NCBI RefSeq assembly: GCF_000142905.1
Contig: NW_013657667.1
Span: 130,801-194,800 of the forward strand
Length of the DNA stretch: 64,000 bases
Reading direction: 5' to 3'
DNA from: Thecamonas trahens ATCC 50062
Lineage: Eukaryota > Protista > Apusomonadida
Shown here one piece after another: positions 1 to 64,000 of the stretch; position 1 is the stretch's first letter; each line of letters opens with the position of its first letter. The position numbers and the translations under genes were made by a program. The notes beneath the pieces were generated by a model that worked only from the letters and a program-made list of their open reading frames with translations, had not been told where the DNA came from and did not search any database.

Positions 1-2
1 AT

Positions 3-837
3 TTACTCGTCATCATCATCGTCAAAGTCGCTCTCGTCGTCGTCGTCTCCACCCGCCACACTGGCCTTCATCACGTCCTCGAACCGCGGCGTCGTCACGC
101 TCGGCGACGCCAGCGCCACCCCGCTTCCGCTTCCGCTTGTCGGAATCGGGAGTGGCAGCGGCAGCGGCGCAGTGCCTCCAGCTGTCGGCACCGGAACCGG
201 GACCGGGACCGGAACTGGCCCTGCTGCAGACCCCTCGCCGGAGAGAGCCTTCTGCATCTTGACCGGCCGCGCCTCCTCGCTCTCGGAAGCCTTGCGCTTG
301 CTTCCGGACGTGGATTCCGCCTTGACTCCTGCCTCTGCGCCGGAAGCCTCATGTCTCTTCCGCGCCGCCGCCTTGCTCGCCCGCTTGGCTGCCCGTGCCT
401 CCTTGGCCTGCGCCTTGGCCATCTCCTCTGCATCCGCCTCGTCGTCTACATCAGGCGCGCCTTCGACTGTACTCTGGAGAAAGTCGAGAAGCGGACGATC
501 TGCCACCATGGCCTTGACATGTGACGGCTTGATAAATGCTAGGCCCTTCGCACGAGCCCTCCGCCCCAGCGACTGGACCAGATCGTCGAGGAAGAACTCG
601 ATGGCCTTGGAGATGATGAACGATGCCTCGGGTGCCACACGCCCCACCTCAGGATCAGACTGAATGATGGCCTTGATACGCGCCTGTTCGTTTTCCCGCC
701 AGCCACCCCCCACGTCCACGCACCACGCACCAGCCCCCATGCCCCGCCCCACAAACAGCTCGTCAGTCGCTTTTGCCTGTTGCACTCGCGAGCAGCGTCG
801 GTCCCGTTGCCTTTGCCTAGCTGCCACTTCCCCTACC

Positions 838-879
<42 letters not shown>

Positions 880-924
880 ACATACCCGAGGGAACCGACA
901 TGCAAACCGCTTGTTGGGTGCCAT
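3..924 (-). CDS. DRAP1: NC2 alpha / Dr1-associated corepressor (histone fold); 2 exons 924-886 and 683-3
   Basis: Splicing GTATGT(885)..CAG(684) gives MAPNKRFACRFPR|ARIKAIIQSDPEVGRVA..IISKAIEFFL..HVK..LDFL, matching NC2-alpha RFPxARIKKIMQxDEEIGKVA..IISRALELFL. Acidic C-terminal tail. Confidence 0.88.
839..874. repeat. (AC)n microsatellite in the DRAP1 intron
   Basis: Perfect AC dinucleotide run of about 18 units. Confidence 0.95.
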
Positions 925-1140
925 GCCGCCAACAGGGGAGAGTTGCGTGTCTACTGCTGCCTGCTGCCTGCCGCCCGCCCCTCACACCTCGTCGCTCGCT
1001 CTCTGTCGCTCGCACCCCGTCAGCATCAGCGTTAGCCATCAGCCTGCTCACTCGAACTCTACCCGCCGTCTCTCTTGGCCGGACGGCCTCAGCATCACAC
1101 ACATTCCACATCTTTGCCTCAGCTCGCAGCGCCAGGGCTG

Positions 1141-4100
1141 TTACTCGATCGCTTCGCCGTGCAACCGAGCAAGCGCAGCCTGTCGCGCGGCAGCAAGCGC
1201 AGCACGCAGATTGCGGCCTTGGAGCTGGCGGACGACGCCAAAGAGCTCAATGAGAGCGGCATAGAGACTGTCCGCTCCGCCGGACTTGGCAAAATCAAGC
1301 AAGACATCGGGCGCCGGACGGGCACACAGTGCAAGCGCCATCGGCTTAAAGAGTAGCCACTCATCCGACCGTGGGTTGATGCCGCCGACTGCTTGGGCCA
1401 CAACTCTTCCCGACGTCCACCACGAGCCATGCAGCCAGCTGGCATGCAGCGCGCCGACGGCCCTACAGCTCGACGGTGCGCTCAGCGCATGAACAAGCGC
1501 CTCATGCGGCACATGCTGGAGCACACTCGCCACTGCCCGTGCGATCCGCTCGCAGCCAGAGACTGCGCCTGCGCGCGCCAGCGCGCACAGGGCGTCCTCA
1601 TCCAGCGCAGCTGCCCATCTGGCTGCCGAAAGACCCTCGACCATCATCACCACAGCGCCGGCGAGCCCTCGCTCGGCAGCAAGAATCAGCGGGTACCGGC
1701 CACACGGACCGGGCTCCATGTACTCGGCGCCATCGCGAAGGAGAGCCTCGGCCAGAGCGTCTGCCTCGGCGACCACTCCGGCGTCACGGACTCGCCGCGC
1801 GTCAAGTGCGTCGAGGAGCCGGAGCAGGCTGGTGATCTGTTGCCCACTCTCAGTCACATAGTGGCTGTTGACAGGCACTCCGCGGTCAAGCAGTGTGCGT
1901 GCAATGCCGAGATGCAGCTCGCCCAGTGCGTGGTGGAGTGGCGAGTGCGTCGCTGTCCACGCACCAGAGAGCTTCGGCTCGGTGACAGCATGCCGTGACG
2001 ACCACGGTCTGCGCTTCGCCGACCAGTACGTCCTACTGCCAAAGCGTTGACCACAGACTGGCTGTGAATCCTCCAAAGAGCGTGCAAACGCTCCAAGGGT
2101 CTCGCCCGAGAGCACGCCCGTACCACGCAGTCCGAGCATGGCTCGGAGCAACACACCAGCCGCGGTGGTCGACGAACCCAGCAGCGCTCCGTTGAGTGGA
2201 CAGAGCAAGGCATCCACCGGATCACCATGGACCCGCGAACGGTCGGCACCTGCTGCAAGCAGCAGCTGCACACTCTCCAGGTGCCCATTGCGCGCTGCCA
2301 CGTACAGAGGCGTCACGCCTGCCACGGCGCCGCCCGGTCCAGACTGGACCCGAACCACAGGCGACGTCGCGCACCCTCCGCTCAGCAGCAGCTCGAGCAC
2401 TTTGGCATCGTTGCGTCGCGCCGCCTCGTGCATGACCCCCCAGCCCGAGCCCGCCGCCATGTCACATCCTGACATGTACATGCGGTACGCACGCAGCATC
2501 CGAGCTGGCGCTGCCAGCACAGCCACTGACAACGAGAGCCGAGAGAGCGTTGACGCAATCTTGTAATCCTTGCTCCCGCCACCACCCTCCACCATGACCT
2601 CACCCCGCGGCTCGGCCAAGGCCATAAATGGGCCACTTGCGACGGCTCGCCGATGTATAATCTCGATGCCAGCGCGTGCATCAGGCATGATGCCGTTGGC
2701 AAAGAGCGCCGCCGCCGCCAGCTCGTTCCCGCTCGTCACCGCCAACCAGTGCCAGTCGACCACCACCTTGCTCCCACGCTGCCAGAACACATGGCGTGCA
2801 CCCCACTGCGAGGAAGTGAACCCGGCCAGCACTGCCTCGACATCGTGGGCGGTACCGTACCGCAGGAAGAAGTACATCGGTGGCGGGATCGACGACGCTG
2901 TAATCGCACCGCTCTCGCACACCGGTGGAACAGAGAGCGAGACCAGGCGACGGAGGACTTCGAGCCCCGCAAGCGCGTTCTTCCCCTTAAACTGTGATCG
3001 CGCCAGACAATCACACACCCGCTGAGTCACTGTCCATGAGTTGGAGCGCAGGAACGCGAGCAGATCTGGTCCAGCCTCGTCGTCCTCGCGCTCGGGCGCC
3101 ACAACCAGATCGCGCAGGACGTCACCGCTCAGCTCGCCGCTCTCAAGCACCAGCAGGAGCGAGCGCATCGAGCCCGCTGTCGCCGCCACATGCGCCGCGT
3201 TGGTGCTCACCACGTACGAGCCACTTAGGGGGACGTCGTCGCCGAGGACGTCGACCCGGAACAAATGCGTGGAAATCGGGCCAATCACACTCACGCTCAT
3301 CTTGTGAACAAGGAACTTGACCAGAGCGTAGCGGTCGAACCAGGCCGCAAGCGCGAGGGTTACAAAGCTTGGCTCGGCGCCCGCCGCTAGCAGCTGTTTC
3401 ACAACCTGGACGTGGCCTCGAAGCGTTGCCATGTTGAGCGCCGAGTCCAGATATGGCTCCAGCTCAATCCGTTCCACATCGCGCAGCAGGAGCCGCACAA
3501 GGTCCGACGAGCCACTGGCTGCCGCCGCGCTGAGGACCGAGAAGCCGCCAAAAGCCGAGCCGATGGCAGCCTCCAAGAGAGTAGGCCTCGACCCAGCCAG
3601 CGACGCCTTCCGCCGCCGGTTCCAGTGCCCACCGTACAGCTGCCAGTGGGTCTCGACCCTTTCGGCCAGAGCAGGCGTTACATCGCCAAAGGCCAGTAGC
3701 CGGAAGAGCCCCTCTACAGCCGCCACCGGCGCAAACCAGGTTGCACCGAACGGAGGCGTGTACTCGCGCCAGAACACACGTGGCGGCGTTGTCGCCATCA
3801 CTGAGCACACCCAGCCTGCCTCGCCGCGCCCAGCCAGATCGAGGACCAGGGGCACACCGCCAGGCGTGGTATAGTCCATGACATGCTCGCCGCACGCTGC
3901 CACAATGCTCAGCAGCTCCTCCGCCAGCTGCAGCGGTGCATTGGCCGCTGCAAGCATGCCCAGGAATGTGACCTTGCCAAACAGCGACTGGACATGCATC
4001 GCTGCGACAGCGTCAAAGGTAGGCAAGCTCATCATAAGCTCCAGACTTGGCCACACATGCTTAATCACAAGCCGCGTGACAAGTGCAGGCGACGGCGCCT

Positions 4101-6306
4101 TGACATCGACCAGCCCCATCCGGAGCAGCTTGCCAAAGATACCCAGCCACTCATTCTCGCCGGTGATCGCCGCCACGGTTGCGCCGTGGACATCGGGCCG
4201 GTTGAGAGCGCGAAAGGCGTCGTTGGGTGAGACGACGTGTGCCGCCGGCCGGCCTGCATCGCGGCTGACCTGCGGCGTGTACTCGGAAAGCACCATGCAT
4301 AGCATTGTGTCAAGCAGGTCATGGTGGCCGGCAAGCGCCGCCACAAGTAGCGGCGAGCGGCACTTTGCGTCGCACGCTAGCAACGCTGCCGGCTGACAGG
4401 TTCCGGCTAGGAACTCGAGCGCGTCGGCAAGCCCGAGGCGTGCAGCAAGATGCAACGCCGACTCGCCGCCTCGGTCGGTGGCGGAAGCATCGGCGCCAAA
4501 GGTGCAGAGCACATCAAGCATGGTCATGAGCTCGGAGCGTGGCGTGGAGCAGAGCGCATGGTGAAGGACGGTCCATCCCGTCGAGCCAAAGGCAGCCCGG
4601 CTAGGCTTGTGCGCCAGGTTGGAGACAAGCGGCGCATCTGACGGGTAAAACGGGTCATCGCCCGAGAGAATAGCCATCACCTTGTCCGTAGCACCAGAGA
4701 CTACGTAGTCGAGCAGTGATACGTGGCCGTGCTTTCGCAGCATGGCCAGAACAGATACACCAGACACGTCGCGGACCGCAAGCTCGGACAGCGAAAAGGT
4801 TGCGCGTGACGTCGCCGAGAGGCAGGCCAAGAAGCTGGCATCGGCGGCCGCTGCCGTCTTTGTCGGCCAAGTCGCGAGGTGAAGCGGGGTGGCCCCGGCG
4901 CAGTTAGCCATCACGAGCACGTCCGGAAAGTTGCGGACAACCAGCGGGAGCACGTCGTCGCGCCCACAGGCTGCCGCAATGTGCGCAAGCGTGTTGCCGG
5001 AAGCGTCGACAACGCGGACAAGATCTGGAAAGGCAGCCACAAGGCGAGCCACTTCCGAGTACGAAAAGGACGCGAGCTGGGCGTGGAGAAGCGTCTGGCC
5101 GCTAAGCGCGTCGCCCACAAGTGGCGCGTCGATGGACGGCGAGGCCGAAGCGGCGCGGACAAGCTCAAGCGTTCCATCAGGGCCCAAGAACGAGGGGAGC
5201 GAAAGGAAAGAGTCAGCAGCTGCGAGCAGCAGTGCGTCAAGGTTGATGATGTTGATACGGATGACGCTGGCATAAACGTCCAGTCGCGGGGCGCGGTGCC
5301 AGCGACGGCGACGATCGGCGGCCTTTCGCCGAGCGTGGTTGACAACGGCAGCGACTCGGGCCTGGTTGGTAGCCTTGCGTGAAGCAAGCGTCCGGCGGAC
5401 AACCAGATCGCGCTTGTGGTTACGGCGTGAGACTGGGATGTAGGCAAAGACACCGAGAGGCTCTGGCGACGACTTTGTGCCCGGAGCGCGCCCGTTGATA
5501 GCCGGCAGCCGCGGCAGGATCTCGCCGAGGGCGATGCGCGCCTCGTCATCTGCAGCCACAGCAGCGCCATCCGGAGCCACAAAAACAAACTCTGGCTCAC
5601 CCGGTAGCAGGCTGCCAAGCGCAGCTGCAACAAGCGGCCGGACAGTTGCGAGCGGGGAAGCCGAGCCGCCCAAGAGCTCAACGCGGAGCGGCTCGAACAC
5701 CTGCGCCGATCCGGTGTTGTACACCGCCAAAGAGAGCGGCATGGTATCCAGCGAGGCCAGGATCTCCATATTACGCTTCCGCGCCGATTCTGCTCGACGG
5801 GCCAGCAGCGGCGGCTTGGGCGGCCTGCCAGCTGGCGAATGGCGGCCATGTCGAGCTGGCTGGTCGGAGCGCACCTGACGCCGGGCCTTGCGCGAGGAGT
5901 TAGCAGCGGGCGGGGATGAGGGCGGGGGTCCCTGCGCCCGCCCACTCCGTGCACCCATACCCGGCAAGTGGTGCTGGGTCGATGCAGTCAGGTGTGGGTC
6001 GCGTCCGTGTGGAAGTGGGAGCCCGACCGAGCCAATCGTAGCCAATGGCTGGCAGACTGGGCCCGAGCTCGAGGCGGAGCTGGAGCCCGAGCTCGATGAG
6101 CCGGGAGGATGGAAGCCGGCGTCCAAGTCTGCGCACTTGGGTGACTGCGGGCATGGAGAACGGATCGGAGATGTCTGCGCGGTAGAAAGGAGCATGTTGA
6201 GGATGACCAGCGGGATGATGGGTGGGAATCGGCAATGAGCGCAGTGATGGTGGGGCGAGAGGTGGTGTGGAGGAGTGATCAACCGCCGGAACTCGCTTCC
6301 CCCCAT
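1141..6306 (-). CDS. Large ankyrin-repeat protein (~1700 aa); true start may be ATG 6195 or later
   Basis: Long ORF with many ankyrin motifs (GNTLAHIAAACG, GATPLHLA, GESALHLAARLG, GVTPLYVAARNGH, SPLHHAL) after a low-complexity N-terminus. Confidence 0.85.
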   Translation of the reverse strand: MGGSEFRRLITPPHHLSPHHHCAHCRFPPIIPLVILNMLLSTAQTSPIRSPCPQSPKCADLDAGFHPPGSSSSGSSSASSSGPVCQPLATIGSVGLPLPHGRDPHLTASTQHHLPGMGARSGRAQGPPPSSPPAANSSRKARRQVRSDQPARHGRHSPAGRPPKPPLLARRAESARKRNMEILASLDTMPLSLAVYNTGSAQVFEPLRVELLGGSASPLATVRPLVAAALGSLLPGEPEFVFVAPDGAAVAADDEARIALGEILPRLPAINGRAPGTKSSPEPLGVFAYIPVSRRNHKRDLVVRRTLASRKATNQARVAAVVNHARRKAADRRRRWHRAPRLDVYASVIRINIINLDALLLAAADSFLSLPSFLGPDGTLELVRAASASPSIDAPLVGDALSGQTLLHAQLASFSYSEVARLVAAFPDLVRVVDASGNTLAHIAAACGRDDVLPLVVRNFPDVLVMANCAGATPLHLATWPTKTAAAADASFLACLSATSRATFSLSELAVRDVSGVSVLAMLRKHGHVSLLDYVVSGATDKVMAILSGDDPFYPSDAPLVSNLAHKPSRAAFGSTGWTVLHHALCSTPRSELMTMLDVLCTFGADASATDRGGESALHLAARLGLADALEFLAGTCQPAALLACDAKCRSPLLVAALAGHHDLLDTMLCMVLSEYTPQVSRDAGRPAAHVVSPNDAFRALNRPDVHGATVAAITGENEWLGIFGKLLRMGLVDVKAPSPALVTRLVIKHVWPSLELMMSLPTFDAVAAMHVQSLFGKVTFLGMLAAANAPLQLAEELLSIVAACGEHVMDYTTPGGVPLVLDLAGRGEAGWVCSVMATTPPRVFWREYTPPFGATWFAPVAAVEGLFRLLAFGDVTPALAERVETHWQLYGGHWNRRRKASLAGSRPTLLEAAIGSAFGGFSVLSAAAASGSSDLVRLLLRDVERIELEPYLDSALNMATLRGHVQVVKQLLAAGAEPSFVTLALAAWFDRYALVKFLVHKMSVSVIGPISTHLFRVDVLGDDVPLSGSYVVSTNAAHVAATAGSMRSLLLVLESGELSGDVLRDLVVAPEREDDEAGPDLLAFLRSNSWTVTQRVCDCLARSQFKGKNALAGLEVLRRLVSLSVPPVCESGAITASSIPPPMYFFLRYGTAHDVEAVLAGFTSSQWGARHVFWQRGSKVVVDWHWLAVTSGNELAAAALFANGIMPDARAGIEIIHRRAVASGPFMALAEPRGEVMVEGGGGSKDYKIASTLSRLSLSVAVLAAPARMLRAYRMYMSGCDMAAGSGWGVMHEAARRNDAKVLELLLSGGCATSPVVRVQSGPGGAVAGVTPLYVAARNGHLESVQLLLAAGADRSRVHGDPVDALLCPLNGALLGSSTTAAGVLLRAMLGLRGTGVLSGETLGAFARSLEDSQPVCGQRFGSRTYWSAKRRPWSSRHAVTEPKLSGAWTATHSPLHHALGELHLGIARTLLDRGVPVNSHYVTESGQQITSLLRLLDALDARRVRDAGVVAEADALAEALLRDGAEYMEPGPCGRYPLILAAERGLAGAVVMMVEGLSAARWAAALDEDALCALARAGAVSGCERIARAVASVLQHVPHEALVHALSAPSSCRAVGALHASWLHGSWWTSGRVVAQAVGGINPRSDEWLLFKPMALALCARPAPDVLLDFAKSGGADSLYAALIELFGVVRQLQGRNLRAALAAARQAALARLHGEAIE

Positions 6307-6427
6307 TTGGGCGGAGGGGGTGACGGACGGGGAGGGAGCGAGCCGAAACGGGGGGAGCTACTCCAATCTCTTTACACGAGGCGGGGAGACGAAGGGCGAT
6401 GGAGGGTTTATGGAGTGGTTTAAGTCA

Positions 6428-7656
6428 TCAGAGGTTGGAGGAGGGCGTGGCGGTGACGACGGCGTGGATGGCGGCAGCGACGGCGTTGACGTTGGACGCG
6501 TTGAGGCCGGACATGGAGATGCGGCCCGAGTGGAGGAGGTAGACGTGGTGATCAGCCATGAGTGACTCGGCCTGGTCGCGGGTGAGGCCGGTGTAGGAGA
6601 ACATGCCAATCTGGTTGACGATATGCGACCAATCGCCGGGCGTGCCGGCGGCGACGAGGGCGTCGTGGAGGGCGTGGCGCATGGCGACGACGCGGGCAGA
6701 CATGGTCTTGAGGTCGGCAAGCCACTGGGTGGTGATCTCGGGAGTGGTGAGGAGGCGGGTGACAACGCTGGCAAAGTAGCGCGGCGGCGACGAGTACATG
6801 GGGCGGATGATGCCCTCGAGCTGAGTCATGAGCGCCGGGCGGGCGTCTGCAGCGTGGGTGAGGACGTGAGCAGCACCGACGCGCTCGCCATAGAGGCCGG
6901 CAGACTTTGCAAAGCTCTGAGCGACGACGAGGTCGATGCCGGCGGCGGCAAAGAGGCGGAGCGAGGCGGCGTCTGCGTCGGGATCGCCCGAGGCAAAGCC
7001 CTGGTAGGCGGCGTCGAACCAGGGGAAGAGGCCGCGCTCGAGGCAGACGTCGCGAATGGCCTCCCACTGGGTCATAGATGGGTCGACACCCGACGGGTTG
7101 TGGGCGCACATGTGGAGGAGAACGATGGCGCCTTCCGGGCGGCGCGGAGGTCTGCGAGCATGCCGTCGGCGTCGAGGCCGCGGGTGGCGGCATCAAAGTA
7201 GCGATAGGTGCGGATGTCTGCGTCCGGGTTCGTCCGCGACAGCACCTTGACATGGTTGCCCCACGTCGGGTCGGGGAGGTAGATCGGGGCGGCGGGGGCG
7301 AGGATCTTGAACAGCTCGGCGAGGACGCGCAGGGCGCCGGTGCCCGAGAGCGTCTGGACGGAGACAAGACTGTCGACGACGGGCGAGTCTGCGCCAAAGA
7401 TGAAGCGAGCAGCAGCAGCAGTAAAAGCAGTGTCACCGCGAATGGGAAGATACTCGTGGATGACCGTGTCGTCGGCAGCAGCTGCTGCCTTGGCCGCTGC
7501 CACTGACGGCAGGATCCACGGCTTGCCGTTCTCGTCGCGGTAGGCACCGATGACCAGGTTGGCCACTGGTGCAGGGTCGGCCTTGGCCCGAGCTGCAATA
7601 CCGTAGATGGAGTCTGCCGGAATGGGCTGCGCGTTGACGAGGTGAGATGATGCCAT
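6428..7656 (-). CDS. GOT1: Aspartate aminotransferase (class I, cytosolic type); one-base frameshift near 7137
   Basis: NLxIGAYRDENGKPWILPSV, QTLSGTGALR and PTWGNH in ORF 7072-7656; CAHNPSG, FDAAYQGFASGD, SFAKSAGLYGERVG (PLP lysine) and SGRISM in ORF 6428-7111. Adding one C in the gccc run restores LRAAPEGAIVLLHMCAHNP. Confidence 0.92.
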
Positions 7657-8374
7657 GCGTGCCAGGCGAGTGGGGGTACGGGGAGGGAGAGAGAGCGGTG
7701 GGTGCCGCTGTCGCGGTCGTGCGCCACGTGGCGGCGGCCCGGTGAGCTGGGGCAGCTGCGATAACTGGATAGGTTTGGGACAGGGTAAGGGGTGGGGGGA
7801 TGGGGGGGTTAGGGGGAGGGTATTTGCCTTTGGTAGTGTATGGGTAGCATGGGGTGGGGCGGTATGTGCAGTGGATGCGCTATCTGTGGTGATCTTTTCT
7901 CTAGCTACACATCGGAGTGACTCGGCCTGCGGCTTGTAGCACTCCCACAGGACGCACTACGGCTGCATCGCTGATGATGCAGCGTCTAGGGCCAGGTCAT
8001 GGACCACGCATCGGCCGATACGAAAGCGAGGACGGGGGGGGGGGGGGGGGGGGGGGGAGGGGGGAGGATCGGCCTGTGTGTAGAGGTCTTGTGCTGCTGC
8101 GGCACGCGAGCAGACGCACATCATTTGCAACGCGAAATCAAGGGCCAGGCCAGGTCATAGGCCAGGCATCGGCCGTGTGTCTTCTGTGCACCCGAGTGCG
8201 AGATCGGAGTCGTCGGAAGAGCTGGCGGCGAAAGTTGCGTCGGCGAATCGGCGGCAGCGGGCGGAGAGCGACCGTTGCGTGCGCACATGCGAGTTTGGAC
8301 GGCGGCCGGCAGGTGGAGGGACGAGACTGGGCAACACATCACTCGAACGACAGAGACGGGAACAAGGAGCAATC

Positions 8375-9100
8375 ATGGACGCCCTGAGGTCAGCAAAGAA
8401 GACAATGCGCAAGGCGACGCGTAAGGCGACGCGGTCTGTGCACGAGGCGCTGCACTCTGTCATCGATGAGGAGATGGACATCCAGAAGGCGCTCGAGCAT
8501 GTGGCCATGGAGCACGAGGACTCGTCGACGTATGTCTCGGCCTGGGCCGAGACCACGGGCGATGCCCAGATCATTTCCTTTGCATCGGCCCTGCAGCCGC
8601 TCTTCCGCAACCAAGTAGAGGCAGAGGGTGCACTGGCGGTGGCTCAGGGCGACTTTGTGGAGATGTGGAAGCGGCTCCTGGCCAAGGAGCGCGTCCGCGA
8701 CAACCTGCGCAAGACGCTCGACAAGAACCAGGCCAATGTCGACAAGCTGCAGACCAAGCTCGCGTCAGCGCCGGCTGCAAAGCGCGCTGCACTCGAGCAA
8801 AAGCTGGCGGAGGCGACTCAGCTCCGCGATGCCGCGCAGGCCGAGTACGAGCCGGTCGCCGCCGAGACTGCCGCCTTCACCCACGATCAGCTCGTCGCCG
8901 GCTACACTGCCTTCAATGCAGCCTACATTCAGTACCTGCAAACGTGCCTCAACGCCGCCAACGCCCGTTCCGACACCATCAACGCCTTTGCCGCTGGCAA
9001 TCCGCAGGGAGGAGGCGGTATCCGGGCCGCCGCCGCCGCCGCCATGGGCTCCGCTGCCGCGTACATGCCCAGCAACGGCGCACCGCCGGCCTACCAGTAG
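8375..9100 (+). CDS. Stand-alone BAR-domain protein, Pil1/Lsp1 (eisosome)-like, 241 aa
   Basis: All-helical three-helix BAR pattern. Segments such as LHSVIDEEMDIQKALEHVAMEHEDSSTYVSAWAE and KRAALEQKLAEA parallel the Pil1/Lsp1 core. Ends in a PPAY motif. Confidence 0.7.
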   Translation: MDALRSAKKTMRKATRKATRSVHEALHSVIDEEMDIQKALEHVAMEHEDSSTYVSAWAETTGDAQIISFASALQPLFRNQVEAEGALAVAQGDFVEMWKRLLAKERVRDNLRKTLDKNQANVDKLQTKLASAPAAKRAALEQKLAEATQLRDAAQAEYEPVAAETAAFTHDQLVAGYTAFNAAYIQYLQTCLNAANARSDTINAFAAGNPQGGGGIRAAAAAAMGSAAAYMPSNGAPPAYQ

Positions 9101-9109
9101 AAGATCGTT

Positions 9110-12100
9110 TTAAAGCGTAACGTCGATGTGCAGGCCGAGGTGCACACCCGACTCAAAAGCAAAAGTGATTTCGTTCGACGGCGGCGGCTCCAAGACCAGC
9201 TGCGAGAGGCCGAGGACGCCAAAGCCGAGCTCCTCGACTTCGTCGTTGGCGTCGGCGCAGACAAGTCGGACCAGCATGTCCGCCGGCCCCGGACACGCCA
9301 ATGCCAGTGGAATGTTGAGCGATTCTTCCCAAGCGCACGTGCCCGATGCATCGATGACAGCCTCGGCCGTGGCAGTCACTAGCTCGCCAAGCCGGACAAC
9401 TGTCACTGCGCGTCGGCTACAGAACCGCAGTGGGATTGCCGACGCGCCCTTGAACGCGATGTTGAGCGCCGACATCGCACTTGAAGACGACGACGACGAC
9501 GACGAAACCTCGTCCTCGATATGTGCTGCTGATGCTGAACACGCACTCGACACAAACGACATCTGGTAGCCGAGCGTGGCTGAGCCGGCCAGCATCGGGT
9601 CGCTGCTGCTTGTGCCGCTGGAAACGATCTGGTCAGACATGGCTTGGGATTCGGCGTCCGCTTGCCGTGCCTCGGCCTCTTGTTTGGACTCGGCCTGAAC
9701 TTTGGCCGGGGACTTGACCTCGGCTTTGTTCGCCTGCCACACATCAGCCTGCGGCTCGGTCTCGGCTTCGTCCGCCTGCCACACATCAGCCTGCGGCTCG
9801 GTCTCGACCTTGGCTTCGACCTCGGCTTCGTCCGCTCGCCGCACATCAGCCTGCGGCTCGGCCTCGACCTTGGCTTCGACCTCGGCTTCGTCCGCTCGCC
9901 GCACATCAGCCTGCGGCTCGGCCTCGACCTTGGCTTCGACCTCGGCTTCGTCCGCTCGCCGCACATCAGCCTGCGGCTCGGCCTCGACCTTGTCTGCCTG
10001 CCACACATCAGCCTGCGGCTCGGTCTCAGCTTCGTCCGCTCGCCACACATCAGCCTGCGGCTCGGTCTCGGCTTCGTCCGCTCGCCACACATCAGCCTGC
10101 GGCTCGGCCTCGACCTTGGCTTCGACCTCGGCTTCGTCCGCTCGCCACACATCAGCATGTGGCTCGGCCTCGGCTTTGTCTGCCTGCCACACATCAGCCT
10201 GCGGCTCGGTCTCAGCTTCGTCCGCTCGCCACACATCAGCCTGTGGCTCGGCCTCGGCTTTGTCTGCCTGCCACACATCAGCATGTGGCTCGGCCTCGGC
10301 TTTGTCTGCCTGCCACACATCAGCCTGTGGCTCGGTCTCAGCTTCGTCCGCTCGCCACACATCAGCCTGCGGCTCGGCCTCGACCTTGTCCGTCCGCCAC
10401 ACATCAGCCTGCGGCTCGGCCTCGGCTTCGTCCGCTCGCCACACATCAGCCTGCGGTTCGGTCTCGGCTTCGCCCGCCCGCCACACATCAGCCTGCGACT
10501 CGGTCTCAGCTTCGTCCGCCCGCCACACATCAGCCTGCGGCTCAGCCTCGGCTTCGTCCGCCCGCCACACATCAGCCTGCGGCTCGGCCTCGACCTTGTC
10601 CGCCCGCCACACATCAGCCTGCGGCTCGGCCTCGGCTTCGTTCGCCCGCCACACATCAGCCTGCGGCTCATCCTCGGCAGCATGCGAGTCAATATCTGAC
10701 CGCCATACGGTTCCACTCCTCTCACCAGACTCACTTCCACTCTCGCTGACCACCGAGAGGTCCGAGCCCAGGCCACGGCCGGCATTCCGCTGAGCAACCT
10801 CCATCCACGACGCCGGCCTAGACAGCACCCCGCTCCCAACTGCTCTCGCATCCGCATCCGCATCCACGTCCGCTTTGGCCACCAGCGCGAGATTCGACGA
10901 GCTTTGTCCAAGTTGCGGTGCTTGCCGCGCCCACTTCTCCTGGTACTGCCGCCGCGACTCGGCGAGCTCTCTCCGACGCTCTTCCACAGAGCGCCGGAAG
11001 CCTGAAAACCGCCCCGCGAGTGGGTGCAGATCGGCAGGCTCAGCATTATCGGCCCGTCCATCGAGGGCAGACCCGCTCCCGCTCGCCCCCGCTGTGCTGC
11101 CGCCACGACAACTGCTCGCCCCTGAGCGCTCGTCGTCGTGATAGCGGCTCGCCACAAACGAGTGCAGCCCCGCAGAGCTCCCAGAACCGGCGCCGTGGCC
11201 CTCGCTTGGCGGTGAGAGCAGCGATTCGCGGCGGATGATCGGCTTGGCCTTTGACGAGGAGGAGCTCTTGGTCTTGGACTTCTTGTTCTTCTTCTTGGTC
11301 GTCTTCTTCTTGCGGACTCGCCGAACCCGCCGCCGCCGCTTCAGCTGCCGCTGCAAACGAACTGCATCCGGGATCTGCGAGAGCGATGCCTCAGTCACCC
11401 GCGAGGTGTCGATGCCCGGCGCCCTGGACGTCACCTGCGTTGTGCGCCGCCCCACAGACGGCGCCTCGCTCCCCTCCAATCGCAATGGGTCCAGCTGCTC
11501 TCCGTGCCGCCAGCGGTAGCCGGGCTTGATTCGAAGCCGCCCAGTCCTCCGGCTGCGGCCTCCTGGCGGCCGCGCAGCAGGCGGCCGCGGCACAACCGGC
11601 TCCTGACTGGGGGCGCCAAGCTCGTTCCCTACCCCTGCAGGCTCAATGACCGCAACTGCCGCTGCCACCGGAGGCACCTTGGGTAGCCGCCGGGCCGTGC
11701 GCACACTTGGTGCCGCCACCTCGCTGCTAGGCTTTCCAAACGCTGCATCAAGCATCGCCCGAAAGTACACCATGTCTTCGGTCACGCCCATGCTCGCAGC
11801 CACTGCGTCCGACCCATACGCCGTCTGCAGCGACGTAAGCGCAGACGCCGGTCCGGGCACAGGCTTCACTGCCTCGGCACGCTCGCGCTTGTAGAACTGC
11901 GGCTGAAGCTCCGGATCGTCGGCGAGGCATAAGACATCGCCAGGCGTCGATGCCACCGCCCGCCGGACTCGCGACGGCCGCGACCGAGCCGAGCACCCCG
12001 TCACCCGTCGCTCCTTGAGCTTGGGAAACATGTACGCCTTCCACAGCGCTGCATGCATGGCCCGCAGCGAGGTCGCCCCGTCGAGCGCCTCCTCCGGCGC

Positions 12101-12994
12101 CTGGGTGCCCATCACGCCCGAGAGCCCAATCCGCACCGCACCGCCGCTGCCGTCGACAAGATCAACCCAGCCCTCCCACTCCTTGACCAGCACTTGCGGC
12201 CAGACGGATGCCATCGGAATCGCCGCCCAGCCCAACTCCAGGTCGTCATCGCCTTGCCGGCTCGCAAAGACTATGACATGCAGAAACTCGGTGTCAAGGT
12301 TGATCTCGGGTGTCAGCGCGACCCGCGACACCGCCTGCCACACAGGGCTCGGATCCGCCGGGGACGTCTCAGTCCGTGCTGCGACCGACCCGAGGCCGAG
12401 CACCACATACACTCCGTCGCTGCCGCGGGCCATCGCGCTCAGGCCCCGTGCCCGCAGGACCCGGACAACCAGCTCGTCTGGACGCGATATGTCACCGCCT
12501 GACTCGCTACTGTCACCATCGGGCCTACTGTCGCTATCTTTGCGCTGCGGCGTCGTCGGTGGTGACTCGCCCAGCAGCGCCGCTCGCGACAGCGTCCACC
12601 GCCGCCCGCGCTGCCGCACCGACATCGACTCGATTCCGACGTTGCTTGCCAGCATGGCGAGAAGATCAGCGTCAGCCCGCGCCGCCGAGGCTGTCACATC
12701 CAGCACTAGATGCCGCACAGAGGTGTTGACATGGAGCGCCGCGAGCGTGCGCGCATAAAGACCGTACGGCACGCCGGCGAGCACAACAATCGCCACCGCC
12801 GTGTTGAACGCAAGCGCATCGGCCACCGCCACCGCATACGACACTTCCCACGCCAGAAGCTCGCCCATGTCTACATACGTAAGCCGCCTGTCCGAGTTCT
12901 GCACAGCGCGCAGCACCAGCGGAGGCTGACTCACCCGCCGTCCATCCTCCCTACCTGCCGCCGCAAACAGCGGGGCCAGTTGCGCCACACCCAT
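9110..12994 (-). CDS. C2-domain protein with N-terminal RI-like LRRs, central disordered region, acidic tandem repeat and second degenerate C-terminal C2
   Basis: LVVRVLRARGL..YVVLGLG..ARTE..PVW..LHVIVF..DDLELGWAAIP is a C2 pattern. ADALAFNTAV/AALHVNTSVRHL/AMLASNVGI are LRR-like. 1294-aa ORF. Confidence 0.7.
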   Translation of the reverse strand: MGVAQLAPLFAAAGREDGRRVSQPPLVLRAVQNSDRRLTYVDMGELLAWEVSYAVAVADALAFNTAVAIVVLAGVPYGLYARTLAALHVNTSVRHLVLDVTASAARADADLLAMLASNVGIESMSVRQRGRRWTLSRAALLGESPPTTPQRKDSDSRPDGDSSESGGDISRPDELVVRVLRARGLSAMARGSDGVYVVLGLGSVAARTETSPADPSPVWQAVSRVALTPEINLDTEFLHVIVFASRQGDDDLELGWAAIPMASVWPQVLVKEWEGWVDLVDGSGGAVRIGLSGVMGTQAPEEALDGATSLRAMHAALWKAYMFPKLKERRVTGCSARSRPSRVRRAVASTPGDVLCLADDPELQPQFYKRERAEAVKPVPGPASALTSLQTAYGSDAVAASMGVTEDMVYFRAMLDAAFGKPSSEVAAPSVRTARRLPKVPPVAAAVAVIEPAGVGNELGAPSQEPVVPRPPAARPPGGRSRRTGRLRIKPGYRWRHGEQLDPLRLEGSEAPSVGRRTTQVTSRAPGIDTSRVTEASLSQIPDAVRLQRQLKRRRRVRRVRKKKTTKKKNKKSKTKSSSSSKAKPIIRRESLLSPPSEGHGAGSGSSAGLHSFVASRYHDDERSGASSCRGGSTAGASGSGSALDGRADNAEPADLHPLAGRFSGFRRSVEERRRELAESRRQYQEKWARQAPQLGQSSSNLALVAKADVDADADARAVGSGVLSRPASWMEVAQRNAGRGLGSDLSVVSESGSESGERSGTVWRSDIDSHAAEDEPQADVWRANEAEAEPQADVWRADKVEAEPQADVWRADEAEAEPQADVWRADEAETESQADVWRAGEAETEPQADVWRADEAEAEPQADVWRTDKVEAEPQADVWRADEAETEPQADVWQADKAEAEPHADVWQADKAEAEPQADVWRADEAETEPQADVWQADKAEAEPHADVWRADEAEVEAKVEAEPQADVWRADEAETEPQADVWRADEAETEPQADVWQADKVEAEPQADVRRADEAEVEAKVEAEPQADVRRADEAEVEAKVEAEPQADVRRADEAEVEAKVETEPQADVWQADEAETEPQADVWQANKAEVKSPAKVQAESKQEAEARQADAESQAMSDQIVSSGTSSSDPMLAGSATLGYQMSFVSSACSASAAHIEDEVSSSSSSSSSAMSALNIAFKGASAIPLRFCSRRAVTVVRLGELVTATAEAVIDASGTCAWEESLNIPLALACPGPADMLVRLVCADANDEVEELGFGVLGLSQLVLEPPPSNEITFAFESGVHLGLHIDVTL
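9718..10670. repeat. Coding minisatellite, 21 units of 42 bp (four extended to 60 bp), encoding EPQADVWRADEAEA
   Basis: Repeating ccacacatcagcctgcggctcgg core; units counted from the translation. Confidence 0.95.
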
Positions 12995-13787
12995 CGCCCG
13001 ATCTCTCAGCGCCGCATAAACCGCCGTCGCCGTCGATTCGGCTGTCCGTCAGCCCCCGCCAACACGCAGCCGTCCGCAAGCCCGTCCGTCCGTTTAGCCA
13101 GACACGCCCGCCGCAACACACCTATGAGTCTCTTGCCCTCCCTCCCCTCCCATACATCCACACAACCCTACTACGTACGCGCCTCTGTCAGGAGCCGGGC
13201 AATGAGCTCGGCTGCAAGGACCGGGTCTGCCGCAGGCTGTCCTTCGGCGCTGTCCCCAGCCGGCAACAACGTGTCCGGAGCTGCGGACGCCACAAAGCCA
13301 ATGGGAAGAGTGTCGCCATTGCCAGACACCATCCCAGTCTCTGCAGTCTCTTCTCTGCTCTTTGTCTTCAACACTCTCTCTGAATCATTGCACAGTCTGC
13401 CTTTGCCGCTGCGCTCAGGCTCGGCTTCGGCCGCTGCTCTCTCCATTGAGTCGAGTGCCACCGACCGGCCGTAGGTCATGCTGGCGAAACTCGCCTTGCT
13501 GGACTACGTTGTCAGGACGCTGCCGAGCAAATCAAGCGGTGTCTCTCCGCGCATGACCTCGTCAAGATCAGTGCGCAAGTCCTGCTGCAAGCCCCTGCAA
13601 TCCATCATCATGGTCGGCAGCAAGTGCCAGTTGCTGCTCTCCGCCTCGACGGGAAAGGTACTCGCCGCGCCGCAGGCATCGACACATACTCGCTGTCGGC
13701 GAGGAGAGCTCCGCGCATCGATATGATCGGCGGCTGGGGCGTGACCGGGGCAAGGGGTTGGGCGCGGGACGGCTTCTCGTTTCACAA

Positions 13788-14363
13788 CTACTTGGTCTTG
13801 GCGCCGTCCTTAACGGTGTCGATCATCGCCTTTTGGTCCTGCACCAAGGCTGTTCTCGCCACCCACGCTACCGCCAAGACCAAGCCGAGAATGAGTCAGA
13901 CGTCGTTGACCTGGGTGAGAGTGGTAAAGACGCGGGCGAGCAAGCCGCCAAAGTTGAGGACAAAGGTGATGGGCGAGAGCGGGCCAGTATGGCCGTTGGC
14001 AAAGTTGGCGATGATCGCAGGGATGCGGACGGCGCAGGCCAAGGGGATGGTGGAGAGCTGAACGATTTAGCGGAGGTCGGCCGGGAGGACGATCATACCA
14101 AGGACGAGCGCGGCGCCAAAGACCGAGACGGCGATACGCTCAGACCACGCGACCGGCGGCACGGTGTAGTGCCAGTAAATGACGACAAGGACAAGGTTCT
14201 GGGCGAGGCGTGCCGGCCACAATGGCCAGTCACAGAACCTGCGAGACAAGCACCTTGACCCCGGGCAGATCCATGCCGATGACCGGGAGCGGGGCGACGA
14301 CGACAGAGACCACAGCCGGCGCTGTAATGAGTCCAATCACGAGACGAGTCTCCAGGCGAACAT
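13788..14363 (-). pseudogene. MPDU1: MPDU1/Lec35-like PQ-loop membrane protein pseudogene
   Basis: Read through the stops: VSQVL*LAIVAG / LAQNLVLVVIYWHY..LPADLR*IVQLSTIPLACAVRIPAIIANFANGHTGPLSPITFVLNFGGLLARVFTTLTQVNDV*. The NGHTGxLSxIT..FGGxLARxFT motif is MPDU1-like. Stops at 14230, 14067 and 13896; the first PQ loop is deleted. 5' boundary approximate. Confidence 0.8.
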
Positions 14364-14768
14364 GGCTGGACAGGCTGGTTAGGAGACTGAAGAGTGGTCG
14401 GGAGAGGGGGAGGGGGGGGGGGGGCTGTGTCACCCTCGCTGCGCGGTGGTATATTCGGCGACGCGACAAGTTGTGTCTGTCTAGAATTTTTAACAACACC
14501 CAGCTGCCCGCCGCTCTCTCCACCATCCAGCGAATAGAAAAACCCGTACACACACATACACACACATACACGTTCTTACACACACCAGTACGTACCTGTT
14601 TGTACAGCTCCCCCCCATCCCACATACTTACAAATACACCATCCCCCCCCCCCCCCCTTTCGGCACCTTTTCGCTCCAATATGCGCGTGTGTGCCACGGG
14701 TGTGTCAAAAACGCCGAGAGGTCACCTCGCGCCGCCGATACACTCACCACTCACACTGCCCAGTCACA

Positions 14769-16841
14769 ATGAGCAGATACAGCATGCGCGGCATGCGGTA
14801 TGCACTGCTGGCGGTTGCCTTCAACATATCGTTGCTCGTAATGTATGGGCTCGGTGGCTTCGACACGTTCGACACGCCAGCAGTACTCCGGGGAAGCGGA
14901 AACACAACCCCGGCGCCACCGCCACCTCCTCCACCATCGCCACCGCCTCCTCCTCCATCGCCACCTCCGCCTCCACCATCACCGCCACCGCCTCCCTCCC
15001 CACCACCGCCACCGCCACCTTTTGCGTCGCCCAATATCACTAGCTTCACGTTTTCAGACGTCACCCCGCACACCATGTTTCGCGCTCCGGCTGCCACATG
15101 CTCTCTTGCCCTCCCGATGGTCGGCGAGCTCGGCACACATGATATTGGCGAGCTGCTCAGCTACACTGGGTTTGCAGGAGTCAGCATCACCCGCTCAGTA
15201 ATCGAGACTGCTGGCGAGCCAGTTTCGTGCTGCGCTTGTGTGGTCCCGGAGGAGATCCCGCACCTCATCCATGAAAACCGAGTAAATGCTCGATGTATCC
15301 ACCATCACCGCCACCGCCTCCCTCCCCACCACCGCAACCGTCACCTTTTGTGCCAATCAATATCTCTCGCTTTACTTTCTCAGACGTCACCCCGCACACC
15401 ATGTTTCGCGCTCCGGCTGCCACATGCTCTCTTGCCCTCCCGATGGTCGGCGAGCTCGGCACACATGATATTGGCGAGCTGCTCAGCTACACTGGGTTTG
15501 CAGGAGTCAGCATCACCCGCTCAGTAATCGAGACTGCTGGCGAGCCAGTTTCGTGCTGCGCTGTGGTGGTCCCGGAGGAGATCCCGCACCTCATCCATGA
15601 AAATACGGCAGCATGCCTCGCATTCAATGTAGGCGCTTCACTCGCGACCTCGTCGGACTGTACGGGCGCGACTGTGACAATCAACGCCCAGCCGCCGCTG
15701 TCAGCGACCAACGCAAGCAATCCCGCTTCGCAGCGCTTGGGCAAGGTCGGGATTGTGGAATGGGGTGAGGGCCTCTGCGTCGACGTCGGCTTTTCCAGCC
15801 CATCGTGCACCGTCCCGGACGACCACACTCTCTACGTGGCCCTTGACCCCTGGACCGACGCTTTCTGGCACGACTTTCACAACGGCTTTATGCGAACTTT
15901 CGGCACGCTCTACGAGCTCGACGATCCGTCATTGTTGCAATGTGACGACAGCTGGCCCGAGGTCTGTCGGGTCAACACGACTAAGGTCATCGTCGCCTAC
16001 AGGGTCTCCACAAGCCCGAGTCATTCCGCCGGACCAAGCCTTCGCGGGCTGCTCGCACATCTGGCCGACGAGGTCATCGCAGAGCCGGATCCATCGCACT
16101 GCTATGCGCGGGTGGTTGCCGGTCCCGCCACTGCGCTTGATCTCAACGCTGGCGCTCGCTTCACACTCAAGTCGACGAAACTGCTCTCGTACTTTTCGCG
16201 CTGGTACTATTACGTCGTAACCGGTGAGCCACTCGATCCTGCGCTAGGCGACGACGCTCGGATCGCAGTCAGGTCTCGCAGTTCTTGATCTGGAGCGATT
16301 GGTCGAGCCGCGCACCGAGCATCGCGTGCTCATTATCTCGCGTCGAGGTGCTTCGCATGGGCGCAAGTGGGGTCCGGGTATTGAGGACGCAATGGTGGCC
16401 TGGCTCGAGAGCTCCGGAGTCTCGGTTGAAGCTGTTGACTTTGCGGCGATGTCTGTCGTGGAGGTCGCGGCTGCAGTTCGTCGGGCCACCGTCGTCATTG
16501 GCGTCTCGGGTGCGGGCATGATCAACATGATGTACGCGAGGCCAGACACAGTGCTCATCTACATCTACCCTGAGCGTGTCTTTGGTCATCTTGATCCGCT
16601 CAACAGCTCGGGCATTTACATCACGCTGGCGCGAATGCGGGGCGGCCAAGTCGTGGTGGTGCATGACCTTTCGGCCGGCCCGGATGCCGACAACTACCTC
16701 CCGCTCCCCATCGCGGCCAGTTTCTTCAAGATCGGCTTCGCCCTGGGCCTAGGCGGGCGCTTCCCGCCGCCGACGCTGGCCCCAGTTCCCTCGGTCTGGG
16801 ATGGCCCATCGGCGGACGAGTACAAATACACCATCTTGTAG
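14769..16841 (+). CDS. Type II membrane GT61/DUF563 glycosyltransferase with Ser-Pro-rich stalk and internal duplication; frameshifts near 15299 and 16248-16288
   Basis: N-terminal TM (YALLAVAFNISLLVMYGL), SPPPP repeats, FWHDFHN motif, and C-terminal RVLIISRR..MSVVE..VRRATVVIGVSGAGMINMMY typical of GT61 (EOGT/POMGNT2 family). Spread over three ORFs. Confidence 0.7.
14973..15603 (+). repeat. Direct tandem duplication: copies 14973-15277 and 15299-15603 (period 326 bp)
   Basis: The 3' ~220 bp are nearly identical (tcagacgtcaccccgcac...catccatgaaaa); the 5' parts differ by multiple substitutions. Confidence 0.93.
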
Positions 16842-17346
16842 CTAGTCACGCTTTGATCCAAAAGATTAACTTGATCCTCGATGGTACATCTTCACCATGG
16901 AGCAGCTTGGCATCACTTGGCAGTGCAGTGGCGCGAGCAGTCTGCCCCCGTATGCCATCGGCGAGAACTCAGGTTTGGCGAGCGAGAACAGAACGAGGCA
17001 TACCCGACCGTCACTCGCAACCAAGCATGCCGCGCGCGCGTTTGTTGGATCGCCCAAACACACACTGTGCTCCACGTGGAATCGCTCAATATTGAAACTG
17101 GTGTGTACGTTCTCCCTCCCAACCCATGCCTGAGCATGCGGCTGGGCCGCCTTTCCGTCGGCGAGAGCGAGTAGCGATGGCGGCTCCAGCCCATACCCAA
17201 TCATCTGTATCAGCTCAGCATGGAGCGAGATCACTCCGACAGCCAAGGCTACGGCTAGCGGCGCGCGAGAGAAGTCGATAACTCGTTGAGGGAACACGCA
17301 TCGGAAGACCACTAAATCGAAAGACCTTTACTGAGGTCGACGGCTG

Positions 17347-18836
17347 CTACTTGCCTTTGGACTTGCGACGCTTGCGCTTGTCATCGGTCGAGGGCGGCGG
17401 GGCGTCGTGGGTGTCGCGCCGACGCGACTTGTCTTTGTCCTTGTCCTTGGACTTGGACTTGTCCTTGGACTTGGACTTGTCCTTGTCCTTGGCCTTATCC
17501 TTGTCCTTGGCCTTCTCCTTACCCTTGTGGCGCGACGACTTGTGGCGCGACGACGACGACGACGCCGACGCTCCGTCCGGCCGTGACGACGACGAGCCGG
17601 CCGTTCGCTTCTTGGCCTTGGTGATCTCCTTGTACAGCTTGTCGCGGTACTCCTGGATCGAGTACTTGGTGTTGTCGTCGATGGGAATAACGATGTTGTG
17701 ATCGAGCGTCGGCTCGTCGGCCTCGTTGTGGAAGCCGGCCACGTACGGGTGCTTGAGTGCGTTCTCGGCAGAAATGCGCGCGTTGGGGTTGAACTGCAGC
17801 AGCCGCCGCATGAGATCGAGCGCCTCGTACGGCGCACGCGGAAAGATGTCCGCCAGTGTCTTCTGTGGCACAGGCGGGAGCCGGTCAAGCATCGTCCGCG
17901 CAAATGGCGAGTCGATGGCGTCGAGGTCCTCCTGCGTCGGCCGTCCGATGACCTCCACAATCTTCGTCAGCTGGTTCATCGTCGACGAACCCGGGAACAG
18001 CGGCTTGCCGCCGAGTAGCTCGCCGAGGATGCACCCCAGCGACCACATGTCGACCCCAGACGTGTACATTGACGACCCGAGCAGGATCTCTGGCGCACGG
18101 TACCACCGCGTCGCCACATACACCGTCACACGTGCTGCGTCACGCCCTCGGACTCGGGCGTCGCCACAGACCGCGCGAGCCCAAAGTCGGCCACTTTGAG
18201 CGCGCACTCTGAGTTGAGGAGGAGGTTCGACGGTTTCATGTCGCGGTGAATGACGTTGCCAGAGTGCATGTACTTGAGCGCCTTCAGCAGCTGGTACATA
18301 AGATACTGCTTGTGGATCGGCTCGAGAATGTTGGCACGGATGACGGCGTGCAAGTCCGTCTCCATGTAGTCAAACACAAGGTAGATGTCGCGATCGTTGT
18401 CCGCCTTGAGCACGTTCGTCAGCCGGATGATGTTCTCATGCCCGCTGAGCTGTTGCAGGAACATGATCTCCCGGAAAGTCCGCTGCGCGTCCGTCGAGTT
18501 CTGGAAGGCGTCAAAGATCTTCTTCAGCGCAAGCGTTTTCTTCGTCTTACGGTCCACCACCTTCCACACAATCCCGTACGCCTACCCGCACCACATGCCA
18601 TGCCCATGTCCCGTCAGTCTTACATACGCTGACCGCCCCCCGCCCCCCCTTTTTGCGTCTCCTCCCACCCCCCCCCCCCCTCTCTCTCTCTCTCCTCTCC
18701 TCACGGGCTCAGCCAGCCAAACGCCACAAATTCAGGCGCATGACGGCCATCCAGCGATGTCAGCCAACGTACCCCTTTTCCGAGCTTCTGGACTACGCTG
18801 TACTTGCGCAACACATGCTTGTCTGTCCCCCTCCAT
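17347..18836 (-). CDS. MAPK15: MAP kinase ERK7/8 (MAPK15); intron 18772-18582; apparent one-base errors near 18830 and 18128
   Basis: DKHVLRKYSVVQKLGKG|AYGIVWK, LKKIFDAFQNSTDAQRTFREIMFLQ (MAPK15 signature), HRDMKPSN, DFGLARS, YVATRWYRAPE and IPIDDNTKYSIQEYRDKLY. Intron GTACGT..CTGAC..TAG. Confidence 0.93.
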
Positions 18837-20017
18837 TGCCCACCAAGCCATACCAAGTGCCGTGAGTCCCTGCCTCTCTTCTCCCGCACTCTTCCTACCC
18901 CATGCGCCGCTGTTCCAGCCATGGGTAGCTGCGGGTCACGCTGCAAACTGGCCACCGAACAACCGCCGGCGAGTGCGAGCGACATGCCAACGCCACCTCT
19001 AACAAGTATGCCCTTCCTCACACACAGACATACACACACACATTCTCTCTCTCTCTCTCTTTGTCTCTGGGTGGCTGGCTGGATTTCCAGCTATCTTCTA
19101 CCCCGCTCACGCTCACAAGTCCTACACCCCTCCACATCTGCTCCCACAGACAACGTACCGATATCCTCCGACATGGTGGCAAGTGGAGTGGCCCAGCCCT
19201 CCCGCAAAAACTGCTATCGAAAGCGCTTCGGCGAGCGAGGCAGCAGCGGGGAGACACCAACACGTTTAGCGTCACACTCACTCCAATCGATGGAACAGCA
19301 ATGGCAAGGCCAACAGGTATTTATCAACGAGTAGAGCCTTTCCATCAACACCAATGGGGAGTGCACATTCCCCAAACTCCATGTCGCGTTGCTGATGGCG
19401 CCCGAGCAGATCAACTGCCCTCGCTCCATCGGTGGACAGATGCTCATCACACAGCCTCCTGTATGTGCTGCGCGAGTAGTCGGTTCTTGGCCCGCGCGTA
19501 GCACTGCCCATACTCTAACACCTGCAACCAAGCAGTGCGCGTCATCTCATGGAATGCACATCTTCTCGTATCGTCAAGCTGGTGCGTTGAAGAATGCCAA
19601 AAAGGTCGCAGACGGTACTGTGTCGCACCCGAGACACCGGCACGGGCACGTGCGGCGAGTGCCACAGCATAGGCCACAACTCGCCACACTTCTCGATCAC
19701 GTGACCGCACATCAACCTTTTCTCGTTCTGCAGCTGACGTCGGTCCCCTTGTCGTCTGCTCGTCTGCCCTCATCTTCTCCTCAAGCCACCGAGCTCCGGC
19801 ACCAGCTCCTACCCAAAGCGCCAGCTCTTGTCATCATGTCTGTCGCCACCGAGTTGAGCCGTTCGACGCTGGCAGCGGAGGCCGATGGAAGATGCAGACT
19901 CCATTGGGGGAAGCGCTCATACATCATTACGCACAACGCCACAACCACAACTCACCGGCGGCATCTAAGCTCGCGCTCGAGCCGCCCGCCGCCTTTCGCC
20001 CCGACAGCTCTCCGACG

Positions 20018-23000
20018 ATGGGCTGTTCGAACAGCAGGGTCGTCTCGGTGAAGCCGTGCGGAAATCTCCTGTGCCTGGCAGGCATGTCGCTGACTGCGGA
20101 CCAAGAGCAGTCGACGCACTACACGTGCTCGGCCTATTGCCTGGACGAGATCAAACCCCTTCTCCATTTCACTCCTTCGAAGCCGGTGTACTCGGGCCAA
20201 TCGACTCGCATGTATCTCTCTTCTGCCTCATGGGTTGATCTTATGAAGACTGATATTGTGGACTACATGGGAAACATCCCCCCCCCCGTAAGCAAGCTCG
20301 AAATTCTCGGGCTCATGGCCAACAATCCGGAGATGGTCCTCAAGGTGATTGACCTGTCCAAGTGCTCGGCAACCAGCATGATTACCAAGGCCTTTCTGGA
20401 CTGTCTCCACCCGTCTGATCTGGAAGGCAAGTTTATTAGTGGCGCCCTGGCCATGAAGGACAAGGACGAAATCAATGATGTAGACGACCTCATGGCAGTG
20501 GTTGTCTACGCACAACTTGCGTGGCTTTACCAGCGCAGCGGCGGCGCTGAAGCCCTGGCTGATCTCCGCAAGCTTGTGAAAGTGCTCGGAGATGCAGGGG
20601 CTGAGGCGGAGGCTGAAGGGGATACTTTTCTTTTCAACGAGCTGAGCCTGTTCCGCTGCATCATTGAGCTCGAGACGCAGGACTCGCCGGCGAGTATGGT
20701 GTCCACGGTTGAAGCTCTTCTGGACCTTGCGCTGAAGTACGGAACTTCTCTCAGTTTTGCTGCTGCTGCATCTGGGCTCATGCGCTTGTTCGACGCCGAC
20801 ATGGGCGGCGCCATCGATGAGATCGTGCTGGCTCCCCGCACCAACGGACGTGGCTCGAAGTTTACTCTGAAGCTCGCCCACTTTCTCGCTGTCGAGTCCA
20901 GTGCCTGCTATGCCCCCCCTTCAGCTGCTGGCACCATGTTCCTTGCACATGACGCGCTCTTTCGGATCGCAAAGAACTACGCGCGAGTTTGGTCTGCGCC
21001 GCCACCGGCGGTACTCTGCGTGACGTTGATGCAATGTGGAGTTGCTGCGTTCCAGACGTGCATGCGGTTCATGACACCAGAATTGGTGCCCCGCGCGCCA
21101 GTCTTGGAGAGCGCATCGTCGATGGTAGCGGCTTTGACGGCGCAGCTCGATGTGTTCCTGCTCAACATGTGCCACAACTCGACCCAGATGCTGACCTCTG
21201 TGCCTGACCCCAAGGTGTATGTGCTGGCCTGTAAGATCATCAACACTGGCTGTGGTATTCTGAAAGAGAGAATGTGCTCTCCGGCCGCTCGGCTCCAGTT
21301 CGCTGCCGCAGCAATGGCCGTGTCTTCGCTCGAGTCGATGATCGGTGGTGACCATCTCGGCGAGCACGAGCCGGAGACGTGGCTGAAGCGTGCGGCATGC
21401 GTCGTCAGAAACGTTGATGTCGCCAGCGCTGACCTTGCCCAGTTTGATGTCGTGGCCACCGCCGGCATGGGCGAGTACTTTGCTTCTCTTGAACCGGCAT
21501 GCCTGCTTGCCACGGTCGAGGAACTGTTGGCTCGCGACGCCTCGCCGTTTGTCGCTTTTCTCACTGGCCTTCGACCCGATACTCTTGGCGAGTCTGCGAG
21601 CCGGTTGAGCGACGACGACGGCAGCGCCATTGCGCATTCCATGATGGCCAAGGCCGTTGCATCTGCTGCAGACAACGCTTCGCTCTCGAAATGGGATCGT
21701 CTTCGCATCTCTGTCGCGGCTGCCATGGTTGCTGCCTACAACGACGACTGCGAACGCGCCCATGAGCTTCTTCCCGAGCTGGATGTGGTCGCCACTGTCC
21801 GCGCTGGCCAGCCAGGCATTGTGCGGATGTGGCTGGTGGCGGCCGCCTTTCTCCGCGACTATGTCATTCCGGTCTCGTCGCGCCAAGTTGCCAACGCGCT
21901 CGAGGCTCTGACTGCGCTCGAGGCCGCGGCGATGAGCGACTGGATGGAAGCTGTGGCCAACAACGAGACCCACGTCTGCCCGGATCATACCTCGGGCTAC
22001 GGGTTGCGGCTCCATTTTCGCCCGCTACGCCAACTCGACGCCCCGTGGCGCGCCTCGCAACTTCTTATGGCTGATCGTGAGGCTGCGCGGCAGACGGCGG
22101 TGAGCCAGCGCGGCCGCATGGCATTTTTGCGCAAGGTCGACGTCGGCCGCATGAGCAAGTCCGCAGGCTCGGGTATTGTAGTCCAGTTTGGTGTCTTGGG
22201 CCCTTCGACAGTACCCGAGATGCAGCACTTTGCCGAGGACGTGCTGCTTGCTGCAGTCTGGGCTGGTTCTGGAGAGCCGTGTCTGGCACGGGCCGAGATC
22301 GAGCCGGAGGCTCGTCAAGCCGAGCTCGGTGTCTTTTTGGAAGAAGTGTGGCAGCTGGTGGCTGACGTGGGTGGGACGAGCAGGTCGCGGGTTGTCCTGG
22401 TGCCGGATGGCTGGCTCGGCGAACACCCGCTCCACGCCGTACCCACCGAGTCGGGTCGGCTCATCGATCGTGTAGCGTCAGTATTCTACGCGACCACGCC
22501 GCAGCTCGATATCAAGAAGGGCAAGCGCAAGACGCCGCTAGTGACGCCGGCATTGGTCGCAGGCGAGGCGGACGAGACGGTTCTCGGCACGCTACTGGCA
22601 GTGGCAAGCATGTATGGTGGGAGTGTGGCCGAGCTCGGCAAGCCTCCCTTGCTGGAACCGTCCGAGTCGAAACAAACCATAACTGGTGTCATCCAGCTCA
22701 ACCTCGAGGACATCAGTGGTCAGAGGCCGGAGCCAACAGTGGTGCTGCCGTGTGACGGTCCCCAGGGCGCGACCGAGATGAAGCTCTTCCCCGAGCTCAT
22801 CAGCGGTCTGACCAAGAACAGGACTGCGCAGCTTGCCGCACTGGTCTCGCGACACGGGTTTGGCCTCACAAGAGTGATGGAGAGGCCGTGCGTGGTGCGG
22901 GCACTCTTGTCTAAAGCCGCCCGTGTGGTGATCGCGCCGCTCGGCGACGTGGCGTTGGCGTCGCAAGCCGCAGTCCTTGCGCAGTTGTTCGTGTTCCTCG

Positions 23001-23116
23001 CGAGCGAGCCGCTGCCCAGGAAGAACACGTTGCCTTCCCTCCTGCGGGCGGCGCAGGACGCCGCAGTGGCCGGAGGAGCGAGTGACGATGTCTACCGCCT
23101 CGCTTTGGTGGTTTAG
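20018..23116 (+). CDS. Helical-repeat protein with C-terminal CHAT (caspase-like) domain lacking catalytic residues; N-terminal MGC acylation motif
   Basis: RVVLVPDGWLGEHPLHAV..GRLIDR..VFYA, RALLSKAARVVIAPLGDV and LLRAAQ follow the CHAT consensus order. Start chosen at MGCSNS; the ORF is open from 19892. Confidence 0.68.
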   Translation: MGCSNSRVVSVKPCGNLLCLAGMSLTADQEQSTHYTCSAYCLDEIKPLLHFTPSKPVYSGQSTRMYLSSASWVDLMKTDIVDYMGNIPPPVSKLEILGLMANNPEMVLKVIDLSKCSATSMITKAFLDCLHPSDLEGKFISGALAMKDKDEINDVDDLMAVVVYAQLAWLYQRSGGAEALADLRKLVKVLGDAGAEAEAEGDTFLFNELSLFRCIIELETQDSPASMVSTVEALLDLALKYGTSLSFAAAASGLMRLFDADMGGAIDEIVLAPRTNGRGSKFTLKLAHFLAVESSACYAPPSAAGTMFLAHDALFRIAKNYARVWSAPPPAVLCVTLMQCGVAAFQTCMRFMTPELVPRAPVLESASSMVAALTAQLDVFLLNMCHNSTQMLTSVPDPKVYVLACKIINTGCGILKERMCSPAARLQFAAAAMAVSSLESMIGGDHLGEHEPETWLKRAACVVRNVDVASADLAQFDVVATAGMGEYFASLEPACLLATVEELLARDASPFVAFLTGLRPDTLGESASRLSDDDGSAIAHSMMAKAVASAADNASLSKWDRLRISVAAAMVAAYNDDCERAHELLPELDVVATVRAGQPGIVRMWLVAAAFLRDYVIPVSSRQVANALEALTALEAAAMSDWMEAVANNETHVCPDHTSGYGLRLHFRPLRQLDAPWRASQLLMADREAARQTAVSQRGRMAFLRKVDVGRMSKSAGSGIVVQFGVLGPSTVPEMQHFAEDVLLAAVWAGSGEPCLARAEIEPEARQAELGVFLEEVWQLVADVGGTSRSRVVLVPDGWLGEHPLHAVPTESGRLIDRVASVFYATTPQLDIKKGKRKTPLVTPALVAGEADETVLGTLLAVASMYGGSVAELGKPPLLEPSESKQTITGVIQLNLEDISGQRPEPTVVLPCDGPQGATEMKLFPELISGLTKNRTAQLAALVSRHGFGLTRVMERPCVVRALLSKAARVVIAPLGDVALASQAAVLAQLFVFLASEPLPRKNTLPSLLRAAQDAAVAGGASDDVYRLALVV

Positions 23117-24774
23117 GTGGCAGAGCGCTTCCACACAACGAGCTCGGATTGAACGCCGCGGTCAACTGCGAGATGAGCATGAAAGTGGCGAGCAGACTCG
23201 ACGTAGCTCGCCGAGTCGAGCCATGGGCGGATGTGCGGCTCGATCGATGCAAAGGCGACAACGAGTGCGCCGGGGGAGTCATCAATGCTGTCGCCGTGTT
23301 GCTCGAGCCAATGTGCGGGATCCAAGGCAAAGGCCTCGGCTTCGTCGACGTAGGAGGCAAAGTCGAGGACACCACGGGTGCGATAGGCGTCTTCGGCAAA
23401 TGGCGGCGAACAGTCGAGGAACCGAAGCGTGAGATTGGGTGCGTGGACAAACGAGTGGAACGGGGTGGCGTGGCAAGGGGTGAGAAAGGTGACCGACGGC
23501 GGCGGGTGTGGCCCGTGAGCGCGGGCCTGGATGTCCCACATGACATCGATGGCGCCACGCTGGTGAACAAAGCAGGTGTATGCGGTGAGGACGACAGCAG
23601 CGATCGCCACAAGGCCGATGAGCGACGCTGCTGCCCAGCGCTTGGTGCGGGTGGCGCCAGCGACTGCCGCCGAGTAGAGGCCGATGGCCCCGGCGGTGGT
23701 GCGGACGTGAAAGACGGCGAGGAGTGGATACAGAAAGCGGGACTCTTTGTGGCCAAGCAGCGAGTAGACACCAAGCGCGGCTGCCAGGACGACATCCAGC
23801 TGGCGGAGCGCGGCGGCAGCGCCCGCCACCGGGCCGCAGAGCCACGAAGCGAGAAAGAGAACGAGCGCCGGTCCGAGTAGCTCGGGCACACCGGCAGTCA
23901 GGTACCAGTGCCACGGATGAGTGCCGTAGAAGGCGGCCACCGAGTGAGCGAGGTTGAACGAGACAAAGTTGAGCGGTGCAAGGGTCCACGCGCAGTAGAG
24001 CGCAGAGTCAATGGCCACAAGCAGTGCCACGGCTCCCAACGCGGCGGGCAGCAGTACACTCAGTGTGTAGTGCGCGAGCGCAGAGGAGAAGAGGCCACGG
24101 CCGCCTGCGGCTGCGGCGACTTGGACGAGAGTGGCAGTGTAGAGCGCGGCAAAGATGACGGCGGCAGTGGGGCGGAGCGCAACGGCGGCGGCCATGCACC
24201 CGGCGCTTTGGAGGATACAGCGGCGAAGCGTAGCCCGATCGGCTTGTGGGAGCGAGGCTGGGTCAGCAGCGAGGAGCGATGCGCTGCTCCCGGACGCCGG
24301 CCAAGCAAGGAGGGCGGCAGCGACCGGGAGCGCGGCCATCGTCGACGAGAGAGTTCGCGTCCCGCAAAAGGCAGCGTACCATGATCCCAGCTGGACTGCG
24401 GCAGCAGCGGGGAAGACAAGCTTGCCGCGCGGGAGGCGGGCGATGACGAGGCGGACAACGAGCACATCAGTTGCGGCCTGAACAAGGGCTTGGAGCAGTC
24501 GCGGAGCATAAATGACTGCGGCGGGAGTGTCTGCACCGATGGCGGCGAGCAGCGCGTAGAGAGCAGCAAAGATGGCTGGGTGCAGATGCGAGCGCAGGCG
24601 GGCAGTGGACCACTCCCAGGTGGTGTGTCCGTAGCCAAAGACCAGGGCATGGGCCACCTCTGGTCCCTGCCAGTACTCGTCAGGCGCAAAGTAGGTAGCA
24701 AGGGTGAGGGCGAGGGCCAGGCGCAGGAGGCAAGCCCCAGCCAGTAGTTGTGCATCTCGACTGAGGCCGACCAT
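23113..24774 (-). CDS. PIGB: GPI mannosyltransferase 3 (PIG-B/Gpi10, GT22)
   Basis: TYFAPDEYWQGPEVAH..FGYGHTTWEW..LRS, FYGTHPWHWY, YSLLGHKESRF, HQRG, FLTPCHATPFHS and FLDCSP motifs. Confidence 0.95.
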   Translation of the reverse strand: MVGLSRDAQLLAGACLLRLALALTLATYFAPDEYWQGPEVAHALVFGYGHTTWEWSTARLRSHLHPAIFAALYALLAAIGADTPAAVIYAPRLLQALVQAATDVLVVRLVIARLPRGKLVFPAAAAVQLGSWYAAFCGTRTLSSTMAALPVAAALLAWPASGSSASLLAADPASLPQADRATLRRCILQSAGCMAAAVALRPTAAVIFAALYTATLVQVAAAAGGRGLFSSALAHYTLSVLLPAALGAVALLVAIDSALYCAWTLAPLNFVSFNLAHSVAAFYGTHPWHWYLTAGVPELLGPALVLFLASWLCGPVAGAAAALRQLDVVLAAALGVYSLLGHKESRFLYPLLAVFHVRTTAGAIGLYSAAVAGATRTKRWAAASLIGLVAIAAVVLTAYTCFVHQRGAIDVMWDIQARAHGPHPPPSVTFLTPCHATPFHSFVHAPNLTLRFLDCSPPFAEDAYRTRGVLDFASYVDEAEAFALDPAHWLEQHGDSIDDSPGALVVAFASIEPHIRPWLDSASYVESARHFHAHLAVDRGVQSELVVWKRSAT

Positions 24775-25341
24775 AGTGGGGAGGGGGGGGGGGGCGCCTG
24801 TGGGAGGTGGATCGTGGGGGTGGACATTGGCGATGAGTCGAGTCGCTGTCTGCTGTCGGTGCGGGTGATGGGCGAGTGACTGGCCAACCGGGTGTGGTCT
24901 GGCCGTTCTGGTCTGGCCATGGGCGAATGGCGCCATTCGCCATGCGGCAGACCGACCACGAGGCAGGAGGCTGAGTGGAGGGAGGGGGTGACACACTCCA
25001 CTGACACTCTGGCAGAGTACGTAGACATGTGTAGTGGGGATAGAGGATGTTGTGGATGGAGGTGGAGGTGGGAGAATGTCGGCTGGTCTCTCTCCCTCTC
25101 TCTTTCTCTCTCTCTCTCTCTCTCTGTGGTGGCTCGGCTGTGCTGGCTGTCTCCGCCCTCGCTCTCCCTGTCGCCGTTGCTGCTACCGGCCGTATGAAGG
25201 AAGGCGAGAAGGCGGGTGGCAGGTGGCGGGAGGCAGGTGGCAGTGGAGGGAAGAAGGGAAGGGAGGGGAAAGGGAAGGGAAGGGAAGGGAAGGGAAGGGT
25301 GGGTGTGGGGAAGGGTGGGAGGGGTGGCTCATGGGTGATGG

Positions 25342-26106
25342 GTGCTTTGGGGCGCAGTGGTCTCGAGAAAGACAAAGGCGTCGTCCAAGACAGAGCCGAC
25401 GACGGCCAAGTTCTGGGAGGTGGAGCAGGCGAGTCCGTACGAGAAGAAGTCATCGCGGAAGGCATCGACCAAGAGCTCGACCAAGAAGAAGAGCTCGGCC
25501 AAGAAGAGCCCGGCTAAGAGCAAGGCGTCGGCCAAGAAGGGCAAAGCTGCGTCGCCGGCGCCGACTCGCGCGTCGTCGCGCAGGTCAAAGGCCACGCCGC
25601 GCGCACAGGCGGCAAAGGCCGCTGCAGAGCCCGAAAAGACCAAGAAGGCCGCGTCCAAGAAGAAGAAGGCTGCATCCAAGAAGGCTGCGCCCAAGAAGGC
25701 CGCGTCCAAGAAGAAGGCTGCGCCCAAGAAGGCGTCGACCCGGTCGTCCCGCCGGTCGGCGTCGCGCAAGGCGGACGCCGATGCCACCAGTGAGAAACCC
25801 GCCAAGTCGGCCAACAAGCGCAAGCGGTCGGCCCGTGCCGCTACTGTCGATGACGACGAAAAGAAGTCCGCCGCCAAGGGCCGCAGCTCCAAGAAGGCCA
25901 AGTCGCTCTCCGAGCCGCCGGCTGGCAGCAACGACCTCGTCGCCGCACGCATCGAGAGCTATGAGGAGCGCGACGGCGTCATTTACGAGCTTGTCCGCTG
26001 GGAGGACAACGGTGAACTGGCATCGATCCCTGCGCCGGACCAGGAGGCCGCCCGCGTCGAATTTGCCGAGCAGAACACGTCCAAGTCGTCGTGCGTCATC
26101 TCGTAG
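25342..26106 (+). CDS. Lys/Ala/Ser-rich histone-H1-like protein with C-terminal chromoshadow-like domain; 5' exon not resolved (likely acceptor CAG near 25357)
   Basis: KKAAPKKAASKKK repeats with strong codon bias. The C-terminus LVAARIESYEERDGVIYELVRWEDNGELASIPA..VEFAEQ resembles the HP1 chromoshadow domain. Confidence 0.6.
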   Translation: MLWGAVVSRKTKASSKTEPTTAKFWEVEQASPYEKKSSRKASTKSSTKKKSSAKKSPAKSKASAKKGKAASPAPTRASSRRSKATPRAQAAKAAAEPEKTKKAASKKKKAASKKAAPKKAASKKKAAPKKASTRSSRRSASRKADADATSEKPAKSANKRKRSARAATVDDDEKKSAAKGRSSKKAKSLSEPPAGSNDLVAARIESYEERDGVIYELVRWEDNGELASIPAPDQEAARVEFAEQNTSKSSCVIS

Positions 26107-26203
26107 CTCTGCGCCTGTCCCACATGGCGTCACTCCCGGGTAAATGACACAGTATCTCACAGACCAAGGCAGTTTAGCACCCCAGTGAAACGGGCGAGCA
26201 GAC

Positions 26204-26982
26204 CTACGCCGAGGTCGAGGCAAACTTGGCGCGGACGTCAGCAAAGACCTCGTCGACGGTCCGGGTCGAGTCGATCTCGTGGCAGCGGGACTGGGCCTTG
26301 AGGGCGTCGATGACGGCATGGAGGTCTCGTGGAAGACGCGGAAGCGCTTCTTGATGGCCTCGATGTTGTCGTCGACGCGGCCGGACGTCTTGCCGCGCTC
26401 CAGCAGGCGCTGCTCGAGCACATCCTCGGTGCACTTGAAGTAGAGGCAGAACTGGGCGGGGACAACCGTGGCCTCAAAGGCCTCAAACTGGTCGACGGCG
26501 CGCGGGAAGCCATCGATGAGGTAGCCAGCCGGGTTGGCCGCCGACTCCATGGCGGTCTTCAGCAGGCCGATGGTGATCTCCATCGGCACAATGAGTCCGT
26601 TCTTGATGTAGTCGTTGATGAGCTCGGCTGCCTCGGAGCCAGAATCACGCTCTGCCCGGAGCAGGTCGCCCGCCGACAGATGGGTAAAGCCAAACTCCTC
26701 GACGAGCTTGGCGCACTGGGTGCCCTTGCCCGCACCGGGGCCGCCTACCACACCATGGCAGCAATATAAAATACACGCCGAGTGAGAGTGAGTAAGATAG
26801 TGAGTGAGGGATGGAGGGATGGAGGGAGAGTGCGTGGGTCTGTGTATGCTCCTCCGTCCACCAGGTTGCCTGGCTCGGGCTCATACCCCCCCCACCCCCC
26901 CCCCCCCAGCACCCGCACCCGCACCCGCATACATACCGAGGACAAAGTAGGCCTTGGCCTGGGAAACGTCGAACGAAGCCAT
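26204..26982 (-). CDS. CMPK1: UMP-CMP kinase; intron 26936-26745; one-base frameshift near 26315
   Basis: Spliced YFVLG|GPGAGKGTQC, HLSAGDLLRAE, LIDGFPR and RGKTSGRVDDN. Adding one C gives MPVIDALKAQSRCHEIDSTRTVDEVF. Confidence 0.93.
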
Positions 26983-27257
26983 GATGATTGAGCGGAGGGT
27001 ACTGCGCATGCAAGTGGGGTGGTGGGGTGGTAGGAGTGGGGCATGTGGGCTTGGGTTGACGGGGAGGGGTTGGCGGGCAAACTGCTGTGCCAACAGAGAC
27101 GATGAAGGCGAGTCGGGGAAAACAGACTTGGGCGAACAGAGGCAACGTTACTGGCTGCTTGATAGCATGGTGCAATAGGGAGGGGGGGGTGGATACGGGA
27201 GAAGGAGATGGTGTTATCATTGCTATCGTCGCGGTCGCAACCGTCATCGCCACCACT

Positions 27258-28465
27258 TCAGGTCGTCACGATTGGATGCACCATGTTGATGGCCATGGAG
27301 AGCGGGATAGCAAGAAGGAGGTAGAGCAACCAGCAGACGACGTTGGTGGCGACAAAGATGGTGGTAAACTTGGTCACGTACGCCTTGGGATTCCGCCATT
27401 TGAGGATAAGCGGGCGGGTCGTGGGGCCGATGAGTGCGCCTTGGCTGGTGCCGACCGCCACCCGCGCCGCGTCCTCGATCCGCGACCGTGTTAGGCCTGA
27501 CGCCACGTATCCACCACTGTAGTCGACAGCAAGGTCGGAGAACTTACTTGCAACGACCCAGACGTTGACCGGGCCGATAGGGCGGGTGCCGTTGGCGGCG
27601 TCGACCGCGGCGCGCGAGACGAGCGGCGCCACAAGAATCGGCTGCTCGCCGCCGGTCGAGCGGGTGAACTCGGTGAGGAGTACCGCATCGGTAAAGGTGA
27701 ACGCCTTGGCGTTGCCGTACGCGTCGACGTTGTCGACAGAAATGTCGTATGCCACCCGGTTGTTGATGCTCACGTCCCACACTACCGGCCACACAAAGCC
27801 CGAGACGCAAACCGCGGTCGCCAGCGCGAGCGAGAGCACGCCAACAACCACAAGGTAGGTGATGCGATCGGCAAACTCGTCGGGCCGATTCTGCATGTAC
27901 CGGAAAAAGTAGAACGAGGCCGCAAGGCCTGGAACCAGCCACCAGTACACCATCGCCACCATAAGAACATTGCCGAGGTACGAGGCGTGAGCCACAACGA
28001 GCGCGATGACCTCGATCACCGCGGCCACAACCGCCACAAAAGCCACGTACGACACGTTTGAAACACCACCGCGGCGATGCCGGGCGGAATCACTGGCGCA
28101 CGGCGCTGTGCCACAGGGCGTCCTGTATACGGCGAGCGCGCCACTGGACGAGGTGCTGCGGCCTCCTCGTCGGCCACCGACGCCGTCGATCCGAGCAGCG
28201 ACTTGGCGGCCGAGTGCGCAGTCTCGTCATCGCCGTCCAACGACGACGCCGTCAGCGCCGACGAGCAGGAGTCCGAGCATGTGCCCAAGCCCTCACCCGA
28301 CGCCGAACTCGAGCTTGCGCGCCGGGTCGGCACGCTGCGCGCTGTCGTCGTCACGCTGTTCTGCGCCTCGAGTCGCTTCACCAGTGCCGTGAGCTCATCG
28401 ATCCGTTGCTCGGCGGCGGCGAGGCGGCGGGTGGCATCGGCGGTGCCATTGTCGGGAGACTCCAT
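27258..28465 (-). CDS. Uncharacterised membrane protein: N-terminal coiled coil, about 4 TM helices and an extracytoplasmic domain; probable frameshift near 28160
   Basis: ORF 27258-28055 has clear hydrophobic helices but no ATG. The upstream MESPDNG..AEQRIDELTALVKRLE segment (ATG 28465) joins it if one G is added at gagg. Confidence 0.6.
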
Positions 28466-28805
28466 TGTTTCGGGACGGGATGGTCGGAGTGATGCTGCCA
28501 AGAGTGGGCTGGGTTGGGGGGCCGGGGTGCGTGCGCGGGATAGAAAATGGGGCTTCTTTTGTAGCCGCTGGCAAGCAATTTGCTCGTGGTTCTCAGAACC
28601 AAGACGCAGGTTGGGCCGAGGCGCATGTGCGGACGAGGAGAAGAGGGGACGGAGCAAATGGAAGCAGTTGGAGGTGTGGGAATAGAAAGACCAGTGATGC
28701 AGTCGGTCGTGGTCAAAGCGGGGAGTGCGCGGCAGGGATCGACAGTTTATGGTTGCAGGCGGGCGCCGCACCGCGCGATGCAAAGGGAGGAGGACGGAGA
28801 GTACA

Positions 28806-29894
28806 TCACTGGTGGAACGGGACGAGGCGGATGCGGCTCGGGTCTGATGGGTGCTTCTCGATGGCGCCAGCACGGAGGAGGAGCTCGATGTATGGCTCAT
28901 ACATGGAGGACTCGATCGGGATGTAGGCCGACGAGAGCGAGTCGTCCATGGTGGCGGCGAGGAGCTGGGCGAGCGTATCTTCGAGCGAGTCCCAGTAGCC
29001 GGCGACCTCGGGCCGGACAACAGGCGGATAGGCCTTGGCCACAAAGTCCTTGAGCGACTCGCCGAGCCACGAGGTGTAGCCCTTGAGGGCGCGCTCCTTG
29101 GCGGCGAGATCGAGTTCGCGCTGCTGGACAAGCTCGGCCACGTCGTCGTCGTTGAGGCTCACGCCGCCAGCCGCCGCGTCAAGGACGCCGCCAAGACCTT
29201 CAGGCAGGAGCGCCATCTTGCCCTCGAGCTGGGCCTGCAGGGCGCGGCCGACGGCTCGACGTTCCTCAAGGATGCCGCGCTGGAGCAGGACCTCATCGTC
29301 GAGGGAGGCGAGCCGGGCATTGAGCACATTGGCGGTGATGTCCAGCTCCTCCACGAGGCCCTCGAGCATGGCGAGCATGGCGACGCGGGTCTCGGCTAGC
29401 GAGCGCCGCTTGCCGCGGTTGTCCGGAGGCGCGTCGAGGATGGCGCGGGCGGTGTCGAGCTCGCGCTGCAGCAGTGTCGCCTCCAACAGGAGCTGCATCA
29501 CCATCGGCGCCGCCCACGGCGCCGACGACGGTGCCAGCGGATCCAATGCATCCTTTAGGCCTGGCGCCACCGCCGGCGCGAGCACCTCCTTGCCCTTTGC
29601 CGCCGCAAAGCTCGCGGCATCGTCCTTCAGCGCCGCCGACAGCGCCGCAATCCGAGCACGGACCTCCTCCAATGCCTTTCGCACCGGATGGTTCTCACCA
29701 GACGTTGCACTCGCACCTGATGCCACCGACCCAGTCCTCACCGCACCCGCGCCGTCGTCCTCGCTCTCGCTCTCGCGCCTTGCCGCCGTCGTTGCCGCCC
29801 GGCTGCCGACATGCTTGGCGGCAAGTGCCATGTGCCGGGCCCGGGCCGCAAGGTCCAGAGCTGCTGCATGGGTCGTGTGGTAGGTCGCTGCCAT
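28806..29894 (-). CDS. CENPK: Centromere protein K (CCAN subunit)
   Basis: Coiled coil plus C-terminal LKDFVAKAYP..SLEDTLAQLL..AYIPI..YEPYIELLLRAGAIEKHPSDPSRIRLVPFHQ, matching CENP-K WPPYVELLLRNGIALRHPEDPTRIRLEAFHQ. Confidence 0.88.
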   Translation of the reverse strand: MAATYHTTHAAALDLAARARHMALAAKHVGSRAATTAARRESESEDDGAGAVRTGSVASGASATSGENHPVRKALEEVRARIAALSAALKDDAASFAAAKGKEVLAPAVAPGLKDALDPLAPSSAPWAAPMVMQLLLEATLLQRELDTARAILDAPPDNRGKRRSLAETRVAMLAMLEGLVEELDITANVLNARLASLDDEVLLQRGILEERRAVGRALQAQLEGKMALLPEGLGGVLDAAAGGVSLNDDDVAELVQQRELDLAAKERALKGYTSWLGESLKDFVAKAYPPVVRPEVAGYWDSLEDTLAQLLAATMDDSLSSAYIPIESSMYEPYIELLLRAGAIEKHPSDPSRIRLVPFHQ

Positions 29895-30247
29895 GACTAC
29901 ACGTGTGAGAGAAGAGGTAAAGTGGACTGTACTGCCAGTCGTAGGTGCTGCCGGAGAGTTGGCAGGAGGAGGAGGGGGGGGGGGGGGGCGCGGGCGGGAA
30001 GCGCACCGAGTGTAAGGGAGATGGACGTCCGAACCCAAGAGGGGGGAGATCGATGACAACAAGCGCTTGTGAGCAAATGGGTGGAAGTGTGTTTATGAAC
30101 ACATGCTGCAAGCGGGGGTGATCAGCATGGGCATGGCAATGATAGCAGCTGTAATAGTCGCGAGGTAGAATCACCAGACTCGAGTCGACCACCAACAGAG
30201 TGTCCGCCAACCACCTCCTCCACCGCCTCCCCCCACCTTGATGATTG

Positions 30248-32164
30248 ATGGCTATGGCCATGGCCATGGCCACACCACTTCCTCCCATGTTGAGACTAGC
30301 TCACTGGCATGGTCTGGTGTCGCTAGCTGGCCGCGCCACCTTTGCTGCGGTGGCTGCTCGAGCCGCTACGGCCACTACGGCCGAGGCTGGTGGTCGTGGT
30401 CGTCGCTCCCGGGGTGGAGCAGAGGCTGTCGCGGGTGAAGGTGTGGACGAAGCAGGTTGCAGCGAGCAGGACAAGGTGACCGAGCCGGTGGTGGTCGAGC
30501 AGAGTGTGGGTGGACCGGGTGGAGCCGCCGGAGTGGGTGCGGCAGAGCACGGCTTGCCGGACCATGTGCGGGTGACGCCGACGACAAGCCGGGCCGGCCA
30601 GTCAGCCTTCCGTAGGTACTGGGACTCGCTGTCGTCGTACATTACGGCGGGAAGGGCGCGGGCGCGGGCGGGCGCAGATGCTGGTACACAAGGGGATGCC
30701 GATACCGGGGCGGGGCAGCGGGAGGGTGGGCCGGTGAGCGATCGCCGCGCGCCCGATGAAGCCGAGATGGCAACGCGGCTGGCGGCGGTGGCATCGGTAG
30801 CGCCGGAGGAGCGCAAAGGCGATCTGCAGGCGCAGGTGGCGGCGCGCGAGCTCGCCGAGGCGTATCACAGCTACGGGGTGGCAGGCAAGGCGTGGTTCCT
30901 TGCCACACTGGCAAGCGAGTACGGCACGTCCGGTTCGCGGGTCTACGACGCCATCACCGGGTGGCGGTCGGCGACCGTGTCTGGGACTGGCCCACGCGAG
31001 GACCGCTACTTTAAGGCTGAGCGTGCGCTGCGCGAGAGCTTGGTTCCGGGCTATGACCGGCTCTTTGCGCTTCTCCGGCAGCAGCCGGGTGGGATGAAGT
31101 TTGTTGTCGATCTTCGGCGCGACGTCCGCTCGCTCCTCCGCGCACCGCCGGAGAAGGCCGGCGGCCTGGTGGCTGCCACCCGCGCCGACCTCGCGGCGCT
31201 CGACAAGTACATGCACTCGGTGCTCTCGTCATGGTTTGCAGTCGGTGCCCTCGACCTCGCGTCGATCACATGGGACACGCCGGCATCGACGCTCGAGAAG
31301 ATCATGGACTACGAGCGTGTCCACCGCATGGATGGATGGGAGGACCTGAAGCAGCGCCTCGGCCCAGGCCGTCGCTGCTACGCCTTTTTCCATCCGGCCA
31401 TGCCCGATGAGCCGCTCATCTTTGTCGAAGTCGCGCTCCTCCGCAGCATGGCGTCGTCGATCCAGGACGTGCTCTCCGAGGTCCCTACCCTCGCCGACGA
31501 AGAGGCCTCGTCGACCGCCATTTTTTACTCCATCTCAGCAACCCAGGCTGGACTGGCCCAGATCGAGCTCGGTAACTTTCTCATCAAGCGTGTGGTCAAT
31601 GCCCTCCTCGCCGAGTCGTCGTCCCCGGCGTACTTTGCCACGCTCTCGCCCATCCCGGGCTTTTCTTCGTGGCTCGCCTCCTCGCACGCTGCCGGCGAGC
31701 TCGAGGCCATGCTCCCGCCGCTCGGTGCCGTCGCGCTGGCCACGCTTGACGAAACACTCGAGGCCGCGCCGCGCTCGCTCGGCGACGCACTCATGGCGCA
31801 CCTCGCCTCGCCCGACTGGCACAAGTCGCCCGCCATCGCCGACGCACTGCAGGCCACGCTTCTCCCACTCTGCGCCCGTTATCTGACCTCGGTCCGGCCG
31901 CCGCGCGCCGGCGAGCCCGCGGCCTCGGCCCTTGACCCCGTCGCCAACTTTCATCTCCGCAACGGCGCCCGCGTCGAGCGAATCAACTGGCTCGGCGACT
32001 CTTCGCCGCGCGGCCTCCGCCAGTCGGCCGGCCTCATGGTCAACTACCGCTACTCGCTCCGCTACATCGACGAGAACAACTACCGCTACGCCAACGAGGG
32101 CGCCATCACCGTCTCGCCGGCCATTGCCGACATCCTTTCCACTGTCACATCATCACCACTGTAG
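30248..32164 (+). CDS. MLYCD: Malonyl-CoA decarboxylase (start could be ATG 30287)
   Basis: GGMKFVVDLR, ITWDTPASTLEKI..YERVH, RRCYAFFHP..EPLIFVEVAL, AIFYSIS..LGNFLIKRVV, TLSPIPGF and DPVANFHLRNGA..SAGLMVNYRY. Confidence 0.95.
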   Translation: MAMAMAMATPLPPMLRLAHWHGLVSLAGRATFAAVAARAATATTAEAGGRGRRSRGGAEAVAGEGVDEAGCSEQDKVTEPVVVEQSVGGPGGAAGVGAAEHGLPDHVRVTPTTSRAGQSAFRRYWDSLSSYITAGRARARAGADAGTQGDADTGAGQREGGPVSDRRAPDEAEMATRLAAVASVAPEERKGDLQAQVAARELAEAYHSYGVAGKAWFLATLASEYGTSGSRVYDAITGWRSATVSGTGPREDRYFKAERALRESLVPGYDRLFALLRQQPGGMKFVVDLRRDVRSLLRAPPEKAGGLVAATRADLAALDKYMHSVLSSWFAVGALDLASITWDTPASTLEKIMDYERVHRMDGWEDLKQRLGPGRRCYAFFHPAMPDEPLIFVEVALLRSMASSIQDVLSEVPTLADEEASSTAIFYSISATQAGLAQIELGNFLIKRVVNALLAESSSPAYFATLSPIPGFSSWLASSHAAGELEAMLPPLGAVALATLDETLEAAPRSLGDALMAHLASPDWHKSPAIADALQATLLPLCARYLTSVRPPRAGEPAASALDPVANFHLRNGARVERINWLGDSSPRGLRQSAGLMVNYRYSLRYIDENNYRYANEGAITVSPAIADILSTVTSSPL

Positions 32165-32416
32165 CCAACACCAGCAACACCACCGCCACCAGTCACACAA
32201 AGCTTGTCGACACTCTCAGCCTCACCCGGTCACTCAAATTTTCAACATTTTTGCAAATCGGCCGCCAACCGCCACCCGCCACCCGCCACCCCCGCACCCC
32301 ACACACTCGGCACCACCCACCACACAACTCTCCCCCCTCCCCCCTCTTCCACCTACCCGGACACCGTTGCCCCTCACTCTCTTTCCCCCTCCCCCTTCTC
32401 TCTCCTGCCGCTCATC

Positions 32417-35400
32417 ATGAACTCGAAGCGGTCTATCGGCTTCCTCTCCGAGCTGGTCTTTGGCGCCACCGAGGCAGAGTCCGAGCCTTGGCCCGAGGCT
32501 GAGCTCTCGTTTGGTGGTGATCTCTCGGTCATTGCGCCCGACACTGTGACGGCTGCTCCTGCCGAGCTCGACGAGCTGCATGGAGCCATTGCCGCCCAGA
32601 TGGAGGCACTCCGTTCCGAGCTCTACGACTCGGCCCCGCTGACCCGCTCGGCCTCGGCCTCGGCCTCGGACTCGGACTCGGGCTCCGAGTCAGAGCCCGA
32701 GTCTGACGACGCCGCGCTCGCTGCCACACCCGACCGCAGCAACCGGCTCCCTGAAGAGGGTGACTACTCGATTGTGTACAAGGGCTGCGAGGCCGACAAG
32801 ATCCAGTTTTTCCGCAATGTGGCGCCTGTCTCTCCGGCGTCCGACGCCTCTTCCGATGTCTCGTCGTCGACGGCCTCCTCGTCCATGGCCTCCTCGCCGT
32901 CGGCCGCAGACTCGGCGTCGTACGGCTACGACTCGGTTGGCCTTGAGGCCTCGATCATGCGCGGCCGCGCGCTCGAACAGCCGCTCGACTCGGATTCGGT
33001 CGCCTCGACCCGGTTCCAGGACGTCGCCCTCGCCCTGCCCGCCTCCCATCCTGCCGACGTCGACGAGACCGAGGAGGAGAGTGAGTCCGACGACGACGCC
33101 GAAGCGTGCGATGGTGATGACGACGTCATGTATCTTCTCTCGCGCGCGTCCAAGCTCCATGCCGCCGTCCGCGACACTGACTTTACGCCGTCCAAGACCA
33201 AGATGCGCGAGAGCCTGCGCTCGCGCCCGGCCTCGCTCCGCAAGGCCCCGCTCGACTTTGCCTCGTCCGACGAGGTCATGGAGTTGCAAATGCTGGAAGA
33301 CGCCGTCTCGCAGCTCTCCAAGGAGGTCAAGACCGCGTCCAAGCGCGAGCAGGAGTCGATCTCGGCCGAGGCCCAGGCCGAAATCACCTCACTCCGTTCG
33401 CAGCTCTTTGAGGCCCGCAAAGACCTCGCCGACCGCCGCAAGTCGCGCGCTGCCCGCAACGAAGAGCTTGTCTCGCTTCGCGCTACAGTCTCCCAGCTCA
33501 AGTCGACCCTCAAGTCGCGCGAGCTCCGCTCGCTCACGGCTGAGATGGAAGCCAAGCAGGGCTGGGTCGGCTCGGTCTCGGGCATGACCGGCTCGGTCTC
33601 CAAGCTCATGCAGACGGCACAGGCCAACATTGCGTCGCTTGAAGAGCAGATCGAGACCGTCAAGAGCCAGAAGGAGCGCGAGAAGCTAGAAATCGTGGTC
33701 GAGCAGATGCGCCTCGAGCGCGAGCGTGCCGATCTCCAAACCCGCATGGAGTCCACGGTTTCCGAGCTTGGCACCAAAAACGCCGAGCTCGCCCGCAAGG
33801 CCGACGAGCTCGAGGCTCGCAACCGCAACCTTGAGCGCCAGCATCTCGAAGTCGAGAAAGAGCTCCGCGAGCAGCTTGCCGACCTTTACACCGAGCGCTC
33901 GCGCGCGCTTGACACCGTCGCCGCCCTCGAGTCCAAGCTCTCCAAGACGTCGCAGGCTTGGGACCTGCAGCGAGTCCGTCTCGAGACGCAAATCACTGAG
34001 CTGCAGACCCAGCTCGAGGTGCTTCGCCTCAAAAAGTCCAACATGGAGCAGGTCTACACCCGCCAGCTGACCGAGACCTCCACCGCAGCCGAGTCGGCCC
34101 AGTCTATGACTCGCGAGCTGCAGGACGAGAACAATGCGCTCGCCGACGCGCTCCTCGCCTCGGCTCGCGACCAGGTCATCAAGGCCACCGAGGCTGCCGA
34201 GGCTGTCGCCGAAGTTGAGGCCCTCCGCGCCCAGCTCGCCGCCAAGGAGACCGAGCTTGTTGCCCAGATTGCCGCCCTTGAGGCCCAGCTTCAGTCTGCC
34301 GACAACGCCATTGTCCGCCTCGAGTCGCAGGCGTCTTCCGCCCAGAACGAGGCCTCGGCCACCATTGCTGAGCTGGAGGCACAGATCACCATGCTCCAAG
34401 AGGCGCTCGACGAGAAGGAGGCCGCCGAGGCCGCGCAGGCCGCGCACATCCGTGCGCTCCTCGCTGAGCTTCAGTGCAACGCCGCCCTTGCCGATCAGCC
34501 GGGCGCCGAGCTGGACGACCAGCTCCTCTCGTCAGCCAAGCACCACATCAAGGTTGCCATGGAGCGGGCCAAGACCGAGCACGCCCTCTCCAAGCGCGAC
34601 CGCATGATCGAGGCGCTCCGCAACCAGCTCGACGAGGTCACCTCGCGCTACGCCACCGAGCGCGCGGTCATCCAGGCTGGTATGGACTCGATGCGCGCCA
34701 CCCTGCTGCAGTACGCCCGCGACGCCGCTGCCGCGCAGAGCGAGCACAAGGCGGAGCTCTCTGAGGCCCTCGAAGCCAAGGCCAAGCTCGAGTCGCACGT
34801 TGAGCACCTCAAGGCCAAGGTCTCGCGGGTCCGCCGCCAGTCGTCGGCGCTCGACGCCTCGAACGCGCTCGACGCCTACCACCAGGTTGTCGCCAAGGAG
34901 CGCATTCATGCCGAGCTTGTTGGCGCCCCGTCGTCGCCGCTCCGCGGCTCGCCCATGCGCAACCGCATGATGGCCGCCCGCGCCGCCGCCGCGCCCGCCA
35001 CGCCCAACAACGAGAACGTCTTTGTCGTCGCCGGCTCGCCAGGCATCCGCACCCCTGCCTCAGCCTCTAAGCGCCATACACCGTCGCGGGCGGCTGCCTC
35101 GCCGCTCACCCCGTCGCAGGCAAACAACCTCGCCTGGTACGACGCCCGCCTCGAGCTGCAGAAGGCCGCCCTGCAGGACGCCATCAACCAGCGCTACGCT
35201 TCGGGCCTTTCGCCGCTCCGCAAGCCGACCCCGTCGCGTGCGCCTGCGTCGTCTGCCTCGTCCTCCTCGTTCTCCTCACTCGCCACCGACTCGGCCGTCA
35301 GCTCGTACTCGCCGGCCTCGACCGCGTCATCGCCGGCTAACAACTCGGCCTCGTACTCGCCATACTCGCCGTACTCGCCGTACTCGCTGGCGTCGTCGTC

Positions 35401-35467
35401 ATACGCCGCAGCCAGCTTTGGTTACGGTCGTCCGCCGTTTGCTCCTCGCATCCTCGGCCAGTGGTGA
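32417..35467 (+). CDS. Long coiled-coil protein with acidic N-terminus and SP/TP-rich C-terminus
   Basis: About 1016-aa ORF with strong GC3 bias and about 550 aa of heptad repeats; no family recognised. Confidence 0.8.
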   Translation: MNSKRSIGFLSELVFGATEAESEPWPEAELSFGGDLSVIAPDTVTAAPAELDELHGAIAAQMEALRSELYDSAPLTRSASASASDSDSGSESEPESDDAALAATPDRSNRLPEEGDYSIVYKGCEADKIQFFRNVAPVSPASDASSDVSSSTASSSMASSPSAADSASYGYDSVGLEASIMRGRALEQPLDSDSVASTRFQDVALALPASHPADVDETEEESESDDDAEACDGDDDVMYLLSRASKLHAAVRDTDFTPSKTKMRESLRSRPASLRKAPLDFASSDEVMELQMLEDAVSQLSKEVKTASKREQESISAEAQAEITSLRSQLFEARKDLADRRKSRAARNEELVSLRATVSQLKSTLKSRELRSLTAEMEAKQGWVGSVSGMTGSVSKLMQTAQANIASLEEQIETVKSQKEREKLEIVVEQMRLERERADLQTRMESTVSELGTKNAELARKADELEARNRNLERQHLEVEKELREQLADLYTERSRALDTVAALESKLSKTSQAWDLQRVRLETQITELQTQLEVLRLKKSNMEQVYTRQLTETSTAAESAQSMTRELQDENNALADALLASARDQVIKATEAAEAVAEVEALRAQLAAKETELVAQIAALEAQLQSADNAIVRLESQASSAQNEASATIAELEAQITMLQEALDEKEAAEAAQAAHIRALLAELQCNAALADQPGAELDDQLLSSAKHHIKVAMERAKTEHALSKRDRMIEALRNQLDEVTSRYATERAVIQAGMDSMRATLLQYARDAAAAQSEHKAELSEALEAKAKLESHVEHLKAKVSRVRRQSSALDASNALDAYHQVVAKERIHAELVGAPSSPLRGSPMRNRMMAARAAAAPATPNNENVFVVAGSPGIRTPASASKRHTPSRAAASPLTPSQANNLAWYDARLELQKAALQDAINQRYASGLSPLRKPTPSRAPASSASSSSFSSLATDSAVSSYSPASTASSPANNSASYSPYSPYSPYSLASSSYAAASFGYGRPPFAPRILGQW

Positions 35468-35688
35468 GGACATCATTGACCACGTGTAAACTCAAACCAT
35501 GCGTATAGGACTGCAATCAGAGGGAAGGGAGGGAGGGGCGAGGGAGGGTTGCGACAGTTAGCTCGCGCCGTAGGCAAAAATATTTCCTGCCAGTCACGTT
35601 GTGGCAATATTGAGATTGGCAGGGAAAAAGCCCCGCACGGCGGGCTCGCTTGCAGAGTCTCACTCGGACCGAGACCGCACTCGACAGC

Positions 35689-38600
35689 ATGCCGCCACAC
35701 CTCGGTGCAGGCACGCTCTTGTGTCTTTTTGCCTTAGCTGTTGCGGCGGCGGCGGTAAGTGTGCCTGCGGCTGAGCTTGCGGCGCTCAACGCGCTCTACG
35801 AGGCCACCAACGGGCCGACCTGGGCCGACTCGCGGGGTTGGAATGATGGCGACGCGTGCGCAGCTGTCGGCGTTACATGTTCAACAAACGTAACAGCCGG
35901 CACTGCCCATGTCGTTGCCATCGAGCTCTCCGGCAACAAGCTCTCCGGCACGCTTCCGGCGAGTGGGTGGGACCTTCCAGAGCTACGCATCCTCGACTTG
36001 TCCGACAACCTTATTGGCGGTACTGTCCCGGTGAGCTGGGGAGAGTCTCTGCAGGCGCTCGAGGAGCTCAACCTAGGCGGCGAGCGACTGCTGAGCCTTG
36101 CCGCCCACGAAGGGCTCGGTCCCAATTATCGTTATTTTACATCCATCAAGGTCTACTCGTCGAACCCTCTCACCGGCACCCTTCCGCCTGAGTGGGGCAA
36201 GCTGAGCAAGTTGGTTATGCTCTCGCTCGCCACCGGCGGAACTGCCCAAGGCGCCGGCTTTGTCGGCAGCATTCCCGACGAGTGGATCGGCATGCGCTCG
36301 CTCGTCTACATCAACATTGCTCACTCGGGCCTTGGTGGCGACGTCCTCGCTCCGGTCCTTGCCCGCATCAATGGCCTTCGCTACGTCAATGCGCGGTTCT
36401 GTGGCTTCAAGTCCATCCCGCGTGAGTTTGTCGGCTCCACCATCTCCCAGCTCGAGCTGACCGGCAATCCCATGTCCGGCTTTGAGTTTCCCACCTGGCT
36501 CTCCGAATGGAGCGCGCTTGAGGAGTTTGCGCTCAACATCTGCAACATCACGGGTACGCTCCCGGCTAGCCTCGGCGAAATGACCCAGCTCACCCGCGTG
36601 GTCATCGGCAGCGCGCCGCACTTGCATGGCGTCATTTCGCCGACATGGGGCAACTTGGTCAACATGCGCGGCCTGTTCATTTACCAGATTGGCCTCACCG
36701 GCACCATTCCGCCCGAGCTCGGTGCATGGACAAAAATCGAGCGGCTGGTCCTCGCCGAGACAGGCCTCACTGGTACCATCCCGCCCGAGCTCGGCCAGAT
36801 GTCGGCCGCGTCGTACGTCCTCCTCAACCGCAACAAGCTCTCGGGTACCCTGCCGCGCGAGCTCGAGCACATGACTGCGCTCGCAGACCTCGCCGTCCAC
36901 TCCAACAATCTGTCTGGCACCATTCCGCCTTCCTGGGGCACCAACATGGTCAACCTCGTCAACCTGCGTGCGTTTGACAATTCCCTCTCCGGTACTCTCC
37001 CGCCCGGCTTTCCGGCGCTGGAAATTGTGGACGTCCACAACAACAACTTGCAAGGCCATCTCGACATTCTCTGCAACAAAGCCAAGCTCGGCATCGTCGA
37101 CGTCTCGTCAAATGGACTCTCATCGTTCCCGGACTGTAAGACCTGTATCGGCGAAGTCGACATCAGCAACAACGCATTTGTCGGCCAGCTGCCCACCATG
37201 GAGCACGTGTCTTGCCTCACCAAGTTGAGTGCTTCCCACAACATGTTCTCCTCCTCGAGTCTGCCAAGCTCCTGGTCGCGCCTCAACACCACGCTCGCCC
37301 ACCTCGACTTGTCGTACAACAATCTCGCCGGTGCTGTCTCAAACTACCTCATCCGCATCAAGTATGGCAACTCGCTCGGGTACATCGACCTCTCCCACAA
37401 CAAGCTATCCGGCCAGATCCAGCAGACTGTATTCTCGCATGTCGACGCTTCGTTCCTTCAAGGCCTCGTCCGGCTGTACGTCAACGACAACAACATTGTT
37501 GGCTCAGTTCCCGGCCTGCTTGAGCGCCTGCCGCTCCTCCACGAGGTCGACCTCTCCAACAACAACTTTACCGGCTCGGCAAGCCCGATGACCGAGGACG
37601 CTATCGCCAATGCTGACCTGCGAGGCAACCCCGGGCTTCGCGAGCCCGACGGCATTTCGCTCCCGGTCAACGTCATCGCCCACTATCCACTGGTCCAGCC
37701 GAGCGTCGAGCTCAACTACCGGTGTCCGACGCTTACCGATACTGTGACCCAGCGGGTCCGGCTTGACCTCGACGCCCACTACTACGGCGCCTCGCTCTGT
37801 GAGTGTCTGCCGGGCTACCATGGGTCGAACGGTGACTGCTTGTCGTGCACCCACCTCGGGCCGGCCGTCACCTGCGAAGGCGGCCAGGTCGTGCTCAACC
37901 AACGCGGCCTTGGGCTGTACGATGTGTACGCCGCCAATGTAACCATCAACCCCAACTACTTTCGGGTCGGCACCGCGCCGTCGGGCGACCCGCTCATCGA
38001 CCCGTGCTACCGGCTCTCGTCGGACGAAACGTCGTGCAACCCGGCCGGGGCCCACCCGGCAGTGTGCGCCGTCGGCTATGAGGACCGACTCTGCTCGCGA
38101 TGCTCGGCCGGGTACTTTCCGCAGGGCCGACGGTGTCGCAAGTGCCCGCGCATCCTGCCCGAGCTCATGGCGGTGGCGTACTCGGTCAGCTTCTGTGTGT
38201 GGTACGCCATCAACCAGACCGGCAGGCGGTCTGCCGTCCTCACGCCGCTCGTCAAGTCACTGTTCATTTTCATGCAGACCTCGGCGCTCATCTTTGCGCG
38301 GTCGTCGGCGTTCTTCTGGCCGTCGTCGATTCTCTCGTTCTTTTCGATCTCGTTTGGCTGGACCGCTGTCTCGACCAACGTCCTCACCTGCCTTGTCTCC
38401 AGCACTGCCGCGTGGGAGACATCGTTTGTCTTTTCGACACTCATTGTTCCTGGTCTGGGCCTCTTTTGTCTGCTCGCCTACGGCCTGCTCGCTTCCATCT
38501 CGCGGTGCACCCGTTCGGGCTTGCTCGGCAAGGACGAGCAGCACTGGCGGTACGGCGGGATCCGGTCCATGCTCGCCATCCTCAACCTCATGTACATGCC

Positions 38601-39621
38601 GATCACCGTCGGCATGCTCATTGTCCTTCCGTGCGAGTCGTCGGCCGACGGCAGAAAATACCTTTGGGCCGCGCCGTGGATCGAGTGCAGCTCGTCGAAC
38701 ACAACTTGGGTCAACCTGGTCGTTGTTGGCTCGGTCTTCTCTGCTCTCTATGGCCTTGGCGTCCCGGTCATGTTCCTCGCCATGATGCGGGCGCGGAGCA
38801 AGACGCTGGAGCGGCTGGCTGCCGCTGGGCTTGTCGAAGTCGACGGCCACTGGCTCCAGTGGTTCTACGCCGGGTACCGCCCAGGCGCGGCGTGGTACGA
38901 GTTTGTCATCATGGGCCGCCGGCTGGCCATTGCGGTTGTCGCGGTCATTCCCTCGTCGTCACCCATTGTGCCGCTCGGGTTTTTCATGACTCTCGTCGTT
39001 GCTCTCTTCATGCACATCTACCGCCAGCCGTTCCTCTACCAGCCGCTCAACCGGCTCGAGCTCCTCACACTCGTTCAGCTCTTCCTCACCTTTGTCATCG
39101 GGCAGATTTTCTCGTCGCGGACCCACGAGAGCTCCCTGCCGTCGTCGTCGATCTACCTCGAAGCGACGGTCGTTGTGAGCAACGCCGGTGTTGTCATTCT
39201 CTATCTCATTGCAATTGTCGTGGCAGTCAAGCGCCGCGTCCGCGCCCGGAAATCACACGGCAAGGCTAGGCGCGCGGACGAGCTGCCGCTCTGCGAAGCG
39301 CCTGCGCTCTCGGCGCCGATCAAGATCCCGCCGCTGCCGCTGCAGACCATCCTCAAGCCCGCGCCACTGGTGCTGCCGCCGCTGCGCGTGCCCGGCCCCA
39401 CGCCAAGCTTGGAAACAATCATCGACGTCGACTCATACTCGTCGTCGGGATGGTACACCGCCACCGGGTCTGAGGAGGAGGAGCAAGCCGAGTGCTACGA
39501 GCCCGAGCCGCCTGCCCTCGAAGCCGAGATTCGGGCCTTTGTTCGCGCGCACAGCGCCGGCGACGAGACCGATGAAGCCCTGGTGGCGTCACTCTTAGCT
39601 GTCTGGAATGCGCCCAAGTAA
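35689..39621 (+). CDS. LRR receptor-like multipass membrane protein (signal peptide, plant-type LRRNT + LRRs, Cys-rich region, 9-10 TM TRP-like domain)
   Basis: ELAALNALYEATNGPTW..GW..C..GVTC cap, repeated LxxNxLSGTIPPEL, CAVGYEDRLCSRCSAGYF, and YAGYRPGAAWYEFVIMGRR and QPF..LNRLE membrane motifs. Confidence 0.85.
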   Translation: MPPHLGAGTLLCLFALAVAAAAVSVPAAELAALNALYEATNGPTWADSRGWNDGDACAAVGVTCSTNVTAGTAHVVAIELSGNKLSGTLPASGWDLPELRILDLSDNLIGGTVPVSWGESLQALEELNLGGERLLSLAAHEGLGPNYRYFTSIKVYSSNPLTGTLPPEWGKLSKLVMLSLATGGTAQGAGFVGSIPDEWIGMRSLVYINIAHSGLGGDVLAPVLARINGLRYVNARFCGFKSIPREFVGSTISQLELTGNPMSGFEFPTWLSEWSALEEFALNICNITGTLPASLGEMTQLTRVVIGSAPHLHGVISPTWGNLVNMRGLFIYQIGLTGTIPPELGAWTKIERLVLAETGLTGTIPPELGQMSAASYVLLNRNKLSGTLPRELEHMTALADLAVHSNNLSGTIPPSWGTNMVNLVNLRAFDNSLSGTLPPGFPALEIVDVHNNNLQGHLDILCNKAKLGIVDVSSNGLSSFPDCKTCIGEVDISNNAFVGQLPTMEHVSCLTKLSASHNMFSSSSLPSSWSRLNTTLAHLDLSYNNLAGAVSNYLIRIKYGNSLGYIDLSHNKLSGQIQQTVFSHVDASFLQGLVRLYVNDNNIVGSVPGLLERLPLLHEVDLSNNNFTGSASPMTEDAIANADLRGNPGLREPDGISLPVNVIAHYPLVQPSVELNYRCPTLTDTVTQRVRLDLDAHYYGASLCECLPGYHGSNGDCLSCTHLGPAVTCEGGQVVLNQRGLGLYDVYAANVTINPNYFRVGTAPSGDPLIDPCYRLSSDETSCNPAGAHPAVCAVGYEDRLCSRCSAGYFPQGRRCRKCPRILPELMAVAYSVSFCVWYAINQTGRRSAVLTPLVKSLFIFMQTSALIFARSSAFFWPSSILSFFSISFGWTAVSTNVLTCLVSSTAAWETSFVFSTLIVPGLGLFCLLAYGLLASISRCTRSGLLGKDEQHWRYGGIRSMLAILNLMYMPITVGMLIVLPCESSADGRKYLWAAPWIECSSSNTTWVNLVVVGSVFSALYGLGVPVMFLAMMRARSKTLERLAAAGLVEVDGHWLQWFYAGYRPGAAWYEFVIMGRRLAIAVVAVIPSSSPIVPLGFFMTLVVALFMHIYRQPFLYQPLNRLELLTLVQLFLTFVIGQIFSSRTHESSLPSSSIYLEATVVVSNAGVVILYLIAIVVAVKRRVRARKSHGKARRADELPLCEAPALSAPIKIPPLPLQTILKPAPLVLPPLRVPGPTPSLETIIDVDSYSSSGWYTATGSEEEEQAECYEPEPPALEAEIRAFVRAHSAGDETDEALVASLLAVWNAPK

Positions 39622-39684
39622 AGAGGACGCAAACGCAAGCGGAGGAGAGGAGGAGGGTACACAAGTTCAATAACGCCGCAGCTC

Positions 39685-41613
39685 TCATCCCCACCAGGCC
39701 TCCTTGAGCTTGACGGCGCCCTGGGCAAAGTCGTCGGTGGTAAGCGTGACGAGTGTGTCGATAGAGCCCGAGTCAAGGTCGAGGCGCATGTTGAGATGCT
39801 CAATAGCATTGTCGACGAGGCGCGACGAGAGGCCGCCGTTGTGCTTGGAGCGCTCGGTCGGCGAAAAGGCCGACGAAATGATGGGCGCGAGCTCGGTCTC
39901 AACGCCAGGAGCGAGCTTGAAGTTCTTGGAGGCGACCTTCTGGATGACGATCTGAACAAGCTCGTCCACCGAGTAGTCGGCAAAGTCAAAGGTGTACGAG
40001 ATGCGGCGCGAGAGGCCGGGGTTGACCGACTTGAACTCAGTCATCTCGTCGGCGTAGCCGGCAAAGATAAAGATGATGCGCTCGTCGCCAGGGTTCTGGC
40101 GAGTCATCTCGGTCATAAGCGTCTCGATGGCTTCCTTTCCAAAATCCTTCTTGCCGCCCGAGCTCAGCCGGTAGGCCTCGTCGATGAAGAGCACGCCACC
40201 TGCGGCGCGCTGGATGACGGCCTTGGTCTGGATGGCGGTCTGTCCGATGTAGCCGGCGACGAGGTCCTCGCGCGAGACCTCGACAAAGACATCGCGCGAG
40301 ATGAGGCCAATCTTGAAGAAGAGTGCGGCGAGGAGGCGGGCAACGGTGGTCTTTCCGGTTCCAGGGTTGCCAATGAGCACCATGTGATGGTCAGCCTTGG
40401 CGGTGACGGTGACACCGGCCAGCCGGCGGCGCTCGTTGAGCCGAATGGCCTTGAGCATGCGGCGCATCTGCTCCTTGACCTGCGAGAGGCCGACAATCTG
40501 GGCAAGCTGCGATTCGAGGTACTCGGAGATCTCATCGCGCGGGCCGTTGTCGACCTTCTCAAAGACCTGGGTGAGGAGCACGGCAACCGGATCGCTGGCG
40601 TCGGCAGCGGCGTGGGTTTCCCGGAGCGCGGCGAGGCCAGGCCAAGCCCGGATCCGCTGCAGCGCCTTGATGGATGCAGTAAGGATGGAGAGCATGTTGC
40701 CGGCGAGGACCTGGAGCTCCTCAATGGCCGACGCGTCGGCAAGAAGGCCGAGCATCGACTCGATGCCAGCACCGGCGACAAAGGCGTCGTCAAAGCCGGC
40801 GACGGCCCGAGCCTTGAGGGCGAGCAGCGTCTCGAGCGTGTGCGAGGCCGCGGTTGTGTTGTTCTCGCGGAGCGCGTCCGGCAGCTGGGCGACAAGCGCC
40901 TCCACCACTGTCGACGCTGTCTTGGGGTTCTTCTCTGCCAGATACTCGACAGCCGAGTGGAGCATGCCATGGAAGAGGTCCTTGGTAGTGGCCTCGTCCG
41001 AGTTGGTGGAAACGAGCGAAATGTTGTGCAGGGCAACGAGGGCCTGAAGCTCGGCCTTGGCCTTGGACTCGACACGGTGTTGCTTCTCCATCTCTAGGAA
41101 CTGCTTGTAGATCGACGCGTTGTCCTTCTTGAGCTTTTCATACTCTTCCGCGTCGACAGTGACCGTCGAGCCCGAAGGCGACGGGCCGTCGGGCTTGGAC
41201 GCTGCCGCCGGCGGCGGTGCCCCGTTCTCGAGGTTGTTGCGCCGAGCGCGGAGGACCTCGATCTGCGACGGGCCCGCACGCGACGGATCAGCACCGCCAG
41301 CGCCGACATGCGAGGTCGGCCGCGAGCCCGGTGCCGGGCCGGCCTCGACCATGCCCTTGGCCGAGTACCCGATGATGAGCTTGGTCTCGCCATCGCCAAG
41401 CGTGATGACGTCGCCGTCCTGCAGCAGCGTCTCGGCCTGGGACTGAACCCGGCGCTTGTTCAGGAACGTGCCGTACCGCGAGACATCCTCCAGTGTGAGC
41501 AACGGTGGGTCTTCTGCCACAGGCGACTCGGTGGCGCGGAGGTTGAGATGATGGCGCGAGACGGAGCCGTCGTCGATGAGCACATCACAGTCGACCCGAC
41601 CAGCCTTGTACAT
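39685..41613 (-). CDS. FHA domain + coiled coil/ARM-like linker + CbbX/SpoVK-type AAA+ ATPase; 5' end uncertain
   Basis: FHA GR..SVSRHH..D.SRYGTFLN; AAA IVGLSQVKEQ, HMVLIGNPGTGKTTVAR, LVAGYIGQTA, GGVLFIDEAYRL, DFGKEAIETL, FIFAGY, NPGLSRR and FADYS. Confidence 0.88.
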   Translation of the reverse strand: MYKAGRVDCDVLIDDGSVSRHHLNLRATESPVAEDPPLLTLEDVSRYGTFLNKRRVQSQAETLLQDGDVITLGDGETKLIIGYSAKGMVEAGPAPGSRPTSHVGAGGADPSRAGPSQIEVLRARRNNLENGAPPPAAASKPDGPSPSGSTVTVDAEEYEKLKKDNASIYKQFLEMEKQHRVESKAKAELQALVALHNISLVSTNSDEATTKDLFHGMLHSAVEYLAEKNPKTASTVVEALVAQLPDALRENNTTAASHTLETLLALKARAVAGFDDAFVAGAGIESMLGLLADASAIEELQVLAGNMLSILTASIKALQRIRAWPGLAALRETHAAADASDPVAVLLTQVFEKVDNGPRDEISEYLESQLAQIVGLSQVKEQMRRMLKAIRLNERRRLAGVTVTAKADHHMVLIGNPGTGKTTVARLLAALFFKIGLISRDVFVEVSREDLVAGYIGQTAIQTKAVIQRAAGGVLFIDEAYRLSSGGKKDFGKEAIETLMTEMTRQNPGDERIIFIFAGYADEMTEFKSVNPGLSRRISYTFDFADYSVDELVQIVIQKVASKNFKLAPGVETELAPIISSAFSPTERSKHNGGLSSRLVDNAIEHLNMRLDLDSGSIDTLVTLTTDDFAQGAVKLKEAWWG

Positions 41614-41913
41614 CTTGCCCGGCTTGACCCAGAACAGCTGCGCTGTCCTCGTTCAATGCATCATCAAGTGAGTGGCAGAAGCAAGTCAGGGAAGGTGGTG
41701 GTGGTGGTCATGGTCATGGTGGTGGTCATGGTGGTGGTGGTAAAAGTCAAATTTTGCGCATAACGGGCGACGCTGTCACTCACGCGCCAAAACAGAGAAG
41801 CATGCCGGTGGCAGGCCAAGTGGGATGGGGGTGGGGGTGGGATGGAGATAGAATATAAAGAGGGGAAAGGGGGAGAGGGGGTGCAGATGGGGAAGATGAA
41901 GATGAAGAGGAGA

Positions 41914-42013
41914 NNNNNNNNNNNNNNNNNNNNNNNNNNNNNNNNNNNNNNNNNNNNNNNNNNNNNNNNNNNNNNNNNNNNNNNNNNNNNNNNNNNNNNN
42001 NNNNNNNNNNNNN
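41914..42013. other. Assembly gap (100 N)
   Basis: Run of N. Confidence 1.
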
Positions 42014-42597
42014 ACACATTCCCTTTTTCCCCTCATCCTGCGGCGGAAAGGTGTATACCCGTACCTACCAAATACTTCGCACGGCTCTCTCAGTGCACGA
42101 ACTTATAGTGAGTCCTATATCCACAATTTATTCCGATCTGTTTAAACGAGACGACCTCGGTCGGCTAATGGGGTCGTGGGGACCTAAGCGCCGGCTTTCA
42201 AGGTGGTCGGCTGAAGGGAGTGCGCCAAAGGTGTCCAAGGTCGTCCATCACGCGCCGCCACAGCCATGCGGGAAATGGGGGTGGGGGGTGGGTAGGGATC
42301 GCGTAGAGAAGCACAAAGTGGGGGAGGTGGTGGGTGGGGGAGTGACGCAAGCTGGGAGGTGGTTGGGAGTATGGATTGGTACGTACGTGGCTGGTGGACG
42401 TTGGTCTCCGAGTCGTGCGCATGCAGAGTGACCTTCCACATTGCCGCTTTGTTGATGCGGAGAGGAATGCTACGGTCAATGGCCGCAGCCGACAGCCGAC
42501 GAATGGTCATTGACGGCCAACGCCAGCGACTCGACACACACCGCTTTCATTCAATCCATAGAGCTGATCACGACATGTGTCACTTCCTGCAGACAAG

Positions 42598-44142
42598 CTA
42601 TGGCTGGGCTTGGGGGAGCGGCCAGCGGGCGAGCTCGGCGAGCGGGAGCGGCTCGCACGGGAGATGGTACTCACGGCGATGGGCCGCTTCTTCCGAGATG
42701 GGTAGACGCTCGTAAAGGACAAGATCAAAGTCGGCGAGCGGCGGGACGGCGTGCGGCGAGGTCGAAGGATCAAGGCCGAGGCCGAGGCGGAGCGCAAGAT
42801 CGTAGAGGTCGACGTAGTGGACGGCGGCGTAGTTCTTGGCGAGGGTGATGTGCGAGGCGGTCTTCGGCTTGATCTCGACGCGGCGCTGGAACGAGGTGGT
42901 GACAATCGGAATGAGGGCGTCGACAAAGGTGACGAGCGGAGCGCCGGCAACCGAGAGCACAACGTGCATGTCGTTCTGGACGAGGCCATTGAGAGAGAGT
43001 CCCGCTGGCGCCCCGTAGGTGGCGAGCATCCACTCGACGACAGCGAGCATGCTGTCGCGCATGCCGTACGGCACCTTGAAGAACGAAGTGAGTGAAATGT
43101 GCGGCATAGCATAGAGGTGAGCATCGTTAAAGCCGAGCTCGGTCCGTGACACGTGCCAGTACGCATCGAGTGCCGAGCGGAGCGCGCTTCCGTGCCGCGG
43201 CTCGGCGTACAGAATGAGCGACGGCCTGTGCTCTGGTAGCGGACGCGGGACCGGGTAGCAGGCCGAGGCCAGCCACCGGGCAGCGTCATCAACTACACCC
43301 GAGTCGACAACGTGGACGCCTGGGTAGGCCTCGACAAGTCCGGCGACGAGAGCACCGAGCCGTGGCGTCGAATCCGGGCACCACAGTGCGACTGCAGGCG
43401 CGCGCGGCGTCGCCAGCACACGACCCAGCTCGGGCAGCGCCGGCTCGGTCAACAGCGCGTGGTACGCCGTCCGTCGTGACGAGCTTGGTACGGGAGACCC
43501 AAGCTGGGCGGGCAGCGACGACGCGTCCGAGTCGCCGGCGTGGCCGAGCGAGGCCGTCCAAGCACCCGGCTCGCCGGGTATCGGCATGCTTGCGGTCCGC
43601 AACAGCAGCGATGACGACGCTGCCGCCACCACCCCGCCTCCCCCATTGCCACCGCTTCTACCACCGCCACCGCTACCGCCACCGCTACCGCAAGCGTTGC
43701 CAGTTGCGAGCTCACCACGCGGCGCGTACACCGCCGCCGACGCGATCATGCGGGCCGTTGGGCGGGCAAGTGGAAGCGGAACAACGGTGATGCCCAGTGG
43801 GGCCAGCGCCCGACGGACCTCGGCCGCGATGGCCACCGAGGTGGTGGCGACGGCAACCCTCATGTGCTGCTGCCTGTGGCACTGTCCGCCGTTTGCCTCG
43901 TCTCGGTCATCACCACCGTCCGTGCAGTCATCTGCGGCATCTACCCGGTCCCCGCCGTTCAGCACTGCAGTCTCCGAGCGCATACTCTGACCACCTCCGC
44001 CGTTTCCACTTGCGCTACTCGTCGTACTCGGCATCGCCTCTGTCGCCAGCAGTCCAGTCTGTGCCGATGCGTGGGCGTGGGCAAGAGCGTGGGTGAGCGC
44101 TGCCGGCTCGGCCACAGCTGGTACAGACGCGGAAGCCTGCAT
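42598..44142 (-). CDS. 2H phosphoesterase-domain protein (UBASH3/Sts-like 2H type) with low-complexity N-terminus
   Basis: Two HxS/T motifs about 90 aa apart: NDAHLYAMPHISLTSFF and SHITLAKNY. Also LILYAEP at the start of the domain and FDLVLYER at its end. Confidence 0.68.
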   Translation of the reverse strand: MQASASVPAVAEPAALTHALAHAHASAQTGLLATEAMPSTTSSASGNGGGGQSMRSETAVLNGGDRVDAADDCTDGGDDRDEANGGQCHRQQHMRVAVATTSVAIAAEVRRALAPLGITVVPLPLARPTARMIASAAVYAPRGELATGNACGSGGGSGGGGRSGGNGGGGVVAAASSSLLLRTASMPIPGEPGAWTASLGHAGDSDASSLPAQLGSPVPSSSRRTAYHALLTEPALPELGRVLATPRAPAVALWCPDSTPRLGALVAGLVEAYPGVHVVDSGVVDDAARWLASACYPVPRPLPEHRPSLILYAEPRHGSALRSALDAYWHVSRTELGFNDAHLYAMPHISLTSFFKVPYGMRDSMLAVVEWMLATYGAPAGLSLNGLVQNDMHVVLSVAGAPLVTFVDALIPIVTTSFQRRVEIKPKTASHITLAKNYAAVHYVDLYDLALRLGLGLDPSTSPHAVPPLADFDLVLYERLPISEEAAHRREYHLPCEPLPLAELARWPLPQAQP

Positions 44143-44611
44143 GGGATTGGAGAGGTGGAGACTGCTCCCGTCAAGAGTGCGCGCCTTGTGGGTGTCTGCT
44201 GTTGTAGTTCAGCTAGAGAAGTGGTTGACGCACTGGTTGGCCCTTGCCCCTTCCCTTGGTGGTCGTGTTTGCTGGCCGGCTGACTGGCTGACCGGTTGGC
44301 TGGTTGGCTTGGTTGGTTGGCGGGTCAGCCGGTTGGCCATGCGGAGCCGGGTTTTTGGCGGGCTGAACGACAACGTTCGACCAACGCCGCATTTGGGCGA
44401 GTTTGGCGCGCAGGCAGCGGCAGTCTGACCAACCACACACACCGACGAACCAGCCACACACACGGGTGCAGCAACTGCCACCACCACCACCACCACCACC
44501 ACCGCCACCACAACCACAAGCACTTGACCACTCCACACATACACATATACACATACCACCACCACCCCTAACCTACACCCCCCGTCCCCACGCACCCTCA
44601 CGTCCTCTGTC

Positions 44612-46671
44612 ATGAACGTCCCGTCGACGGCGCTGCCAGGGGCGACGGCGGCAGGCTTCCGGGTTGGCTCGAACCAAGCCATCCCGCCGGGCCAGTACAC
44701 GCGAGTCATCTACTCGCTCGTCCAAGCTGGAGAGTATCAGGAGGTAATCCGTCTGCTAGCGGCTGAGCTGCAGAACTTCCCCGACTCGCGGGCGGCGCTC
44801 TCGCTCACGGCCTACTGCCACGTCTCCATGGAGGCGTACGAGCTGGCGAGCGCGTTCTACGAGCGGCTGGTCCGGCTCCACAGCGAAGTGGAGGAGTACA
44901 AGCTGGCGCACGCGCAGTGCCTGTACAAGACTGGCCGGTTCGAGGAAGCCCAACGCGTGCTCCTTGCTGTGGAGGACAAGGCTTATGCCGGCGAAGTGCT
45001 CAAGCTCCAGGCGTGCATCAAGTACGACGAGGACGATGTGGCGTCGACCCGCGCAGTCATTGAGCAGTGCCCGCAAGACGACGTTGAGACGCTCATCAAC
45101 CGCGGATGCCTCGACTACAAAGAGGGCAAGTTCTCCGAGGCGCTGGCTAAGTTTTCCGACGCGCTCGACCGCGGTGGCTTCTCGGGTGTGGTGGCGTACT
45201 CGGTTGCGCTCTGCTACTTCCGTCTCCAGCAGCATGACTCTGCGCTCGAGTGGCTGACCAAGATTGTGGACCGAGCGGTGGTGGACCACCCCGAGTTCCC
45301 CATCGCCGCCATCGAGCAGGGCCTCGACGTGCGGGTGGTGCCCAACTCGCGGACGCTGCACGAGACGGCGCTTGTTCAGGCCTTTAACCTCCGCGCCGCC
45401 ATCCTGTTTGTCAAGGGCGACAAGAGCTCGGCGAGCGAGGCGCTCCGGTGCATGCCGCCGCGGCGCGAGGAAGACCTCGATCCGGTCACGCTCCACAACT
45501 CGGCGCTGTTCAACATGGACCACGATCCACAGGCCGGGTTCGAAAAGTTCCGCTTCCTCCTCCTCTCCAACCCGTGCCCGCCCGAGACCTTTGCCAACCT
45601 TCTGCTCCTCTACTGCAAGCTCGCCTTCTACGACATGGCCGCCGACATCATGACCGAGTACGCCGACATGACTGCAAAGTGCCTCACGCCCGAGCTCTTT
45701 GAGTACATTGACGCTACCATCATCCAGCAGACCGCGCCCGAGGAGGCCTACCGCAAGTTCGACGCCCTGGCCACCTCGCACGTCGCCAACCTCCGCCTAC
45801 TCATCAAGAAGCTTCAGCAGGCGGTCAACCTCGACAACTTTGCCCTCTCCGAGGCGCTTGCCGAGTACGACGCCGCCCTCAAGGCCTACATCCCGGTCCT
45901 CATGGCCCAGGCCAAAATCTACTGGGACCGCGAGAACTTTTCCAAGGTCGAATCCATCCTCTTCCAGTCGGTCGAGTTCTTCTATCTTGATGTCGAGGAG
46001 GACCCGCGGGTCAAGGAGCTCATGCGCCGCATGGGCGAGACCGCCCTCGACTCGGAGGTGTGGAAGCTCAACCTTGCCCATGCTTTTTCATGCAGCCCGG
46101 CAAGCACGTCGACGCCCTCAAGTACTACGAGCCCATCGTCCGCAAGCACGCCGACGCCCTCATCGACAACGTCCCGGCCATCGTCCTCGCCAACCTCTGC
46201 GTCTCGTACGTTCTCGACTCCAAGAACCAAGTCGCCCAGGAGGTCATCCGCCGCGTCGAGCGCGAGGAGGAGGATGCGCTCAAGATCGATCCCTCACGCC
46301 CGCTCTACCACTCGTGCGTCATGCATCTCGTCGTTGGCACTCTCTACGTCGCCCGCTCGCACTACACCTTTGGCATCTCCCGCATCATCCAGTCGTTCGA
46401 CCCCATCGAGCGCAAGCTCAATGCCGACACCTGGTTCTACGCCAAGCGCTGCTTCCTTGCCGCCATCCGCGTCCTTGCCTCGCACGGCGCCCTCTTCCAA
46501 GACGAGACCCTCGCCTCGATGCTCGACTTTCTCGAGGCCGCAGAGCGCGTCGGCTCCTCCATCCAGACTGTCATCTCGTACCTTCCCGAGCATCCGGTCG
46601 ATGCCACATCCAACGTTGCCCATGAGGCTCGCGAGCTCAAGCACATCCTGCTTCGGCTGGCCAACTACTGA
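44612..46671 (+). CDS. IFT70: Intraflagellar transport protein IFT70 (TTC30/DYF-1/fleer); one-base frameshift near 46085
   Basis: GQYTRVIYSL, SRAALSL, LHETALVQAFNL, MPPRREEDLDPVTLHN, PPETFANLLLLYCK, YIPVLMAQAKIYW, then AIVLANLCVSY and DTWFYAKRC. One T is missing in the T run (HAFFMQ). Confidence 0.95.
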
Positions 46672-47516
46672 GAGTTTGGCCAATCGGTAGTTGTCCCCCC
46701 CCCCCTCCCTATCCACTATGTGTGCGCCGCCAGGCAGGAGGGGGAGTGTGCCTGAACGCGACGTGCGCCGATCTCGACTCTGGTGTACATCATGCTCAAA
46801 CAAAACAGCACGAGACAGCACAAAGCAGGCAAGCCAATCATCTCTCCAGTTGAACATCCATACACGGGACTGCTTGACTCTCAGTCCGTTCATCAGGAAG
46901 GTCGAATGGGAATGTTGCATTGGCCGCTAGCTGCGAGTTAGCGACGACTACAGTCGCCTTCATAGTACGCCCTCGAAGCCGGTGTCCATGGTCTTGCTAG
47001 CTGCTTAAGTCGTGCGATCATGTGTGTGTGACACAGCCAACACGAGCATCATGTACCACAGTGCGGATCGTCATTGGACCGCGTGTGTGTGTAAATCAGT
47101 TTGATGATGTAGACTAGAGGGTCCGCAGTCCATGAACGGCGATCTTCGTACCACCGTCTCCCCCCCCACCTGGAAAAGCATGCACACACCAGATACCGTG
47201 TATGACCACAGCAACGACCACTTACACATGCCATCGCCAATAGTTACAACCCCATACCCTAATCACAATCCCCTAAGCAACGTATCTCAGTTACGTGCTT
47301 GGACTCTGTACCCGCAAAAACCGCCGTCTCCAGCAAGCAGTCACACCACGCCGGGCCACTTGGCGACGCAAGTGCACTGACACCGCCACCAACCCCTGCC
47401 TGCTCACTCGCTCATCCCTCGCCACCCTTCCACACGTCACGCCACCCTCGGTTCTCTCTCCCCTCCCCCCCTCCCTCCCCCCCCCCCCCCTCCCCTTCGC
47501 CGCGGACAGGCTAACC

Positions 47517-49262
47517 ATGAGCGCCGGCGTATGGGAGCTGGACTCTTTCTTTCTGGAGCTCTTCCTCATGTTTGCCATTCTTGTCATTCTCATCCTCTTT
47601 GCCTACTTTCTGCGACATCACCAAGTCCGAGTCCTGCATGAGACTGGCGTGGCAGTGGTCCTTGGTGCTGTCATCGGCAAAATCATCCGGTTGGCGGCGC
47701 CCGAGGACCAGCTGACTTCGTTTGTCTCGTTCTCCTCGCGCACCTTTTACGTCGCGGCTCTCCCGCCCATCATCTTCAATTCGGGCTACAACATGAAGCG
47801 CCGGCGGTTCTTCACCAATCTCTCTCCGATTCTGACCTACGCCTTTTGCGGCACCATCCTCGCCTTTGCCGCCACCTCGCTCGCTATGATCGCCCTCGGC
47901 TCGCTCGGCCTGCACTCGTGGTCCAACGTCGAGTGCTTCATCTTTGGCTCGCTCATCTCGGCCACCGATCCGGTCTCCACCCTCGCCATTATGGAGTCGA
48001 CGCCTGTCTCAGAAGATCTCTTCGCCATTGTGCTTGGCGAGTCGGTCTTCAACGACGCCGTCGCCATCGTCCTTCACACCACCACCCTCACCTTTCTGCA
48101 CTCGTCGCTCTCTGCGGCTTCGGTTGTCGCCGCCATCCTCTTCTTCCTCGGCGTCTTTATCGGCTCCGTCTGCATCGGCCTCGGCGCTGGCCTTCTCACT
48201 TCGTACATTCTCAAGGTCACTCGCCTCCGCGACCATCCGTATCTGGAGCAGTCGTTCCTCATGGCCATGGCCTACGCCGCGTACTTTTTGGCTCAGGGCC
48301 TCGATCTCTCGGGCATTGTCACCATCCTCTTCTGCGGTGTGACCATGGCCCACTACGCTTACGCCAACCTCCGCCCGTCGTCGCGCAAGATCACAAAGTC
48401 GTCGTTCCACTTTCTCTCGTACATTGCCGAGACCTTTGTCTTTCTCTACCTCGGCTTTGCGCTCTTCGCCTTTCCGCAAGACTACAACGTGCTGCTCATT
48501 GTGGCCACCGCACTCGTCCTCCTTGTCACCCGTGGACTGCACATCTTCCCTTTTGGCTTTGTCCTCAACAAGTCGCGCTCGTCGCGCCGCCGCCTTTCTC
48601 CCCCCATGCTCAAGTTCCTCTGGTTTGCCGGCCTCCGCGGTGCCATCGCTTTTGCGCTCGCCATCGAGATGCCGACAGAGAATGCGACTTCGGTCCGGAC
48701 TGTCACCCTTGTCCTCGCCCTCGCCTCCATCCTCGGCATGGGGGGTGCCACCTATCCGGTTCTTTCCATGCTGGGTCTTGTGACGCTGCCCGATGGGCCT
48801 GAAGACATTGCCGCCGACGACACCGGCGCCGGCGTTCCGCTCGAGACACTCACCGCGGCGACGCCCGACGGTATTCTGGTCGGCTCGCCTGCAAATGTCC
48901 CCATTGCTGCTCGCGCTCGCCACGAGCGCATGCTCTCGCGCTCCGAGAACTTCTTCATCACCTTTGATCGTCGCTACCTCAAGCCGCTGTTTGTGCGCAA
49001 CTACGCGCCGCATGCGCCGCGCGTGGCGCGCGAGACCGGCCCCAGTGGACTCGCCTTTTCGCGCTCTATCTCGTCGCATTCGTCGGTCGAGGACGCCGTG
49101 CACGCGCCCTCGGCCCCGGGCCACACCGCTGTCGCCGCTGCGGGCGCTGTCTACGTTCCGCGCGGCCGCTGGGGCAACTCGTCGTCGGGCTCGGGCTCGG
49201 CCACCCTCGCCGACCTCGATCGTCCGGGCGCCCGCTCCGAGTACTCGTCGTCGGACTTGTAG
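47517..49262 (+). CDS. Na+/H+ exchanger, CPA1 family, intracellular NHE8/NHX type
   Basis: LPPIIFNSGY, FGSLISATDPVSTLAI, GESVFNDAVAIVL, LSGIVTILFCG, AETFVFLYLG and GLRGAIAFALA. Confidence 0.93.
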   Translation: MSAGVWELDSFFLELFLMFAILVILILFAYFLRHHQVRVLHETGVAVVLGAVIGKIIRLAAPEDQLTSFVSFSSRTFYVAALPPIIFNSGYNMKRRRFFTNLSPILTYAFCGTILAFAATSLAMIALGSLGLHSWSNVECFIFGSLISATDPVSTLAIMESTPVSEDLFAIVLGESVFNDAVAIVLHTTTLTFLHSSLSAASVVAAILFFLGVFIGSVCIGLGAGLLTSYILKVTRLRDHPYLEQSFLMAMAYAAYFLAQGLDLSGIVTILFCGVTMAHYAYANLRPSSRKITKSSFHFLSYIAETFVFLYLGFALFAFPQDYNVLLIVATALVLLVTRGLHIFPFGFVLNKSRSSRRRLSPPMLKFLWFAGLRGAIAFALAIEMPTENATSVRTVTLVLALASILGMGGATYPVLSMLGLVTLPDGPEDIAADDTGAGVPLETLTAATPDGILVGSPANVPIAARARHERMLSRSENFFITFDRRYLKPLFVRNYAPHAPRVARETGPSGLAFSRSISSHSSVEDAVHAPSAPGHTAVAAAGAVYVPRGRWGNSSSGSGSATLADLDRPGARSEYSSSDL

Positions 49263-49267
49263 CCACG

Positions 49268-49648
49268 CTACCGTTGCCCAGCTTCCAGTGCCTGTAGCTT
49301 CTCCTCGATCGCCACCATGTACGACCGATACAACAAAGCCATGTCGCGCTGGTCCTGCATCAGCGACACCATCGCGTTCTCCAGATTGCCTACCGAGTTC
49401 TCGACCTGCTCTAGTGTCATCGCCGCCGCCGCCGCCGCCGCTTCGCGCCGTCCTGCGCCCGTGCCCACCCGCACCCCGCCGCCGCGCCCACCCCGACCGT
49501 GTCCTCGTTCACTGCGCCCCCCGCCTCTACGCCTGCCACCGCGCCTGCCGTCACCACGCCCGCGCGCCAAGCCCGACCCACCAGACCGCGACCCACCAGA
49601 CCGCGACCCACCAGACCGCGACGCTCGCACCGCTCCTCGTCCCGACAT
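49268..49648 (-). CDS. Small RG/RGG-rich protein with C-terminal coiled coil (126 aa)
   Basis: ATG-initiated ORF with (SRSGG)x3 and RGG tracts followed by amphipathic MTLEQVENSVGNLEN..IEEKLQALE. The stop abuts the NHE stop. Confidence 0.5.
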   Translation of the reverse strand: MSGRGAVRASRSGGSRSGGSRSGGSGLARGRGDGRRGGRRRGGGRSERGHGRGGRGGGVRVGTGAGRREAAAAAAAMTLEQVENSVGNLENAMVSLMQDQRDMALLYRSYMVAIEEKLQALEAGQR

Positions 49649-49930
49649 TCACTCTACAGAGCAGTGGGCAGTCGGCAGTGAGAGTAAACACAGTCCCTGA
49701 ACCCGGTGCCCCCCCCCCCCCCCCCCCTCCTCAACTTGGTATCCTGTACAAATTTGGGGCCGCTTCGCGCATCCCCAACCAAACCGCGGGGAATCAACTT
49801 CGTTGTGTTTTTCTTTTTCACCATCTAACGTCTTCGGCTTCGCAGCTCACCCTTAACGCGGTCCAGTGCCACGTATATATAATCTTAATGTTTTGTTTAA
49901 CAAATCCTGGTCTTGCCTTTTTCTCTTCGC

Positions 49931-50030
49931 NNNNNNNNNNNNNNNNNNNNNNNNNNNNNNNNNNNNNNNNNNNNNNNNNNNNNNNNNNNNNNNNNNNNNN
50001 NNNNNNNNNNNNNNNNNNNNNNNNNNNNNN
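49931..50030. other. Assembly gap (100 N)
   Basis: Run of N. Confidence 1.
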
Positions 50031-50203
50031 CCCCCCCTCCGCCCTGCGCCAACCGGTTGTCCATTTGGCGCCACCAGCCGCCCACCCGGACACCAACCAC
50101 CGCCCAGCCCACCCGCCTGCCACCACCATCACATCGAAGCCAGTTTCCAATTATGACCACGATCCCGATCCGATCAACGCCCCCCTTCCCTCCCTCCCCT
50201 CCG

Positions 50204-51754
50204 ATGCTCAACACTGTGACAGCTGCCCTTCGGACCAAGCTACCCATGGCTGCCCTCGCGCCGCCGGCAGCAGCTGCGCTGTTCTCGTCGGCGGCGTCGT
50301 CGGCGTCGGCCGGCCCGACGTCGTACGAGAACCCGCTGGTGGGCCGGTACTCGTCCGAGGAGATGAACTACAACTGGTCGCCGGCGAAAAAGTTCACTAC
50401 CTGGCGCAAGCTGTGGGCGGCGCTGGCACGTGCGCAGCACGAGCTTGGGCTCGATGTGACGGCCGAGCAGGTGGCCGAGCTCGAGGCCCACATCGAAGAC
50501 ATCGACTACGAGGCGGCCAAGGCCAAGGAGAAGGAGATCAAGCACGACGTCATGGCGCACATCTACGCGTACGGCCTCGCCGCACCGACGGCTGCGCCCA
50601 TCATCCACCTCGGGGCCACCTCGTGCTTTGTCGGCGACAACACCGACCTCATCCAGATGCGCGACGGCATGCGCCTGCTGCAGGCCCAGCTCCTTGACCT
50701 CATCTCGGTCGTCCGCGACAACGCGCTCAAGTACGCCCACATCCCCACTCTCGGCTTTACCCACTACCAGCCGGCGCAGATGACGACCGTCGGCAAGCGC
50801 ATGGCGCTCTGGCTGCAGGACTTTGTCATGGACTACCACGAGCTCGCCTACCTCGCTCACACCCTCCCGTTCCGCGGGGTCAAGGGTACGACGGGCACCC
50901 AGGCGTCGTTCCTGGAGCTCTTTGGCGGTGACTCGGCCAAGGTTCGCGAGCTTGACCGCCGCGTCACCCAGCTCGCCGGTTTCCCGCGCTCCATTGGCGT
51001 CTCGGGCCAGACCTACACCCGCAAGCTCGACTTTATGGTCCTCTCGCGCCTCTCAGCCATTGCCCAGTCGGCCCACAAGATGGCTGTCGACATCCGCCTT
51101 CTCTCCAACCTCAAGGAGATGGAGGAGCCGTGGGGCAAGAAGCAGGTCGGCTCGTCGGCCATGCCGTACAAGCAGAACCCGATGCGCTCCGAGCGCATCT
51201 GCTCGCTCGCCCGCCACGTCATGGTCAACATCGACAACACTGCCCATACCGCCGCCAACCAGTGGCTCGAGCGCACGCTCGACGACTCGGCGAACCGCCG
51301 CCTCGTCCTCCCCGAGGCCTTCCTCGCCGTCGACGTTATCCTCTCCGTCTCGCGCAACGTCATGGACGGCATCCAGGTCCACCCCAAGGTCATCGAGAAG
51401 CGCATCGCCGCCGAGCTGCCATTTATGGCCTCGGAGAACATTCTCATGGCCGGCGTCAAGGCCGGCGGCTCACGCCAGGAGCTCCACGAGGTCATCCGCG
51501 AGCTTGCCCTCGAGGCCGCCGAGCAGGTCAAGGTCCACGGCAAGGACAACGATCTCATGGACCGCATTGCCGCTCACCCGGCCTTCTCCGCCCTCTCCGG
51601 CGAGCAGCTCGATGCCGTCCTCGACCCGGCCCAGTACGTCGGCCGCGCCCCAAACCAGGTCGCCGAGTACATTGCCGAGGAGGTCGATCCGCTCCTCGAG
51701 TCGCAGTCGCACGTGCTTGAGAAGCTCTCCACTGACCGCGGCATGGGCGTGTAG
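50204..51754 (+). CDS. ADSL: Adenylosuccinate lyase with N-terminal extension
   Basis: YENPLVGRY, HDVMAH, IIHLGATSCFVGDN, GFTHYQPAQ, RGVKGTTGTQASF, SSAMPYKQNPMRSER and ERTLDDSA. Confidence 0.96.
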   Translation: MLNTVTAALRTKLPMAALAPPAAAALFSSAASSASAGPTSYENPLVGRYSSEEMNYNWSPAKKFTTWRKLWAALARAQHELGLDVTAEQVAELEAHIEDIDYEAAKAKEKEIKHDVMAHIYAYGLAAPTAAPIIHLGATSCFVGDNTDLIQMRDGMRLLQAQLLDLISVVRDNALKYAHIPTLGFTHYQPAQMTTVGKRMALWLQDFVMDYHELAYLAHTLPFRGVKGTTGTQASFLELFGGDSAKVRELDRRVTQLAGFPRSIGVSGQTYTRKLDFMVLSRLSAIAQSAHKMAVDIRLLSNLKEMEEPWGKKQVGSSAMPYKQNPMRSERICSLARHVMVNIDNTAHTAANQWLERTLDDSANRRLVLPEAFLAVDVILSVSRNVMDGIQVHPKVIEKRIAAELPFMASENILMAGVKAGGSRQELHEVIRELALEAAEQVKVHGKDNDLMDRIAAHPAFSALSGEQLDAVLDPAQYVGRAPNQVAEYIAEEVDPLLESQSHVLEKLSTDRGMGV

Positions 51755-51765
51755 GAGTAAATTTA

Positions 51766-54582
51766 CTACCACAGTCCAAACCAGCCCGTCTTTTTGGGCG
51801 CTTCCTCGGCCTGCCCACCCGAGGAGCTCGCTGCAGCCGCCGCTGGCGCAGACGTCGCCGCCGTACTCTGACCGGTCTTGGACGACAAGTCCGGGAACGA
51901 GAGGTACGTTGACGCGAGGTCAAAGAAGAGCGGCTGGCATGGGATGGGGGTAAACGCCGGCGGGAACTCGGCAACCACTGCCTCACTCACCGTCTGCGGG
52001 AAGATCTTGGGCGTCTCGAGGATCCCACGCCCGGCTGCGGCCTCCTCCGCCGCCGGCTCCTCCTCTGCCAGCGCCGCGCACGCCACCATGTACGCCCGCA
52101 TCGACCGGATCCGCTGCATCAGCTCCTCCGCCGCAGTCACCACTCCGGCGTCAAGCTCGGGCGCCTGCGTCGTGGCTGCCACCGCAGCCTCCTGCTTGCC
52201 TGCCGCGGCCTCGAGCACCACGCTGGCCTTGCCAAACTCCTTGGCCTCCACCAGCGCCCGCCCGGCCCAGTACGCGCGGTACGCCTCGTACACCGCCTCG
52301 CGCGCCGCGAGCTCGTTAACAATCGAGCCTGCCGTGGCGGCGTCGAACCACCGCGTCGGCACCCCGCGCAGCGACTCGACAGAGTTACCCAGGTTCTGGT
52401 ACATCCGCCCCAGCCGCACAGGGCTCTCCAGCTTGGTCGCCTCACGCTCAGTCACCGCCACGTTCTCCGGCAGACGCGACTCCATTTCGCTCACAATGTA
52501 CTCGTTGCGCTTGATGGCAAGCGAGCCAAGCTCAAACTGAAGGTACGCCTCCAGGAACTGTGCGTCGTCGAGATGCTGCTGGGTCTTCTGCGACGCCTCA
52601 CGCCCCGAGAGCTGTCGTCACACACACATCAATCGTGCCACAACATGGTGAGTCGTTGCCCATTCCGAGTCTCCTCACGCAGCCACCAGCAAGATGGGTG
52701 GCGGCGTAAACCTCATATAATACAACGCGAGTCAACACAAGACGCCTGCAACTGAACGCTTTTGCGTATTGCAGGCTTCTGATAGAGCTAATAGTTCTAA
52801 TCATCGGAATCCGCTAGGGTGCGGATGTGCCGGCCACTCTCTCTCCTCCTCACTCTCTCCTCTCGCTCACATACCTTAGTCACGACGTCCTGCGTCGCCT
52901 GCACCGCCGCGTTGTACTGGACCAGCATGCCATGGAACGCCTCCATGACTGCCTCGTGCTTGTGAGTGCCTGTCACATCATTGAGCGACCAGGTCTGCGC
53001 CACCGCGAGCTGCTGCTCCGCCTGCCGAACCGCTGCAAGCGCCACACGCACGCCGTCGTCGCGGATCGGCACACGTTTGCCGCGCCAGCCAACCTCGCTC
53101 AGCGACTCGGCCTGCTCGCGGCGAGTCTCCTCCAGCAAATCCTGTCCATCGCAAAGAGAGTGGTGAGTTGGGAAGAAAAGGGGGAGGGGGAAGGGGGAAG
53201 GGAGGGGCAGGCGCAAGGTGGGGCGCCAACGAGAGACGAGGTCGAGGTCAGACAGGGTTACACATTAGATATCAGTCAGGAAAAGTACTCAGACCGCCCG
53301 TAACTACATATCATCATTCCGAGCCTCGTCTCTGCGCTAGCGCGCGCCACACAGCCCTTGGAGCTGGAGCGGCAGTTGTCACGTACGTTCAGTTTCGAGT
53401 TGAGAAGACTGTTGGGCTTGGCGTGAAGTTCCATGAGTTCCTCGACCGTGGCCGATGAGCCACCGGACGCGCGACGGATCTGGTACTCGCAGTACTCCGA
53501 GTTGGTGTTGATGTCCTCAACCACCCGGGCGCACTGCTCCATCTGCAGCGACGAGCCAGCCAGGCCCGAAAAGATGGTGCGAGCGTGGACGTAGGCGGCG
53601 AGCGCATCCTCCCAGTTCTCGCGGAGAAACTGGTGCGAGCCCTTGATCCACGACGCATACGCGTCGGCCTCGAGCTGCAGACGCGTGTCGCCCACGGCAG
53701 CGGCCAGGGCAAAAAAGTCCTGGGCGAGCCGGTCAGCCTTGGCCATCCGCCGGAGCATGTGCAGGCGCAGACGCGAGTTGTCGACAAACGTCTCCATGTC
53801 GTACTTGAGCTGCATGCCGTACGCCCACGCACGCTCGGTCTCAAACAGAGCAATGAGCACGTAGCGAGCATCACCGGCACGCTTGTCACCCGAGCGGGTG
53901 AAGAGCGTGACCGACGGCGTCATACGCCGGTACTGCTTGCCAATTCGCTTCGAGACAAGGCCCAGCTTGGACCTCATCCGCCGGATCTTCCGGGTGCAAA
54001 ACTGGCGGTACCGCTGGTAGTTGTTGTGCTTGAGCCCATTGGCAGCCTGCGCCTCCTTGATCGTCGACAACACTGTTGTTCTCAGATAAAGGACCACACC
54101 ATCCACATACGTACAAAAACAATTGTTGGAAATAATTGTGAGTCTTTCCCCGCCCCTCTGCTGGCAAACAGACAGCCATCCCTACGAAACAAGGTCGTAG
54201 GAGCTCTGACGCGCTCACCAACCACCCGGACTAGTGGTATCCCCCGCCCGAGTTTGCTACCACATGCCGCGCGTGTAAACCTTTTCCACATGCCAGTGGT
54301 ATGCCCATGCATGGATGGTGGAAAGGGGACAGGGTGGGCAGAGCTGGTGGGCGGTGGTGGGCGGTGGCGAAAGACAAAGATTTTCACTCGCGTCATGACG
54401 CGACGACCGCGGACGGGGGTGGGCAAGGCGTGCGGGGGAGGGAGAGAAAGTCGAACAAACGTACCGTCGAGCGAGAGGGGGGCAATGGCCTCGGCCTCGG
54501 CCTTAGCTGCGGCGTCTGGAGCCGCAGCAGCGTCGTCGCCGGGTGCCTGGGAGGGCGGCGTCTGCTCCTCCGGCTGGCTCAT
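51766..54582 (-). CDS. SRP68: Signal recognition particle subunit SRP68; exons 54582-54465, 54072-53387, 53141-52875, 52611-51766
   Basis: Three GT-AG introns give a continuous frame: LSLDVLSTIKEAQ..GLKHNNYQRYRQFCTRK, ERAWAYGMQLK, LEADAY, YCEYQI, VGWRG and PIPCQPLFFDLA..WFG. Confidence 0.93.
52709..52809 (-). ncRNA. Intronic box C/D snoRNA (SRP68 intron 3), U44-like guide for the 18S Am166-equivalent; possible second guide for the Um172-equivalent
   Basis: Box C-like ATGATTA (52804-52798), guide TATTAGCTCTA complementary to conserved 18S UAGAGCUAAUA, D' CAGA, internal hairpin gcctgcaa..ttgcaggc, C' GTGTTGA, guide TGTATTA and D-like ATGA (52716-52713). Confidence 0.75.
53243..53322 (-). ncRNA. 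Intronic box C/D snoRNA (SRP68 intron 2), U43/snR70-like guide for the 18S Cm1703/Cm1639-equivalent
   Basis: Box C ATGATGA (53317-53311), guide ACGGGCGGT + D' CTGA, C' TGACTGA and D CTGA (53251-53248). A 10-bp flanking stem agagacgagg/cctcgtctct encloses it. Confidence 0.88.
54134..54302 (-). ncRNA. Candidate structured intronic RNA, H/ACA-like (SRP68 intron 1)
   Basis: Serial hairpins (taccac..gtggta; accac..gtggt; cctacga..tcgtagg) ending in ACAatt, enclosed by a caccatcca/tggatggtg stem. No canonical ANANNA box seen. Confidence 0.45.
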
Positions 54583-54802
54583 TTGTGTTGAGTGTTGGGA
54601 ACAATGGACGAGAATTGTGAAGAGGCGGGGGCTTGCGGCTCGTTCCGACTCAGCCAGGTTGACGGCGGCGCCGAGACACGCCGGACCGATGGTCACCGTT
54701 CGCAGCTCAAGGGAAAGTAACGATGTTTAATACAGCAGATGGCGGAGAAGTGCTTTCCTGCCGGGCTCGCTCACCACAACATGAGTTGCTTACAGGTCGC
54801 TA

Positions 54803-56230
54803 CTACGGCGGCGACATGGCAAAGAGAGTCGGTGAGCGCGGCGAGGAGCCGGCAGAAGCGTCGATGGGCTGGAGGGTGGACCGGCGCGAGAGCGGGATGG
54901 CGCGCGAGGCCTCACCCGAATCGGTCGACGCAGTGGTGTCGGCGGTGCCGCCCGCGAGCGAGCCGTGGTGGCGGTAGGAGAGCGGGCGCTCGCGCTGGTA
55001 GGCCGGAATGTCCGACGCAGCCTCGGGCACGGCTGGAACGAGGCCGAGCGCCGAGGCTGTCGACGGCGAGGTGTACGAGAATGCCGGAAAGACAGCGACG
55101 GCCGAGGCCGGAACAGAGGCTGCCGGCGATGAGGCTATGGGCCGGGCGGCGCGGGCGAGCGAGGGCGAGGCGGCCATGCGCGAGATGGGTGAGTTGTCGG
55201 TGAGCGACGAGGGGAAGCACTCGATGAACTCGTCCTCGTCGTCCGAGTACTCGATGTACGGCTCCCACGGCGGCTCGAGCTCTAGGTCGACGACAGCATC
55301 CCAGTCGAGGCCGGCAAAGAACGGATGAGCCATGACGCCTGGGCCGTCGAGGCGGGCGTGCGGGTTGCGGTCGAGGAGGCAGACCAGCAAGTCCTTGGCC
55401 TCGTCGGAGAGCGCCGGAAAGTCGGGAAAGACGAGGTCCGACGAGGTGATGGCGGCAAGGCGGGCCGAGGCCAGAGCATCCTCGTCAGTGCCGTCGATGG
55501 CCGGCGAGCCAAGGCCGAACGGCTTGCCGCCGGTCAGCATCTCAAAGAGGACGACGCCAAACGACCACCAGTCGGCGGCAAAGCCGTGGCCGCCGGCGTC
55601 CTGGGCCAGGATTTCGGGCGCCATGTATGCGCCAGTCCCGCAGTACGTGTGAGCAGCACTTGCCTCGGGCGCCAGGCGCTTGGCAAAGCCAAAGTCTGTG
55701 AGGCAGACGTGGCCCTCGATGTCGAGCAGGATGTTGCCGCACTTGAGGTCGCGGTGGACAATCGACTGCGAGTGGAGGAAGACGAGGGCGGTGGCGATTT
55801 CGGCGGCGTAGAAGCGGACCTCGTCCTCGCGGAGCATGACTCGCCTGCGAAGGAGGAACGCCATGTCACCGCCATGCATAAACTCCATGATGAGAACAAG
55901 CGACTCGGGAGTCTGGAAGGAGAACACGAGGCGGACGACAAACGGGTGCGAGACCGAGCGAAGGATGTGGCACTCGGACTGGGCGTGGGCATACATGTTG
56001 GTCTCGAGGACAAAGGCCTTGGGAATGACCTTCATGGCGTATGTCGTGTTGAGCCCTACGTGCCTCACAAGGTAGACCTGGCCCACAAGCCCCGTCCCGA
56101 TCTTGTACAGGACCTCAAAGTCGTCGAGCGACGGCGTGCTGGTCCCGCCCTGCCCACTTCCGCTCCTTCCGCCGCCACCGTCCGCCGCTCCCTCTGCCAA
56201 CAGCGACTGCGTCAGTGCAGACTTGCTCAT
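54803..56230 (-). CDS. AGC-family Ser/Thr kinase (S6K/RSK/SGK-like)
   Basis: LDDFEVLYKIGTG, YAMKVI, HPFVVRLVFSFQT, HRDLK, LTDFGFAK, TYCGT..YMAPE, DWWSFG, HPFF..DW, PPWEP and hydrophobic motif FPAFSY. Confidence 0.92.
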   Translation of the reverse strand: MSKSALTQSLLAEGAADGGGGRSGSGQGGTSTPSLDDFEVLYKIGTGLVGQVYLVRHVGLNTTYAMKVIPKAFVLETNMYAHAQSECHILRSVSHPFVVRLVFSFQTPESLVLIMEFMHGGDMAFLLRRRVMLREDEVRFYAAEIATALVFLHSQSIVHRDLKCGNILLDIEGHVCLTDFGFAKRLAPEASAAHTYCGTGAYMAPEILAQDAGGHGFAADWWSFGVVLFEMLTGGKPFGLGSPAIDGTDEDALASARLAAITSSDLVFPDFPALSDEAKDLLVCLLDRNPHARLDGPGVMAHPFFAGLDWDAVVDLELEPPWEPYIEYSDDEDEFIECFPSSLTDNSPISRMAASPSLARAARPIASSPAASVPASAVAVFPAFSYTSPSTASALGLVPAVPEAASDIPAYQRERPLSYRHHGSLAGGTADTTASTDSGEASRAIPLSRRSTLQPIDASAGSSPRSPTLFAMSPP

Positions 56231-56600
56231 GGTGCTTCTCCTCCCACAGTCGCTGACGCGAGTACTCGTTGCCTCCCCGTGCGGGCCGGCGTCGAGTAGG
56301 CCGCCTGCACCCGCCTTCTGCCAAGCACGCCACCGGCCACCGCCACCCGCCGTCCCTTCCCAGCCGGAGTTTGGAGAACACGGCTCTTTCACGCCGTTTC
56401 CGCGAGTCTGACCACAGCAACGTAGTGACGGCCAACGACCAACAACCCACGGCCCCAAGAGCCGCTGCTGATAGCCTACACATCACGATATGTCGTGATG
56501 GCCCCCCATCATGCCCAAGTCTGTGGGCGATCTTGGTGTGCCTTCCCACTTTTGCAACGCTGCTCGGGTCTACTGTACTGTTCTGTAGGCTGCATGCCGG

Positions 56601-59119
56601 CTAGATGTGGGTGTAGAGAGCATGAACTCGAGCCTTGGCCTCCATGAGCATGTCGAGCCATGCCTGCTGGAATCGCGGTGTTCCGTCAATGGTCCGCACC
56701 AACTCGCTCTGGGTCTCGAGCGTGTAGGAGGCGTGCGGAACGATGGCGGGGGAGCCGACGTCCCGAGGCCTGGTCGCCGCACGGAGCGTTCTGGGTTGTG
56801 GAGGACAAAGTGGACCGAGACGGCGGCGAGCGGGACCGGGCGCTGCGGAGTTGGCTTGGAGAACATGGCGGTGACGTAGAGCGCCGGTGAGCTGGGATGC
56901 GAGGCCGAGGCGCGGGCGACTTCGGCGACTCGCTCCGGGCTCTGCATCACCGCCACCGAGTACGCCGGTGCCCAGTCAGCAATAGCGGCACGGACCCACC
57001 TGATGGCTTCGTCCTGCGTAAAGACAGCCATGGCAAGCCGCGAGCCGCGCGGAGTCCGGGCGAGCGCGTCGAGATCGACATGCTCGACCGCGCCGAGCGC
57101 CGGGCGCGACGCGGTCGCCGACTCGCTTCGCGGCAAGCCAGGCGAGCTTGGCGGGCGAGGAGGGAGCGAGGCCGGCGACGCTGTCGGCGACGCCGACTGC
57201 GCCACTTGCTGCCCGCGAAAGGTGAGGACAAAGAGCGAGTGCCCACGCTGTGTCGCGACGTCGACGGCGGTCTCGCCCGACGAGTTCATACGGCCGAGGT
57301 CGGCGCCGGCGTCGAGGAGCATCTGCGCCATTTCGACGTCGCCGACGGCAGCGGCGGCGTGGAGAGGAGTGAACAGTGCGCGGGTCTGCTCAGAGGTGCG
57401 AGCGCCAGCTTCGACAAGGATGTGGGCGGTCTCGAGTGCGCCGTGTAGTGCGGCAAGGTGCAGCGGCGAGTTGTGGTCAGTGTCGAGCGCGTTGACGTTG
57501 GCGCCGGCGTCGATGAGGACGCGCGCCACCGAGAACCAGTTGTGCTTGGCCGCGAGGTGAAGGGCGGTGAGGCCGGTGACCGACGACGCGTTGGGGTCAG
57601 CGCCGACGGTGAGAAGATGGATGGTGACTTCAAGGAAGCCCTTGCGGACGGCGGCAAAGAGAACGCTCTCGCGGCTCTTGGTTGCGCGGACGTCGACGTC
57701 GACGCCGGCCTCGGTAAGCAGCTCCACAGCCGAGATGGCCGCCATCTCCTCCAGCTCCAGCGCGGCCCACAGCGGGCTGCGCCCGTCGGCGTCCAGCTGC
57801 TCGTGCAGGTCGGGCGCGTCGGCGTTGGTGAGCGCGGAGAGGATGTACTTGACTCCTGTGCGCGCTGCTGCCGCGAGGACTGGCTCGCCCCATGGCGCCT
57901 TGAGCGCTGGCGAAGCGGCGTTGTCGAGCAAGAATCGGACTGCGCTCGTCTGCGCACACGCCACCGCCGCATACAACGGCGGGAGCGGCACGCTCGTCGG
58001 CTCGTACGACGCCGGCGCGCCGGACAAGCTTGTGTCCGTTGGAAGGAAGACAGGATGGTTAAAGTCGAGTGCGAGCGCAGCGCCTAGGCCGGCTTCAGCC
58101 TGCGCGCCGGAGCTTTGCCGTGCGAGGCCGCTGCTGCCGCCAGAGCTCGATGAAGAGCTTGACAAGCTGCTGGCGGACAAACTGGCCGATGAGCTGGCTG
58201 AAGAGCTGGCTGACACGCGCTGCGCAACCCCTAGTGTGGCCTCGAGAGACTCGATGAACTTGTTGTACGCCGCCACAAGCTCGCGGAAGGCCGGCAGCGC
58301 AAGCTGGCCGACGCACAGGGCGGCGAGGCCAGTCGCGACGGCGGCGCGCTCGCTCACAATCTTGGCTGCATGGTCGGCTCGGAGCAACTTCTTGACCAGC
58401 TTGGTCTTGGCAACTGTGGCCGGTGTAAGACCTTTGGCGTTGGGCGTGGTGTGGTGCGCGCCAATGGAGAGCAGGTAGGCTGCGGCCGACGCGGCGCCGT
58501 GTGCGGTTGCCATCAGCAACGGTGAGTTCTGCTCTTGAGGCGAGGCCAGCGCTTCGACGTCTGCGCCGTGCTGGACCAAGAGCTTGGCGACTATAAAGGC
58601 GTCGGCCATGGCGGCCAGATGCAGCGGAGTGAGGCCGGCCGGGTCGGCCGACGTCGCCTTGGCACCTGCGTCGAGCAGGGCTTGGGCGGCCTCGGGAAGG
58701 TCGAGATGCGCGGCATAGTGTAGCGGCGTCCACCCACGGGCATCAGGAACGTCGAACATTGCACCGTCCGCCTCGACCAACGAGTGGATGAGGAGGGTGT
58801 GCCCACGGAGTACGGCCTCGTGCATGGGCGTGAGGCCTGTGTCGACGACGGAAGCGCCAAAGCGCATACGCAGGAACGACGCAGCTGCCCGTTCACCCTC
58901 TGTAAGCGCCACCTTGTCTGCTGCCGCTTTGATAGCCCGAAGCACAACCGTGAGCGTTGCCAGCGAGCCAGCCGCCGCCGCCACATGCAGTAGAGTTGTT
59001 CCGCTCGCCGTCGCCGCCGTCACCAACGCCTTCCCGCCGTCACCCCCCAGCGCTGCGTTCACATCGCGAGTCTTCCCGCCTGCCGCCGCCTGCAGCACCT
59101 CTTCCAGTCGGCTGGCCAT
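56601..59119 (-). CDS. Ankyrin-repeat protein with C-terminal AKAP28/AKAP14-like domain; frameshift near 56780
   Basis: About 12 ankyrin repeats in two blocks, then FSKPTPQRPVPLAAVSVHFVL. In the shifted frame: ASYTLETQSELVR..PRFQQAWLDMLMEAKARV..HI* (TAG 56603-56601). Confidence 0.78.
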
Positions 59120-59381
59120 CTCTCGCCCTCTGCTCGTGGCAAAGGCGGTCGACGCGAGTGCAGTGGCAAGAAGCAAAGTGGTAGAGTCGGTACAGAGCGT
59201 GAGCTCGGGGACGGCAGAGTTGCCCAACGCGTGCGGTTGCATCCCTCAAAGCCAACGGTCAAAGCCTTGTCCAATAATCGTAGCCCGACCAAAGACCATC
59301 ATTGTTCATCCTCGATTGTTAGCGAGGTTGAAAAAGTGCGGCATTCGTTGGTCGAATGGGTGTGTGGCGTGGTCCGAGTGA

Positions 59382-60597
<1,216 letters not shown>

Positions 60598-60925
60598 TCG
60601 ATGGCATAAAGACAAGCAACAACAACATGTTATGTGGGGAGCGAGAGTGTGCACTCATTGTGTTGTGTCTTTGCCCGCACTGCAGCCTAACCAGCCAACC
60701 TTGATCCCTAGCACCCGACTCAACCCCCTCCCCCCTGCGTTGCACCCAATCCATCCTGCGACCCATCCTTGCCCTCCATCGCCGCCCCACCGCCGCACCC
60801 CTAGGTATCCCCACCAGCACCACCACTCTACCCAGACCAACCCCAACCCCTAACCCCAACCCGCACCCAACCCCTCTCACCCACACACTCATACACTCGT
60901 CGCCAGTCCATTGTCAACGTACAAT

Positions 60926-62386
60926 ATGGCAGGCACAAGCAAGAGAAAGCGCTCCTCTGGCGACGACGGCAAGGTTGACAAGCGGGCCAAGGATCTCTCC
61001 GGCAAGGCCAAGTCCAAGTCCAAGTCCAAGGACAAGTCCAAGTCCAAATCCAAGTCCAAGTCCAAGTCGAAGGACAAGTCCAAGGCCAAGGACAAGTCCA
61101 AGGCCAAGCCGCCGGCATCAACAATGGCCAGCACGGCGCCGAAAGGCGATGGCTTGCTCTTCCCGGCGCTGGCCAAACCTCTGTCTGCGGTGGCCGAGAC
61201 GATCAAGAATGCTGCTAATGCCAAGACGAGCAAGAATGCCGTAGATGCGCCGGTGGAGAAGCTGACCAAGTTGCAGCGCGGTCTGGTGTCCAAGATTGTG
61301 GAGCGCAAGAAGGCGGTCAAGGGCGGCAAGGGTGGAAAGGGCGGCAAGAACACATACACCAAGACGCCCGAGCAAAAGGCCGAGGCCGAACGGAAGAACC
61401 GGTGCACGGTACTGATCAAGGGTTTGCCCGGTGGCGTCACCGACCGCGGCATCAAGAAGCTGTGCCAGTCGATCGGCCCGATTGCGTCAATCAAGACGGC
61501 CCGCGACAAGGAGACCGGCAAGTGCCTCGGCTTTTCCTGGATCGAGTTCAAGTACGACGACCTGCCTGCACGCGCTGCGCAGAGGTTGCACAACTCGTAC
61601 TATTTGGGCGTTCAGATCTCGGTTGTCCCGCGCAACTCCAAGGTCAAGACCTCTCAGCGCAAGATCGAGGCCGAGCAGCGCCGCCGCGAGGCCAAACTGG
61701 CGCTCAACGCTGAGCTGGGCATCACCGAGAAGCAAGGCGACGACGAGGCTTCTGCTGCTGCCGCAGACATTGATCCCGACCTCGAAATTCTCCGTGGCGC
61801 CGACGAAGATATTGCGCCTGGCAACGTCGACCAAGACTTGCTCGCCAAGCTCGTCGGCCGCATCCAGACCGCTCGCAAGACCGGCTTCATTCCCAAGCCT
61901 ATCACTGACCTCGATGCTGTCGATGACGACGACGACGATGACGCTGCTGCCGCGGGTGGCGAAGCGCCTGCAACCCGCAAGCGGACTGTCGAAGACTATG
62001 CCGAGCTCTCCAAGTCGCTTGCTGGCAAGACGCCGACCGTCTTTGTCGGCAACATGCCGTTCACGATGGATGAGCCCTCACTTCGGTCCTTTATCACCGG
62101 CCTCGGCTTTGGCGACATTGCCGACATCCGCCTCATCTTCGACAACACCAAGCGCCGTCCGGTCTTCAAGGGCGCCGCCACCGTCGAGTTTAACTCGCCT
62201 GAGGTCGCTGCCAACTTTGTCAAGCTCCCACGTCACCACCTCAAGACCGGCGGCCGCAAGCTGCGTCTTCTCCTTGCCCGCGAGCACCGCCTCGCCCAGG
62301 ATCAGGTCCAGATGCATGCCCAGGCCCAGGCCGATGCCGAGGCCGTGGCTGAGGTCCGGAACCGTGCCATGACCATTGAACACTAG
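60926..62386 (+). CDS. Two-RRM nucleolar-type RNA-binding protein (RBM34/Nop12/Nop13-like)
   Basis: Lys/Ser-rich N-terminus; RRM1 TVLIKGLP..DKETGKCLGFSWIEF; RRM2 TVFVGNMPF..FKGAATVEF. Confidence 0.85.
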   Translation: MAGTSKRKRSSGDDGKVDKRAKDLSGKAKSKSKSKDKSKSKSKSKSKSKDKSKAKDKSKAKPPASTMASTAPKGDGLLFPALAKPLSAVAETIKNAANAKTSKNAVDAPVEKLTKLQRGLVSKIVERKKAVKGGKGGKGGKNTYTKTPEQKAEAERKNRCTVLIKGLPGGVTDRGIKKLCQSIGPIASIKTARDKETGKCLGFSWIEFKYDDLPARAAQRLHNSYYLGVQISVVPRNSKVKTSQRKIEAEQRRREAKLALNAELGITEKQGDDEASAAAADIDPDLEILRGADEDIAPGNVDQDLLAKLVGRIQTARKTGFIPKPITDLDAVDDDDDDDAAAAGGEAPATRKRTVEDYAELSKSLAGKTPTVFVGNMPFTMDEPSLRSFITGLGFGDIADIRLIFDNTKRRPVFKGAATVEFNSPEVAANFVKLPRHHLKTGGRKLRLLLAREHRLAQDQVQMHAQAQADAEAVAEVRNRAMTIEH

Positions 62387-62632
62387 CCGCCGCCCCCCCC
62401 ACCGCCCCCGCGCCATGTGATCGGAAAGCTGGACATTTATGGGCACGTACAGCTCGAGATGTGTGGCTGTGTTGCTGACCCATAGCTACAAATATTTTCA
62501 GCCTATCCACCCCCCACCCCCCACCCCCAACCAACCCCAAGTCAGACCACGTGATGCACCGCAGCAATTCCCCGTCCCCCGCCCTCGCCACGACACACAC
62601 CCCACCCCCTCCCACGCCGGCCTGTTTTCAAA

Positions 62633-63163
62633 ATGCAGATGTGGTTCACTCTGGAGACCAGCGACCTGGGCCACTTGCTGTTCCACGGGTGGAAGGTGGA
62701 GAGCACCGGTGCGCTGGTCTTTGCTGCTGCCGTCTCGGCTGTCATGGCCGCTGTCTTCACCTTTGTCAAGTCGTGGCTCGTCCCCCGCGTCGACGCTGCT
62801 GCCCGCATCGCCGCTATTGAGGCCTCTTCCTCGCGCCACACTCGCCTCCCGCCGCTAGCTGGTGCCTGGGCGCACGAGTCGGTCGCCCTCAATCGCTCAG
62901 CCGCTGCCGTGTACTCGGGCGCAGACTCGGGCCGTAGACCCCTCATCGCCGGTATGCCGGGCGCTATGGTGCCGGGCATGCACGAGCCGGCTCGCCCATT
63001 TGCTCCCTGGCTGTGGCAGCTTGTCCGCGCTGGGACCCACGTCCTCCACATCACCATCGGCTATGCTGTCATGCTCATCGCCATGTCGTACTCGGCCTGG
63101 CTCTTCTTTGCCATCCTTGCCGGCGTCTTTGTGGGCTACCTCGTCGCCAACCTCGCCCGCTGA
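62633..63163 (+). CDS. CTR-family copper transporter
   Basis: MQMWF..LLFHGW N-terminus, three TM helices and the MxxxM-x12-GxxxG signature (MLIAMSYSAWLFFAILAGVFVG). Confidence 0.92.
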   Translation: MQMWFTLETSDLGHLLFHGWKVESTGALVFAAAVSAVMAAVFTFVKSWLVPRVDAAARIAAIEASSSRHTRLPPLAGAWAHESVALNRSAAAVYSGADSGRRPLIAGMPGAMVPGMHEPARPFAPWLWQLVRAGTHVLHITIGYAVMLIAMSYSAWLFFAILAGVFVGYLVANLAR

Positions 63164-63182
63164 TCCGGCATGGTCTCCACGC

Positions 63183-64000
63183 TCAGGCCTTGGGCCCAGA
63201 TCCGGTCCTGGCCGTGACCCCGCCCACCACTGGATGCGTGAGCAATACCTGCAGGACATCGCCAAGCATGTCACCGTAGTCGTTGCATAGCGAGTACTGC
63301 GAGGCCGGCACGCCCACGCCCAGCACATAACCGAGTGCATGGCCGCGGCTTCCCCGACCGCCCGCCGAGCCGGTCAGCCAGAACCAATAGTGATCGCGGA
63401 GGACAGATCCGACCCGCCAGTGTGCCGCAAGGCACAGGGTCTTGAACACGTCCTCAGTGGCGTCGTCCAGAACCCGCGCAGCGTCTACCAGCGCTCGGCC
63501 GCCCGGCGCAAGCTGTGCATAAACCGCATCCTCCACAAGCGGCGCGTCGCGGACCGTTCCGGTCACCTTGAACGGCAGCTGGAGCCAAGTCACCGCTGCG
63601 TTGCGCCACCGCTCTACTGCATCACCAGCAGCATCCGCGACATCGTTGACGGCCGGATACGCCGCCAGCGCCAGCGCCACGCCGACCACTCGCACGTCGG
63701 CCGGCGTCAGCACGCCAGCAGCGGCTCTGGACGCCACACGCGTCCCCATCCAAACACCGACCGCCGCCACAGCCTTGACCGCGTCCTCGGCCGCATCGTC
63801 TGCGCCGTCAACCGCAAAGCCAAATAGGCCCGCTAGCTCGGCCACCAGCGGCAGCGGCGGCGTCAGCGCCGTCCCGCCCACCGCGTCCGCCAGCCGCCCC
63901 GCCAGCGCCCCCGGCATGCCCGCCAGGACACCAAGCGGGAGAAGCGCCGCCACAAAAACCACAGCCGCCACAGCCACATCCCTCCGCCCGAGCCAGCTTC
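63183..64000 (-). CDS. 3' part of an uncharacterised Ala/Val-rich, probably membrane-associated protein; continues beyond the window
   Basis: Open frame of at least 264 aa with hydrophobic segments and coding-like codon bias. Confidence 0.55.
   Translation of the reverse strand, partial: SWLGRRDVAVAAVVFVAALLPLGVLAGMPGALAGRLADAVGGTALTPPLPLVAELAGLFGFAVDGADDAAEDAVKAVAAVGVWMGTRVASRAAAGVLTPADVRVVGVALALAAYPAVNDVADAAGDAVERWRNAAVTWLQLPFKVTGTVRDAPLVEDAVYAQLAPGGRALVDAARVLDDATEDVFKTLCLAAHWRVGSVLRDHYWFWLTGSAGGRGSRGHALGYVLGVGVPASQYSLCNDYGDMLGDVLQVLLTHPVVGGVTARTGSGPKA

What the first reader, a model, noticed from the sequence alone, without database searches (positions are those of the whole stretch)
8375..9100. 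Pil1/Lsp1-like eisosome BAR protein in a non-fungal flagellate
Seen: a 241-aa stand-alone helical protein. By eye it aligns nearly gap-free with the yeast Pil1/Lsp1 core as I recall it: LHSVIDEEMDIQKALEHVAMEHEDSSTYVSAWAE vs LSQLVKIEKNVLRSMELTANERRDAAKQLSIWGL; KRLLAKERVRDNLRKTLDKNQANVDKLQTK vs KSIRDIEGSVQPSRDRKDKITDKIAYLKYK; KRAALEQKLAEA vs KIEVLEQELVRA. The S-x-W of helix 1 is kept. Established: Pil1/Lsp1 build eisosome membrane furrows and are regarded as a fungal family. Inference: a homolog in a ciliated, non-fungal protist would push the scaffold back before the fungi and suggest an undescribed cortical membrane-furrow system. The basic N-terminus (KKTMRKATRKATR) could bind PI(4,5)P2, and the terminal PPAY is a WW/Nedd4-binding motif.
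Basis: partly seen in the sequence, partly recalled or inferred. Interest (0 to 1): 0.85.

Follow-up and report, generated by a model that had tools for sequence, protein, structure and literature searches.

The report
Pil1/Lsp1-like BAR protein in Thecamonas
A small gene of the marine flagellate Thecamonas trahens encodes a membrane-curving BAR protein whose closest known relatives are the yeast eisosome scaffolds Pil1/Lsp1, a family the literature searched treats as fungus-specific, but it lacks several parts that yeast Pil1 needs to build eisosome furrows.

Summary
Window 8375-9100(+) is an intact, single-exon 241-aa ORF. It is covered by metatranscriptome contigs and predicted to be three long helices.

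The Pil1/Lsp1 affinity also holds, though only weakly for the single sequence. Pfam Pil1 is its top hit but falls under threshold. A profile of the whole family is clearer:
- It hits only Lsp1/Pil1 among all PDB sequences (E 5e-6 to 4e-3), and no other BAR family at E<=10.
- hhalign against 13 fungal Pil1 proteins gives 95% probability (P 4e-8). Reversed and shuffled controls give P>=0.03.
- Foldseek ranks Lsp1/Pil1 first for models of two paralogue types.

The assembly is Thecamonas trahens, an apusomonad, not a fungus. It holds four paralogues, and three of them carry a C-terminal SH3 domain.

The eisosome reading is not supported:
- Pil1's N-terminal amphipathic and lattice segment is absent.
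- Two of the three PI(4,5)P2-pocket arginines are lost.
- No Sur7 is found.
- The Pfam cut-off is not met.

My reading is a sister family of the Pil1 BAR domain. It probably acts as a dimeric, polybasic membrane binder, with a conserved C-terminal PPxY that could recruit WW/Nedd4-type proteins.

Three unchecked first-reader notes of this scan (s1-746529, s1-751914, s1-756926) flag Pil1/Lsp1-like BAR-SH3 genes elsewhere in this genome.

The parts
8375..9100 (+). Complete single-exon CDS, 241 aa plus stop: the stand-alone member of an apusomonad Pil1/Lsp1-like BAR family
8375..8443 (+). Residues 1-23: polybasic N-terminal segment (8 K/R, net +7, moderate hydrophobic moment 0.46). It stands where Pil1 has its 55-residue N-terminal amphipathic-helix and lattice segment.
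8444..8995 (+). Residues 24-207: BAR core aligned to Pil1 residues about 56-229
   Evidence: hhalign; PDB profile hits; Foldseek
8378..8557 (+). Helix 1 (residues 2-61), ending in the S-x-W motif
8543..8545 (+). W57 codon. The residue is invariant in all 10 family rows and aligned to the invariant Pil1 tryptophan (W89, yeast numbering).
8564..8764 (+). Helix 2 (residues 64-130). It carries K99 (aligned to Pil1 K130), K117 (aligned to K148) and the conserved ER-x-RD motif.
8774..8995 (+). Helix 3 (residues 134-207). It starts with K136 and E141 of the KR-x-x-LEQ-x-L motif, aligned to Pil1 K165 and E170.
8996..9097 (+). Residues 208-241: Gly/Ala-rich tail predicted with low confidence
9083..9094 (+). 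PPAY (residues 237-240), a PPxY motif conserved at the C-terminus of all four stand-alone orthologues

Best explanation
The gene encodes the stand-alone member of a small BAR-domain family so far seen only in Thecamonas and uncultured marine relatives. The three-helix core of this family is homologous to, and among known families closest to, the fungal eisosome scaffolds Pil1/Lsp1. It is a sister or outlying family, not an orthodox Pil1.

Inferred mechanism: two chains pair through the three long helices into a crescent. The crescent binds acidic membranes through the polybasic N-terminal segment (net +7) and basic residues of helices 1 and 2 (K38, K99, K117, K136). The flexible tail presents a conserved terminal PPxY that can recruit WW-domain proteins such as the Nedd4-type WW-HECT ligases encoded in the genome. 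The three SH3-bearing paralogues, one type of which also carries NPF motifs, would couple the same membrane module to endocytic or actin machinery.

Shown here: the ORF, its coverage by RNA-library contigs, the predicted fold, the homology ranking, motif conservation, and the presence of candidate partners in the genome. Inferred only: dimerisation, lipid binding, WW binding and cellular role.
For: Sequence and profile evidence:
- Pfam Pil1 is the top hit for this protein (E 1.9e-4) and for orthologue P0004 (E 2.6e-4). No other BAR family appears for the window protein even at E<=10.
- The Pfam Pil1 model searched over the whole 28.7-Mb assembly hits only this gene (E 8.7e-4). The Pfam BAR model hits two other genes, not this one.
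- Family profiles A2 and A4 against 177,635 PDB sequences give Lsp1 at E 5.2e-6 and 4.6e-5, and Pil1 at about 2e-3 to 4e-3. The next hits are unrelated coils, and no amphiphysin, endophilin, arfaptin, SNX, APPL or FAM92 chain appears at E<=10.
- hhalign of the family against 13 fungal Pil1 ORFs gives 92.6% and 95.0% probability (P 4.7e-7 and 3.9e-8) over 173 columns spanning the whole BAR core.
- Controls: reversed, column-shuffled and block-shuffled alignments give P>=0.03. The family profile against the two canonical Thecamonas BAR proteins gives P 0.017 and 0.46.

Structure evidence:
- Foldseek places Lsp1/Pil1 at ranks 1-4 for this protein (E 6e-5; 16-18% identity, among the highest in the list). 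For the paralogue-type model P0012, Lsp1 takes ranks 1-3 at 2.7-3.3 A rmsd.

Residue conservation:
- Family-conserved residues coincide with Pil1-conserved ones: W57/W89, K136/K165, E141/E170, A147/A176 and K38/R70.
- PPxY is conserved in four orthologues of 47-55% identity within an otherwise unconserved tail.

Genome context:
- 77 WW matches, and WW plus HECT in the same open frame on C9, C30 and C57.
- RNA-library contigs cover the gene.
Against: - The single sequence is below the Pfam gathering score (21.5 against 27 bits), and three of five relatives give no Pil1 hit on their own.
- The first, shallower profile gave Lsp1 only E 0.19, beside endophilin-B1 at 0.3.
- The geometry-only aligner ties all BAR families at Z 12-15, with FAM92A and arfaptin nominally ahead of Lsp1. 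For P0012, Foldseek puts FAM92A, SNX and arfaptin within a factor of five of Lsp1.
- My narrow fungal Pil1 profile A3 found nothing in the genome.
- BAR plus SH3 is the architecture of amphiphysin, Rvs167 and endophilin, not of Pil1.
- Pocket residues R126, R133 and K66 are not conserved.
Confidence: 0.75

Rival explanations
1. It is a true eisosome-type scaffold. Like Pil1, it polymerises into a lattice on PI(4,5)P2-rich plasma membrane and builds stable cortical furrows in Thecamonas.
For: Pil1/Lsp1 is the closest known family. The N-terminus is basic. K99 aligns with Pil1 K130 and K38 with R70.
Against: There is no counterpart of Pil1 residues 1-55, which hold the amphipathic helix and the sterol-contact residues F33/Y40/F42/F50 plus R43 (PMC11324527). 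R126 aligns with V95 and R133 with L102. No Sur7 was found (best E 0.048, under cut-off). A 2026 paper, citing Lee et al. 2015, reports that among microalgae eisosomes are seen only in walled cells (PMC13353863). From my own knowledge, Thecamonas is not walled.
Confidence: 0.12
2. It is a divergent member of another BAR lineage (N-BAR amphiphysin/endophilin/Rvs type, FAM92/CIBAR, arfaptin or SNX-BAR), and the Pil1 signal is a side effect of shared helical composition.
For: Three paralogues have the BAR-SH3 layout. VIA-align puts FAM92A (Z 14.8) and arfaptin (Z 14.4) nominally first. Paralogue L006 gives a weak Vps5 hit (E 0.005) and P0004 a weak BAR_3_WASP_bdg hit (E 0.024). Atlas feature hits mix FAM92, BAR and Pil1, all below 0.9 for named clusters.
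Against: No other BAR family appears in the PDB profile searches at E<=10, while Lsp1/Pil1 reach 5e-6. The Pfam BAR model does not hit this gene in the genome search. Shuffled and reversed controls rule out composition as the cause. The alignment is full-length and shares invariant residues.
Confidence: 0.12
3. The gene was acquired from a fungus by horizontal transfer, or the contig is fungal contamination.
For: The family is otherwise regarded as fungal (PMC3128537; bioRxiv 10.1101/2023.08.25.554800).
Against: Identity to Pil1/Lsp1 is only 16-18%. Four diverged paralogues sit on four contigs of the assembly, two of them named Thecamonas trahens by NCBI. Orthologues of two paralogue types occur together in one marine metagenome sample. 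GC content and neighbouring genes match the rest of the window.
Confidence: 0.03

Closest known systems
Pil1/Lsp1 (Pfam PF13805; PDB 3PLT, 8QB7, 8QB8), the eisosome core BAR proteins of fungi
   Same: Three-helix BAR core, alignable end to end over 173 columns. Shared invariant tryptophan of the S-x-W-G/A motif followed by an acidic stretch. Shared K-x-x-x-LEQ-x-L start of helix 3. A basic residue at the R70 position, and in this protein also at K130. Best match by profile and by Foldseek.
   Different: About 16-18% identity, and below the Pfam cut-off. Lacks Pil1's first 55 residues (lattice contact, amphipathic helix, sterol-contact aromatics). Lacks R126, R133 and K66. Lacks the conserved post-BAR region, which is replaced by a Gly/Ala tail ending in PPxY. 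Three paralogues carry SH3 domains, which I did not find described for Pil1-family proteins in the papers read. The host is an apusomonad with no detectable Sur7.
Rvs161/Rvs167, amphiphysin and endophilin (Pfam BAR PF03114): a BAR-only protein alongside BAR-SH3 proteins
   Same: The family has one stand-alone BAR and three BAR-SH3 members, echoing the Rvs161 (BAR only) and Rvs167 (BAR-SH3) pair. All have a basic N-terminal segment before helix 1.
   Different: The PF03114 model does not hit this family, and Thecamonas has separate canonical BAR genes. No N-BAR chain appears in the PDB profile searches. hhalign to the Thecamonas N-BAR protein gives only P 0.017.
FAM92/CIBAR BAR domain (PDB 9UHD, 8CEG)
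   Same: Stand-alone BAR of about 200 residues. Highest geometric Z-score (14.8, 206 residues aligned) and rank 4 in Foldseek for P0012.
   Different: 11% identity. No Pfam FAM92 hit and no PDB sequence-profile hit.
Syndapin/PACSIN (F-BAR, NPF, SH3)
   Same: Paralogues P0005 and P0009 combine a BAR-type domain, NPF motifs and a C-terminal SH3.
   Different: The membrane domain here is a short classical or Pil1-like BAR, not an F-BAR. F-BAR chains align poorly (TM about 0.3).

Membership tests
Pil1/Lsp1 (PF13805) | Score at or above the Pfam gathering threshold (27 bits) | tested here: not met
   21.5 bits, E 1.9e-4, top hit. P0004 scores 21.1 bits. The genome-wide search gives 22.3 bits.
Pil1/Lsp1 (PF13805) | Full-length homology of the BAR core to Pil1/Lsp1, above other BAR families | tested here: met
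   hhalign 95% probability, P 3.9e-8, 173 columns. Controls give P>=0.03. PDB profile search: Lsp1 at E 5e-6 and Pil1 at about 2e-3, with no other BAR family.
Pil1/Lsp1 (PF13805) | Three-helix BAR fold most similar to the Lsp1/Pil1 structures | tested here: inconclusive
   Foldseek ranks 1-4 are Lsp1/Pil1 and ranks 1-3 for paralogue-type P0012. VIA-align ties all BAR families at Z 12-15: Lsp1 13.8 at rmsd 2.9 against FAM92A 14.8.
Pil1/Lsp1 (PF13805) | PI(4,5)P2 pocket R126/K130/R133 (PMC11324527) | tested here: not met
   These residues align to V95, K99 and L102. Within the family, the K99 column reads K/Q/R/A/E.
Pil1/Lsp1 (PF13805) | Phosphatidylserine-coordinating K66/R70 | tested here: inconclusive
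   K66 aligns to M34, which is variable. R70 aligns to K38, which is lysine in every row that covers it.
Pil1/Lsp1 (PF13805) | N-terminal segment with amphipathic helix and sterol-contact aromatics (F33, Y40, F42, R43, F50) and lattice contacts | tested here: not met
   The hhalign match starts at Pil1 residue 56-57. Only 23 polybasic residues precede it here, and none of the aromatic positions has a counterpart.
Pil1/Lsp1 (PF13805) | Dimerisation and helical lattice or tubule formation on membranes | not testable with these tools
No coordinates were accessible for surface analysis.
MCC/eisosome system | Co-occurring Sur7-family tetraspan protein | tested here: not met
   PF06687 best match E 0.048, 17.1 bits, under the cut-off.
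Classical BAR / N-BAR (PF03114) | Match to the Pfam BAR model | tested here: not met
   The genome search at E<=0.01 finds only C4 and C19 genes. PF03114 is absent.
FAM92/CIBAR (PF06730) | Match to the Pfam FAM92 model or to FAM92A sequences | tested here: not met
   Absent, and from the PDB profile searches. Only geometric similarity was found.
SNX-BAR / Vps5 (PF09325) | PX domain plus Vps5-type BAR | tested here: not met
   No PX domain. Only paralogue L006 gives a weak partial Vps5 hit (E 0.005, 16.8 bits).

The most novel reading that the evidence does not exclude
The eisosome-type BAR domain predates fungi. It was present in the common ancestor of apusomonads and opisthokonts as a BAR(-NPF)-SH3 endocytic protein family. 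Fungi kept and elaborated a stand-alone form into Pil1/Lsp1. The Thecamonas stand-alone form still assembles a cortical membrane-shaping coat in a flagellate without a fungal-type cell wall, controlled through its PPxY tail by Nedd4-type ligases.
Probability: 0.12. Interest if true: 0.85.

Novelty: new variant of a known kind. Interest (0 to 1): 0.6.

Why it matters
Papers in the held library call eisosomes fungus-specific, and report significant Pil1/Lsp1 BLAST hits as mostly restricted to fungi (PMC3128537; bioRxiv 10.1101/2023.08.25.554800; PMC11371571). No held paper mentions both Pil1 and Thecamonas.

A sister family in apusomonads, the closest relatives of opisthokonts, has three consequences:
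- It gives the Pil1 BAR domain an outgroup.
- It suggests the scaffold descends from an older BAR family that is still fused to SH3 domains and NPF motifs.
- It offers a natural minimal Pil1-like core, without the N-terminal lattice segment, for asking which parts of Pil1 make a lattice rather than an ordinary BAR coat.

It is an evolutionary and structural lead, not evidence for eisosomes outside fungi.

Tried and rejected
- Single-sequence phmmer against PDB found nothing relevant.
- The first shallow profile A1 against PDB was not significant: Lsp1 E 0.19, endophilin-B1 0.3. Significance came only after adding the Thecamonas paralogues.
- The exhaustive phmmer over 1.8 billion representatives, and two word-indexed profile searches, found only about ten family members and no fungal Pil1. 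The family looks restricted, but the exhaustive search used a single-sequence query only.
- VIA-align did not discriminate among BAR families.
- Atlas hits were all leads below or at 0.9.
- My narrow fungal Pil1 profile A3 found nothing in the genome.
- Lee et al. 2015 (PMC4588622), the main paper on eisosome evolution, is not held. Its content is cited only through other papers.
- The look-up of encoding contigs had no record for P0005.
- A coiled-coil artefact was rejected on the shuffle controls. Fungal contamination or recent transfer was rejected on low identity and the multi-contig paralogy.
- Exons of the spliced paralogues were used separately by reference (L005:1510-2130, L006:1501-1995, L007:1573-2097, L129:241-810). 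No exon joining was done.

Full report
**1. Observation**

The window has about 64% GC with long open frames. ORF 8375-9100(+) encodes 241 residues plus a stop.

The frame stays open upstream to a GTG at 8177. The ATG at 8375 is still the real start, for two reasons:
- Orthologues P0002 and P0006, and exon 1 of a marine-metagenome orthologue (L130:1227-1445), begin with the same MDALRS/MDTLRA motif.
- Contigs from RNA libraries of three studies lie colinear on 8269-8974, at 99% identity or more, without joints. These are contigs, so they show presence in RNA libraries, not expression level.

AlphaFold2 with the family alignment gives pLDDT 84. It predicts three long helices (2-61, 64-130, 134-207) and a low-confidence tail. 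The description "241-aa stand-alone helical protein" is correct.

**2. Organism**

Earlier notes of this scan name the genome Thecamonas trahens. I confirmed this independently. Two paralogues returned by the protein database carry the NCBI names AMSG_06188 and AMSG_01384 of T. trahens ATCC 50062. They map to contigs C26 and C5 of the window's own assembly, and P0005 is 99.5% identical to L005. The host is therefore an apusomonad flagellate, not a fungus.

**3. The family**

An exhaustive HMMER scan of 1.8 billion representative proteins found only five real relatives. Word-indexed profile searches added a few more.

A profile search of the Thecamonas assembly finds four paralogues:
- this gene, on C13
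- C26 (AMSG_06188)
- C5 (AMSG_01384)
- C75

The other three end in an SH3 domain. AMSG_06188 and its relative P0009 also carry NPF motifs.

Orthologues of the stand-alone type (P0003) and of an SH3 type (P0011) occur in the same marine metagenome sample. The duplication therefore predates the split of these organisms.

**4. Is it Pil1/Lsp1-like?**

Taken alone, the sequence gives a suggestive but sub-threshold signal:
- Pfam Pil1 is the top hit (E 1.9e-4, 21.5 bits against a cut-off of 27), with no other BAR family listed.
- Orthologue P0004 behaves the same way.
- The Pfam Pil1 model run over the whole 28.7-Mb genome in six frames hits only this gene (E 8.7e-4).
- The Pfam BAR model hits two other genes and not this one.

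To test the signal properly I needed real Pil1 sequences.
- A degenerate DNA pattern for the Pil1 IR-x-IE-x-SVQPSRDRK motif, taken from the Lsp1 sequence printed, recovered at least 120 metagenome loci.
- 37 of these hold full-length MHRTYS-type Pil1 ORFs.
- 13 of them, each under 85% identical to the others, form alignment A3.

hhalign of the apusomonad family against A3 gave:

| Family alignment | Probability | P-value | Coverage |
|---|---|---|---|
| A2 (8 rows) | 92.6% | 4.7e-7 | 173 columns |
| A4 (10 rows) | 95.0% | 3.9e-8 | 173 columns; residues 24-203 here against Pil1 57-229 |

Controls:

| Comparison | Best P |
|---|---|
| Reversed alignments | 0.078 and 0.14 |
| 30 column shuffles | 0.084 |
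| 30 seven-column block shuffles | 0.034 |
| Family against the two canonical Thecamonas BAR proteins | 0.017 and 0.46 |

The same family profiles were searched against all 177,635 distinct PDB sequences. Only Lsp1 (E 5.2e-6 and 4.6e-5) and Pil1 (about 2e-3 to 4e-3) rank ahead of unrelated coils. No amphiphysin, endophilin, arfaptin, SNX, APPL or FAM92 chain appears at E<=10.

Structure searches agree, but less sharply:
- Foldseek ranks Lsp1/Pil1 at places 1-4 for this protein.
- For an independent model of the AMSG_01384-type paralogue P0012 (pLDDT 89), Lsp1 takes places 1-3 (TM 0.70-0.71, rmsd 2.7-3.3 A) and Pil1 place 5.
- The geometry-only aligner cannot separate BAR families (Z 12-15), and FAM92A is nominally first.

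Structure therefore proves "BAR domain". The Pil1 specificity rests on sequence profiles.

**5. Residue-level comparison (yeast Pil1 numbering from ORF L099)**

| Window residue | Pil1 residue | Note |
|---|---|---|
| W57 | W89 | invariant on both sides |
| K136 | K165 | conserved on both sides |
| E141 | E170 | conserved on both sides |
| A147 | A176 | conserved on both sides |
| K38 | R70 | conserved on both sides |
| K99 | K130 | aligned, but variable within the family |
| V95 | R126 | Pil1 residue not kept |
| L102 | R133 | Pil1 residue not kept |
| M34 | K66 | Pil1 residue not kept |

R126, R133 and K66 are part of the lipid pocket defined by cryo-EM and mutagenesis (PMC11324527; K130E/R133E in PMC3257569).

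Nothing here corresponds to Pil1 residues 1-55. That segment contains the amphipathic helix, R43 and the sterol-contact aromatics. Instead there are 23 residues with net charge +7 and a moderate hydrophobic moment. A polybasic start is shared by all paralogues.

The alignment around residues 104-130 is ambiguous: two hhalign runs place the gap differently.

**6. Tail**

The Gly/Ala-rich tail is unconserved except for its end. That end reads PPAY here, PPAY in P0002 and P0003, and PPEY in P0004.

The genome has 77 WW-domain matches. At least three open frames combine WW repeats with a HECT domain, on C9, C30 and C57. Nedd4-type readers of PPxY therefore exist. Binding itself is inferred, not shown.

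**7. Eisosome system?**

No Sur7-family gene is detectable. The lattice and amphipathic segment and most of the PI(4,5)P2 triad are missing. I therefore do not file the protein as a Pil1-family member or as evidence for eisosomes. I file it as a sister family of the Pil1 BAR domain.

**8. Literature**

- Eisosomes are described as fungus-specific.
- In 2011, Pil1/Lsp1 homologues were reported as most significant in fungi, indeed only in Dikarya.
- A 2026 paper says that eisosome-like furrows occur in walled algae and names other BAR genes as candidates (citing Lee et al. 2015, which I could not read).
- No held paper mentions both Pil1 and Thecamonas.
- Database records list no Pfam BAR or Pil1 domain for these proteins: none for the window protein and only SH3 families for the two NCBI-named paralogues, which are called "uncharacterized" or "SH3 domain-containing".
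- Three first-reader notes of this scan (s1-746529, s1-751914, s1-756926), unchecked, flag Pil1/Lsp1-like BAR-SH3 genes elsewhere in this genome, presumably the SH3 paralogues. My family-level tests support that reading.

**9. Verdict**

- The specific kinship to Pil1/Lsp1 is well supported, at about 0.8 in my estimate.
- The "undescribed furrow system" is unsupported, at about 0.1.
- The best mechanistic reading is a dimeric BAR membrane binder with a polybasic N-terminus and a PPxY recruitment tail. It belongs to a family whose other members couple the same module to SH3 and NPF partners.

Noticed in passing
window 9110-12994 (-): A 1294-aa ORF with a Pfam C2 domain (residues 174-273) and a long, very regular coding repeat of the (E)PQADVWRADEAEAE type in its middle. 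An earlier first-reader note (s1-758999) describes the same minisatellite.
   Followed up: partly
window 6428-7656 (-): A class I/II aminotransferase is split into two overlapping ORFs (7072-7656 holds profile positions 3-142; 6428-7111 holds 154-361). This looks like a short intron or a frameshift near 7072-7111.
   Followed up: partly
Atlas cluster (no id): An unannotated arthropod protein cluster ('uncharacterized protein isoform X3', 302 aa, 176 members, no Pfam family) is the top language-model hit for both this protein (0.90) and paralogue AMSG_01384 (0.87). It is also the first structural row for the latter (TM 0.77). It may be an animal relative of the family, but no sequence could be retrieved to test this.
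   Followed up: no
G000:C26 (L005), G000:C5 (L006), G000:C75 (L007): Three Thecamonas paralogues join the Pil1-like BAR core to a C-terminal SH3 domain. AMSG_06188 and its relative P0009 also carry several NPF motifs in the linker, a syndapin-like layout built on a different BAR type.
   Followed up: partly
P0012 model, residues 105-107: In the AMSG_01384-type paralogue, helix 2 is broken at a conserved Asp-Pro. This is roughly where Pil1 has its conserved S-V-Q-P-S-R-D-R-K segment. The stand-alone protein has no proline there and a continuous helix.
   Followed up: no
A3 (fungal Pil1) columns after helix 3, against window 9083-9094: Fungal Pil1 has an invariant R-P-A-Y-D-G-Y shortly after the last BAR helix. 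The apusomonad stand-alone proteins have P-P-A/E-Y shortly after theirs (9-12 residues in P0002 and P0004). This could be chance, or a shared post-BAR motif rather than a WW ligand.
   Followed up: no
P0004 residues 32-56; L130:1227-1470: Orthologue P0004 has a 25-residue Cys-rich insert that looks like an unspliced intron in a contig-based gene call. The marine orthologue on L130 has an intron after about residue 51. The Thecamonas gene has no intron.
   Followed up: partly
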